A model generated the notes under the pieces. It ran no database searches, was not told where the DNA came from, and worked only from the letters and a program-made list of their open reading frames with translations. Positions 1 through 64,000 of a stretch of DNA of 64,000 bases are shown one piece after another; positions within the stretch are counted from its first letter, which is position 1, and every line of letters starts with the position of its first letter. The DNA lies in the NCBI GenBank assembly GCA_951406725.2, contig OX597815.1:35030001-35094000 (forward strand), read 5' to 3'. A program made the translations under genes and the position numbers. This DNA comes from Octopus vulgaris. Lineage: Eukaryota.

Positions 1-170
1 ATTCATATCTTCATTCTTTCTGCACAGAACACGTAAACAAGTAGCTTTAAATGAAGGCATTGTAATTTCTTTAGAGGGTCATAATAATCCAGGTGAACCG
101 AGCATCTATCGCAAGTTAACCTTGAAGCTCTACGTGAAGATGTAGTATTTGGCTGTAAGAGGATATTTAC

Positions 171-274
171 ATTCTGAAGACTGAATGTGGTGCCGAGGAA
201 CGATAACATCTCTGGTATCTGGAGCAAATCTTTCCCTTCTATTTTAGAGATTCGTCTATCGAGTTCTCGTTTGC
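171..274 (-). CDS. Candidate coding exon, product unknown; 3' boundary uncertain
   Basis: Acceptor ttctattggttctcacag| at 275/274, then an open phase-1 frame (G)KRELDRRISKIEGKDLLQIPEMLSFLGTTFSLQN. Possible weak donor AAT|gtaaat near 171/170, otherwise the frame stays open to a stop near position 3. Confidence 0.35.
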
Positions 275-1227
275 CTGTGAGAACCAATAGAAATTTGTCA
301 GTAATATTGTAAGAAATGTGTGAACACAAATTTCTTGTGTGTACACGCACACGCACATACACACACATACACACATATATACACACACAAACGCATGCAT
401 ATACAGACAGATATACACACATACACATACACGCATACAAACACACACAAACACATGCACATACAGACAGATACAGACACATACATAAACACACAAATAC
501 AAACACATTCAGACGCATGCATGTATGTGCATGTATATGTGCACTCATACACAGAAACATGTGTACGTTTTAGAGAGTGAATATATGTGTGTATGTGTAT
601 GTGCGTTTGCATATGTGTGTGCGCGCATAACTGAGTGAGCGAGATTGAATCATTCAAAGATAGAAGACAAATACACTGATAGTTAGCGGGAGAATGCGAT
701 AGATGGACAGATAAATTGATAAATTGATAAACGGAGAGAAAGAAAGAAAGAACGTGAGAGGAAGAGAGCAAAAGAGAGAGAAGCAGAGAGAGAGAGAGAG
801 AGAGCAAGAGAGATGGGAAAATGTCTATCTCCATTTAATCTCTGCATTACCTAAGTGATTGCGAAGAAAGAAAGGACCAGAAATAAACTGCAATCACATA
901 TTCTTGATGTAAAGTAAAAATTGTCGGATATAATTACGGATATTTATACCGAATCGAATATCGTTTTATCTTATGAGATAATTATCAATATTAATGAAAT
1001 ATGCTTTAAATATCGCATATCTGATATGTAGCCAAATTCCTCAGTCATTTACGTTAGGAACGCTACATAATTAGTTTGGATTTTAATTCTTAATTCTTAA
1101 ATTTCCTTTTATAAATATGTCAATACTGAATGAATGAATAGAAATATTTTGACAACTTAGTGGTTAAGGCTGTAAAGCAAACAGTTAAGTCTTCAGGGCA
1201 GCCGAAATTTCAAGCGGGTCTCACTAC

Positions 1228-1315
1228 CTGATTTCCTTAAAGTTGCAAATATTGGTAAAGTCCTGGACATCACAAACGTCTCATTATCCAAACGTGATAT
1301 ACGGGGCCTTTGTGT
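1228..1315 (-). CDS. Candidate coding exon, product unknown
   Basis: Acceptor ttattttactag| and donor CAG|gtagtg; 88 nt open in phase 0 (TQRPRISRLDNETFVMSRTLPIFATLRKS-G), ending in phase 1, which matches the candidate exon starting at 274. Confidence 0.35.
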
Positions 1316-1574
1316 CTAGTAAAATAATGTTACCAATATTAATAGAGCGCACCAAACAAATGCATTGCATGCTGCAAGAAGTGCCTCAGGAAATGAGACC
1401 ATTACTAGATTTCCATTCCTTGCTACAACCAATTCATTTCTCGCATGCTTTTAATGCTCTTTAGAATGAAGACATGAATAGTGTATAATACGAAATTTCC
1501 AACAAAAACATGTAGAATAAATAATCCTTACTAATTTTGTTACATGACCAGCGATTTTGAGGTAAGTCGTTTAT

Positions 1575-1906
1575 ATTGACCCCAGTGCGTAACTGGTACT
1601 TACTTTATCCACCCCGGAAGGAGAAAAGGCGAAGTCGACCTCGGCGGAAATTGAATTCAGAATAGTATGCCGGAAGAAATGCCGCTGAGTATTTTTATCT
1701 GGTAAAAACCATTCTGCCATCTGGCAGCCTTTGAAGAATAAATAATAAATGCTGACGACACTCAATGTCGATCATCGGTGTTTCATTGGTACTTAATTTT
1801 ATCGACTCAGAAAGGATGAAAGGCAAAGTCGACACCAGCGGAATTTGAACTCTAAAACTCTAAAGCACTTCGCGCAGTGTGTTAAAGATTCTGCCAGCTC
1901 ACCGCC
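1575..1906 (-). mobile_element. Two adjacent degenerate copies of tRNA-derived SINE family A
   Basis: Contain the motifs gaaaggatgaaaggcaaagtcgac..cggaatttgaactc and attctgccagctcaccgcc, the reverse complement of the intact copy at 43444-43676. Confidence 0.7.
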
Positions 1907-1908
<2 letters not shown>

Positions 1909-1965
<57 letters not shown>

Positions 1966-2040
1966 GATGATGATGATGATGATGACGATGATGATGATGA
2001 CGACGACGACGACGACGAGGACGACGATGCTGATGATGAT
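1909..2040. repeat. Compound microsatellite (AAT)n-(GAT/GAC)n
   Basis: Directly visible; source of the poly-N/poly-D pseudo-ORF. Confidence 0.95.
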
Positions 2041-2889
2041 ACAATTCCAAAAAGAATCTATATATTTCAAGTTTTTCTACAAACTTCTATCCATCATTCA
2101 GTTTTCATGGTAACCGTAGAATTTCTATGAGTGCAGTTAGTATCATTTTATTTTACTTTGTAATCATTCCACCCGCAACCACCTCAAAAAATGCTTTAAT
2201 GTTCTATCTTTAGCAGTTTCTGAAATATCGGAGTGGATACACAAATAGGCTGTCATGGTTGGGTATGGTAGAAAGAAAGAGATGAATTTATTTTTACTGC
2301 TTAGTCAAGGAGGAAAGGCAAACACCCACGATCCATTTTTTTTTCAGAGCTTCTGAGATTGGTGCGAGGAAGAGAAGAATTTTTCTTCAAACTTAGAACA
2401 AAATGAAGTACACTAAAGGCACCCAAACCGGGTTAAGAGATTAATTTTACTATCCAAGAACGAAGAATGCAAAGAACCTGAATAAATACCACAAGACATC
2501 CCTAGCTCGAGACTTAAACAATTCCGCCAATTCACCGCTCTGGACTTTTGCTTTGTAAAGAGACGAAAGGAAAAGTTGATCTCGACGGGATCTGAACTCA
2601 GAGCACCTGAACAAATATAACAAGGTATTTTATCTTACACTATAACCGTTTGCTGATAATTTCTAATTTCGTAATCTATCATATGAGTATTTGATAACAT
2701 AAAACATTCACGGGTATATTAGACGCACCCGGGAGTATAATTTCGAATATAGGACCCAAAGTAATCATTTTGAATTTTTTTTGAAAAGGTACATCTGTCA
2801 TCAAATACGATATTTCAATTCTTAAAACAATTAATGAAAAAGGAAAAGAACATTTAATTTTGGGGAAAGAAACAAGGAAAACAACATAC

Positions 2890-3089
2890 TTGTCTTTATG
2901 TCCACACAATTCAAGTCTTTTGGCATATCCATTCGTCCAATTAAAATGAAGCTTGACTGCTTGTCGATATATTTCTTTCCAGCAACGGTATTGTTCATCT
3001 AAATATCTTGGTAAACAAATAAAAGATTCATGATACTTAACTTTCCAGACTTCGTTATTGTTGGCTAAAGAACACCATTGCGACGAAAC
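2890..3089 (-). CDS. Internal exon of an F-box/WD40 repeat protein gene (FBXW-like): end of F-box, linker and start of first WD40 repeat
   Basis: Acceptor ttttattgcag| at 3090/3089 and donor AA|gtatgt at 2890/2889; 200 nt, phase 0 to phase 2. Peptide VSSQWCSLANNNEVWKVKY...WKEIYRQAVKLHFNWTNGYAKRLELCGHKD fits the F-box C-terminal pattern VSxxWxxLAxxxxxWK and the WKxxY...NWxxG...LxGH linker of FBXW proteins. Confidence 0.75.
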
Positions 3090-3180
3090 CTGCAATAAAA
3101 TTTTTAAAAAAACACTGTGATTGTATGCCAGCAAAATATGTAAATACAACACCAAACGCGTCTCTCATCCGTCGGTGTGT

Positions 3181-3445
3181 GATTTTTAACAAGTCCCATA
3201 TTCTTCGAATATTAACCACTCTTTTCTTCCCCCATTTTTGATCTATTTTTGATTTATTTATTTCAAACAATAGCCCCTAAGATTCATTATATTACATGGA
3301 GAAATATGTCGATATGTTATTTTTGACAAGTCCCTTATTCTTTGCATATTAACTGTTCCTTTCTTTTCTATGTTTGATCTATTTTCAGTTGATTTATTTC
3401 ACACAATAGCTCTTGGGAGTCATTGTACTCTATAGGAGAAATAAC
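3181..3445. repeat. Diverged tandem duplication, two units of about 138 bp
   Basis: atttt(t/g)acaagtccc(a/t)tattctt...tttgatctatttt...ttatttca(a/c)acaatagc...ggagaaata occurs twice, starting near 3182 and 3320. Confidence 0.7.
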
Positions 3446-3704
3446 TCATTTTTACCATTTAAGAGGTATGCACCCAAATGGAAACGGAAAAGCTTTATTT
3501 ATTTATGTATTTTTCAAAATATTTTTTTGGAAACGCTGAGATAAATAAAGAACTTAATCTGACGAATGTTCCAGCTGCAAGAACCTTAGTAGTCATGCTG
3601 AAAAATCTATGACCTATATTACTTTACATAGTTATACAATTACAATACATATCTGTATAGAGTGATACACATTTTTATTACCTTATTCAAACCTTATAAA
3701 CTAC

Positions 3705-3797
<93 letters not shown>

Positions 3798-4047
3798 ATT
3801 TCTCTCTCCCTTCCTCTCCCGCTTTTCTCTTTCTTTCTGTCTCTCTCTCTCTGTCTCTCCCCCGTTCTCTCTTTCTCTTTCTCTTTCTCTCTCTCTCGCT
3901 CGCTCGCTCGCTCTCTGCTTATATGTATATGCATATGTATATGTAAATAAATACATATAAGCACATGCACACATACACACACACACTTATGAATGTTTAT
4001 ATCTATACATATCTATATCTATTTATTATTTAGTTATCTTTCTACGT

Positions 4048-4096
<49 letters not shown>

Positions 4097-5276
4097 TACA
4101 CACACACACAAACAAACAAATACATATACTTATAGACTGCTAATGAAACAGCAACAACGATTTGTGTCAACCAAAAGAAAATCAATCCACTACCCTTAGA
4201 AACTCTGCATGTAAGACCAATTCAGTACCACATGACATATGACTTGCAGAGACCTCGATGCCGCGGAGCGTCAGACAGTTTCAACATAATTGGTACTCTT
4301 CTGTTTAGCACAATCTTCCTCTAAGTTATAATTGATGCTACATGATACAGTGAGGGATTTTCTACTTGGTTGTTGGTCCTACTAGAATTAGCCTACAAAT
4401 TACATATGAACATTTTAAAAGCGGAATGACACAACATACAGAATAGTCCTACATACAGAAAACGGACAGTATGGGTACTGCTGGAGCGTTTATATTATAG
4501 GCCTGTCAGTTCAGCACTGAACTGGAGCAACACGACAACAAAGCAGTATCGACAGTATCCTAAACCTAGAGGGAATTTAGCTTCGGCTGATTTTCTTGTT
4601 ACTTGCATAAAATATAATAATACTTCGGATAATTTCGCCAGTCAGTCGCAGGTGAAGTTCCAAATTGAGGTGTTTGTTCTCCTCAATTAAATTGACTAAG
4701 ACAATTCAAAATAAACTCCAAACACGATGAAACACGCGAAACGGATTTCAACACAGGGTGTACGAGCAAGTTTTCGAAGCTCTCATTTTATCAGAGATTC
4801 TTCCTTTTAGTTATATATAATTAGTTTTTTTCAGATAGCATGTACATTATAGTCAGCTATCATACGAGAACATGTATATCTTGGCAATATGTAACTTGTT
4901 TTCGATAATTGTTTTAATGCATATATAGTTGTAAGCAGACGTAGACACCTATTGTCCCCTATAACCCTGACACAGGGGAGGAACCTGGCTTCAATAACCG
5001 AGTAGACTAGAATGACAGAAAATGAAGTGCCTTGCTCTTGTGGTTACTTTTCAAAAGTTCTCGTTTTGGCGCGCTAAAATACCGGAAATAATAGTGCAGT
5101 AGCCTTTGCCGGTTAGAGAACATATTTATTTAAATTTAAATTCAAAATGTGGGTGAAAAACAGGATATTATTTTGATTAACATCAATTTAAAACCAGCGG
5201 TCCAGCATATTAAAATCTGAAGGTTCAGAAAATTGTATTACATACATATGAGAGGGGTGACCACTATGTGATATAA

Positions 5277-5312
<36 letters not shown>

Positions 5313-5319
5313 ATACACA

Positions 5320-6174
5320 CTAGCTGAAAAGTGAAAAGCCAGTCGTTGCCGGGAAATGTTTACAATAGAATGTCTAATATAAATTTCTGTTTATTCCATG
5401 TCAGACCATGTCAGACCAGAGAGATAGGCCTCTTATTCAGGACAGATTTGTGCAATTTTTCGCAGAAAAACTTCGTTGAGAAATTATTTTTTTCGTTTTA
5501 AAATTACTTAATGCCTGTTCGTATATATGCATGTATGTATGTATGCATGTATGTATGTATGTATGTATGTATGTATGTATGTATGTATGTATGTATGCAT
5601 GTATGTGTGTGTCTGTGTGTGAATGTTTCTTTGCGATTGACAGCAGAAAGCCACCTACCACCTCTCTCTTCAAAGGTACGTATTCTTCACACCAACCTTT
5701 CTTTCCTTTCCTCGGCGTTTTAAAAGTTAGTTATATGTATGTGCATGTGTGTGTGTGTGTGTGTGTGTGGTGTATGTGTGTATATGCATGTATCTAAGTA
5801 TTTTCGAAAGTATGTATGCAGCGTCGCGTGTATATCTTTGAATGACAGCTGTATTAACGTTATCACCCCACTGCTACTCCATATTTTTCGCTTACACAAC
5901 GCTGTTCTTCCCTTCCCTGATATCAGCCACACTCACTATGTCACCATATTTCCCTCACACTAACACTCTTTGCACTCTTCTCATTTTAACAAATATTAGC
6001 CCAACCTCCCTAGGGTACCCATTATAGATTTTGATTGAAATCTAATTAGTTTATACTTGAACTGGATGCTAGTTTAACATATATGCAATGTTTCGTCAAG
6101 ATTGGTTCACTGATGTAGGCAGCAATATAGTAACAGACATATGGACAGACAGAAATTGCCATTTATGTATAAGA
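5320..6174 (-). mobile_element. Non-autonomous Helitron-like element (older copy)
   Basis: On minus strand begins A|TC (6174) and ends with a degenerate GC hairpin (cccggcaacgactggc) then CTAG|T (5320). 5' region (tctgtctgtc.. microsatellite, aatcttgacgaaac) parallels the copy at 18743-19242. Confidence 0.55.
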
Positions 6175-7070
6175 TATACATAAAGTACACAAAAGTATAG
6201 AGTAACCTATCAGATTAATATAAAATTGTTTTTATTGTAACTGAACAAAAATACAAATATCAATGCATTCTCACACACATACATACATATTCACACACAC
6301 ACACACACACACAAACATGTAAATTAAGGATCATTAAATGAATCGTTTTAAAAGTGGACCTCGAAGAAGGTAATGCCTTAAACGATAGCATGTAGAATAT
6401 TGTGTTAACAAAAAAAAAATTGGATGAGAAAAATGTCGAATGCTGCCTGTGAAACTAGAACCCGTATCTCTTGCGGACATAGCGGATGTGCAACCATTAT
6501 ACCAAATAAGATTTCGAAATTTTTTTTTTCCATGTTTTTGGAGCTTTGTTCTTTCCAGCGATAATTGTATGTTGTTTACATTCTAAAAATACTTGTTATA
6601 CTTTTTTCTTTTTTTCATCAATTTCTGATAATAGATTTGTGGTTTACACTTCTTTGATGATACACTATATATATATATATATACTAAAAAATGTTTGGTT
6701 ATCTCCAAACAAAAGACCATAACATATTATATTACTATTCATTTAATCAAGACAAGCTTTAAATCTGTAACATGCTACATTGACAATGGCTAAATTGCGA
6801 TACACTTTAAATCTAATGAATTCGTGTTTTAAAAATTAAATTCCACTAATTTCTTTTTTTTACTTATAAATTCGCAATCAATCAAAATAAGTGATAAAAT
6901 GCTAATTAATTTAGTCTTGATAGAACAACAGTTATTGATAATTTACACGCATGCACACACATACGTATGCTTAAATATACTGACACACACACATTCATCT
7001 AAATGTGTATATATACATACACACATATATTCATATAAATAATACAATCATACATATATTCTTACATATC

Positions 7071-7440
7071 AGGCGTAGATTTGGAGTAAGAAGTTAACTT
7101 CCTACACCATGGTTCCAGGTTCAGTCTCACTGCCTGGCACCTTGGCAAGTGTCTTCTACTATCGCTTCGGATCAATCAAAACCTTGTGAGTGGATACGGC
7201 AGACGGAAACTGTAAGGAGTCCGTTGTATATATGCATGTGCGTGTCTTTATGTTTGTTTGTGTTTGTTTTTTTTTTTATGTTCCTGTAATCTAGCAGTTC
7301 GGCAAAAAGAAACCTATATAATAAGTACCAGACTTTAGAAAAATGTGAGTATTGGGGTTGTTTAGTTCGACTAAACACTTCGAGGCGGCATCCCGTCATG
7401 GCCGCTGGCTAATGATTGAGAAAAATTCCCCAAAGAATGT
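7071..7440 (+). mobile_element. Degenerate SINE family C
   Basis: catggttccaggttcagtc..cttggcaagtgtcttctactat..cttgtgagtggat..gacggaaactg..gttcggcaaaa matches the copy at 33626-34033. Confidence 0.75.
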
Positions 7441-8317
7441 ATACACACGCATAAAATACATACATACATACATACATACATACGTACATATACATACATA
7501 CATACATACATACACATACATATATACATACATACATACATACATACATACAGATACATGCATACATACATACATACATACATACATACATACATACATA
7601 CATGTATGTATTGTATGAACATATTTATATACACTCACACACAAGCACCACATATACACCCACAAACATACAGAACCGCCCCCACATCCTCCAATTAACA
7701 TGGAGAGCGAAAATCAGATTAACAAAGAAATTATTCTGCTTGACTTTAACTTGCCGTTACACTCTCATAATTCTCACTAATTTGCTGTTTTGTTTGTTTG
7801 TTTTTGTCTCTAATAATATATATAAGGATAGTTTTTTTTAAATTTCGGTTTTTCTTAATTTCGGAGGAGACAGAGTGTTTTTCAAGCACCAATTTATTGG
7901 ATGCTGCAGTTAAAGAGTTAGAAATATAAATATCACGTTCTGCAATTTGGATTTCCTAGTGATGATTTTCCCAGCTATAAAATTCTTCCACTGCTCTCCC
8001 ACGTCTATTACAAGAGCTTTTCAGAATCTCCGTCTAACCCTTAACACTATGTTCCTATTCGGCTTTTTTTTTTACCCACAATTCCCACTTTATCCTCTCT
8101 CTCTCTTCCTCTTTCTTTTTTTTTTTTTGCTTCACAATGACAACAGAGTGTCATTACCACCATATTTACATGTCCCCTGCTTGTCTGTCTGTTTGTCAAT
8201 GTTTCTATTTATTCCCTTTATTCTTTCTGACTCACTCAGATACATACGTACATACATACATACATACATACATCTTATACGCACTTATGTTTACATGTAT
8301 TCACTTGCACACACACA

Positions 8318-8384
<67 letters not shown>

Positions 8385-9128
8385 CCTATATGTAGTAAAA
8401 TATCTATGCATTTGTGTGTCACGTTTTGTTGTAATTGAATAGCATCTAGCCATTTCAATCTTTGGGAGAAAATCCCTGTCTCGCAATAATTCTCTCCCTG
8501 CCTTCCTGGACACCAGAATGTAAAGAGCCGCAAGAGGAACCCAACGGTTTTATAAAATCACCCCATTAGAACGCTCAGGTTTGGTAATTTTTTAAATTTT
8601 TTATCGACGTCGAAATAATAAAAGGTACAGTTGACTTCAACAGGATTTCAACTCGGAGCGCAGAGATTCAAAACAGCTACCCATATTTAAATAAGACAAT
8701 ACCGTACAATTCATTTTCAATATCAGTGTTGATACCAATATTTGGGATATTCAACTGGTCTACAGGGAAAATTCGCTCTATATACATTAAAATCTGCAAG
8801 ATCCTGACATAAACTGCAAATTTTCATATACAACGACACTCTATCTCAGATGAAATGCGGGGGAAGATGTTTGATATTAGTACAAGCAGCCTTCGAATAC
8901 CGTTTAGCACCTGCTAAACAATAGTAGTAGAAATAAATATATGGACTACGTGCTCAAAAAAGAAATGAATAGTATCCTTCGGATTGGTGTTGAATTCATC
9001 AAGAATCAATTCTTGATAATCTCTCATACAAATCTATAAGAGCAGGGCTCGCATATCTATAAAAATAAAAATAAAAATACCTGGATGAGAAAATCTCTGC
9101 ATACCATAAAAATGCTATGCATGGATAT

Positions 9129-9435
9129 CACCGTGATCACCGTGATCACTGTGACTGACCAGGCTATCAGATGTTGCAACATACCGCTGGTCACAATGCG
9201 CTTCGCATTGTTTTAGCCTTCAAATGGCGCCAGCCCGCTGGCTAAGCGAGCAGGCCAACAGAAGAAAGAGTGGGAGAAAGTTGTGGCGAAAGAGTACAGT
9301 AGGAATCGCCACCACCCCCTACCGGGGCCTCGTGGAGCTTTTAGGTGTTTTCGCTCAATAAACACTCACAACGCCCGGTCTGGAAATCGAAACCGCGAGT
9401 GCGCTGCCCTAACCACTGGGTCATTGCGCCTCCAC
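9129..9435 (-). mobile_element. tRNA-derived SINE family B, tail variant 2, with 12-bp TSD
   Basis: Head (ggaggcgcaatgacccagtggttagggcagcg...ggtttcgatttccagaccgggcgttgtgagtgtttattgagcgaaaacacctaaa) shared with 16697-17088. TSD atgcatggatat at 9117-9128 and 9436-9447; 3' end has short gtgatcac(a/g) repeats. Confidence 0.85.
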
Positions 9436-9599
9436 ATGCATGGATATGTTTCTCGTAAATTTGAAAACGATGACAATATTCACATGAAGTGGAGCAGCTT
9501 TTGGATTTGTAACCAATATATCACCTCACTTCTTGAATTCTACGCTTAGAAATCCAAGAGCAGGTGACAGCTACGAAATATTTCATTCAAAAGGGTAGC

Positions 9600-10335
9600 T
9601 ACAAAGGATTAAGGTACTCTTCTATTGAGTATATAATACATGTTGCCAGCAGCTACCTAGAATATCATCGAGATACTATTCTTACAGTGACATGGTGTTG
9701 ACACCAAAATAATGTACCATACCACCTGCAGAAAAGACTGCCTGATACGAATATAGACAATAAATTTGCTATCAAATACATACATACTTATCAGCAAAAA
9801 ATAATTTTTGTGGAAAATACTAATCAAAATTTCTACGAGGCGCAAACAAAACAGACTTAGCATAGTCATTCAGGATACAAAAAAAAATCCATGTACAGTT
9901 ACAGACTTTAGTAGTTCTGCAGATGTGAACATATCTTCCAATATCAATGAGAAAGAAAAGATCTACAGACAACTTCTTCGAAACCTGCAGCCCTTCTGCC
10001 TTGGTTATGAAGGTACATTTATAACAATAATTATTTGAGTGCTTGGTTACGTTAGTAAATGACCAAGCAACTACCTGCACAAAACTAGGATTTTCACACA
10101 AAGAAACACACCTGCTTACACGAATTTTACAGCAAATTCTGTAAGTGGAACAGTAAAAATATAGAAGAACTTCTTAAAGTTCAATATGTGACAATTCTCG
10201 TTTTTGCTATCCAAATTCTAGTACTGGAGCTTTTATTATTTTTTTTATTTATTTCATTTTTTAAAAAGTAGCTCCTCTTTCTAGAAAAAATACTAACAAA
10301 ATACTAATTTTTTAAAAAAGTGGAAGCATACGTAC
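9600..10335 (+). mobile_element. Decayed 3' portion of an RLE-type non-LTR retrotransposon (R4/Dong-like): endonuclease domain, C-terminus and 3' UTR
   Basis: Translation WKILIKISTRRKQNRLSIVIQDTKKNPCTVTDFSSSADVNISSNINEKEKIYRQLLRNLQ...FITIII*VLGYV resembles the restriction-like endonuclease pattern (NRPDIV..D...C..ID.S.P.D.N...K..EK...Y..L...PIIIGALG). Ends SVSGTVKI*KNFLKFNM*; a (TACA)n array follows from about 10450. Confidence 0.75.
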
Positions 10336-10449
10336 ATAGATGACTACTGTATCGTCTAAATTCTAATGAAAAATCCTTGTTTCTGGGTTAGGAAGAATCT
10401 TTTTTCATTTGTGAGAAATTCGAAAAATAAAAGTACAAGAACGTTCAAT

Positions 10450-10522
10450 CATACATGCATGCATACATACATTAATACATACATGCACACATTCATAATA
10501 CATGCATATATACATACATACA

Positions 10523-10556
<34 letters not shown>

Positions 10557-10713
10557 CATACATACATACATACATACAAATGCTTACGTACGCACATACA
10601 TTCTTACATGCATGTATAAACTTACATACTACACATATATGTGCGCATACTTACATACATACATACACACATACATATGCTTACATACATACATACATGC
10701 ATACATACATACA

Positions 10714-10744
<31 letters not shown>

Positions 10745-10875
10745 GCTTACGTACGCACATACATTCTTACATGCATGTATAAACTTACTACACATATATG
10801 TGCGCATACATACATACATACATACATACATACACACACACTTACATACATACATTCATACATACATACATACAC
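10450..10875. repeat. (TACA)n array with an internal duplication of about 165 bp
   Basis: The block atgcttacgtacgcacatacattcttacatgcatgtataaactta occurs near 10580 and 10743. Confidence 0.85.
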
Positions 10876-11047
10876 AAGCGAAAAAGTGAAGTACAGAAAA
10901 GTAAACATGTTTTATTGCTAGATAACGTTGAAAAGACATTAGTCAGTCTTAGTTAAATATTTAAAGCATAGACTGAAGTGGGGAAAGAGCGAGAGAGAGA
11001 GAGAAAGAAAGAGAAAGAAAGAAAAAAAGGAGACACAAAGAAGAGTT

Positions 11048-11116
<69 letters not shown>

Positions 11117-11817
11117 GATAGAAAGTTTGTCAGGTCGGTATGTTGCTAGGACTATAAATACCTAGATCGCTGGATAGATAGACTAATCAATATATATCTT
11201 TAAATATAGTGGTGCAGAGTAAAATATAAAAAAAAAAACAGGGAAAGAGAATGAGAGTGAAAGGTAGAAGAGAGAGAAAAGAGAGAGCAAGAGAAAGAGA
11301 GAGAGAAGAGAAAGAGAGAGAGAAAGAGAAGAAAGAGAGGGAGAGAGAACACAATTTTAATGAACTGTTTAAAATAGCCGCTAGTGTCAAATAAACGAAT
11401 TGACATGTTAAAACGTTAGCGAACAGAGGAACAAATTTACAAGAACGCTTGTACGTTAAAAATCATAAAGAAAAGCGAGCGAATTATGAAAAACAAAATG
11501 GAGAAAATCAAAAAGCATTCTATAAGAAGGCGTGAAGTAAAAAAGAGAGGGAGTTGGAAATTATGGCAGTGGGGAAAGTGGTGGTGGGAGGAGGTTACTC
11601 ATTGAAGAAATTTTAATTTTAACTCTTACACAATCTGCAAGATAAAAACTAAAAGACCGTGTAATAAAATCGATACAATGTACTGCTAGTTAAAACATGA
11701 AAACAAAACAGATATAACTCGCCAGAGAAAAAGCAAAGAGATTATTATATTTGCACAAAACCGTATGCATGCAAATATATACATTTAAAGAAACGGAAGT
11801 ACAGAAATATACACATG

Positions 11818-11871
<54 letters not shown>

Positions 11872-13618
11872 GATAGTAAATACGTTGCTAAATATATATA
11901 TATATATATATAATATAATATAATATTACATTATATTATATTATATTATATCATATTATATTATATATGTGTGTGTGTGTATGTGTCTGTCTGTGTGAGT
12001 TCGTGTGTGTGTTCGTATGTATAAGCATGCATATATCTACCAGCATATATTATGTACATATATATGCATACATGCATACTTGTACGTATGTATATATATA
12101 TATATATATATATATAGTAGTGTGTGTGTGTATGTGTGTATGTATGTGTATGTGTGTGTCTCTGTTTGTGTGAGTGTGTGTTTGTGTATGTGCTTGTGTG
12201 TTTGCGTGTGCGTGCGCGTGTGCGCATGCGTGTGCGCGTGCGTGTGCGTGCGCGTGTGCGTGTGCGTGTGCGCGTGTGCATGTGTGCGCGTGTGCATGTG
12301 TGCGCGTGTGCATGTGTGCGCGCATGTATGTGTCTGTATACTTCCATATACACACATTCGAGTGTGTCTGTTGCACCACCAGTCAAAAATAATTCCCAAC
12401 AGGTCCACCAAAATATAAATATATCTAACTGCAACTGCACCAACTGAAATTTATATCAATTACGAAGAAAACGCCTTGCTCAGAAATTGATATTTTACCT
12501 TACGTCACACCCTTGCAACATTTCCTGGAATATTCTATCATGTGACTAACCAAACCAGTATAGTAAAAAAAAAAAACCATGCAAACATTGTGCCTTGGAA
12601 TCTTAGGAAAAACTTTTTTTATCCAAACTAAAAAAACTTACTGAACTGATCTTTATAGAGACACTGAACATACAGAACAACACCAGAGTACCATTTTAAA
12701 CATTTGAGAGTGTACTTTTATACAAAAGCTATCAGGAAATATTTCATTTAATGGCATGTACGCGTTTAGTTAAAATTCACTATAAATGTATGTAATTGTC
12801 TTAGAAATAGGGCGAGTAAATATACATGTGAATTATTACACATTCATCTAATTATTTGGGATCCTATTTTGATGTAAAAGCTATCTTCAAATATTTTTCT
12901 GAGTATAAGAATGTTTTAATATAAGTAATGTGTGTAGATATAATTTTACGTAAAGTATACTTTAAAAATAATATGCGTAGATACGTATGTAATTGTTTGT
13001 AGGAAGATATATCACTGTTAGCTTATAAATAATTTACCAATAAAGTCATTTCATTCTTTGTGAATATTTTGATGCAAAAGCTGCCTCGAAATATTTGATT
13101 TAATTAAAAATATTGGTGATTATTTTCTACACAAATATGTACATAATAGCATGTAGTGGAGAAGTGTTCCTCTAAGTATACGTGTGATTTATCTGTATAC
13201 CTACTTAATCGTTCGTTAGCCATATTTTGATTAAAAGCTGTATTAAAATATCTTATTTAATTCTGAATACATATATAGCCGAATGGTTAAGATGTTCACT
13301 TTGAAAATACGAGGTCTCTATTTTGATTCCGCTGCTTGGCATCTCGGGCAACTGCTTTTTTTTTTTTTTTTACTCTTAGCTTCAGATTGATTCAAGCTTT
13401 GAGTGAAATCGGGGGGACAGAAACAGTTGTTTCGGGTTTTTCTTGTAGAATGAGATAATAAGATGCGAGTGCTTGAACGCTGGTGGTTTGGCACTGCTGA
13501 GAGAGAGAGAGAGACATTATAATTCTTAAATGAACCCGTTGACATAAACTCTTTCCCTCACCTTATACACATAAATAGAAATATACTCACACACATAACC
13601 AGAAAGAGAGAGAGAGAT

Positions 13619-13659
<41 letters not shown>

Positions 13660-15057
13660 GAGAGAGAGAAGCATTAAAACATCTAACGTGAAATAAGTCA
13701 ACATCAAATCGACGACGCCAAAGTGGCAGCGCCAAAACGGCTGTAGCAAAACTTCCATATCCATTCAAACTATGTTTTAAAGATTCGGCTTTCTGATGCT
13801 GATTTGTCTAGGAATAAAGTCGTGGCTACACGTATCTGTGGAATGTTAAGTCCCTTACTGGCTTATTCAATGAGCAGGTTGCTCAGGTGTTCAAATCCGT
13901 GAAACCGACTGTAAGTCATTACCTATTACCTTAGCTATTATATACGAGTACCCACTTGTTACCACATGTAGAAAAATTAGCATTAAACATGTATGTCTAT
14001 TTTGATGTATAAGTTGCAATTTAGTTAAATAACATGCCAATAATGTCTGATCTATGAAAGCAGGCATTTTGGCCAATCCTAAATCATTTCATTAAGAATT
14101 TACCATCGTTGCAACCTCCATATCCTTTACGGAATTTTACACGTATTGATAGCTATTAATTGTGAATCGTAGCTCATCGTTTAAACAAGCCTCAAGGCAG
14201 GCAACATTTGACGTCCCACTCGACACTCGTTTTGTAATATATTTGACTCTTCAAGTATTAAATCTTTTCAATAGTAAATGCTTTGTTGTTATTATTTAAT
14301 AATCTCCGCCTGTGTGTATGTGGTTATGTAGATCTCGGTTACTCGGTGACGGAGATACATTTGGTTGATCAAATGAATAATATAATCAGGAATTAACGTG
14401 TAAGTTGTTAAGCATTTCATTGACAGTGAAATTCGCTCGAAGAATCAGCGTGACACAGTGTGTCACACAGCATGACACAAGCTATCCGACGGACATCTAA
14501 GAAGTTTCCGTCTTGCTGCATTCTTTTTCTAGAACACAAATGAACCTCATTTGTCTGTAAAATACTTCAAAAAGAAATAAACATTAATTCACCGAAATAA
14601 ACATGAATAATTGAATTTTAAATAAACTTAACGGAATATGTTATTATATGAAAATTAAAAGATTATATTTTAGCTAAAATATTTTTTGGCATAAAACGTT
14701 TAACAATAAGTTCGTTTAAAAATATATAAAGAATCAGATTTTAAGTAATGATATGATTATATATAACAAGACTGTGGATTGGCAGAATTGTTAGGATATC
14801 AGACGTGATGCCTTGCGATATTTGTTCCGACTCGCTGATGCCAGGCTCTAACTGTCAATGCCTTTCTTTGTGACAAAGTACAATGGTGAGATGAGCTACT
14901 CATATGAACTGCTTGTCTTCCAAAAGTGACCCATATGAACTGCTGGTTTTCAAAGTCTTCGCTCTTGAGAAGTATGTTCTTGCTACAGATCTATAATCTT
15001 ACGAGACGTTCTAAGGCCTCCATGCATACATACTTACAAACATACATACACACACAC

Positions 15058-15088
<31 letters not shown>

Positions 15089-15169
15089 CATACATACATA
15101 CATACATACATACACGGCTGCTTTCTCGTATACGAGCAAAGCTATTGCTAGAAAGAAGCATTGAAATGA

Positions 15170-15480
15170 GTCATTGATAATGCAGTGTGAGGCCTTATAT
15201 GATTCTTGAGCCCTGCACATTTAATTGCATTATGCGCAGTTGTGCTGGCTGGCAGAAGGAATAGGTGCCATAGTATAAAGTCTTTTGATATGACTTTTCA
15301 ATCCTCCAACTGAACGGCAAACCTTTCCACAGGTTGCATATGTTCTGTTATGAGCAATAGCCGTATCACAATTTAAAAGGGGTTTTTTCCTGCGACTTAT
15401 CGCATGGCTGACCACGCCTGCATGATTCAAGTATTTCCTCTCACAAATCACACACGTAAATAAAACAACACTCCTTCATT
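15170..15480 (-). mobile_element. LINE (RTE-like) 3' relic with degenerate C2H2 zinc fingers
   Basis: Peptides ICERKYLNHAGVVSH, TCGKVCRSVGGLKSHIK and KCAGLKNHIRPH repeat a CxxC..xAGLxSH motif typical of RTE ORF C-termini; no splice structure seen. Confidence 0.5.
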
Positions 15481-16029
15481 TTCTATTGGTTAATTCTTTC
15501 TAAGCTTTCTCTGTTGCGTGTATTTGTGTGTGCATTCACGCAAAAAAACACAGATGACACCGTCGCACCGCTCATGCGACAGCTCCCCAAACCATCCTGT
15601 CCTCCAGAGTTTTTCTCCCATTGGCGGTAAGGGGTCCTGACACTTTGAAGTACTTCCACGTAGGAGAGAATTTTGGGGGCTTGTACAAGAGGATGTCGCT
15701 GGTGAGGGTTTTGCGAGGCTGGAGTGCAGATCCTGCTTCAACCCCATTTTGTCGCCTATTACAACACGCAGAGAAGACATCTGGGTCTATTCTTTGGTTT
15801 GTCGGCTCCCACACGGAACCTACGTATACACATCCACCCATACATACATGTTTGTGTGTATGTATGTGTGTGTGTGTGTGTGAGAGTAAGTATGTATGTA
15901 TATAAAAGGATTGTAATACAAGAAGATGGAATGAGTAGGCTCAAATCCAAATCATTAGAGCTCTTGTATCAACTGGTAATTACTGAGTGATTCACAAATT
16001 AATCACGTTCTTGCATTAATATTGATTTC

Positions 16030-16238
16030 AAATTTTGGCACAAAGCCAGCAATTTCGGGCTGAGGTGTTAAGTCGATTGCATCGATCCCAGTGCTCAATT
16101 GGTACTTATTTTAACGACCCCGGAAGGATGAAAATCAAAGTCGACCTCAGCAGAATTTGAATTCAGAACGTAAAAACGAATGCAATGCCGCTAAGGATTT
16201 TGCCAGGAGTGCTAATAATTCTGCTGACTTGCCACTTT
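16030..16238 (-). mobile_element. SINE family A copy
   Basis: ttggtacttattttaacgaccccggaaggatgaaaatcaaagtcgacctcagcagaatttgaattcagaacgtaa, the reverse complement of the family A body. Confidence 0.75.
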
Positions 16239-16696
16239 CATTTTTGCATTAACATTATCCAGCAATAGCAGTGTACCTGCACGTTTTCATGTGAGAGACT
16301 TCGAGAACTCTGCTGGATCACCTGTAATTTCCCATTGTTTTATACTCACGTTCTATTTTTAGCATTTCATTGACAATGAACAACACGGAAATACAAAGAG
16401 ATACAAGTGATAAAAAATACCAAAAATAAACTAATGGAAATAAAAATCAAAAACATAAAATAAATAAATTGACCTAAATATATTAATGAAAATAAAAAAT
16501 GAAAAATATAAATTATAAAATAATGAAGTCACTTATTCAATCAGTCCATTTTTTAGCACAAACATGTCTCAATTTTTATAAAGATAGATGAACCCCTAAG
16601 ATTATAATATATGATTATTATAATATTATAAGTCGTAAATATATAGACTGGAATAATTCCTTATTTCTTGTGTCTGTAAGTATTCTAATTCAAAGG

Positions 16697-17088
16697 GTGG
16701 AGGCGCAAAGGCCCAATGGTTAGGGCAGCGGACTCGCGGTCGTAGGATCGCGGTTTCGATTCCCAGACCGGGCGTTGTGAGTGTTTATTGAGCGAAAACA
16801 CCTAAAGCTTCACGAGGCTCCTGCAGGGGATGGTGGTGAACCCTGCTGTACTCTTTCACCACAACTTTCTCTCACTCTTTCTTCCTGTTTCTGTTGTACC
16901 TGTATTTCAAAGGGCCCAGCCTTGTCATACTCTGTGTCACACTGAATCTCCTCGAGAACTACGTTAAGGGTACACGTGTCTGTGGAGTGCTCAGGCACTT
17001 GCACGTTAATTCCACGAGCAAGCTGTTCCGTTGATCGTATCAGCTGGGACCCTCATCGTCGTAACCGACGGAGTGCTCCTACTATCTA
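16697..17088 (+). mobile_element. tRNA-derived SINE family B, tail variant 1, with 13-bp TSD
   Basis: Pol III A-box (ggcccaatggttaggg) and B-box (ggtttcgattccc) in a tRNA-like head; TSD tctaattcaaagg at 16684-16696 and 17089-17101. Confidence 0.9.
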
Positions 17089-17757
17089 TCTAATTCAAAG
17101 GAAGTCATTTGCATGTAGTCAGCTTGTTACCACAACCGAAAGCCAATCTCTCAGCCAGAACACTCAGATTTATATGTTTATAAACTTAGTTTTGACTTTT
17201 CTTGGGTCGCATCACAGTGGCTTTGCTAGACATTTAAGAAATGCTATTAGAACAAGAAAAATTTGCTCGCCTTCACCCTTATACATGCATATTCATTTAC
17301 ATGGTGTATACATAAATACACACACACACACGCACTTATATATACATATACAGATAAACACACACACGCTCGTACCCACATACATACATTTATAGACATA
17401 CATACACACATTCATACCCACGAACGTAACCATGCATACACCACGCTTACTAAAGATATTTCTTCTCGCTTCATAGCGTGAGCATTTACTTGCACGCATC
17501 CTTATGCATTCATATTCTTTCATTTTGCACTAATCTACATATATCTTTATTGTACATACATATATCTACCTAAATCTAACCGCATTTTGCCTCTCGTGAA
17601 TGTACATCCCTACATGCAACACCACCAATCATTAACCAATTATGCCCTTGTGCAAAATTTTCTCTATTTATATCTATTCTTTCAAGATTTAGAATATCCC
17701 CTCAACAAAAGAAAAATAAAGTTATGGTGAAACCTTATTGAGTTTTTTCGTTTAGAT

Positions 17758-17990
17758 CAATATTTCTCAACTATTTTTGCCGATGGATCCCCATTGATTA
17801 CTATTTTACTCGGGTGAACCCCCATAGCCATCCGGTGTCTAAAAAAATTACTTTCATAACTGAAGACCATTAGGAATTGTATTAAATTTTTTTTTTTAAT
17901 ATTTTGAGTATTGTAGAAGCGTAGCGAATTTATTGCACATATTTTAGCAGCAAAATGTTATATGAACCGTTAAGGAGCTGAGAACCACTG
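17758..17990. mobile_element. Putative hAT-type MITE
   Basis: Imperfect TIRs caatatttctcaa / ctgagaaccactg (consensus CAGTGGTTCTCA) with a near 8-bp TSD gtttagat / atttagac. Confidence 0.5.
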
Positions 17991-18095
17991 ATTTAGACCT
18001 ACCTATTTCTATACATCATATGTTTATTTACGTTTAATAATGCTTCTACTCAGATCCATATGATATTTATTCTATGACTATGTTCAGCAGGTACA

Positions 18096-18241
18096 TATGA
18101 GGGGTACAGAAAAGTTCCTGGCTTTGGGTAAAAGAAACTAAAGGAGGATCAGTCAATTATGATTTTATTCAAAAGGTTGGGTCTCCAACCAGGCCTTATC
18201 CGTTGCCCTTAAAGCCAGGGATCTTTCAGGACCCACTCGTA
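18096..18241. mobile_element. Tc1/mariner-type MITE (about 146 bp)
   Basis: TIRs of about 30 bp: tatgaggggtacagaaaagttcctggcttt versus the reverse complement of the right end, tacgagtgggtcctgaaagatccctggcttt; TA at both ends. Confidence 0.75.
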
Positions 18242-18742
18242 TATATCGTTACGTCCTGGCAAACAGATCAACTCAACAGTTACTTCCCTTTTAACTAAAC
18301 AGCTATACACGTATACTAGTTATTATGGTATTATACAATTTACGTAAACAACAGTCTGAACATACCAGTGCTATGATGAAATATTGTAATTACATCCTTG
18401 AGTAAATAACGGATTGATATAACTAAATAACCATATATATAAATTATTATAAAATTACGTAATTTAGGTAAACAAAAATATAATCATCCCAGTAAATATA
18501 ACGATAAAAGATACGAATTATAATTACATTTTCCCGTAAATAAAGGATTGATATAATATTAAATATCACGTGTTCTTTCGAAATTTCAGAAAGGAGCTTT
18601 TAAGTTAGAATAATTTCAGAGTGATTCTTGGTGATGTTATCATTGCATAATATTATTTCCAGAGTCTCTTCCAAGCAAAGCTTACATGCTTTTAAAGCCC
18701 ACTGTAATGTTTTTGTCCAGATGATATTAAATTATATAGGTA

Positions 18743-19242
18743 CTAGCAACATAGCCCGGCGTTGCCCGGGTATGTAAGAGCCCCTAGTAGGCAACGACTA
18801 AACCCAATCTAGTCCTTTCCCTCTAGGGAACGAAGGCGCATGTGTAGGTTTCAATGTCTTCTCTTCACTCGAATACTTCTGTGTATTTTTTCTGATGGTA
18901 AGGTATTGCATGGAAAACTAACGTCAGAATTAGGTTCCTTAGGGTAACATTAAGCTTCACCATGAGTTTGGTTAAAATCGATTGCAAGTTGCGAAAACTA
19001 CAACAGAAAATGTGTTGCATATAAAAAGCTTAGATTCTCGACCCCAGTCGAATTTATCGATTTTTTTCAGAACTGGGGGAACTTTTCAAACTTTTCGCTG
19101 CGTTAGTTTTGAATTATGACATTGGGCTATGTGTGTGTCAAGTTTCATCAGAATCGGTTGAAAGCCGTGGTCAGGGTGAGGGTACAACCTGACAGACACA
19201 CAGACACACAGACAGACAAACTGCCGTTTATATAGAGAGAGA
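18743..19242 (-). mobile_element. Non-autonomous Helitron (500 bp)
   Basis: Minus strand starts A|TCTCTC.. and ends with hairpin cccgggcaacgccggg followed by ctatgttgCTAG|T. Inserted in an AT dinucleotide without TSD; internal (TCTG)n near the 5' end. Confidence 0.8.
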
Positions 19243-19297
19243 TATACATACACACTCACAGGCATGCACACACACACATATGTTTATAATATGTATA

Positions 19298-19347
<50 letters not shown>

Positions 19348-19579
19348 TAATATATGTATATGTGTATAGTTGGGGTATGTTCTGTTAAGAACGTATAAGA
19401 GTACAAATAGAGCTCGTTCACCCTTAGAATTCCCAAATAGCCGGTAAATCATAATTTAATTTAAACTTAACTTTAAAACCTGTAGATACGAGAATCTGTG
19501 TGTATCGAAACATTTGTAGCGATTAAAAAGCTGCCTAACCGTACTTACTCTTCCAATTGACTCTTTTACTTTTTGTATA

Positions 19580-19653
<74 letters not shown>

Positions 19654-19687
19654 ATTGTTAAACAGGACGTCAAACATTAAGGCAAGG

Positions 19688-20129
19688 CAAACATTTCAAG
19701 TCGTATATAATATTATTACAGGAAGAAATTCAAAATTTCTTCATGTAATATTGGATATGCCGTCATCAGAGACAAACTGGGGGAAAATAATATGGAAAAT
19801 GAGAATGGTATATATCAATAAGATGATAACATAGAGGAAGGGAGTAAAGGAATAAGGAGATGGAATGAGAGAGAAAAAAAAAAAGAGGCATAAAATTCAT
19901 AGTTCAACTTTCCGAAGAAACCAAAGCATGGGTCCTTAGGTGTAATCCTGCGTATACTCCCTTCCTCTATGTTATCCTCTTATTGATATATACTATTCTC
20001 ATTTTCCATATTTTCCCCTCCAATTTTTCTCTGATGACGGAATATCCAGTACTCGAGGATATCCCAGAAACAGCTGTAAGATTTTGAATTTCTTCTCGTT
20101 AAAATATTATATATGACTTGAGATGTTTG
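19688..20129. repeat. Inverted pair of a short Penelope pLTR-like repeat (arms 19688-19846 and 19955-20129)
   Basis: Arms are reverse-complementary, e.g. gataacatagaggaagggagta / tactcccttcctctatgttatc; the right arm carries a hammerhead motif that is half-deleted in the left arm. Confidence 0.8.
20028..20081 (+). ncRNA. Minimal type-I hammerhead ribozyme motif
   Basis: TCT-CTGATGA-[cGGaATATCC loop GGATATcCCa]-GAAAC-AGCT-GTA-AGA: canonical core, stem II with 8/10 pairs, palindromic stem III (ACAGCTGT), GUA cleavage triplet, 3-bp stem I. Confidence 0.7.
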
Positions 20130-20366
20130 TCTTTCCGTAATGTTTGCAGTCCTGCTTAACAATTATATATCTGCTGCTTCTGAAATCTACAATGGCTCTA
20201 TAACTACCGTCTCGGCTATAATCTTGGAGTTCCAGTAATCCGTTACAGCACTTACCTAGCGTACCTAATCGTTTAGATCCCCTGTGAACTAAACACCCCA
20301 TACTTTGTGTATATATATATGTATACATATATGTATACATATATATATGTATACATATATATATGT

Positions 20367-20427
<61 letters not shown>

Positions 20428-20429
<2 letters not shown>

Positions 20430-20512
20430 ACTGGGCCTGATGAAGCCTTCTGGCTTCACAGACCCCAGTAGAACCGTCCAACCCATGCTAGCATGGAAAA
20501 CGGACGCTAAAC

Positions 20513-20543
<31 letters not shown>

Positions 20544-20545
20544 GT
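20428..20545 (+). mobile_element. 3' tail fragment of an RTE-related LINE/SINE ending in (GAT)n
   Basis: ccgtccaacccatgctagcatggaaaacggacgctaaac followed by (gat)n; 5'-truncated within a (TA)n tract. Family assignment from memory of similar tails. Confidence 0.5.
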
Positions 20546-21781
20546 GATATGTATATACAGTGACAAACATACTTCTGGTAAAAGTCCATGTATTTTAAGA
20601 TTCTTCAGGCAGAGTTGCCTCCCTTAGCTAAAGACCTCAAAATTGTGAGACTCGACCTCGTTTTCGAGGTCATTTTTGCAGCAAAAAAGATTTGTTGTGC
20701 AAAAAACATACTTGATTTGGTAGCCGAAAGATTACTGAATCTCATACGTCAAAATTGGCAACTCAGTTTTCGAATCCATTGGGAACATACGTACGTGCAC
20801 ACACACACACACGCTCACAAACTCTATTTTATTATATAAGATTGTATATATGTGCGTACGTATGTGTGTGTATGAATACGTACGTATGTATGTATATATG
20901 TATGTAGCGCCGGGACAGAAATACTCGGATTGGTGTCCGAAAGTACAGTAAGCCCACTGAAAATTGAGGGATACCTGGGGCCGGGGAACTTTTTTACCCA
21001 ATTACCCGAAAAATATTTCTTTACGCCGACGTTAGCCCCTTGATTTTAAATCAAAAGGGTTATTGAATCTATTCATTTATATGAATCTATTTACACAGAT
21101 GCAGTGTTGCCAGAAGAAACATTTCTGTCGTAACAAGGAACTAGATTTTTTATATAATTTTACCAATGTCTAATGAGTCCGCATTACCGCCAAGAATTTC
21201 ATTTTTATCCCATTTGGAGTAATTTAACCCGGTTCGCCGTCCCCTGCTCTAGGAGGAGACTAACTCGCATATACAACCCGCTGCTCTACTGAGCCGGATG
21301 TCTTGCACTTTACTTGCCTCTGGTATTCTTGGTATTGCTAGTGAGAGTCGTTGTGGTGTTGTACAAGCTGCAGTCGACTTAAAACTCTTGTACAGGCATT
21401 GTTGACACTTAACGCTTAACACTTAACATCTTGTGTTCTTGACTTTTGAATTGCAGTGGCGATGGGATGGTGATGACACACACAAGTCTGACAGGCAGAA
21501 GGTAAGTGACTTCAGATCTACACACTGACGGCTCTTGGTAGACAGAAATTCCTATCAGCGATGGCCATGTTCGTCTAACGAGTAGACAGCCATCATGTGT
21601 GTGTGTGTTTAACACACTCATGTACGCTCAAACGTAGACATATGTTAACTGTAAGGTATTCTTCTTATACAAAGAATTGTGTAAAAATGCATCAATCTGG
21701 ACGCTGAATGATGCCACCGGACAGTTACGTATTTCTGCATGATTATGCTTAATAATTATGCTTCATGATTATGCTTCATAT

Positions 21782-22030
21782 AAATCATTATATGAAGAAT
21801 ATCTTTAATGACTCTGCAGAGATGCATCTTATAATGATTTAGATTTTATAAATTATCTACAGATTTCTGAATCGAAACGGCTGTCAGAGATGTTGTCATA
21901 TTTTATAATTAATAAATCATTTTATTTATTACCTCTCCATTTTCTAATTATTCTTTAAATATATAAATATATGAACTACGATTTATATGGTTACCTTATA
22001 CTTGAACTTTCTATAGATTGGTAACTAACC
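21782..22030 (+). repeat. 249-bp direct repeat, copy 1 (contains a hammerhead-like motif at 21812-21887)
   Basis: Matches 23494-23742 with three mismatches by eye; CTGCAGA-GAT...ATC-GAAAC-GGCT-GTC-AG. Confidence 0.9.
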
Positions 22031-22359
22031 TCGCCTCAGTTGATCCTAACCGAGCATGAGCTGCCGTTCCTATATGTAAACAATAAAAACTATATTCATT
22101 GGTTAGTACTAAGTATTATCAAATTGGAATTGATGAATTGTAAACGAACTAATGTTTGAAATAAGGCGACGTATATTTATATTTAACACACTCCAGTACA
22201 CTCGAACGTGTAAAGACGGTCATTGTGGTTAATACTTCAGTGAAAATATTTCTCTTATCTGTATGAGCAAATAGCAGGGGCGTATATTCCGGGTGTGCTA
22301 GGTGTGCTCTGCATACCCATTGAAAATGGTAAATTCATTATAAATATTAGCCTAGGTAG

Positions 22360-22690
22360 TGGGTAGCGATTTTCTTCACGACCCTTCCTGACACGAGTCT
22401 CAGGCTCAGCTGGCTCCGGTTGACAGTACCCGGTATGGGCCCCTATCCAAGGTTACGGAAAGGAGACACCCATCAAAAGAAATCTGGAGTGGAGCCCCGT
22501 AAACGGTTTAGTGTTCGACTCGACACTCTTCCGGCAGCTCCTGCAACCAAGCTGGTGCCAAACGTAATGCTTTGCACTCCTTTGGACTACGTCAGCAAGG
22601 TCGAGAGAGGAATCCTGACGATTGGGCTACCCAGGACTTTCTTATATCTAGCCTAGGCCTGCGCAAAACTGGAGAGGAGACTGGTGAGGA
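22360..22690 (+). mobile_element. Probable 5' UTR fragment of an RTE-clade LINE
   Basis: GC-rich island with ctggagtggagcccc..cggcagctcctgcaaccaagctggtgccaaacgtaatgct..cctttggactacgtcagc, resembling RTE 5' regions; recognition only, no alignment run. Confidence 0.4.
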
Positions 22691-23493
22691 CATAAAATGT
22701 AAAAATCAGACTGGATTAGTTTATGCGCAACTCTATTGTCTCCCGAGACAAAAGGATGCCAACAACATTAACCTTACTCATTAATTTAATAACAAATCAT
22801 AATGGAAAACTTTTGTTATACCCCTGCTTGGAATATGGTAGCATTGGGTATGGCAGCACACCCAATATAACAACCAGCATACGCCACTGGTAAATATATA
22901 TATCGAGTTGAGCTCTGAATGATATCATCGGATTTCTTTGTTTAATTAGTACCGAATCGTTAAGTGTACAGATATGCACATTAGATTATCCACCGCAGTG
23001 CTAGCCTAATTAATGACTACTTTATAAATTACATGAACTACGCTATTGGTTGGCGAAGAAAACCGGATACGCCTTCTCTGAGTATAGTAAAAAAAACGTG
23101 AAATGGATCGCAGTCCCTCTTCTCTTGCGCATCAACTGCAGAGAAACAATATTTAACAAAGTTTTACATCAAAATTCATTTCAGTTTCTTCTGACTTCTG
23201 ACCTGTGGTCTATATATGCACACACACACACACATATATACATAGATACATACATGCATACATACATACATACATACATACATACATGCATACATATATA
23301 CATACATACATAAATACATACATAAATACATACATACATACGTAACATAACATACATACATACATACATACACACGTACATACATACATATACATAAATA
23401 AAGAATAAGGAGAAAATGGAGAGATAATTAATAAAATTATTTAATTATAAAATATGATATTTCTGACAGTTAGATAATTGATTTATAAAATTA

Positions 23494-23742
23494 AAATCAT
23501 TATATGAAGAATATCTTTAATGACTCTGCAGAGATGCATCTTATAATGATTTAGATTTTATAAATTATCTACAGATTTCTGAATCGAAACGGCTGTCAGA
23601 GATGTTGTCATATTTTATAATTAATAAATAATTTTATTTATTACCTCTCCATTTTCTAATTATTCTTTAAATATATAAATATATGAACTACGATTTATAT
23701 GGTTACCTTATACTTGAGCTTCCTATAGATTGGTAACTAACC
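23494..23742 (+). repeat. 249-bp direct repeat, copy 2, flanked by inverted degenerate copies (about 23400-23503 and 23913-23950)
   Basis: See copy 1. The flanking segments are reverse complements of parts of the unit; the 23913-23950 piece retains canonical CTGAAGA. Confidence 0.9.
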
Positions 23743-23863
23743 AGGATTTTCAATGGATTTAAGATCTATTACCTGTACTTGATGTTATATATATGATATA
23801 TATTATTATATTACTTGATGTTATTATAATATAATATTATTATATTACTTGATGTACTTGATG

Positions 23864-23915
<52 letters not shown>

Positions 23916-24092
23916 TTAAAATCATTATAAGATGCATCTCTTCAGAGGTAGTACAGATATTTATGTATATATGTATATGTTATAGCATTCGTAACCTCAT
24001 TGATATCTGATATGTGCAAAACGTTAATTTAAAATATATGTATGTAGGCATACATACAAAGATAAAGTACAAATAAGAATGTCATATATTGG

Positions 24093-24128
<36 letters not shown>

Positions 24129-24131
<3 letters not shown>

Positions 24132-24335
24132 AGAATTCACGGAAAAAAATACGAAAAAAAGAAGACAGGTGGTGTAGAAAACAAACAGATGTACTAGTAT
24201 AGCACTCGGGAATTGGAAAAGTCTTCAACGTTTCGAGCCTACGCTCTTCCACAGAAAGGAACACAGAAAGAAACAAGGAGAGAAACAAGGAGAGAAGAAA
24301 AAAGGGTGTAGTGGCTACCGATCTATCATGGCGAA
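24129..24335 (-). mobile_element. Short Penelope pLTR-like repeat in a (TA)n tract, with a hammerhead-like motif at 24223-24258
   Basis: Minus strand CTTT-CTGTGGA-A-GAGC-gtag-GCTC-GAAAC-GTT-GAAG; related copies at 32330-32470 and a fragment at 55070-55145. Confidence 0.6.
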
Positions 24336-24409
24336 TATATATATATATATAACTATGCATCTATATGTGCGTGTATATAGATGCATATATATGTGGGTGC
24401 ATATTTATA

Positions 24410-24461
<52 letters not shown>

Positions 24462-24996
24462 CACACAGAGACACACTTCTGCGTACGTGACAATTATAGA
24501 CCAAAAGCACACACACACATACACGTATGTATTCATGCATATATATGTATGCATGTAGTGAGGAGGCTCACCAATGAAAGAAATATATGTATGTTCGTCA
24601 GTCTATGTTACTGGTTTTAGTAATATGTCTTCATCTGTATCAAAGTAATATAATTTCTCACTTTTTATATCTCCCCCGGCTCCTGGCTCTTCCTCTTTGT
24701 ATATATCGCTATATCTAAACAATATATTTATATGTATATTATCCACCCATCCATTTTTTGCTTGATTATATTTCCGTGTTCCTCGACTGACCGATACGTC
24801 AAACTGTCTGTACATTTACTCACCCTTGACTATACACACTCACACACACACGCACACACACACACATACACTCACTCACACACACACACACAATTACATA
24901 CATATTATGGAAAAAATATATAAAATGTATAAATAAATGATGAGTAAAGCATATATATATATATATATATATATAAGCATATATATATAATGTGAA

Positions 24997-25335
24997 GGCG
25001 CATGGCTCAGTGGTTAGAGCGTCGAGCTTACGATCGTGAGGTTGTGAGCTCGAATCCCGGACCGGACTGCGTGTTGTGTTCTTGAGCAAGGCACTTTATT
25101 TCACGTTGCACCAGTTCACTCAGCTGTAGAAATGAGTTGCGACGTCACAGGTGCCAAGCTGTATCGACCTTTGTCTTTCCCTTGGATAACACTGGTGGCG
25201 GGGAGAGGGGAGGCTGGTATGCATGGGCGACTGCTGGTCTTCCTTAAACAACCTTGCCCGGACTTGTGTCTAGGAGGGTAACTTTCTAGGTGCAATCCCA
25301 TGGTCATTCATGACCGAAGGGGGTCTTTACCCTTT
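24997..25335 (+). mobile_element. tRNA-derived SINE family D with a CORE/V-like central domain
   Basis: A-box tggctcagtggttagagc and B-box gagctcgaatccc, then ttgtgttcttgagcaaggcactt...cactcagctgtagaaatgag; inserted in (TA)n. Confidence 0.8.
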
Positions 25336-25380
25336 ATATATATATATATATATATACACCCATATATATACATACATTTT

Positions 25381-25412
<32 letters not shown>

Positions 25413-25488
25413 AATATATATCTATATACGTATAATACATATATATATACATATATATATATACATACACATACACACATAAACACAT

Positions 25489-25546
<58 letters not shown>

Positions 25547-25849
25547 GCATATATATACATATAAAGATAGTTCGATAGATAGATATACATATACATATAC
25601 ATATATATGCTTGCATACATATAAATATATAGTTAGATATCTAAATACATGCATACACACACACAGACACACACATATGCTTATGAAAATGTAAAAACAG
25701 CCATATGTACGTATACGAATGTATATGTATGCTTGAATGCATATGCACATGTGCATATGCATTCAAACACACGCACACGCATTCATGATTATCTCTTCAT
25801 GCCCTCATCTCTAAATACATCAAGAAATCTGTTTTCCTTGCCCATATAA

Positions 25850-25909
25850 TACATGCATGCATGCATACGTACATACATGCATACATATTTTCATACACAC
25901 ATACATACA

Positions 25910-25941
<32 letters not shown>

Positions 25942-26079
25942 CATATATACATACATACATACATACATACATGCATACATATTTTCATACATACATACAT
26001 ACATACATACATACATACATACATACATACATACATACATACATACGTACGTACATACATACATACATACATACATACA

Positions 26080-26110
<31 letters not shown>

Positions 26111-26445
26111 GTACGTACATACATACATTCGTATGTACATACATACATGCATATATATATGTATGTATTTATACAGGCCTCTGTGTGTGTGTGTTTTTTT
26201 TGTGTATCTGTGTGTTTCTGTACGCACGTGCGTATGTTTATGTGCAAGTGTGAGTGCGTATGTGTATTTGTGCGTCTGTGCGTGTCTGTGTGTGTGTATG
26301 TATGTAAGTGTGTATGTATGTATGTATGTGTGTATATATGTATGTATGTACGTATGTATGTATGCATGTATGTATGTATGTACGTATGTATGTATGTATG
26401 TATGTATGTATGTATGTATGTATGTATGTATGTATGTATGCATAT
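25850..26445. repeat. (TACA)n array followed by its reverse complement (TGTA)n
   Basis: Directly visible; explains the HTYI/MYVC pseudo-ORFs. Confidence 0.9.
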
Positions 26446-27040
26446 ATGTGCTTACAAGTGTATGTGCAGGTATATTTTTCATGTTGAGGATATGAAGAAG
26501 GCGATTTTGGTGTGTGTATAAAATATACCAAGCCCATTAGTATGGAAGAATATTCATGGATTGGGAATAGTGACAAGAACTTGGAAATTATAAAATATTT
26601 GAAAGATGACTGACTGGGGGCGATATAGATTAAACGTACAGATGTATAATTTGCATTAGTGAATATGTCAATTTGTGTGTATGCGTGTGTATACGTTCGC
26701 GCGTGCCTGTGCGTAAGCAGAATGTAAATTAATTGTTTACACATATTTGTCTTCATATACATATATATGCATACATATATACATATATATAAAAAAAACA
26801 TATATATATATATATATACATGCATATATACATATATATATATACATATATGTATATAAGTGTTTATATAGATACATACATACCTACATACATATATATA
26901 TATATGTATGTATATATATATGTATGTATATATATATATATATATATATACAATATATGAACATACACACATGCGTATTGTGTCTATCGAGAGCAAAAAT
27001 ATTGGAATAGTGGAAGAGAGGCCGTGCCTAGCTATCAAAT

Positions 27041-27104
<64 letters not shown>

Positions 27105-27170
27105 CATACATATATATATACATACACACACAAATATATACATACATACATATGTGTTTGTGTCTATATG

Positions 27171-27235
<65 letters not shown>

Positions 27236-27287
27236 TGATAGACAAACAGGCAGACAGATAGATATATAGACAGACAGACAGATAGAC

Positions 27288-27353
<66 letters not shown>

Positions 27354-28269
27354 TTAGGTGACATTGGGATATAATTTACCGCAGGCATTTTTCCGTTGTG
27401 CCTCTCGGCAATGCACTTAATTCTGGTTGCTACAATTGATCACGGCATCTGGAACGAGCAATATACATGACAATGTGACACTCTAACAATTATCAAACCT
27501 GCCTTCCGTTATGACTCACATCTGAAAACTGTCTGAACGCGAATGCTGTTTACTTATCCTCCATGTGTGCATGTGTATGTGTACAGAGAGAAAGAGAGAG
27601 TGATAGTAGAGATAAAAATTGCGTCTAATCACGTAATGAAATGGGTATATACAATAAGTGCTCATGATGGCTTACCTCTGAAACTCCAATTTGAACTACG
27701 ACTAAAACAAAAGTGGTGTTGTAGTGTTCTAGGATTGAATGGTTATAAGTGATTTTCTTCATTAAGCGTGTAGGTATATATCAGAAAAGGAAACGGAATA
27801 GGCAAAGCGTGTGGTATCACTTTAGAGTATGGATTTAATAACTTAAATATAATTGTAGAGTGGCTACAATGGAGTTGTTTGAGTATAAAGTATCATTTAA
27901 ACAAGGGAGTAAGAAGTTGTGAATGAAGTCTCTTTTTATATCAGTTTCTAGAATAACTGCACGCGTGGTAGATATCTCAACGAATGAAGATTTCTTTATA
28001 GAAGCCAACTGTACCTTCTTTAGATGGAAATAATTAAGAATATCCTTATTAAAATATATTCGTAGTTCCCAGTCTATCATCTACCTACATACCTACCTAC
28101 CTACCTACCTACCTACCTACCTACCTACCTACCTACCTACCTATCTACCTATCTACCTACCTATCCAGCTATCTATCTTTATGTGTTTGTGTGTATGTGT
28201 GTGTGCATACATATATATAAATATACACATACATACACACATACATACACACATACATACACACTCGAA

Positions 28270-29530
28270 GCGACAAGTCGAATGTTTGGCGTGTGAGGCT
28301 ATTTATCGAAAATACAATGAATACGACCTCCATCTTTGAAGTCACAACTATTAGACCTGCTAAATAACTGGTTAACCTTCAGATGAATTAACTGAGAGAG
28401 CCTTTTATTTACGACCGTAGAAAATTTCAACTGAAACTTGATTTTACCATGCAATGAATTATTACATGACTGGATATGACAACACCAACAACACAACTGA
28501 GGAACACATATCTCACTGGTTCACAGGGAAACAGAAATACTGAAATTACATACTACTTCTTTGTGGATGCCTTGAAACTGTATGCCCAGAATACGCATGA
28601 GATGAAAAAAAGCCTTGACCTGGTTACAACATTCTCAAAGGATATAGGGTTGGAGTTTGGTTAGAATAAATGTTGCTATACAGTTATGAAAAGAGGGAAA
28701 ACTGTAAAACAGACTAACATGTCTATCAATGAATTAACTGTTTCCCCTATATCTGATGAGGAATGTTATAGGTATCTAGGGATGGATGAAAACCTCATAC
28801 GATGGTATCCATAAGAAGATACGTGTCACTAAAGAATATTACAGCCAAATAAGGAAAATATGGACCTCAGAACTCACTGCATTCTATAAATAGTGGCCTA
28901 CAATGTGTTTGCGGTACCAGTACTCATATCAAAATTTGGGCTACATGATTGGACGTTTGATGAGACCCGAACCATTGATATGAAAACTCCGAAGCTACTG
29001 ACCAGCACCAACAATTTTCACATCAACAGCGACGTAAATTGCCTCTTCGTTATACGAAAACAAGGAAGCAGAGGCTGAACATCGATTCCTATACTGCTTT
29101 TGAATGTCATATATCTCTTCGGCAACATTTTCTAACCACCCAGTGTCGAAGTGCATCCCTTGATCAAGTTTGCATACACGAGATAGATATCATGAGACTT
29201 GGAAAGCAGCTCCCTGAGCAACACTCCTTGTCTGATAACCTTAAATACACACCCAAAGATTCGCAAGATTTTACCGCAACGTATCATCAGGCGAGAGGAT
29301 GAGCAGAAGACCATGCATGGATATATTAGAAAGCTCTAAGACGAGAAAGTGGGCTTCTCAAACCCAAAAAGGAGAAAGCTGATTCGAAGACTACAGGCCC
29401 AAGCCATCACTGCAACTGTAAAACTTTGTAAAACTTTCCAGAAGTTTACCATTTAAGTATATATGTGCATGTCTAAACATGCAAATATAAGCATGAGAAT
29501 ACATACATAAAACAAAGCATACAAATCTAC
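28270..29530 (+). mobile_element. Decayed, internally deleted RLE-type LINE (R4/Dong-like) RT region joined to the C-terminus
   Basis: FFVDALKLY...LDLVTTFSKDIGLEFG*NKC (cf. YMDDLKLY..FSxDIGMxFGLxKC), YRYLG, KEYY..IRKIWTSEL, AYNVFAVPVL..FG..DWT, RKQGSRGL (cf. RxxGGRGL); ends KLIRRLQAQAITATVKLCKTFQKFTI*. Stops and frameshifts present. Confidence 0.85.
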
Positions 29531-30377
29531 ACATTTCGTGATTGTTCTGATGCGTTTTCATAGATGGAGATCCAGCCTCAAGTCTCTGGTGATCCTCTGG
29601 TGATCCGTAGATAAGGTCGGCTTTTATTGGTCAGAGTAGGTCACAAGGGTAAAGATGCCGTTGGCAATATTCGTTTCTCGGGATGACTGCCGCTCAAAGG
29701 AGCGTATACGTCAGCTTGATCCTTTAGATCATACAGCTGAGGGATCAAATTGACCAGGTGTAAAACATCAACGCTCAAGCTGTCACCATCCCTTCGAAAA
29801 GGACGAGGTACTTTGCTGATGTTGGCGGTGGTACTGGAGCTATTGATTGTTGTGATGTTGGTATTGTTTGGTTCTTGAGCTGATGTAGGTTTAGTTGTTG
29901 TGATGGTGGTGTTGGTGTTGTTTGGTGTGGTGGTGGTGGCAGTGGTGGTAGTGGTGGAGCTGATTGTGATGCTGGTTGTTGTCGCTGTTGTTTTGCTATT
30001 ATTGTTGTTGGTGGTGGTGGTGGTGGTGGTGGTGGTGGCGGCGGTGGTTGTTACTATGGTTCTGGTGTATGTAGTGTGGTGGAGGTGGTTGTGCTATGTG
30101 TGTTACTATAGTGATAGCAGTTGTAATGGTTCATGGTGTTGTTGCAGTAGTAATCCCTGTTGCGGGAGTAAGAGTGGTGGTGACGGTGGTGGTGACGGTA
30201 TTCTTATATGTTGTATTATTATGATTAGTGGTAGTAGTTGCAGAAGAAGTAGTCGTAGATATGTTAGTGGGAGTAGTGATGATGGTAGTAAGGGTCGAGG
30301 TGGTTTGTTTTGTTACACTATAACAGGATTAAGGTGTTAGTGTTAGATATTACTGATAACAGTTTTGATGATTTTAA

Positions 30378-30435
<58 letters not shown>

Positions 30436-30450
30436 TACAGCAGCAGCAAC

Positions 30451-30488
<38 letters not shown>

Positions 30489-30681
30489 CAGTAATATAAG
30501 CAGTAGTAGTTACAGCAGCAGCTGCAGCAGCAGTCGTAGTAGTAGTAGTAGTTACAGTAGTAGCTACAGTAGTAGTAGTAGTTACAGCAGCAGCAACAGT
30601 AGTAGTAGTAGTAGTAATATAAGCAGTAGTAGTTACAGCAGCAGCAGTCGTAGTAGTAGTAGTAGTTACAGTAGTAGCTAC

Positions 30682-30716
<35 letters not shown>
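30378..30716. repeat. (AGT)n microsatellite with higher-order internal duplication
   Basis: Blocks agttacagcagcagcaac, agtaatataagcagt and agttacagtagtagctac each recur about 115-145 bp apart. Confidence 0.85.
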
Positions 30717-31393
30717 AGTTGGTTGCTGTGACGGTGGTGGTGTTGATGCTGCTAGTGGTACTAGTGGTAGTTGTGGTGGTGGTACTGGTGCTGGTGCTGC
30801 TGGCACCAGTGGGGGTGCTGATGTTTTTTATGGTGGTGGTGTCGGTGGTACGGTTCTTATCATCAGTGCCCTTAACAATTGAAATGATATACCCCCCTTC
30901 TCCGCCCCATTCCCTGCCAACTACCCACATTCTTTTCATTCACACATTTCCTGTCGCCCCTCCACCGTTCCCCCATGTCTCCATCTTTACTTCCTTTTGC
31001 TGAGTTCCATCTATACCTCTTCATACCTTTATACCTTCCAACACACACACGCAAACATACAAACACACCCACGCATTCCCATCTATGCACGCCCACGCAT
31101 TCTCATACACAAACATACATGCACACCTACACACCTACACTATCACATCCGCACACACATACACACAAATAGAAATACAGGCACACACAACACACATTTA
31201 TAAGAAGGAAAAGAGGAACAGATAATCCATATCACAGATACGCCCTCTCCAAGCACACACGCACATACACACGCGCGGACACGCACGCGCACACACAGAC
31301 ACGCAAAAACACATACAAACACAAACACACACACACACTGCATAACCTGATCTTACAATTGATCACACATGTCACAACACATCTCCATCTCAG

Positions 31394-31514
<121 letters not shown>

Positions 31515-31579
31515 TTCTTCGTCTTCTTCTCCTCCTCCTCTCCTATTCCTCCTCTTTCTTATTGTCATGCAAAACACAG

Positions 31580-31640
<61 letters not shown>

Positions 31641-31671
31641 AAGCCACTGCAACTTTTCCTTTTCTACTCTA

Positions 31672-32035
31672 GGCACAAGGCCCGAAATTTTTGGAAGTAG
31701 GCCAGTCGATTAGACCGACCTTAGTACGCAACTGATACTTAATTTATCGACCCGGAAAGGATGAAAGGCAAATTCGACCCTGACGTAAAGACAGACGAAA
31801 TACCTATTTCTTTACTACCCACAAGGGGCTAAGCACAGAGAGGACAAACAAGGACAGACAGACGGATTAAGTCGATTTATCAACCCCAGTGCGTAACTGG
31901 TACTTAATTTATCGACCCCGAAAGGATGAAAGGCAAAGTCGACCTCGGTGGAATTTGAAGTCAGATCGTAACGGCAGACGAAATACCGCTAAGCATTTTG
32001 CCCGACGTGCTAACGATTCTGCCAAATCATCGCTT
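31672..32035 (-). mobile_element. Composite SINE family A: near-complete copy (31803-32035) abutting a partial copy with a different tail (31672-31802)
   Basis: The core tacttaatttatcgaccc..gaaaggatgaaaggcaaa occurs twice; 31803-32035 is the reverse complement of 43444-43676. Confidence 0.8.
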
Positions 32036-32367
32036 TCCACTACAACTTTTTCGACACATTTCTGCACTCGTAGTGCATTGGTGAGATAATATAATTAACA
32101 TCTTGTGTAATCACTTTCATTCATCAAAGGTGTAAGGTGCGCTTCTTCGGATAACTGTTTTAAACAAGTCCTTCGTTAGATCATACTGTTCTTTTTCACT
32201 CAGTGTGAGAATGAATACCCAAACTAGTGCGCCATTTTCAGCAATTTGTTGAAAAAACCAAGCTCATAGATGGTACACACACATATATTTACATGTTAGA
32301 CCGCTGAAATCTACAAGCTTGTTTTCAATCTCTCTCTCTGTTTATTTAAAAAAAAATTTTTTTATTC

Positions 32368-32403
32368 CTTTCTGTTGAAGAGCTTAGTCTCGAAACGTAA
32401 AAG
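32368..32403 (+). ncRNA. Hammerhead-like motif (CUGU variant, degenerate stem II)
   Basis: CTTT-CTGTTGA-A-GAGC-ttag-TCTC-GAAAC-GTA-AAAG. Confidence 0.5.
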
Positions 32404-32731
32404 ACATTCATTTTCCTGAGCGTCAAACTAATACACTTTCTGATTAACTTGTTGATATCTTTCCATCCTTATAATTTAAGGTCTAAGGAGGATAAAACAC
32501 TTTTACCATTTACTTTTTACATTCTAGACTTTACTTTTTCGTTTTCCGTTTTTTTAACCTTCCGCGTTTTCAATATGCTACCTTCTCAAGTTTCTCGCGT
32601 TTCTTCTCTTATTCAATTTTTTAGTTCGTAATTATATGTAGTTTGTACATGATGTATATGTTTGAGATATTTCTCAATATATGAAACTATTAGTAGCACT
32701 TAAAGACATATATTGTGTCCTTTAAATAAAT

Positions 32732-32771
<40 letters not shown>

Positions 32772-32806
32772 TGTCTGTGTGTATGTATATATGTATATAA
32801 CATACG

Positions 32807-33390
32807 TATCAGGTCATCCCATAAGTTTTGTACGAATTTTGAATAAAGAAAACAAGTGATCAAATGTTATATTTAATTGAAATTTAATCATCAATGTACT
32901 TTCCCTGATTATCTATGACTTCCTTCCATCTACTTACAAGCTTTTTAATCCCATCAATGTGAAACTCTTTTGGTTTCATAGCTAAGAACTCTGAAATGTC
33001 AGTTTCAACCTCCACCTCGCTTACGAAAGTTATGTCCCCCAAATGATTCTGTAAACTACGAAACAAATGGTAGTCTAAAGGAGCAACGTCGGGAGGATAA
33101 GGTGGATGAGGAACTTTTTCCCAACCAAGCTCTTCGATCTTCTGTAATGTGATCTTTGCAGTGTGGGGTCGCACATTGTTCTGATGAAACATCATTCCAT
33201 TTCGATTCACTAAAGTAGGTCTTTTTTCCTTCAAAGCTTGGTTCAAACGCTCTAATTGCGGACAGTAGACTTGTGCATTGATTGCTGCATTAGGTGGTAA
33301 CAATCCAAAGTGAATTACTCCTTTGGAAGCCCACCAGATAGAGAGAACAATCTTTTTCCCCATTAAGTTCCTCTTGGTTTTGGATTCCAT
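32807..33390 (-). mobile_element. Mariner (DD34D) transposon, 5'-truncated: C-terminal transposase (32884-33390) plus 3' TIR
   Basis: KIVLSIWW...FHQNNVRPH...HPPYPPDVAPLDYHLFRSLQNHL...GIKKLVSRWKEVIDNQGKYIDD* are mariner catalytic motifs (second Asp apparently mutated to Asn); terminal TA-tcaggtcatcccataagtt at 32807. Confidence 0.92.
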
Positions 33391-33625
33391 GTTGCTAATA
33401 GGAATTTGGTAAATTTTATTTTCTACATCTGGGTAACGTCATACCTAACCAAAAGTACATTGGGTTAAAGAAATTTGACTTTTTGGCTTGTCATCAATTT
33501 TAACCATCTCAGATAAAGTCACTTTTCGTTCTAGCTTCTCTTCTTTCTTTCGTTCTGCTTTCTTCCTGTCTTTATTTTTCCTTTTCTCTTTCACCAAGCC
33601 TTCAAAAATTCACCACATACACATA

Positions 33626-34033
33626 GGCGCAGGAGTGGCTGTGTGGTAAGTAGCTTGCTAACCAACCACATGGTTCCAGGTTCAGTCCCACTGCGTGGCA
33701 TCTTGGGCAAGTGTCTTCTGCTATAGCCCCGGGCTGACCAATGCCTTGTGAGTGGATTTGGTAGACGGAAACTGAAAGAAGCCTGTCGTATATATGTATA
33801 TATATATATATGTGTGTGTGTGTTTGCGAGTCTGTGTTTGTCCCCCTAGCATTGCTTGACAACCGATGCTGGTGTGTTTATGTCCCCGTTACTTAGCGGT
33901 TCGGCAAAAGAGACCGATAGAATAAGTACTGGGCTTACAAAAGAATAAGTCCCGGGGTCGAGTTGCTCGATTAAAGGCGGTGCTCCAGCATGGCCGCAGT
34001 CAAATGACTGAAACAAGTAAAAGAGTAAAAGAG
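33626..34033 (+). mobile_element. tRNA-derived SINE family C, full length
   Basis: A-box tggctgtgtggtaag and B-box ggttcagtccc, cttgggcaagtgtctt core, internal (TA)(TG) microsatellite, 3' (gtaaaaga)n tail; decayed relatives near 7071, 13275, 37910 and 47700. Confidence 0.85.
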
Positions 34034-34366
34034 TATACTTAGAGATACATTCATACACATATATACACACATATATAAATTCAATATATCACAGAAAAAT
34101 CCACTTCCCAATTCAAACTCACATATTTATAAAAGCTGTGTTTTCTATAAATACATCATTCGTTATACATCTTTCAAGAGCGATGAAGGCGCGAAATAAA
34201 TCCTTTTTATCCAAAACTCTGACTACCTCACTTTTTTTAATATATAAAATTTGTATACCACTTCAATCTATACATACATGCTTGCAGACACACATCATCT
34301 CTCTCTCCTTCGCTCCTCCTTGTTCCCCACTCTCTCTCTAGCTATCTATCTATACACACATACACA

Positions 34367-34437
<71 letters not shown>

Positions 34438-34519
34438 TATTCTTTAACAAGAATAATATTGGAGGTTCCAAGTTTCAGCCAACTAAGCCATCATCAGACA
34501 ATCCAATAATGGCATAGAT

Positions 34520-34614
<95 letters not shown>

Positions 34615-35091
34615 CAGAAAGACAGGATATGCACATTCACGTAGGCGCATAAGCATACAAAAGCACAAGCACTCGCCACCTTTTATCATCCATCAGAATC
34701 AGTGATAGGTCTTTCGCGTGAGTATTTTGGAAATATTTTCTTCCTTTTTTCTATTGTTATCATTTACTCCTCACATACATACATCTAATACATTTATACA
34801 TGTCTGTCTGTATGTATGCATAGGAATACACACACCCACGCACACACATATGTAATATAATTTCACAAATACCCATACGATTACGTATATATACATATAT
34901 ATAGATTTATATCCATATATATATATATATATATATATACATTATATTCCAAACATAACATGTATAAGCATATATATCCAGTTCTCTCAGTTTCTCTCAT
35001 TATATTTCTCTCTCTCCTCTCTCTCTTTCCTTCTCTCTCTCTCTTTCTCACTCATTCTAACAATATGTATGTGTAAGCATACATCTATATG

Positions 35092-35153
<62 letters not shown>

Positions 35154-36462
35154 CATGTATGATTGCATGTATGTATCAATATTCATATAATTAAAATTAT
35201 ACGCTTGCATACACTCAAACTGATATATTTTTCCATGCTTCCTCTTGTTTTTCCTCTTTTATATTAGTTTTCTTTTTTTCCCCCTCCTAAAAAATTGTCT
35301 GGCAGCCAGCATATTCAACCATTTGCCTTCCATTTCCAAGCACTCATGACAACTTTTGCCTTAACAACCCACTTTACTGCCAACTACAGTTCATAAATTT
35401 TTTTTCTTTCTCTCTCTCCCTATTTTTTTTTTCATGTTCTTTAATTTTTTTTTTATTTTTACGTCTGGATATCTGTCCAATGTCAATGCCGCTTTCTTCA
35501 TTCTCTGCCCACATTCCTATCTGAGAGAATATTCTGATCGTGTTACTTGCAGATTTCGTATTTCAAACGCACACGGAATCCTATTCTCTCCATAGTCGCT
35601 GTCTCCTCCGTGCTGTAGTCTCGGCTTGAAAATTCCTCATCCCTTTGCTACAGCGCTTTACCATGTGTCTCATCTGGATGTTTCGTTATTTCATCTAGAA
35701 TATATTCTCCGAAGGATGTATTATAGACAAAGTAAACACAAAAAGTAACGTTCTAATTGTAATGTTGTTAAAGCGGTTTATTTTTCTTTTTAAAACTTGG
35801 GAATTCTCCCATCTGTTTAGCTAGCCAACTGGTATTCAGTCCTTCCAAATATCCATCCATCTATCCATCCGCCCATCTACACATCCACATACATACATAC
35901 ATACATACATACATACATACATACATACATACATACATACATACATACATACATACGTGCGTACATACATACATACGTACATGCATACACACATACACAC
36001 ACACACTTGCATGCATATATACATACATACATACATACGTCCGTACATACATACATACATATACTTGCATGCATACATACATACATACATACATACATTC
36101 ACACACACATACATACATGCATGTATACACATATATACATGCATACACATGCACACTTATACACACATTCGCACACATACATATATTTACGTATTTATGG
36201 GTATTTATGCAGTACGATCATTACAACAATTTAAAATGTAGAGCAATCTTCGGATGCACAAAGACTTAGAAGTAAATTAAATTAAATTGAATTAAATTAA
36301 ATTAAATTAGAACAGATGAACACATTAGTATAATTATACCTAAAATCTCCAAGAGATTGTTCTACATTTTAAATTGATGTAATAATTGCATTGTTCAATT
36401 AAATGGATTTGCATGAAACGATCGTACTGCATTACCTCTGGATATCCTAGTTGCTTATTTTG

Positions 36463-36539
<77 letters not shown>

Positions 36540-38249
36540 TATATATACTTACGCATACACACACACACACATATATTAACGGAACTGACATGTTCAAAAG
36601 AATATTGTCAAACCACTTGGAAGCCCTCGGGCAAAACAAAATATATTTTGTCAGACATACGGTTATCGATTAATATTTGTGCGCACGTGCGTATGCGTAA
36701 GCATGTATGTGTGTGTGTGCACGTAAGTGTGAGTATGTGAGTGCGTAGATGCGTGTGCATGTGTTTGTGCGTGTACATCCGTGTCTAAGCATATATATAT
36801 ATATATGTGTGTGTATGTACAAATATATACACGTAGACACATACACACATTTGCTTTTTTCTACTCACCCTTATATATTCTAGCATCATTAATTAAAAAG
36901 TTAATTGAAAATAATAATACCTGAAGTAAGTATACATTCTTTCTCAAAAATGCATGTATGCTGCAAAATAATAATAATAAAAATAATAATGAAAGAAAAT
37001 ATAGATTCCACTGCCTCCGTTAATGAACTGATTGTATTTACGCCTCCAGACAAAATGACAAAAGCGCTGCCACCAACAACAGTCAGCAATATCAAGTACT
37101 GTCAGCTACTCTTCTTCATAGCTCTGTTTAAATTTGATAGAGAACAGATGTAGTCCGATGAAAGAGGACATCGGTGGATTCAACAATTAACGATAATCCT
37201 TCGTTATTGACTGATACATAGTCATACACGTTTAGCTTCTCTGTATTACGGTGGTCAGCTTCCGGTTTTATGTTTGAAACGAAGTTGTCACAGAAGAATG
37301 TGTTGTAACATACGAAATTGGAGATAAGCGATTTGACAGCTGGCTCTCCTCGAATGGAAAAACGGCATTTCATTTATATATTTATTTGTATCTGAAAATT
37401 TGTTTGAAGCATTGCGATATGTGAGAACAATGGGGAGTTTTAATGAAACTTTATGCCAATACGAACGAGGAGTAAAACGGAATATAATATTAAGTTGCCA
37501 ACAAATGACAAAGATATAAAAATATCTAAAGTTCTGCTTTTAATATTCCAGTATTTCGGGTTTTAGAAAATGTAAAACTGATAAACGATAAAATGATACG
37601 TAAAGCAATTTTCTATCAAAAGACAGATCGAACTGGCTATGAACTAACTCCAAGAACTTATCTCACGCTACCTGAAAAGGGTGCTGCTTTTCTTTTCCAA
37701 AATATTGGATTATTAGAAACGGAATTTTAGACATTTCTGCATCTTTGTCTGGTAGTTATTGGCAGCGCCATGTTATTTCGTTTTTGCCTCACTCGCATTG
37801 CCATAATATATATTTTTTTGTCTCTCAAGAGTGAAAAAGTATTTATCAGGCCTGTACTGGAATTGGTTCGATCGATTATTCCTTTTTAACAAAACAGTCT
37901 TACCATAAGCGCAGGCATGTGTGGGCGGCTAAGACGATCGCTTTGCAATCATGTGGTCTCGAGTTTTAGTCCCATTCCGCGGCATTTTGGGGCAATTGTC
38001 TTCTACAGTAGACTCGGGTTGACTTTTACACTTTCCACCAGTTCAGTATTCTCATCTGAGAAATTCCCAAGCAACACACTGTCTCACAATATATATTGGA
38101 CTTATTTATAATCTCTAAACCGATCACCATATCCTCGAGGCTCTTTAACTATTAATTTCCGTCCAATCCTCTTATATTTCGTGTTAATTACGTAACTAAT
38201 CGGAGTTCCCCTAGTTCTAACCTACATTCAGTTACAAATAAGCTTCATC

Positions 38250-38590
38250 ACTGGTCCTCATGAGACAAGTATTTCAATTGCAAACTTTCTTCAGCTGTAC
38301 AGAACAAGTTTATTACCGCCGGTACTTGGAGGAAGACATCCGTCATAATGAAAGTAACACAAGCAATGCAAAGCTGTAAAACAACCATCAGAAAAATAAC
38401 ACTGCTTTTATGCATCGTATGTCCCGAAAAGTCTTTCACACTCCAAACAACAGCCTGATCTTCCCACTCCTTAGAAAAGGGTGCATCATACTTCCTATTT
38501 ACTGCTCTTTTTTCCAAAATTAATTTGTTGGTATCACTCCTACTGTGAGGGGGCCTATTTACGATGGTTCGACGTACTGGAAACATTAGC
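38250..38590 (-). mobile_element. Possible decayed CR1/L2-type AP-endonuclease fragment
   Basis: TIVNRPPHS (cf. VYRPP) and VINLFCT..E..LSH (cf. LDLFLT..SDH); highly eroded. Confidence 0.3.
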
Positions 38591-38769
38591 GAAATCTACC
38601 TCAAATTGGTGGAGGACATAATGGATAATTTGACCCAATTGAATAATTTAATCATGTGGCCGAGAAACTGACGGAATGTTCATCCTTTGGAACATATTTG
38701 ATCATATTTGATTCGAGTTGCTCTGGAACTAAACTACAGCTATATATTCTACTCTTTCAAACGGTACTC

Positions 38770-39060
38770 TTGCTACACGCACAGGCACCATGGACAGCAT
38801 CCAATAAAAGACACCCTACTAATTTTCATTAATACTATATTCACTCTCTGCCCTCTCTACTGCTACTACAATGGCCACTACTGCTCGGAGAAGGCTAGCA
38901 TTTTTCCCCTCCCCTCATATACTCACAACTTATTTACCTCTCCTCCTTTCGTCACTCACATCACTTCCACTCCTCCCTCTAAACTCTACACTAACCACTA
39001 CTCCTAGACCTTTCTTCTCGAACACCAGATTCTTTCGAAGTACATGCTTCTTTATGCAAC
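38770..39060 (+). mobile_element. Possible decayed L2/Jockey-group LINE 3' end
   Basis: LCPLYCYYNGHYCSE...TNHYS*TF resembles the LFYRYYxGxCSxEL...TxxYSxSFF C-terminal motif. Confidence 0.4.
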
Positions 39061-39529
39061 CTTCATCTTGTGCTGTTCAAGAGCAACGTTATATGCATCA
39101 GTTTCGCTGGTCTCGAGAGACATGCAAAGGCCATAATCAAAGAAAGTTCTTCCCAGATGAATCCAAAGACGTAAAATAAAATAATTCCAATAAGGCGTTC
39201 GACATTGATGATATTGTTATTTCATAATGAATTTAATACTTCTACGGATGAATGATTATGGAAAATGTTTGATGTGATGTTAAAGGGTGCAGCACATTAA
39301 GGAGGTAAGTGGAGATATAGGCACATTGATCAGGATTGACTGAGGTGATGTGCAATTAGTCAGTTTAGGAACAGCAGAGGCAAAGAGAAGAAACTACATT
39401 AATGGCTTGTAACTGCACCGCCATAATGTGTGAATCTTTGCCAATTGAGCAGCTGGCGTGATGTGTGTGCTCCTGTATACCTTAGGAAAATACCTTAGGA
39501 ATGAAAACCCAGGTTCCAAATTTCCCCAA

Positions 39530-39575
39530 GACAGCTGAAGAAGGCTGGAGGGTATATCAGCCGAAACGTTGTGTT
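39530..39575 (+). ncRNA. Minimal hammerhead ribozyme motif in a short repeat (about 39495-39620)
   Basis: GACAg-CTGAAGA-A-GGCTG-(10 nt)-CAGCC-GAAAC-GTT-GTGTT; palindromic AACGTT stem III; the core-proximal stem I pair is mismatched in this copy. Confidence 0.6.
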
Positions 39576-41579
39576 AACAACAAACAAGGTGAGGACAAAT
39601 ATCCGTCGAATGTAAATAATTAAGAGTTTCTCTTCTTTGTACAGAAATCATTGGGTTTCATGCAAGAATGAATTATTTTTTTACAAGGCCGTGCATTGTG
39701 AAAATTGGATTGTGACGTTCCGGATTCAGAATACTTCTATCGTATCATCTGTATGATCACTAATTTAAAAAGCAACTACCAACCTCTTCCTACACAATCC
39801 ACTACATAACACATGAGCTGAACATTTTTTTTTTAAATCTCTACAGTTTTAAAATAATAAAGTCTTTTTTTACCTGGCAAACAATAGCTAATTCTTTAAC
39901 TGTCAGAAACCTTAGAATATTCCAAGCCAGACATTCGGGGAGTGCTCCTATAAAATCACGATATCGACGTTCCTGAAGAAAACAGAAAAGAAAATATAAA
40001 ATAATGTTAGCCATGAATATTATTCCTCGTTTAGTAAAGGAGATAAGCTGGATCTCTAAATTCTCGGTTTAATACTACTGCTTAGATTATCAATATATAG
40101 CGATTTTTAGCATTAAAAATGTGTAATAAAAGAACAGGAACCCTCCAATCGCCCCTGGTATGTTAAAGGTATTTCTTTCAGCAAACAAAGAGAATTTTGT
40201 GTGGTCGCTCGATCTGCTAGAAATAGCAGTCGTATCTGCTTCAAACTACACTTTAATGTCTTAATAAAAGTGAAACAGTAAAATATTGTCCTAGATACAC
40301 TATGGAAAAGTAACGAGATGTTTGCAATTATTTACACATCTTTTAAGACACTAAATGTAAGGCTGGTAGTTAGCTGTGTAAGACATGTTGTTCTGCTTGG
40401 GAATGAAACATATTCCTGAATGAGTGAAATACTTTATTGTAGAAGAAGGGAGAGATCATGAGGGGTCTGTCGATGGTAAAGTTAGGTCTATAGCTCACTG
40501 TATGAAGTAAATGAGAAGAACACTGCCAAGACTGGTTACGTTGTTGGACTTCAGACATCGAAGATGTTTTTGCACTTATTGTAAGTACGTTAGATGGAAT
40601 GAAGAGGGTGAATTTTCGAAGAATTATGTTGCTGTATCCAGTGAGGGAGTAGCAGCAAAACGGATAACAGGAGTTCAGTCTTTTATTAATGGAAGCATTC
40701 ACCAACAATTACAATTTATTAGCTGTCATCACAAACATAATGCACGTTTCCGTTGATGAGTTTTTCTTTACATGATGACCCGGTTAACAGGTGTAATTCG
40801 AGAGAAAGTGGCTGCACATTCAGGTATCAATATATATGAAATTTGAAACTGTATGTAGAGATTTAATGAACTATCTATAATCAAGAGATCTTGTCAAGCA
40901 ATATTGTACAATAGCATCACACAAAGGATAGTAATTTCCTATATCTTCATTTTTCATATTCTATTTCAATAAATTACAAATGAAAAAAATAATTTCTCAT
41001 CTGCTGTATCCCTGAGGATAAAACAGCCAATATATGCAACAATTCGAGTGCAAAGGGCTGCAACTAATTACAGCGAAACATTAATAACATTTTTTTTTTG
41101 TTACTTACCAGCCATATCTTAGAAAATAATAAAATTGATATATTTTGTGTTTTTGCCATTAATCAGAAAAGTTAATGGTTACTATTCATATCATGCAGAG
41201 CATGGAAAGTAGGGATCGTTAGTATGCATTTATAATATATTTTGTGCAGTTAGTAACACATGATATGGGTACAATGCGAATCGCATAGGGCTGAATTAAT
41301 AGGGAACCAGGGAAATGGACGAAGAATCGTATTTAATCATTAACACTACGTTATTTCTGTAGGTAACACTTTTAGCATCCGAAAATCGAGACAATTCTCA
41401 TTCAGTTGGTAAGATACTTAACAATCAATATTTAAGATACTTAGCGGTTAAGAAACTTTACACTAACATTTAAGACAATTCATACTCGGTGGGAAAGACT
41501 TAACACTCAACAGTTAATACTCTTAACAATCATGTTACGAAAAGAGAATAGTTCTATCGGTGTAACTTACCTTGCAGCT

Positions 41580-43060
41580 ACTGCTGGAAATCAAGTTCTA
41601 AGGGGAAATATGATATCTATATAGAGTCTCTTGACTGAACCATTGTTCTTATCTAGACCATGTTGGTAAGAAATGAAAGTAGATCTGTTTCTTCTATGGG
41701 AGGTTAAAATATGTTTCGTCGAGACAGTGTATACGGTTTATAGTATTTCCAACCATACAGTTGATATGTGGATTTGTGGCAAATATTTTGTAGCCATTTT
41801 CACAGGTGTATTTGTGAAAAGGGTGGGACTTAGCGATAATCGATTTAATAGATTTACTGGTCTTATTTTTTTAAAATTTCTACAACCTTTATTCCAAGAT
41901 TAAATTCTCGGAAGATTCTCTTAAATTTACTGGCTAATTCATGATTAAGTGTCGCATCTCTAAACAGTATACTAATCTATTATTATCAGACCATGTACTG
42001 GCCTGAACTGTAATATCTCTAACTTATCTATTTCAAATCTTGCTACGTATGAAGGACATGTTCAATCTGCCTCAAATTTTAGAATGTTATTGAAACCTTT
42101 TCTATGTGCCTTTATTCGGTCCGAGGTTATGTGCCTGTGCGTACCCAGACAACTCTATTCTGAACATAAAACACCGAATGTACTTTCGCTTCTCTTAGAT
42201 TTGCTACATTGATAAAACATTCCCCGCCACTCTTCAGAGGTTTGCTATAAAATATGTTCATATTGGAAATTTCCAACATACCAATGTCTTTTTCATCTGA
42301 TTACAATAGTTTTGACTGGGGTTTTCTTTATAATGCGGGTGGAATATGTCAGGTTAAGATGTTGTCCCTTGATGGTTAACTGTTTTATCCTTAAATTGGG
42401 TTTCCACTATGGTTAATCAAATATTTTGGGATTCACAATGAGAGTAAACAATAGTGACATTTATACCACTGCTATTAGTATTCATGGCTTAATCTTCAAA
42501 CAATAATTTCTTAAATTTTACCAGTATATCGTTATAACTAAATATCTGCCACGATTAAATTAAATTTATGATTTTTTTAAATAATTTTTATTCTTGTTTA
42601 TCTTAACGGTGTTCCACCAAAATGATCGAAATAATCGCTTTTCCCATTGATATAATTTAACTTATTCTTATGATGAAATTTTATTTGAAGTTACGTCCGT
42701 AACTTAAATATTACTAGCATAAATAATTTTTCCGAACAAGAACCGAAACTGATGGAGAACTAATCCATATTGTTCACCGGCGATAGTATGGAGATTGTCG
42801 TCTATATTATTTATTTTGACCTCACAAGAGTACACATAATGTCCTATTTTTCCAACATCTAACCTACCGATGTTTCTAAATGGTTTCCTTTCAGACATAA
42901 AGCAAATATTTTCCAATACGTTTTAATCGTAATGACAAGAATGACATTAATTCCTTATGGTTTTCTGCACGACACACTCTAGGGCTTTGGGGATTATAGG
43001 AAACTGTTAAGCTGAAATGCAATTTTTGTTATAGTTTAAGATAGAAGTCAGCAGTTTTGA
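41580..43060 (-). mobile_element. Highly decayed Penelope-like element (RT plus GIY-YIG remnants)
   Basis: Fragments in the expected order: ENICFMSERKPFRNIGRLDVG (cf. NxFxFxxxxYxQxxGLAMG), YSKPLKSG (cf. YxKPxxSG), NLGIKVV, and NCMVGNTINRIHC..IEET (cf. CxxxNVVYxIxC..YIGET); many stops. Confidence 0.4.
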
Positions 43061-43443
43061 TTTTCTATTTTTGTACAATCTGAGCCTTCTGGAGATATTT
43101 GGAAAGGTTCCTGCAGCAGTTACTAAAACATCACGAAGGTTTTATCCGCTGAATCACTCAAAAGCATACATTCAAACGAATCTGACGTTCACAGCAATAC
43201 GTGTGTATGTGTGTATACAATTTTTTTCGATATCTTTTATCCTAGCACCAAGACAATACTTATACTATTCAAAATACCACTGCTATTTCCATACTTGGCT
43301 TAACTTCCGTTATAAAAGACCACGAGGAACTAACTGACATCATTTCCAGGAATGTGACATATCGAATCTAAAGGACCTATCTTCTGGAACGTGACAATGC
43401 AAATAATAACGGGTTCTTTTCAAACATTAAGAATAATGATTTT

Positions 43444-43676
43444 AAAGGCGGCGAGCTGGCAGAATCGATAGCACGCCGGGCGAAATGCGTAGCCGTATTT
43501 CGTCTGCCGTTACGTTCTGAGTTCAAATTCCGCCGAGGTCGACTTTGCCTTTCATCCTTTCGGGGTCGATAAATTAAGTACCAGTTACGCACTGGGGTCG
43601 ATATAATCGACTTAATCCGTTTGTCTGTCCTTGTTTGTCCCTCTCTGTGTTTAGCCCCTTGTGGGTAGTAAAGAAA
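43444..43676 (+). mobile_element. SINE family A, intact young copy with 16-bp TSD
   Basis: ggcggcgagctggcagaatcg..gagttcaaattcc (A/B boxes); TSD taagaataatgatttt at 43428-43443 and 43677-43692. Confidence 0.92.
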
Positions 43677-44307
43677 TAAGAATAATGATTTTGTTAAAAT
43701 TATGATGATTGGTGTATATAGTAATAATAAAATAATAAAACAAATGTTTGAGTAAACAAAACAGGTGTGCAAAACAAATTAGTAATCTTCTCTTGATTTT
43801 ATTTTTTAAAAATACTCCGAATAAAGATCAGCTCTAATATAACTGTAACATGACTGTATTGAATAGGGCGATAATTTTGTAAAGAATCGACTAGTTCGTA
43901 CCCTTTACAATTCATTCTATAGTCCATCACTAATGGTGGATACGCGACATTAAAATAAGACAATGAAATATCTTTTTAATATTTCAAGAGAAACTACGAG
44001 GGAATTGTCAAGTTCTTCCGGGAAGCATTTAAAGCTGTTTTTTTTCTTATTTCGCTGCTCTACCTACCTACGTCCCACCCACCTACCTACCTACCTATCT
44101 ACCTACCTACCTACCTACCTACCTACCTACCTACCTACCTACCTACCTACCTACCTACCTACCTACCTACAAACCTACCTACCTACCTACCTACCTATAT
44201 ACCTACTTACCTACCTTCCTACCTACCTATGTTCATACATACAGACATACATGCATGAGTGCATGCGTGCATGTATACATACATACATACATACATACAT
44301 ACATGCA

Positions 44308-44745
44308 TCTGGGAAATCTAGGGTTTGCTGGAAAAGAAATTAACAAGTTAACACGCATATTACGAATAAAATCTTTATAGAATAAAATCTGTGAGCGAAA
44401 CGCTTAATGTGTACAAAACTTTTCTAAAGTTTAAAATGTGAATTTGTTTTTGTTATCTATATTCCAATGATGGACCCTTGTATCATTGTTAAAATCAGCT
44501 CCTTCTTTACTAGAAGATTTCAAATAATCAAAAATAAAAAGAAGGCCGGCTGATTCGTACATTGCAAGTCAAATCTGTGAGTGGAACAGTAAAAATATGC
44601 AAGAATTTTCTCAAGTTCCAAATGTGAATTTGCCTGTGTTAACTACATCCCAAAGATGAAGCCTTGTATCTTTGTTGGAAACCGGCTCCCTCCTTAGTGG
44701 AAGATTTATAATAATTAAAAAAACATAGAAGAGACATACATACAA
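44308..44745 (+). mobile_element. Two tandem 3'-end fragments of the RLE-type LINE
   Basis: C-termini LGFAGKEINKLTRIL..VYKTFLKFKM* and RLIRTLQVKSVSGTVKICKNFLKFQM*, each followed by a related 3' UTR; (TACA)n before and catacatac after. Confidence 0.75.
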
Positions 44746-44915
44746 GAGCGAAAAAAAAAAACTCGCTGTTGGTTCTAGGAACCGACTGAAATCATATTGG
44801 AACGATCTGCATCCAGAATTAAATCATTTTAGTGCGAAGCAACCACGCCAACAAGCAACATTTGTGGAACATAGGAAGACATTTAGTGAATGTATGTATG
44901 TATGTATGTTTGCGC

Positions 44916-45152
44916 ATGTATGTATATATGCCATTTGTGAGATTTCTCGTGAGTGCTACTGGTAACATGGAATCTAGTACAACCTGTTACATGGTTTATT
45001 TAAAAAAAGATCTGAAATTAATATATATATAAAGCCTAGTGGGAGTACAGGTTGAGACGGCGACAACCCGACCATGTAACAGGTTGTACTAGTAGCACTC
45101 ATGTTACCAGTAGCACTCATGAGAAATCTCACAAATGGCATATATACATACA
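44916..45152. repeat. Near-perfect inverted repeat (arms of about 80 bp, 75-bp spacer)
   Basis: tatatgccatttgtgagatttctc.tgagtgctactggtaacatg...ctagtacaacctgttacatggt versus its reverse complement starting at 45071. Confidence 0.9.
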
Positions 45153-45185
45153 TACATACATACATACATACAAAAATACACTATT

Positions 45186-45600
45186 ATTGATGTTGAAATT
45201 GCAATGAAGGAGTCTTGTATCTAGGTTAGAAAGCGGTTCTTTCTATATTGGCAAGAAATCTTGAAATAAAACTGAACAATGACATGCATACATACAAGCG
45301 CACTATAATGGTTTGGCCTAGATTATAAATTTACATTTAAATTTGTATCTTTAATTACTAAGGTAAAGATTAAACTAGAGAAGTCGGCTTTCCAGAAAGT
45401 AAACATCTAGTTTGTATTCTGAAAACTGTAAAGCGAACTGTGAAAATATGTAAGCCATTTTTCTGACATTCAAAATGTAACTTTTCAATGTTGTATCTAA
45501 ATTCCAGCAATGAAGCTTTGTTTGTTTTTTAGAAATCAGCTCCCCATTTATGGGAAAATTCAAATGTAAAAAGATAGAGACAGATATAAATAGATACACA
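45186..45600 (+). mobile_element. RLE-LINE 3' UTR fragment (45186-45282) and a further C-terminus plus UTR fragment (about 45375-45600)
   Basis: 45186-45282 closely matches 46236-46332; the second piece encodes VGFPESKHLVCIL..TVKICK..FKM*; both are followed by TACA repeats. Confidence 0.7.
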
Positions 45601-45637
45601 TACATACATACATACATACATACATACATACATACAT

Positions 45638-45704
<67 letters not shown>

Positions 45705-46132
45705 TACACGAATACATACGTGAATATACACACATACAGAAGTCACTGAAATTACAAGATAAGTATTTATCTAAACCACTTATGATAACGATGTGTATAA
45801 AATCTCTATTACAATTGCAGCTGAAAGTTACCAGATTTTTTTTTTTCTGTAGACTTAGGCTAAAGAATAATTCTATAGTCTTCAAGAGTGTGTGTGTCAA
45901 TAGATATTATTATAGCCAACTATTTAGAGCAGAATAATAACACATTTTAATCTGTATGTATTACCTCGTTTCTTCGTTTCCTTCTTCCTTTCCTTTCCGC
46001 AGTTTCCATCTCCTGTTACACACATAAACACATACACGCTCGCACATATACATACGTACATACACACATACATACATACATACATACATACATACATACA
46101 TACATACATACATACATACATACATACATACA

Positions 46133-46166
<34 letters not shown>

Positions 46167-46235
46167 CATACGTACATACGTACATACATACATACATACA
46201 TACATACATACATACATTCATACATATACATACAT

Positions 46236-46332
46236 GTTGATGTTGAAATTCCAATGAAGGCGACTCGGATCTAGGTTAGAAACCAGCTCTTTTTCTATTG
46301 GCAAGAAATCTTGAAATAAAACTGAATAATAA
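46236..46332 (+). mobile_element. RLE-LINE terminal 3' UTR fragment embedded in (TACA)n
   Basis: gttgatgttgaaattccaatgaagg..gatctaggttagaaaccagctct..ggcaagaaatcttgaaataaaactgaataataa, with (TACA)n on both sides. Confidence 0.75.
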
Positions 46333-46646
46333 CATACATACATACATACATACATACATACATACATACATACATACATACATACATACATACATGGATT
46401 ATGCATGATTATGGACTTGCAGTGTTATAAATTGCAATGCAGTCGAGAGTGTGCTCAATACTGAGAGTAGAGTTGAGGAACATTTGTTCAAATGTGACTC
46501 TATGTGACACGCTCCTCAATGTTTCTCGACTTCGATCCTTAAATAGCTGAATATCCACACATAATTTGTCTTTCATACACTGGATCAGGCGTATTTCTTT
46601 GTATCAGTTGACAACTAAATATCTAAATAAATATATATACATAATT

Positions 46647-46712
<66 letters not shown>

Positions 46713-47166
46713 TTATACATACAGACAATAAAAGTCACGCACATATTCACGCATTTACATATATATATATATACACACATACACACACACATGCACAGAC
46801 GAATACACACACATACACACACACACACATACACACACACACTTATATACATGCAATATTTATCAGCGATCAAATATGGCGTGATTGAATATATACGTAT
46901 AAACATTCATGCGTACATAATAATACACAAACATACACACACACATAGATACATACATACATACATATATATACATACATACATACACACACATACATAC
47001 ACGTACACATACATACATACATACATACGTAGCACACTCACACACACATACACACATACACACACACATATGTATATACATATATATATATATATATATG
47101 TTTGTATTACTATCTATCAATGTATCTCTTTATCTTTGTCGATCTCCGTCCCCCTCTCTCTCTCTC

Positions 47167-47244
<78 letters not shown>

Positions 47245-47330
47245 TATATATGCATATGAATATATATGCTTGTATATATACACATATATGTATGTATGTA
47301 TATAAGTATATATATATTCAAAGTAACATA

Positions 47331-47373
<43 letters not shown>

Positions 47374-47421
47374 AATAAGTGTATATAAGTATGTGTATAT
47401 AAGCGTGTATTCATGATGTCT

Positions 47422-47459
<38 letters not shown>

Positions 47460-47953
47460 TCGTTTGTGCCTGTGACTGTTTATCTCTGTTACTTTTTTTA
47501 GTATTGTTGTCGTATACGTATATACAACCTGAAGTACAAACAGCACAGTTGGTGAGATAATAACATAAACAACTCATTATTCCAAATATTCTTCGACAAA
47601 GTTTAGTGTACCGAGAATATTATTCAAACAATTTCTGACCCACTTTACATAAAAGTACGTCAGCATAGAATTTCAGTCATCCATACATACGCACGTGCCT
47701 ACTTTTAGTTCAGCTTGTTTTCTGTTACTGGACTGCCGCCATGCTGGAGTACTGCATTGAGTGTTTCAGATCATTAGTTTTTGCCTCAATACTTATTTTA
47801 AGTCAGACACTTTGGCTAAAGCGAAAACGAACGAACCAACACGAGTCGCGAGACGCTGTGAATCAAATACAGCGAAGAATACATACACATACATATGCAT
47901 AGATAGAACACACACGCACATATATAAATGTATATATGTGTGTGCGTGCGAGC

Positions 47954-47992
<39 letters not shown>

Positions 47993-48473
47993 TTATTATT
48001 TGAGGGAATAAAATCCAAACTTACAAGGAAAATGAATTCAATTTAGAAATACTAAATCAAATTCCACACAATACAATATACATATAAAATTTAATTATTC
48101 ATTTTGAATTGATAAAGGGTGTTTTTTTTCTAATATTATATATATATATATATATATGCCTCGATGTCGCCTGGTCGGAAATATGGAGGGTAAGATTTCC
48201 TAACATTTCTAGATTTATCGGAATATTATGTTGATGAAGGAAATGAATCTTTGATTCTAATCCAGAAACGTATGCGTCCATAATTGACCGTGGACTGTTT
48301 GATTTCGTTATTTTTTTTCGTTTTTTTTTGTTTTTTTGCCATATAATGAGTTACAAATACTGCTGTCGATGGGGGCATATTTTTGTAGTAAAAGAAATAA
48401 CAGTCCTCTGGCTGCTATTTCTAATACTTTCGGTATGTGGTCTAGCAACTTGTTGCAAAGACCCTCATTGTTA

Positions 48474-48512
<39 letters not shown>

Positions 48513-49084
48513 GAGATATTTCGAAAATTACTGCCTAGTCGGGACCAGTGAAAAGTAAATGTCTTTAAAGCCAGGGCTAAATGAAATATCTTTAATAGAT
48601 ATTCACGAGTTATCCCTTGTCTTCAAATCTTGTGCGAACAAAGGAACACCTACGTGGTCACACCAAGATGGTAGAAATGACAGCCAATTTTTTTAATCCT
48701 AAATATCTTTCTTACTGTCTTAGAAACGAAATACCCGTTAGCGTCTCGTCTTATACCCACAAATTGAAACAACAGTGAGTTCAGCAGGACTATAGCTACT
48801 GGAAATCTTCACTATTATGTCACACACCAGTCTTACAGCCTGAGCAGCTGTCGTAGTTGTTTGTGTGGAAGTGAGTGGTGGCTGTGATGGGTTGTGAGGA
48901 GAGTGTTGTTGATAGTAGTGTTGATATTGTGGTGATAGTGGTGGCCTGTGTGTTGTTGATTTTCGTTTAGCCATTGGTTAACGTTTGAAGAAAGAATGCA
49001 AGACAGAGAGAGTGATAAGATATATATATATATATATATATATATTTTATATCTCACGAGCTGTGGCCATGCTGGGGCACCGCC

Positions 49085-49129
<45 letters not shown>

Positions 49130-49134
<5 letters not shown>

Positions 49135-49340
49135 TAATCCAAACATGAAAACACAAAGAGAAAACACAACAACGCGAGGACGTGGAACAAATATAGTAAT
49201 ATTGGACGTTCAGGAAGGAAGGGAAGAAGGAGGGTTTAATGTTTCGAGCGGAGCTCTTCGTCAGAAACATAAGAAAAGGAAAGATCCAGAGAAGGGAAGA
49301 CGGAGGGGAAAAAATTGGCAACGGTACACACGCGGTCACA
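49130..49340 (-). mobile_element. Short Penelope pLTR-like repeat with a hammerhead motif at 49234-49268
   Basis: Minus strand GTTT-CTGACGA-A-GAGC-tcc-GCTC-GAAAC-ATT-AAAC; homologous to 62800-63050; abuts (TA)n. Confidence 0.65.
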
Positions 49341-49990
49341 AAAGAGAGAGAGAGAAATAGATAAAGAGATTGTCAAATATGTTTCAGTTGTCTTAATCCT
49401 ATCAGTTTTTCTTACGTAATGTATCTTATATGTATGTCCTTTGCATTTATAAGATGCCGAGGAGTGCAACTTTTAAAAGATTTGGCTGTTATTTCATGCA
49501 ATTTAAAAGAAAACGAATGTACAGCAATTTCATCATTTGATTTCTCACGACCATGGTTGTTGCTGTTGTTACTGTTCTTGTTGATGATGATGATATGGGC
49601 GATACTGTATCATTATCTCTACATTTGGTGTCATACATATGTACTTCCTATCTGATTCTGTATTTGTGTCAATGGATAAGAAGATATCTAAATACCTTTT
49701 AGCTTTGTCAAACTGTGGATAGCTGCTGACCGAGAAACAGCAACATGCAAAGCATAGCAGTTTAGTATTCATAGATTTTAATAGTATCTTCTCAAACGGA
49801 AGATAAGAATACAAAAGTTGGAAACGTAGGTATGATTCTGGTGTTAATATTTGCGAGGTCTTAGTCGACATCTACAATCAGTTCTCTTCCGTTTTTAATG
49901 TTCCTACACCCCTCCCATACTCCTTTCTCTGTTTGTATATCGATCTGCTTTCCCCCAGTCCCCCCCTCTCTCTCTCACTCACTCACTCAC

Positions 49991-50054
<64 letters not shown>

Positions 50055-50092
50055 ATTATCCATCTATCTATTTAACTATGTATGTATGTATG

Positions 50093-50421
<329 letters not shown>

Positions 50422-50443
50422 TTATCTATCTATCTATCTATCA

Positions 50444-50515
<72 letters not shown>

Positions 50516-50517
<2 letters not shown>

Positions 50518-52327
50518 GAAACTGGTCGACAAGGCGCAAACATGCGCCGTGCCAGGCCGGACCATCCATGACAACCTCCATCTGATGCGCTACATCATAG
50601 ACAGGGTAGTTAACGAACCTGGCATGGGTGGGGCCCTGATCAACTTGGATCAATCGAAAGCCTTTGATAGGGTAGACCATCGATACTTGGGGGCAGTCCT
50701 GAGAGCGGCTGGTTTCGGTCCCGTTTTCCGCGGATGGATAGCTGCCTTGTACAGAGGCATCCGTTCGGTAATTCGCGTAAATGGACATCTATCGAGACCT
50801 TTTGACATTGCACGTTCGGTCCGTCAGGGATGCCCCCTCTCGGCGCTTCTATACGTATTGACTCTTGAGCCACTACTGCGGAAGCTGGCGACTCTAAGGG
50901 GCATCCCGCGAGAATTGGGATGCGGGACGAGCGTGTCTGCATACGCGGACGACGTCACCGTCATAGTGTCTAGCCACGAGCACATCGAGCTGGTCGGCGA
51001 GACACTGAAAAACTACGAAGCGGTTACAGGAGCGAAAATCAACCGGGAAAAGTCAGTGGGCTTGCGACTAGGCACCTGGAGAAGCAAGCCCATGCCGTCC
51101 ACCAGCGCCTCCGTCGTGGGACGCTGGACCGACGGCCCGGTTGAGTTGCTCGGGGTCTGGTTTGGTCCGGACCTCCAAGTGGAGAAGAACTGGAACGAGA
51201 TAACGAGTAGGGTGGTCACTCTCGCCCGGCAATGGGCCGAGAGGAAACTGTCCCTAAAAGGTCGAGCGGAGGTGGCGAACACGTACATCGCGTCCGTCAT
51301 CTACTACCGCCTGACCGTCGTACCTTGTCCCGACCCTACCATCACCAAACTACAACGCATCCTCTTTCGCTTCTTGTGGAAAGGATGCGTCCCGATGGTC
51401 AGGCGATCCATTTGCTGTCAACACCCGTTAAAAGGAGGGCTGGGCATGCCGTGGTTGATGATGCGCAGACACGCGCTGAGACTGCGGCATCTCTGGCTCT
51501 ATGTAGACGACGGTGAACAGGTGTGGTCGCCGTTTGTGAGGCACGCTTTCCCGCAGCTCGTCTCCATGACCGAACTGCAGTCGTGGATCAAAAAGAGGCC
51601 GAGGAAGGGCGAATGGCACCGCGAGTGTCGCGTTGCTCTCAAGCAACTCTGCCGTCCTGGGTCGACCTTAAGTGACTTCAACACAACCAAAGCATTCTAT
51701 AGGGGTTTAGTGGAGGGGAGGTACGACGACGAGCTCGGGGCGAACCTGGACGTCGACGAGGAGTACCTGACCCGCCTGTTCAGGACGACTTTCGGGCCAG
51801 GGCCCATGGACAACTTCCAGAGATCCCTGGCCTGGCAGTGCTACCGAGAAGCGCTACCCGTTCGGGATAAGCTCTACAGACACGGCTCGAGAAACACGGG
51901 GCCGACCTGCCCGAGATGCGGTCAGAGCGACGAAACCGTTCTGCACGCACTCGTTCAGTGTCCAACAATTTCCGACCTGTGGGCTTATGTCGAACAACTG
52001 CTGTCACGTGTGGGACGAGTCGGTTTATCAGCTGAGTCTATCGTCAATATTGTCACGCCTCCTTCCTTCAAACGGGAAGGAAGAGCTATTTTCATCATCC
52101 TTGTGGCTATGGCGAAAGAATGTATCTGGTGGACGCGTCTGAAAGGATTGGAGACAAACACTTTCCTCTCTGGTCAATCTCTCATCAACTTCTTCAAGTA
52201 CCACTTGAAAAGGAAAGTGAGAGTAGAGAGGCAAGTTTTGTCTAGCGAATGTTTTAAAAAAAGATGGGTGAATGTAGCAAGAATGGCACGTATGAATGAC
52301 GAAGCCACCTTGAGCATAGTCCTATGA
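50516..52327 (+). CDS. Truncated ORF2: reverse transcriptase plus C-terminal zinc-binding domain (603 aa, no endonuclease)
   Basis: QTCAVPGRTIHDN, LDQSKAFDRVDH, SVRQGCPLS, AYADDV, KINREKS, LLGVWF, LSLKGR, KGGLG and CPRC..ETVLHALVQC (zf-RVT-type CCHC); no stops or frameshifts. Confidence 0.92.
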
Positions 52328-52712
52328 ACCCAGAAATCGAAAACAGAGAGTTGCTTATTTGCAAAAAAAAAAAAAAAAAAAAAGAAATATAAAATGTGAC
52401 TTCATTGACCGAGGTTACCGTGGTCTTTTCCGTAGGCTTTTCTTTCCACGGGTAAACCTCACCTGTCCTCCCCTTTACACTTCATATTGACATTTCTGTG
52501 ATAACGATCCCTATTGATCAATTTCCCCCCCCCTTTTTTTAACCCCCCTTTTTTTGTCCTCTTTACCACCTTTTACGAACCCTTTTGATCTAAACTCCCC
52601 CTTCCTTTTTTTTTTTTTTTTTTTTTTTAAACCTTCAAAAGAAAAGCTCTACCTTGTAATTTGTTCTATCTGTGTGCAGCCCTGTGTGGCTAATAAAGAA
52701 ACATATCTATCT
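50516..52712 (+). mobile_element. Young 5'-truncated Tx1/L1-clade non-LTR retrotransposon
   Basis: GC-rich island; open ORF2 remnant; T-rich 3' UTR with AATAAA ending in ATATCTATCT; 5' junction directly in (TCTA)n. Confidence 0.93.
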
Positions 52713-53180
52713 TAAAGCTCAGCCAGTACATATGTTTTTATAAGATCTAATACACTAAGGGATCTTCAAATAGCAAATAGTTTCATCATATAGCAATCCA
52801 CATGTCCTAATTTTGCCTTGGTGTTTCTTAAATTGCGTGATTTCAAACTAGCTATTCTCATCACAGGTTATTTTCATTTTCTTCTAAACTAATGCATGAG
52901 AGAATCATAACTTTGCCGGAGAGTAGGGAATTAGAATGTTGCTGTAGGACGTTTTTATCATCGGGTGAAAAGTTGTTCCCAGTATTGGCATATGAAAAAT
53001 CATATATCTTTGCAGTTTTCATCCATAACGAATTACAGCTTAATGAAATCAGTGAATAAAAACAATTTTGCGCCAGCGCAGCAACATGCACTCACACTTA
53101 AACGTATTCAGAAACAGTCTTACACACATTTTCATTCATAAAGATGAAACAATAACTGTGTGTGTATATATATATAAATA

Positions 53181-53285
<105 letters not shown>

Positions 53286-53475
53286 TGAAATACACCACGA
53301 CGTCTACGAACTTTTAACCTTGAACTTGTTTGTAAAAACTGTCACTTTCGCTCTCCTTGTTTTTTTCTGTGTATCTTTCTGTCAAATATTTCTATTCCTG
53401 AGCACCATACTAATACATTTGTTTGTTTGTACTCCACCTGCCATCGTCTTTTGTTTATTTTCGTAAACCTTCCCG

Positions 53476-53513
<38 letters not shown>

Positions 53514-53619
53514 TAATTGGGTTCTTCATCTTCACTGATTATTACCGTTTCATTATTCTTCCTCGTTGTCAGTGTCATTTTCTGACCTTCCGTCTATGGC
53601 CTCTCAGATGACTTAGATC

Positions 53620-54185
53620 TCGTTGCAGATCTCGCTGCAGATCTGCATAATTTGATGCACGAGTGACGGACGAAAGTTGTAAATCTACTGAACAGTTCGG
53701 GTCACTTTGTGGAATATGATGCTTGTGTACTGTCATATGTCTTTTCAGGCCTATAATCGATATGCAAAATTTTCAACTTATTACACACGTTGAATTACTT
53801 GGTTTAAGAGGGAGGCCATTGCATATAATTGCTCTTTCATAGGAATTCAAATAGTAGAAGGTGATCATCTTCAAAAGTTTCACTACGTTACCTAATATAT
53901 GTTGCCTCCATTCAGCTCTTTCCACAGCAAACTCTTGTCAGTTCTTTATAACCGTTCGAAGTTCTAGATTACCTTTTATACAGCAATTGTACCTTTTCCT
54001 TGGTTTGTGCCGAGGACGCTTTCCTAGGCGCAGTTCACTGAGGAACAGCTGCCAGGAAAAAACTGTTATTTTCCATACGTACATCATGGCCTATCTGACT
54101 TATATGAATGGATATGAGGAGTGACTCATTGCTTGTGCATGCTGCCTTTGCAAGGATTTCTATGTCAGGTATTTTAATTTGCCCA
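53620..54185 (-). mobile_element. Decayed RTE-clade LINE 3' end
   Basis: KIPDIEILAKA..SNESLL..IGHDVRMEN / QLFLSELRLGKRPRHKPRKRY..AVERAEWR match the RTE pattern KIPNxEVL..GHVxRM..QLFYGEL..GKR..GRPxKRY..AxDRxxWR. Confidence 0.7.
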
Positions 54186-54234
54186 CCCACCTCTACACGC
54201 GCACACACACACACATACACATACACACACATAC

Positions 54235-54269
<35 letters not shown>

Positions 54270-54311
54270 TGTATGTATGTATGGATGGATGGATGGATGT
54301 ATGTATGTATG

Positions 54312-54345
<34 letters not shown>

Positions 54346-54765
54346 TGTATGTATGTATGTATGTATGTATGTATGTATGTATAATTATAGTTTCTATTGA
54401 GAAGGCCGTCATGTTTTGCCTAAAAGCGTATCCATTCGGGTCGATGTGATTGGATGAATGAGCCGTCAGGCTTGAAGTCCCAGTCAACACGAAATTAATC
54501 ATGAATTTGACTCTACTCTCAGTATTAAATCGTCCTAACAGCAACAGTTCCATGGTTGTTCTTAAAGTAGATCTAAGATGTTAGCCTAACTTTTACACAC
54601 ATACATACTTATAAGTATATACATATGCACATATATATATATATTAATGTGTGTGTGTGCGTATGTGTGTGTGTATACAAACACATCACACATACATGCA
54701 CATATATATGTATCTGCATTTAAATGTGTCTCTATACATATATGCATACAAACATATGCATATAG

Positions 54766-54868
<103 letters not shown>

Positions 54869-55182
54869 TGTGTGTTTGTGTGTGTGTGTATAAAATAGAA
54901 AAGGAAGATATATATAACAATTTCCAATTCCCTATTTTCTTTATATGCATATATAGATACGTACATACATACATATATACATACTTGGTCTCTTATATTT
55001 AAGCATATGTATATACATATACATATATATATATATACATACTTACATATATATAGTTAGAATTTAAAAAACAAACAAAAAAACAAAAGACGAAGATGGG
55101 TGTTAAACAACGAAAACATGTAATAGTTGAACGCTCGGGAAGTGATACATACATACATATATACACACATAGACACAAACAC

Positions 55183-55213
<31 letters not shown>

Positions 55214-55719
55214 TGTATGTATGTATGTATGTATGTATGTATGTATGTATGTACGTGCGTACGGATGGAAGGATGAATGGATGGATGGATGTATGTGTGT
55301 GTTTGTGTGTTTGTGTATCTGTGTGCGTATATCAGTAGATGTTTACATAAATGTCTGTTTCTTACAGACCAATGTTCAAAGTCTTGCATTATCATCATTC
55401 ATTTATTATTTTTTTTTTGCATGCATGCATGTATATGCATGCATGTTTATGTGCAGATGTTTGACGGTTATATTAAGTGCTAAACTTACATAAGTGATAT
55501 TGCATAATGTCTTATATACATGCAACATCATGCACGTCACATGTTCAATAATAGGTGGGGGGCTTTTTTCCCTCCTTTCTTTCGAATTGCTTACGTCGAT
55601 ATTGTTTGAATTTCTAGAATAAATTTTGATTCCTTTCATCTTAGATATTGCTATCTAAAAAGCCTTTATTTTTTTTTTACAGTTCTCTTTTTTTTTCTAT
55701 TCTTACAACCGTACTTATT

Positions 55720-55979
55720 TCTTCTTCTTCTTCTTCTTCTTCTTCTTCTTCTTCTTCTTCTTCTTCTTCTTCTTCTTCTTCTTCTTCTTCTTCTTGTGGG
55801 CTCAATTCTTCTTAGGCTTCGTCACATCATTGAAATAACTCTCGCTTCTACTTATTTCTTGTACTTTTTTTCGGTAACGCTTCCTCCACCGCTTCTCATT
55901 GAAATTCATGTGCCTCTAGTGAGTCATCATAATCATAATCATCATCACCATCATCATCATCATCATCATCACCATCATC

Positions 55980-56022
<43 letters not shown>

Positions 56023-56115
56023 CCAACATCATCATCACCATCATCAACATCATCGATGTCGTCATCACCACCACCACCACCACCACCACCATCGTCGTCA
56101 TCATCATCATCACCA
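55720..56115. repeat. (CTT)n and (CAT/CAC)n microsatellites
   Basis: Directly visible; source of the poly-His/Asp/Met pseudo-ORFs. Confidence 0.9.
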
Positions 56116-57033
56116 TCCAGTGAAAATGGAAACAACCACAGAGAAATGAAAGCTATATATATTTTACAAACATATGCTAGATTTTAAATAATTGTTTAAT
56201 TAACAGACAGAGAGTCGATATCAAGTCTACACATCCGTATGATATGATTATAAAGCAAGTTGCTGAGTTATTTACTTATGAAAGAATAAGCCTGTATCAA
56301 GGATACTTAGCAGCCTCAAAACACCTAGAGATCGAAGACGGATTACTGTATCTGATACAAAAACAACTGAAACAACATGAATGATTATCTCAATTATTGA
56401 TGTCATTAAGGAAATGACCACTCAAATGTCTCGTAAACAGGATCTTATTAAACAGTTCAATCATTAGCGCCCTTTTTCTGATAAGCATATCAGCTACATA
56501 TTTTGTGTGTTTTAGACACTAGCCAGTGCAACCCGTGAGAAGTAGTGGCACACGATACGCTTGACCGTAAAATCAATAGCAATGGATGAGGATGAGAGTG
56601 ACGAGAATGACACAGCTATACCAGTTGTCTGTTAAACTCAAACGAGGTTGGCTACTATCATCTTCGACAGCAGCATCTCATACAAACTTCAAATTAAGAT
56701 AGTGTAAACATCTTTTCCTTTTCGTTGGTAGTAACGACAATACAATTTGCTAACGATAAAGATAGATATTTTTGCATTTTAAATTTCAACGGCATTTGTG
56801 TTCTATTCATCCACATAACTCAACCATTTCATCATAGTGTTGGTTGCTAAACATAAGAAATATCTTACCGCTACAAGCCTAATCTCAGCTAAAGTACGAG
56901 TGATGCAATGCTAACATACCATGCTTATGAAATGCATGTATTCTTTTTCTGTCGTAAAACAGGTCTTATATTCATATACATGTGTACTTATACACAATTA
57001 TATATATATATATATATATATATACAGAGATAC

Positions 57034-57094
<61 letters not shown>

Positions 57095-57122
57095 TATATG
57101 TATATGTATGTATATATGTATA

Positions 57123-57187
<65 letters not shown>

Positions 57188-57495
57188 TTATATTATATTA
57201 TATTATACTATATTATATTGAGGGCATTACTACACGTAAAAGCCTCCCACTTTGAGGGATTCTTAAAATCAAAACTACTATAATAAATAAACATTGTATA
57301 CTTATGGTAATTTTTACTTTAAGACTTCCTCAGAGCGCGAGGCATTTATGGGTAGTAATGCCCTTATTATTATCAATGTATTTAAAGGGAATAATTATAA
57401 AATTTTCCCTTACATGGTTTTCATGCTGAATACTTGTTAAATTCTCATATAGATTTTATCCTATATTTAATTATATACATACATATATACATACA

Positions 57496-57598
<103 letters not shown>

Positions 57599-57778
57599 AT
57601 GTATGTATGTATTCAACACACACATATACTTGTATGCATGTGTGTATGTATTTATGTATGTACATATGGCTGTGTGATAGGGATTTTGGCTAAACTGGCA
57701 AAATGGCCATTCCTAAATACAACAATATCTGTTTCAACACACGACTTCACATAAAAAATCTCGCACAACAAATATTTA

Positions 57779-57820
<42 letters not shown>

Positions 57821-58103
57821 TACATATATATATATAAACATATATACATCGACACACATATGTACTGTAGTATATGTGCTTGAGTGTATGTGTTGGAGAT
57901 TATGTGCGTGATTGAGCGCGCGTGTACATGTGCATATACACATATGTGCACTTTTACTTCTATAGTTATGTATAATGCGGTTATAAGCACGACATGTAGC
58001 CATTTATTAGAATCCCATACGATCTATTACACTCGAAAAGCAGCAATAAGGAATTGAATGCCACATGCGCGCAATTCTATGACGTAGGTGCACTGGGATT
58101 CGG

Positions 58104-58156
<53 letters not shown>

Positions 58157-58784
58157 CTGCGTATGTACGTACGTATGTATGTATGTATGTAGGTATATGT
58201 ACCACCAAATGATAAACTTTCAAACGACAAAGTAATTTTAAAATGAGATATGAGATAAGATATGAAAAATAAAGGAGAAATAAACGTCAGATCGAAGAAG
58301 AATATATCAAATAACCTATAAGATTATAGATAACGTATCTCAGCTTTATGAAAACTATTACTGATTATCTGCATTGCATGAAACTAAGGTATTGCGCATA
58401 GTACTTATGTAACCTACAGAATGCTTAGATTTTCAAGGTAATGAATAGAATAAAAATCATATGTAAACATTTTCTATTTGTGCAGTAGATTACCGAATTT
58501 ATTTTAAGCAGCATATGAAACAACCAAAATATTCTCGGTGATCGGTGAGTTTACAAGCATAAGTAAAATGGAGAAAATACCGAACAATAAAGTTCCCATA
58601 AGCTTTGCGATGCAGGGGTAGAATTTGAACTCCCAATTTTGAGTGTAATAAGCCACGTGGAAACTCTAATGATACTATAGCAGTTATGCCCACAACAATT
58701 TCTGTTTATTGGGCAGGATATAAAACAGTTAAAACAGTTTCAGACCAAATCGCAGTCTTCTGTTTTTTATTCATCTGATGGATA

Positions 58785-59664
58785 AACAAGGTGCATTCCC
58801 GAAGTTTTGAGATTTTTCAGGAGAGAAGTTTAATAATTTCAAAGAAGCTTAGTTATTTCAAAGAAGTGCAAAATTCTAATCACCTTCAAAGTAAGAATCT
58901 CTGACCTCAATGCACCTGTTGCAGCGCTCCAACTACTTCGGGAAAGCCCCATAAAAGTCCTCCAAGCTGATGGTACCCAGGACTCTTGTCAGCGTCTTTC
59001 ATTTTTCCCTTCAGCTTGGGAACAACAAGTCACAGAGAATAAGTTCTGGATTGTAGAAAAGGTGAGGGATATTATAATGCCCATCTCTGTCAAATAATCG
59101 ATTACCAGAATGGAACTGTGGACTAGTATATTGTCCTGATGCAAGTGTTCTGTACATTTGCGACGAATTCTCTTCCTCAACTCCCTCAAAACCTTCACAA
59201 AGTACTCTATATTGATCATCTAGCTAGAGAAGACTTGTTGGATGTAGATGATGCTCTTGGTGTCGAAAAAGGGGATTATCATGAACCTCCTGGAGGATTT
59301 GCTTTACTTGCTCTTTTGTGCCAGTGAAAAACAGATTCTCGACTCATACAAATAAGGAATCTGGAGCATATCCTACGTTTCTGTAGTACTTTTGCACAGT
59401 TTAACACAAACATTGCACAGCGAGCTTCGAAATTGTCTTCACGTCCCAGCTGCTGCTTGCAAACTAGTCAGCTGTGACAAGCAGCGTTTAACAGGACGTG
59501 TTCAAGGTGCTGTTACAGCCGTTTCTTTCAATTTGGAATAACAGAAATCGAGAAGTCAGCTCATCAGATATATAGCAACGATATATTAAAATTACAACAA
59601 TCTAGGACAGACGTAACTGCCTCTCCTAGAAAAGTTTCACAACTTTTGAAATGCACCGCATGTA
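58785..59664 (-). mobile_element. Internally deleted mariner element with both TIRs
   Basis: Left ggtgcattcccgaagttttgagatttt versus right (reverse complement) ggtgcatttcaaaagttgtgaaactttt; internal remnant INIEYFVKVLRELRKRIRRK..LHQDN..HSSILVIDYL. Confidence 0.75.
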
Positions 59665-60609
59665 AATCTTAGATCAGCTGCAATACAAAAATCAACAATG
59701 GGGTTGGATGGCCGTGTCTGGAAAGACTTTGAGCATATTTCTGCCTAATCAGGGTGGATCTAAGGATAGTCGGCAACAATAATCCCTATAACAATTAAAA
59801 TGCTACGAATTATCTTATACCTTGAATTTGACTATTCAATGAAAGATGTATGTGAATATAATAAAGCATTTGAAATTCAGACAAAACAAATTTATGCAAA
59901 ACTATAATTCAGTCATGAAACATTGATTTTGTAACAAGTGATCAGCTACAGAAAAAATGTTTTGCTATTCATCATCTGTTGCGTTACACGTTGCATACTT
60001 CAACCTGTGTACTGCTTTGCCAGAGCACAAGTACAACAGAAAAAATTCGCAGAGTGACATCAATTATTTTCCTCTGAAGTAAAGGTAAAGATATTTATTG
60101 CATTTCGCTGACTTTTTGCCGTAAGTATTTACTAATGCGGACAATTGTTTGTTTCTTATGTCTCAACTGCTTTACTTCTATACGATAATGTTATCTACAA
60201 GTCATAGAAAATATTAAACAAGTTTTTTCACTAATCAATGATTAATCCTTCTGAATACTTAAAGACAATAGATAGAAGGCCGTTTTTTTTCCGGATAGCA
60301 ACACAGTACAACGTCAGCGTGCAGAGTTGGACAAGAAAAGAAAATACAATTTCAACTTATACTTACATCTATCAATTTAGATAAATATATTAATAATTGT
60401 ATATCCAGGGTTTTAATTAGCATGTGAAGGAAGGATAGTTTTTCTCTCCCTGAAAAAGAATGAATATATAACATATAGAACAAATATACATTTGCATACA
60501 TTTAAGCATACATATATGAACATAATAGGAGTAAATTAGAGTACTCGGGAACAAATGTAGAGCATAATATATCATATATTATTGATAAATAGTTTCTCGG
60601 AGTTTCTTG

Positions 60610-62350
60610 TTTCCGATCTTAGGATTATAGTAATAAAATAAAGCAAAACTTTGGAAAGATATTTTATAACAAACTTAAATAATATTTACAAGTTAAATTG
60701 AAAAATCGGGAAAGCCGAAGATTTCAGATTTCATAAAAGAAATGAGCTGGTGTTCTTTTTTTTATTATTTTTTAACAAAGTCACATTGGTAGCTAATACG
60801 GAGGATAAATTCGGATTGAAATCCAGAAAAAAAATAAATCTGCAGTTATCAAAGCTCTAGTGCTGTTAGAAGCATATCTCTTTAATCTGGTAAAACGAAT
60901 TAAACTTTGGAAGATCTATAACGACTTTCAAAGCTTCTTGAACAAAACTTAATTATTTAACGTGATTCCAAAACAAAAATCTCTGCCACACTGGATAGTA
61001 TTGATGCGTTGATAAAAGCAGATACAACAGATTTCTATCCAATAACATCACTAATATTTACAAAAATTATATTGTCATCAATACCAATATAATATCTGAC
61101 TCTTAAGAATCATGACCAACTTTTCAGAGTAACCCTAAATATAATTTATTACTCCAGCTAAAACGAGTACAGGTTAGCAAACATATTCTAAACTTGGTTA
61201 TACTTAAAATAAAAAAACAATGCTTCAGTATATCCTTTATGGGATGTTGGTCATGAAATGATCTAATAACATTATAGATAAACTAAATGGTAAGCTTAGT
61301 ACAATATTATCAACTGTTATCCCGCTCTATCAAAACTACTTTAGACTTTTGCTAAAATCCCGATGCCCATAACTGAATTTAACATTGATGTTATTATGCA
61401 CTCTAGTAAATTCCTGTTAACTGTTGGTAATCCAGCTTGAGTTAAGAAAACTGGTGACGTGTTGTTTGATGTCCCATAGTTGTACTGATAAAGGTAAATA
61501 ATGTATGCTTATTGAATTCCTCTTTTAGACTGTTTCAACACAGAATTTCTTAGCATGGACTTTACAGAGAAAACGTGCTTTTAGAATCGTGAAATATTAA
61601 CCGTCGTAAACTAGAGAGATTTAAAAAAGATCTCATATTTTTATTTTGAGACATGAGGTTAGCGGTTACAGTTAACGCTAATAATTCTCTTTTTTCGATA
61701 TTAAATTTAAAAACAAAAAGGTTTAGTCCATGCCGGAAACCAAATAAGAAATTTTATGTTAATTGGGATTCTAATCACCTGTCAAATATTCTTCAAAATT
61801 TAGTTTCTAACGCATCTTCTCATTGTTCGCAAATGAGTTTAATATTGCCATTCATTGCTATAATGAGGCGCTCCACAATAAGCTTCCAAGAGAAAATGCA
61901 ATATATAGCCAACCCCACTGTCTAATTACATTAAAATATAGCTAACAAAATCTTATAGTACAATTCAAATAGCTATAGGCCTTAAAAAACCACATAGCTA
62001 GATATTTTCTTTATAAAATCCCCGGGATAAACATGGATCATAACAATTGTCACTTTAGCGAAAATTGCTTTTCTAAAAGCATAGTGTATCACAACTCTAG
62101 GTTCAGTGCGCATAAATAAGTTTCAAACACATTTTCTCGGCACGATCCCCCATAAAATTCATCCACTCGTTTGACAAAGTATATCTGGGGCTTTTAATAA
62201 TTCTACTAAGTCCACTGGTTCACTACTAAATACACTGGTCCACTTTAAAACACACAAGCCTATACAACAATGAATACTTTCGACGAACCGCGAGATGTGC
62301 CTTGCTTTTTCATTTTGTTCAAGGGACTTAAGTTTTGAACTGAAAATCGC
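60610..62350 (+). mobile_element. Near full-length but decayed Penelope-like retroelement ORF (probably Naiad-like)
   Basis: Collinear motifs: IKEMSWCSFF (cf. KRMRWKAFF), KFGLKSRK, LIKADTTDFY (cf. ADKT), TLKNH, SNPKYNLFTPAK (cf. NPxCRLINPAK), IDVIMHSSKFLL...*VKKTGDVLFDVP (cf. IIMHARKSLL..WxKK..FDVTMG), PCRKPN..YVNWDSNH (cf. PYRKPN..YxxxxSNHP) and KVYLG. Confidence 0.75.
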
Positions 62351-62436
62351 AATTATCTAATTTTTTGCATGCTTCAAAGTACTAATTATGTAACATTTTA
62401 TCATATAGTGAATTATCCCATTGATATATATATATC

Positions 62437-62593
62437 AAAATTAATCAAACAACATACTAAGTATGTCTACCTGTTGGAAATAACTGACAAATTATTATTT
62501 TTAAATTGCCAAAATATTTTGCAGATTTAAATAAGAGTTTTGACAATTATTTCCAACAGGCAGACATATTTTGTATGTTGTTTGATTAATTTT
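62437..62593. repeat. Long imperfect palindrome / foldback MITE-like element
   Basis: aaaattaatcaaacaacatac..tatgtctacctgttggaaataactgacaaa versus tttgacaattatttccaacaggcagacata..gtatgttgttttgattaatttt. Confidence 0.8.
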
Positions 62594-62799
62594 AATCTTT
62601 CGGCTATTTAATGCTCTTTTGGTCCTGCGATCGCCTATAATATTGATTCTGTTATCATTTTTAAATTGTTACACTAGATAATAATAGAATCAATGAGGTC
62701 ACAAATATTTTCTCGTGAATTATATTTTTTCATCGGAAATTATTTGCACCGTTCCGTGACTCTTCCTCTTTAACTCGTCTTCCTTCAACCTATCTTTTG

Positions 62800-63050
62800 T
62801 TCTACTTCCACTCTTCTTCCCTTTTCTCTTTCTCTTTCCCTTTTTGGCGCCACCAACAAGGCCTAATCGTTGGCGATTTTCTTCCTCCGTCTTCCTTTCT
62901 ATTGGACTTTCCTCTGTTTCTGAAGATGAGCGTTGCTCGAAACGTTAAACTATCTTTCTTTCCTTCCCTGAACGTCTGCGAATAATTTACATGTATCACA
63001 TCCTCGCGTTGTTGTTTTTTTGTGTTTGTTCTTCTTTTGGGGGGATTTAC
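62800..63050 (+). mobile_element. Short Penelope pLTR-like repeat with a hammerhead motif at 62916-62950
   Basis: GTTT-CTGAAGA-T-GAGC-gtt-GCTC-GAAAC-GTT-AAAC; ends at a (TA)n tract. Confidence 0.7.
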
Positions 63051-63274
63051 TATATATATATATATATATATATACATACAGCACGGATTTTTGTCAGTGA
63101 ACAGGTCGCGGGTTTTAGCGACGAAAATATTCTGACAAATTAAACTTAAATGTTGAAGTGAATCGAACGGCTTTTGTGTGTTTCTTAAATGGCTTACAAA
63201 CACCTTCAACGCTGCAATTGTTTTCGTTTCAGCACACGATCTCAGATCAAATCACTTGCTATGCGAGTACATCT

Positions 63275-63338
<64 letters not shown>

Positions 63339-64000
63339 ATTGGTCATTAACTGCAATTTTGATAAAAATTTGAAGAACGGCCACAATAAGCGGGATGTAG
63401 TGGACTAGCCTCTTGAACTAAATAACCGCAGAAAAATGTTTGGTATACACGGAAGCAGTAAGAAAATCTTTAGTAGAGACATGGGTACTGTGGGGTCCGT
63501 AGGAAAACTAATTGAATTGTTTAAACTTATGGAGCTATCACTGTTTCACACTCACGCACACTTACACTCACACACACACACACACACAAATATACACATT
63601 GTATATGTGCATGTGTGTGTGTGTGTGTATCAATCCGTATATACTTAACTTGGATTTACCGTTGAGAAATCATAATTCTGCGATATTGGTCTTTTGAAAG
63701 CATCTCGTATAATTCACGAAGGTATCAGTAACAGATGAAAAATGTCTAGCAGAGAGGTGGAACTGCTATATTCTGTGATTGCCACGAATCTGTGCTCATC
63801 AGTGGCAGATAACCACCATCATTGCGAATATCACATGATCTAGTACAACCACCGATCGGCACAATTTTCCACCTGCTACAGATACTGCTGTGCTTTTTAG
63901 TACAATACATCTATACGAGATGCTTTCTCGGGATTAATGCCGCAGTATTAAGGCATTCTTACAGTATATCAGTGTTAATTATGATATATAGGTTGCTATT

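What the first reader, a model, noticed from the sequence alone, without database searches (positions are those of the whole stretch)
44270..46395. Nest of five RLE-LINE 3' ends interleaved with (TACA)n: second microsatellite-linked retrotransposon
Seen: within about 2 kb, three diverged C-termini (consensus like SVSGTVKICKTFLKFxM*) and two UTR-only pieces, all on the plus strand and abutting plus-strand TACA repeats (one directly abuts the next copy). The larger relics at 9600-10335 and 28270-29530 share the C-terminus, orientation and TACA neighbourhood. Known: RLE-bearing R4-clade elements can be microsatellite-specific (Dong inserts in TAA repeats). Inference: repeated insertion of different subfamilies into one locus suggests (TACA)n targeting, and TACA tails could in turn seed the window's dominant microsatellite. 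Caveat: some TACA may be internal to the 3' UTR.
Basis: partly seen in the sequence, partly recalled or inferred. Interest (0 to 1): 0.7.

Follow-up and report, generated by a model that had tools for sequence, protein, structure and literature searches.

The report
TACA-targeting branch of Dong retrotransposons
The stacked fragments are leftovers of an old, apparently dead jumping-gene lineage that sits inside TACA repeats in one fixed orientation, likely because it targets them, whereas its known relatives (including a young family in the same genome) use TAA repeats.

Summary
The nest is real, but its anatomy needs correcting. It holds five 3' ends of one RT + zinc-knuckle + RLE LINE lineage (R4/Dong-like). 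The two 'UTR-only' pieces are the terminal segment of family F, whose 3' UTR contains an internal TACA array. Targeting is supported genome-wide: 58 of 134 mapped 5' junctions lie on same-strand (TACA)n, 2 of 134 on the opposite strand, against 0.8% background. One copy sits inside a pre-existing TACA array of another copy. A young Dong-like family in the same genome uses TAA (12 of 15; TACA 0). The lineage forms one well-supported branch; its metagenomic relatives are flanked by (TACA)n or (TACT)n, while distant Dong-like elements have (TAA)n. The idea that the tails seed most TACA arrays is not supported (5 of 88 arrays adjoin the lineage). No intact copy was found. I found no paper and no earlier scan note on this target for R4/Dong; Repbase could not be searched. 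Verdict: new variant of a known kind.

The parts
44234..44304 (+). (TACA)n array upstream of copy A
   Evidence: TRF 44234-44308; sequence
44305..44545 (+). Copy A: 5'-truncated 3' end of an old subfamily (ORF C-terminus, stop, 3' UTR); tail missing
   Evidence: Aligns to family copies from 44307; best genome matches 78-85%
44546..44744 (+). Copy B: 5'-truncated 3' end of family B, with ACATACATACA tail at 44734-44744
   Evidence: 91% to long copy L032 over 44546-44735; 40 listed genome matches at 91-100%, self included
44745..44885 (+).
   Evidence: 86% to full-length L223; tblastn to P0009 residues 32-83, E 7e-8
44886..45170 (.). Inverted pair of 5' ends of an RTE-type LINE (arms 44934-44995 and 45032-45135), each with a TGTA/TACA array on its outer side; not part of the RLE lineage
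   Evidence: Inverted self-match; relative L386 continues into an APE-like ORF (Pfam Exo_endo_phos E 0.019, below cut-off); RTE label from recalled motif
45171..45295 (+). U1: terminal 3' UTR segment of family F with ACATGCATACATAC tail
45317..45640 (+). Copy C: oldest 3' end (DNA alignment from 45372; start at 45317 read by eye from an LDYKFTF motif) with TACA tail at 45598-45640
   Evidence: Best genome matches 71-84%; 45269-45595 is held by single contigs of three runs
46030..46395 (+). (TACA)n array, U2 (46236-46331, terminal segment of family F), (TACA)n tail
8690..10325 (+). Interrupted older copy of the lineage: RT pieces, RLE region, 3' UTR
   Evidence: blastn and tblastn
10345..10874 (+). 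Further terminal segment followed by a long TACA array
   Evidence: Profile hit 10349-10437; TRF
28206..29532 (+). TACA array, then an internally deleted family F copy: true 5' end (28263-28506), RT part (28508-29336), C-terminus and proximal 3' UTR (29343-29532)

Best explanation
The pieces are truncated copies of an old R4/Dong-like LINE lineage (one ORF: reverse transcriptase, CCHC knuckle, restriction-like endonuclease) that lie in (TACA)n arrays in a fixed orientation, likely because the element nicks the TGTA strand of such arrays and primes reverse transcription of an RNA predicted to end in ACAU repeats. SHOWN: domain order; strand-specific TACA at 5' junctions and at 3' ends; one insertion into a pre-existing array; one branch in the tree whose flanks are TACA or TACT instead of TAA. 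INFERRED: target-primed reverse transcription as in R2; nicking of the TGTA strand; that the N-terminal three-helix domain and/or the endonuclease reads the repeat. Each insertion leaves TACA on its 3' side, and family F carries an extra TACA array inside its 3' UTR. Copies therefore offer landing sites to later copies, and same-strand nests like this one build up over time. 'UTR-only' pieces are likely F copies whose 5' junction formed at, or collapsed onto, that internal array.
For: 5' junctions with a run of at least 10 bp of same-strand TACA within 40 bp: family B 23/38 and 13/24, F 13/26, A-like 7/27, C-like 2/19 (58/134). Opposite strand 2/134; random background 0.8%; 400 bp further upstream 5/124; full-length F 5' ends 22/29. 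SINE 5' ends as control: 0/186 and 4/124. In-genome control: young intact family Y has TAA at 12/15 junctions and TACA at 0/15. Empty sites: L034 is a B copy inside the internal TACA array of an F 3' UTR, with 60 empty paralogous matches; L135 has an empty-site match with TACA. Only 10/134 junctions have another lineage 3' end within 400 bp upstream. Neighbouring 3' ends are same-strand 45 times and opposite 4 times. Lineage = one branch with support 100. Four of 8 close metagenomic relatives carry arrays: L393 TACA at both ends, L392 TACT at both, L391 and L397 TACT at one; none has TAA. Of 37 distant relatives with a mapped C-terminus, 19 have TAA tails and none has TACA or TACT. Structure model of relative P0007 (pLDDT 83.8) matches R2 proteins best.
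Against: 57% of mapped junctions show no TACA run, and the signal is weak in the oldest set (2/19; p 0.01 to 0.07 by threshold). A and C junctions were mapped with diverged B references. Some junctions are (AC)n instead (6/26 F, 5/27 A), and one empty site (L120) holds only AC repeats, so specificity is loose (ACAY-like). Only three informative empty sites were found. Upstream arrays of B tend to be longer than downstream ones (median 29.5 vs 13.5 bp, p 0.046), which insertion at a random point of an array does not predict. No intact G000 copy was found (stricter search), so activity is untested. Four of 8 close relatives show no array.
Confidence: 0.8

Rival explanations
1. The 5' TACA is made during integration: the reverse transcriptase stutters on, or jumps to, the repeat tail of an RNA, or repair copies the tail, at sites that needed only a short ACAT seed.
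For: Upstream arrays are often longer than downstream ones in B; the L120 empty site has AC repeats only; some copies directly abut another 3' end, as A|B here.
Against: The L034 and L135 empty sites already hold TACA. Only 10/134 junctions have another 3' UTR upstream, which template jumps would produce. The TAA family shows the same two-sided pattern that is accepted as targeting for Dong.
Confidence: 0.12
2. No targeting: random insertions with TACA tails accumulate passively in microsatellite-rich regions, and 5' TACA is chance or later recombination.
For: The window is TACA-rich (4.2% of 40-bp windows on +, 1.9% on -); 57% of junctions lack TACA.
Against: 58 vs 2 strand asymmetry; loss of signal 400 bp away; SINE controls near zero; family Y shows TAA and never TACA.
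Confidence: 0.03
3. The 'UTR-only' pieces are an independent short non-autonomous element rather than truncated F copies (concerns U1 and U2 only).
For: 12 of 30 best matches have no proximal F UTR within 700 bp, and many start at the same point.
Against: 18 of 30 are linked to the proximal F UTR (15 within 250 bp); the shared start is the edge of the internal TACA array; no separate head or promoter was seen.
Confidence: 0.15

Closest known systems
Dong (R4 clade; Bombyx mori, Anopheles, Biomphalaria, Darwinula)
   Same: RT plus restriction-like endonuclease, no N-terminal zinc finger, N-terminal helical domain, microsatellite on both sides (PMC7998251 and PMC3812793, passages read). Family Y in G000 fits this type.
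   Different: Target is a tetranucleotide (TACA, TACT in some relatives, some AC slack), not TAA; separate long-stemmed branch, about 40% RT identity to the TAA group; C-terminus S[VI][ST]GTVKICKTF.
Waldo (WaldoAg1/2, WaldoFs1)
   Same: Published target ACAY repeats (PMC3812793, passage), the same repeat class.
   Different: APE-type endonuclease (R1 clade, from the cited title); here an RLE element, so the shared target would be convergent.
Togen, and microsatellite-specific HERO families
   Same: RLE LINEs with microsatellite targets; Togen uses (TG)n (PMC4640811, passages).
   Different: NeSL/HERO-related; not included in my trees, so the relationship was not tested directly.
R2
   Same: Best sequence and fold matches in PDB; model for the mechanism.
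   Different: R2 has N-terminal zinc fingers plus Myb and targets 28S rDNA; about 18-20% identity.
Cephalopod 'Dong-R4' repeat annotations
   Same: Dong-R4 is reported as abundant, with 5 recently active families in Octopus vulgaris (PMC13282606; also PMC8967140, PMC9115989).
   Different: No target site is given in the parts I read; 'target' has 0 hits in the main text of PMC13282606.

Membership tests
R4/Dong clade | Single ORF with non-LTR reverse transcriptase | tested here: met
   RVT_1 E 6e-22 on G000 copy L055; full-length relatives about 1150 aa
R4/Dong clade | C-terminal CCHC knuckle and restriction-like endonuclease (PD..E), no APE | tested here: met
   CRLC..H....C and [RK]PD[IL]V..[IV]E[VF]SCP in P0007, P0009, P0139 and in G000 copy L032; no APE hit
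R4/Dong clade | No N-terminal zinc finger | tested here: met
   No C2H2/C2HC pattern in the first 420 residues of P0007, P0009, P0139, P0041
R4/Dong clade | N-terminal Myb/SANT-like domain | tested here: inconclusive
   Three confident helices at 25-77, aligned with the N-terminal motif of the TAA group; no Pfam Myb hit; the isolated model was too poor to search
R4/Dong clade | RT groups with named R4 and Dong references to the exclusion of R2, NeSL, HERO, CRE | tested here: inconclusive
   Nearest groups are TAA-flanked elements and insect proteins; no named R4/Dong sequence and no RLE outgroup was available
Dong proper | Inserts into (TAA)n | tested here: not met
   TAA at 0 of 134 junctions
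R4/Dong clade | 5' HDV-like self-cleaving ribozyme (PMC3774820) | tested here: inconclusive
   No Rfam hit; my descriptor found 0/30, but with no working positive control
Waldo (ACAY-specific) | APE endonuclease | tested here: not met
   RLE architecture, no APE domain
Target-specific RLE LINE | Sequence-specific nicking by the encoded protein | not testable with these tools
   Needs a biochemical assay

The most novel reading that the evidence does not exclude
A deep, undescribed branch of R4/Dong retrotransposons, present in several unrelated animals, switched from the trinucleotide TAA target to tetranucleotide (TACA/TACT)n, converging on the ACAY target of the APE-bearing Waldo elements. 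One family carries its own target inside its 3' UTR and so seeds landing pads for its lineage. TAA-, TACA- and TACT-specific relatives form a natural series for mapping what sets RLE target choice.
Probability: 0.55. Interest if true: 0.62.

Novelty: new variant of a known kind. Interest (0 to 1): 0.48.

Why it matters
R4/Dong elements are described as rDNA- or TAA-specific. A branch with TACA and TACT targets, living beside a TAA family in one genome, shows a target switch within the clade. It gives closely related intact proteins with different repeat targets, which makes it testable whether the N-terminal domain, the endonuclease or RNA-tail pairing sets specificity. That question also matters for RLE-based gene insertion tools. 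It also explains these nests as self-seeding rather than as a functional locus. The concept of microsatellite-targeting LINEs is old, and the G000 copies look dead.

Tried and rejected
Tail seeding of most TACA arrays: rejected (5/88). MITE reading of 44884-45183: rejected, since it is two inverted RTE-type 5' ends. Target-site duplications: 4 of 38 B copies gave candidates, all repeat-like, so uninformative. 3' UTR stem-loop (GGAGC..GCTCC with an inner GTT/AAC hairpin): RNAalifold gave no consensus structure; the named structure pairs 87.5% of cells with 4 pairs changed on both sides, but 63/500 shuffles match that count, so it is only suggestive. 5' ribozyme: nothing found. Single-sequence fold of the N-terminal domain: pLDDT 54, not searched. 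The short-peptide search of family F gave no long open frame. Downstream array lengths for family Y were mis-anchored and are not used. The careful tree did not finish; the quick tree is reported. Sequencing-run search: no RNA holder listed. The profile search of protein representatives was not run, so more distant RLE clades were not sampled. Earlier scan notes held nothing on this lineage.

Full report
OBSERVATION. The window lies at G000:C2:35030001-35094000 in a 2.8-Gb animal genome. It is octopus-like: a named Octopus vulgaris protein is 97% identical over 8% of one G000 ORF. Reading 44270-46395 and a profile of the terminal segment confirm five plus-strand 3' ends: A (44305-44545), B (44546-44733 plus tail), U1, C and U2. 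All 7 terminal segments in the window are on +. A content-blind sample of 84 ten-kb stretches held 11 segments in 840 kb, which scales to roughly 37,000 in the genome (wide error). The A|B junction is bridged by contigs in 3 of 4 runs laid, carrying three organism labels. The stretch from the U1 tail through C is held by single contigs in 3 of 4 runs with 2, 5 and 13 differences. The nest is real and old.

ANATOMY. Long copies show what the pieces belong to. Family B copy L032 has RT, CRLCH..H..SSC and PDIV..EVSCP, then SVSGTVKICKNFLKFQM* and a short UTR. Family F (window 28263-29532; full-length example L223) is about 65-69% identical to B in the RT region. Its 3' UTR runs: stop, about 110 AT-rich bases, an internal TACA array, a conserved terminal segment, TACA tail. 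25 of 30 F copies show the terminal segment downstream. U1 and U2 are that segment: 18 of 30 best matches are still linked to the proximal F UTR and 12 are solo. Median pairwise identity is 90.6% for B, 84.4% for F and 78.7% for the A-like set. No intact ORF of the lineage appeared in a search with full-length relative P0007 (which used a stricter first look).

TARGET TEST. Copies were chosen by 3' end or RT similarity, not by flank, and their 5' ends were mapped against repeat-masked long natural copies. After removing self-hits and duplicates there were 152 lineage loci; 18 were dropped (edge of locus, end of reference or no alignment), leaving 134. A same-strand TACA run of at least 10 bp within 40 bp upstream was found in 23/38 (B by 3' end), 13/24 (B by RT), 13/26 (F), 7/27 (A-like) and 2/19 (C-like), 58/134 in all. 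The opposite strand gave 2/134, TAA 0/134, random background 0.8%, and 400 bp further upstream 5/124. Full-length F 5' ends gave 22/29, but these alone could be part of the element. Two SINE families gave 0/186 and 4/124. B 3' ends carry TACA runs of at least 8 bp in 28/38. The P0007 search also exposed a young intact family Y (1235-aa ORF, 98-99% identity). Of 30 Y loci, 15 ran to the locus edge; of the other 15, 12 had TAA upstream and none had TACA. Empty-site search: L034 is a B copy inside the internal TACA array of an F UTR, with 60 empty paralogous matches; L135 also has a TACA-bearing empty match; L120 sits in AC repeats. Adjacent 3' ends in the fetched loci are same-strand 45 times and opposite 4 times (a few loci may overlap). 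Against a simple picture: 57% of junctions lack TACA, AC runs occur at 6/26 F and 5/27 A junctions, and B's upstream arrays tend to exceed the downstream ones (p 0.046).

SEEDING. Only 5 of 88 TACA arrays in the random sample adjoin the lineage in the same orientation, and 1 in the opposite (part of the row listing was cut from view, totals were shown). Older, unrecognisable copies could be missed, but the claim that tails built most arrays has no support.

RELATIVES. A protein search gave full-length relatives of about 1150 aa with the same C-terminus, including an Argonauta hians protein at 49%. A quick IQ-TREE of 49 RT regions puts B, F and these relatives in one branch (support 100, stem 0.74), apart from Y and the insect proteins. 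Of 80 metagenomic loci kept (of 367 relatives), 8 are close (44-52%). L393 has (TACA)n at both ends, L392 (TACT)n at both, L391 and L397 (TACT)n at one end, and four show no array. Among the other 72, 37 have a mapped C-terminus: 19 end in TAA and none in TACA or TACT. In a 56-row FastTree the TACA/TACT label and the TAA label each need one change, support 100 (L397 was too short to include). The hosts of these contigs are not known to me. A structure model of P0007 (pLDDT 83.8) matches R2 proteins best, and its N-terminal three-helix region aligns with that of the TAA group.

MECHANISM. Best reading (0.8): target-primed reverse transcription into TACA/ACAY arrays, with a nick on the TGTA strand and an RNA ending in ACAU repeats. 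Flanks, orientation and phylogeny are shown; nicking, RNA tail and the recognition domain are inferred from R2 (PMC13586686, passages). Whether the protein or tail pairing sets the target cannot be told from sequence. Tails and the internal F array supply new sites, which explains nests. Rivals are synthesis of the 5' repeats during integration (0.12) and passive accumulation (0.03).

KNOWN AND NEW. R4/Dong elements have RT plus REL endonuclease, an N-terminal Myb-like domain without zinc fingers, and a (TAA)n target in most insects, molluscs and cnidarians (PMC7998251, passages). ACAY is the published target of APE-type Waldo elements (PMC3812793, passages); Togen uses (TG)n (PMC4640811, passages). 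Cephalopod papers list Dong-R4 without a target in what I read (PMC13282606 part 1 of 3 and passages; PMC9115989 and PMC8967140 passages). PMC3774820 and PMC13580325 were read as passages. Nine searches showed no TACA or TACT target for R4/Dong. Kojima and Fujiwara 2004, the original Dong paper, Repbase and all supplements were not seen, and could hold such a record. The elements work like Dong, are probably R4-clade members (phylogenetic test incomplete), and are not Dong proper by target. Verdict: new variant of a known kind, interest 0.48.

Noticed in passing
L230-L250, L341-L370 (G000): Young Dong-like family Y with intact 1235-aa ORFs, 98-99% identity, (TAA)n on both sides; its 5' UTR appears to differ between copies.
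   Followed up: partly
window 44934-44995 and 45032-45135; L372-L390: RTE-type LINE family whose 5' end often abuts a TGTA array in its own sense, i.e. the same microsatellite in the opposite orientation; possible second user of this repeat.
   Followed up: partly
window 28268-28340; L391, L392, L393 5' ends: Full-length 5' ends in this lineage begin, right after the repeat, with a short GC-rich inverted repeat; further hairpins follow in family F. Function unknown.
   Followed up: partly
window 44455-44545, 44641-44731, 46243-46333: Terminal 3' UTR segment shared by all subfamilies can form a stem-loop with one pair that switches C-G/T-A between subfamilies; candidate RT recognition element.
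   Followed up: partly
window 50570-51544: Another RT ORF fragment, L1/Tx1-like by motif (label recalled), used only as outgroup.
   Followed up: no
window 43443-43680 and about 9210-9430: Two SINE-like repeats; the second interrupts the old RLE relic at 8690-10325.
   Followed up: no
L042, L090, L093, L106, L158: Recurrent arrangement: SINE 3' end, TACA array, solo F terminal segment.
   Followed up: no
L433, L438, L439, L442, L444: Distant Dong-like metagenomic elements with CAA or TGA runs instead of pure TAA; possible further target drift.
   Followed up: no
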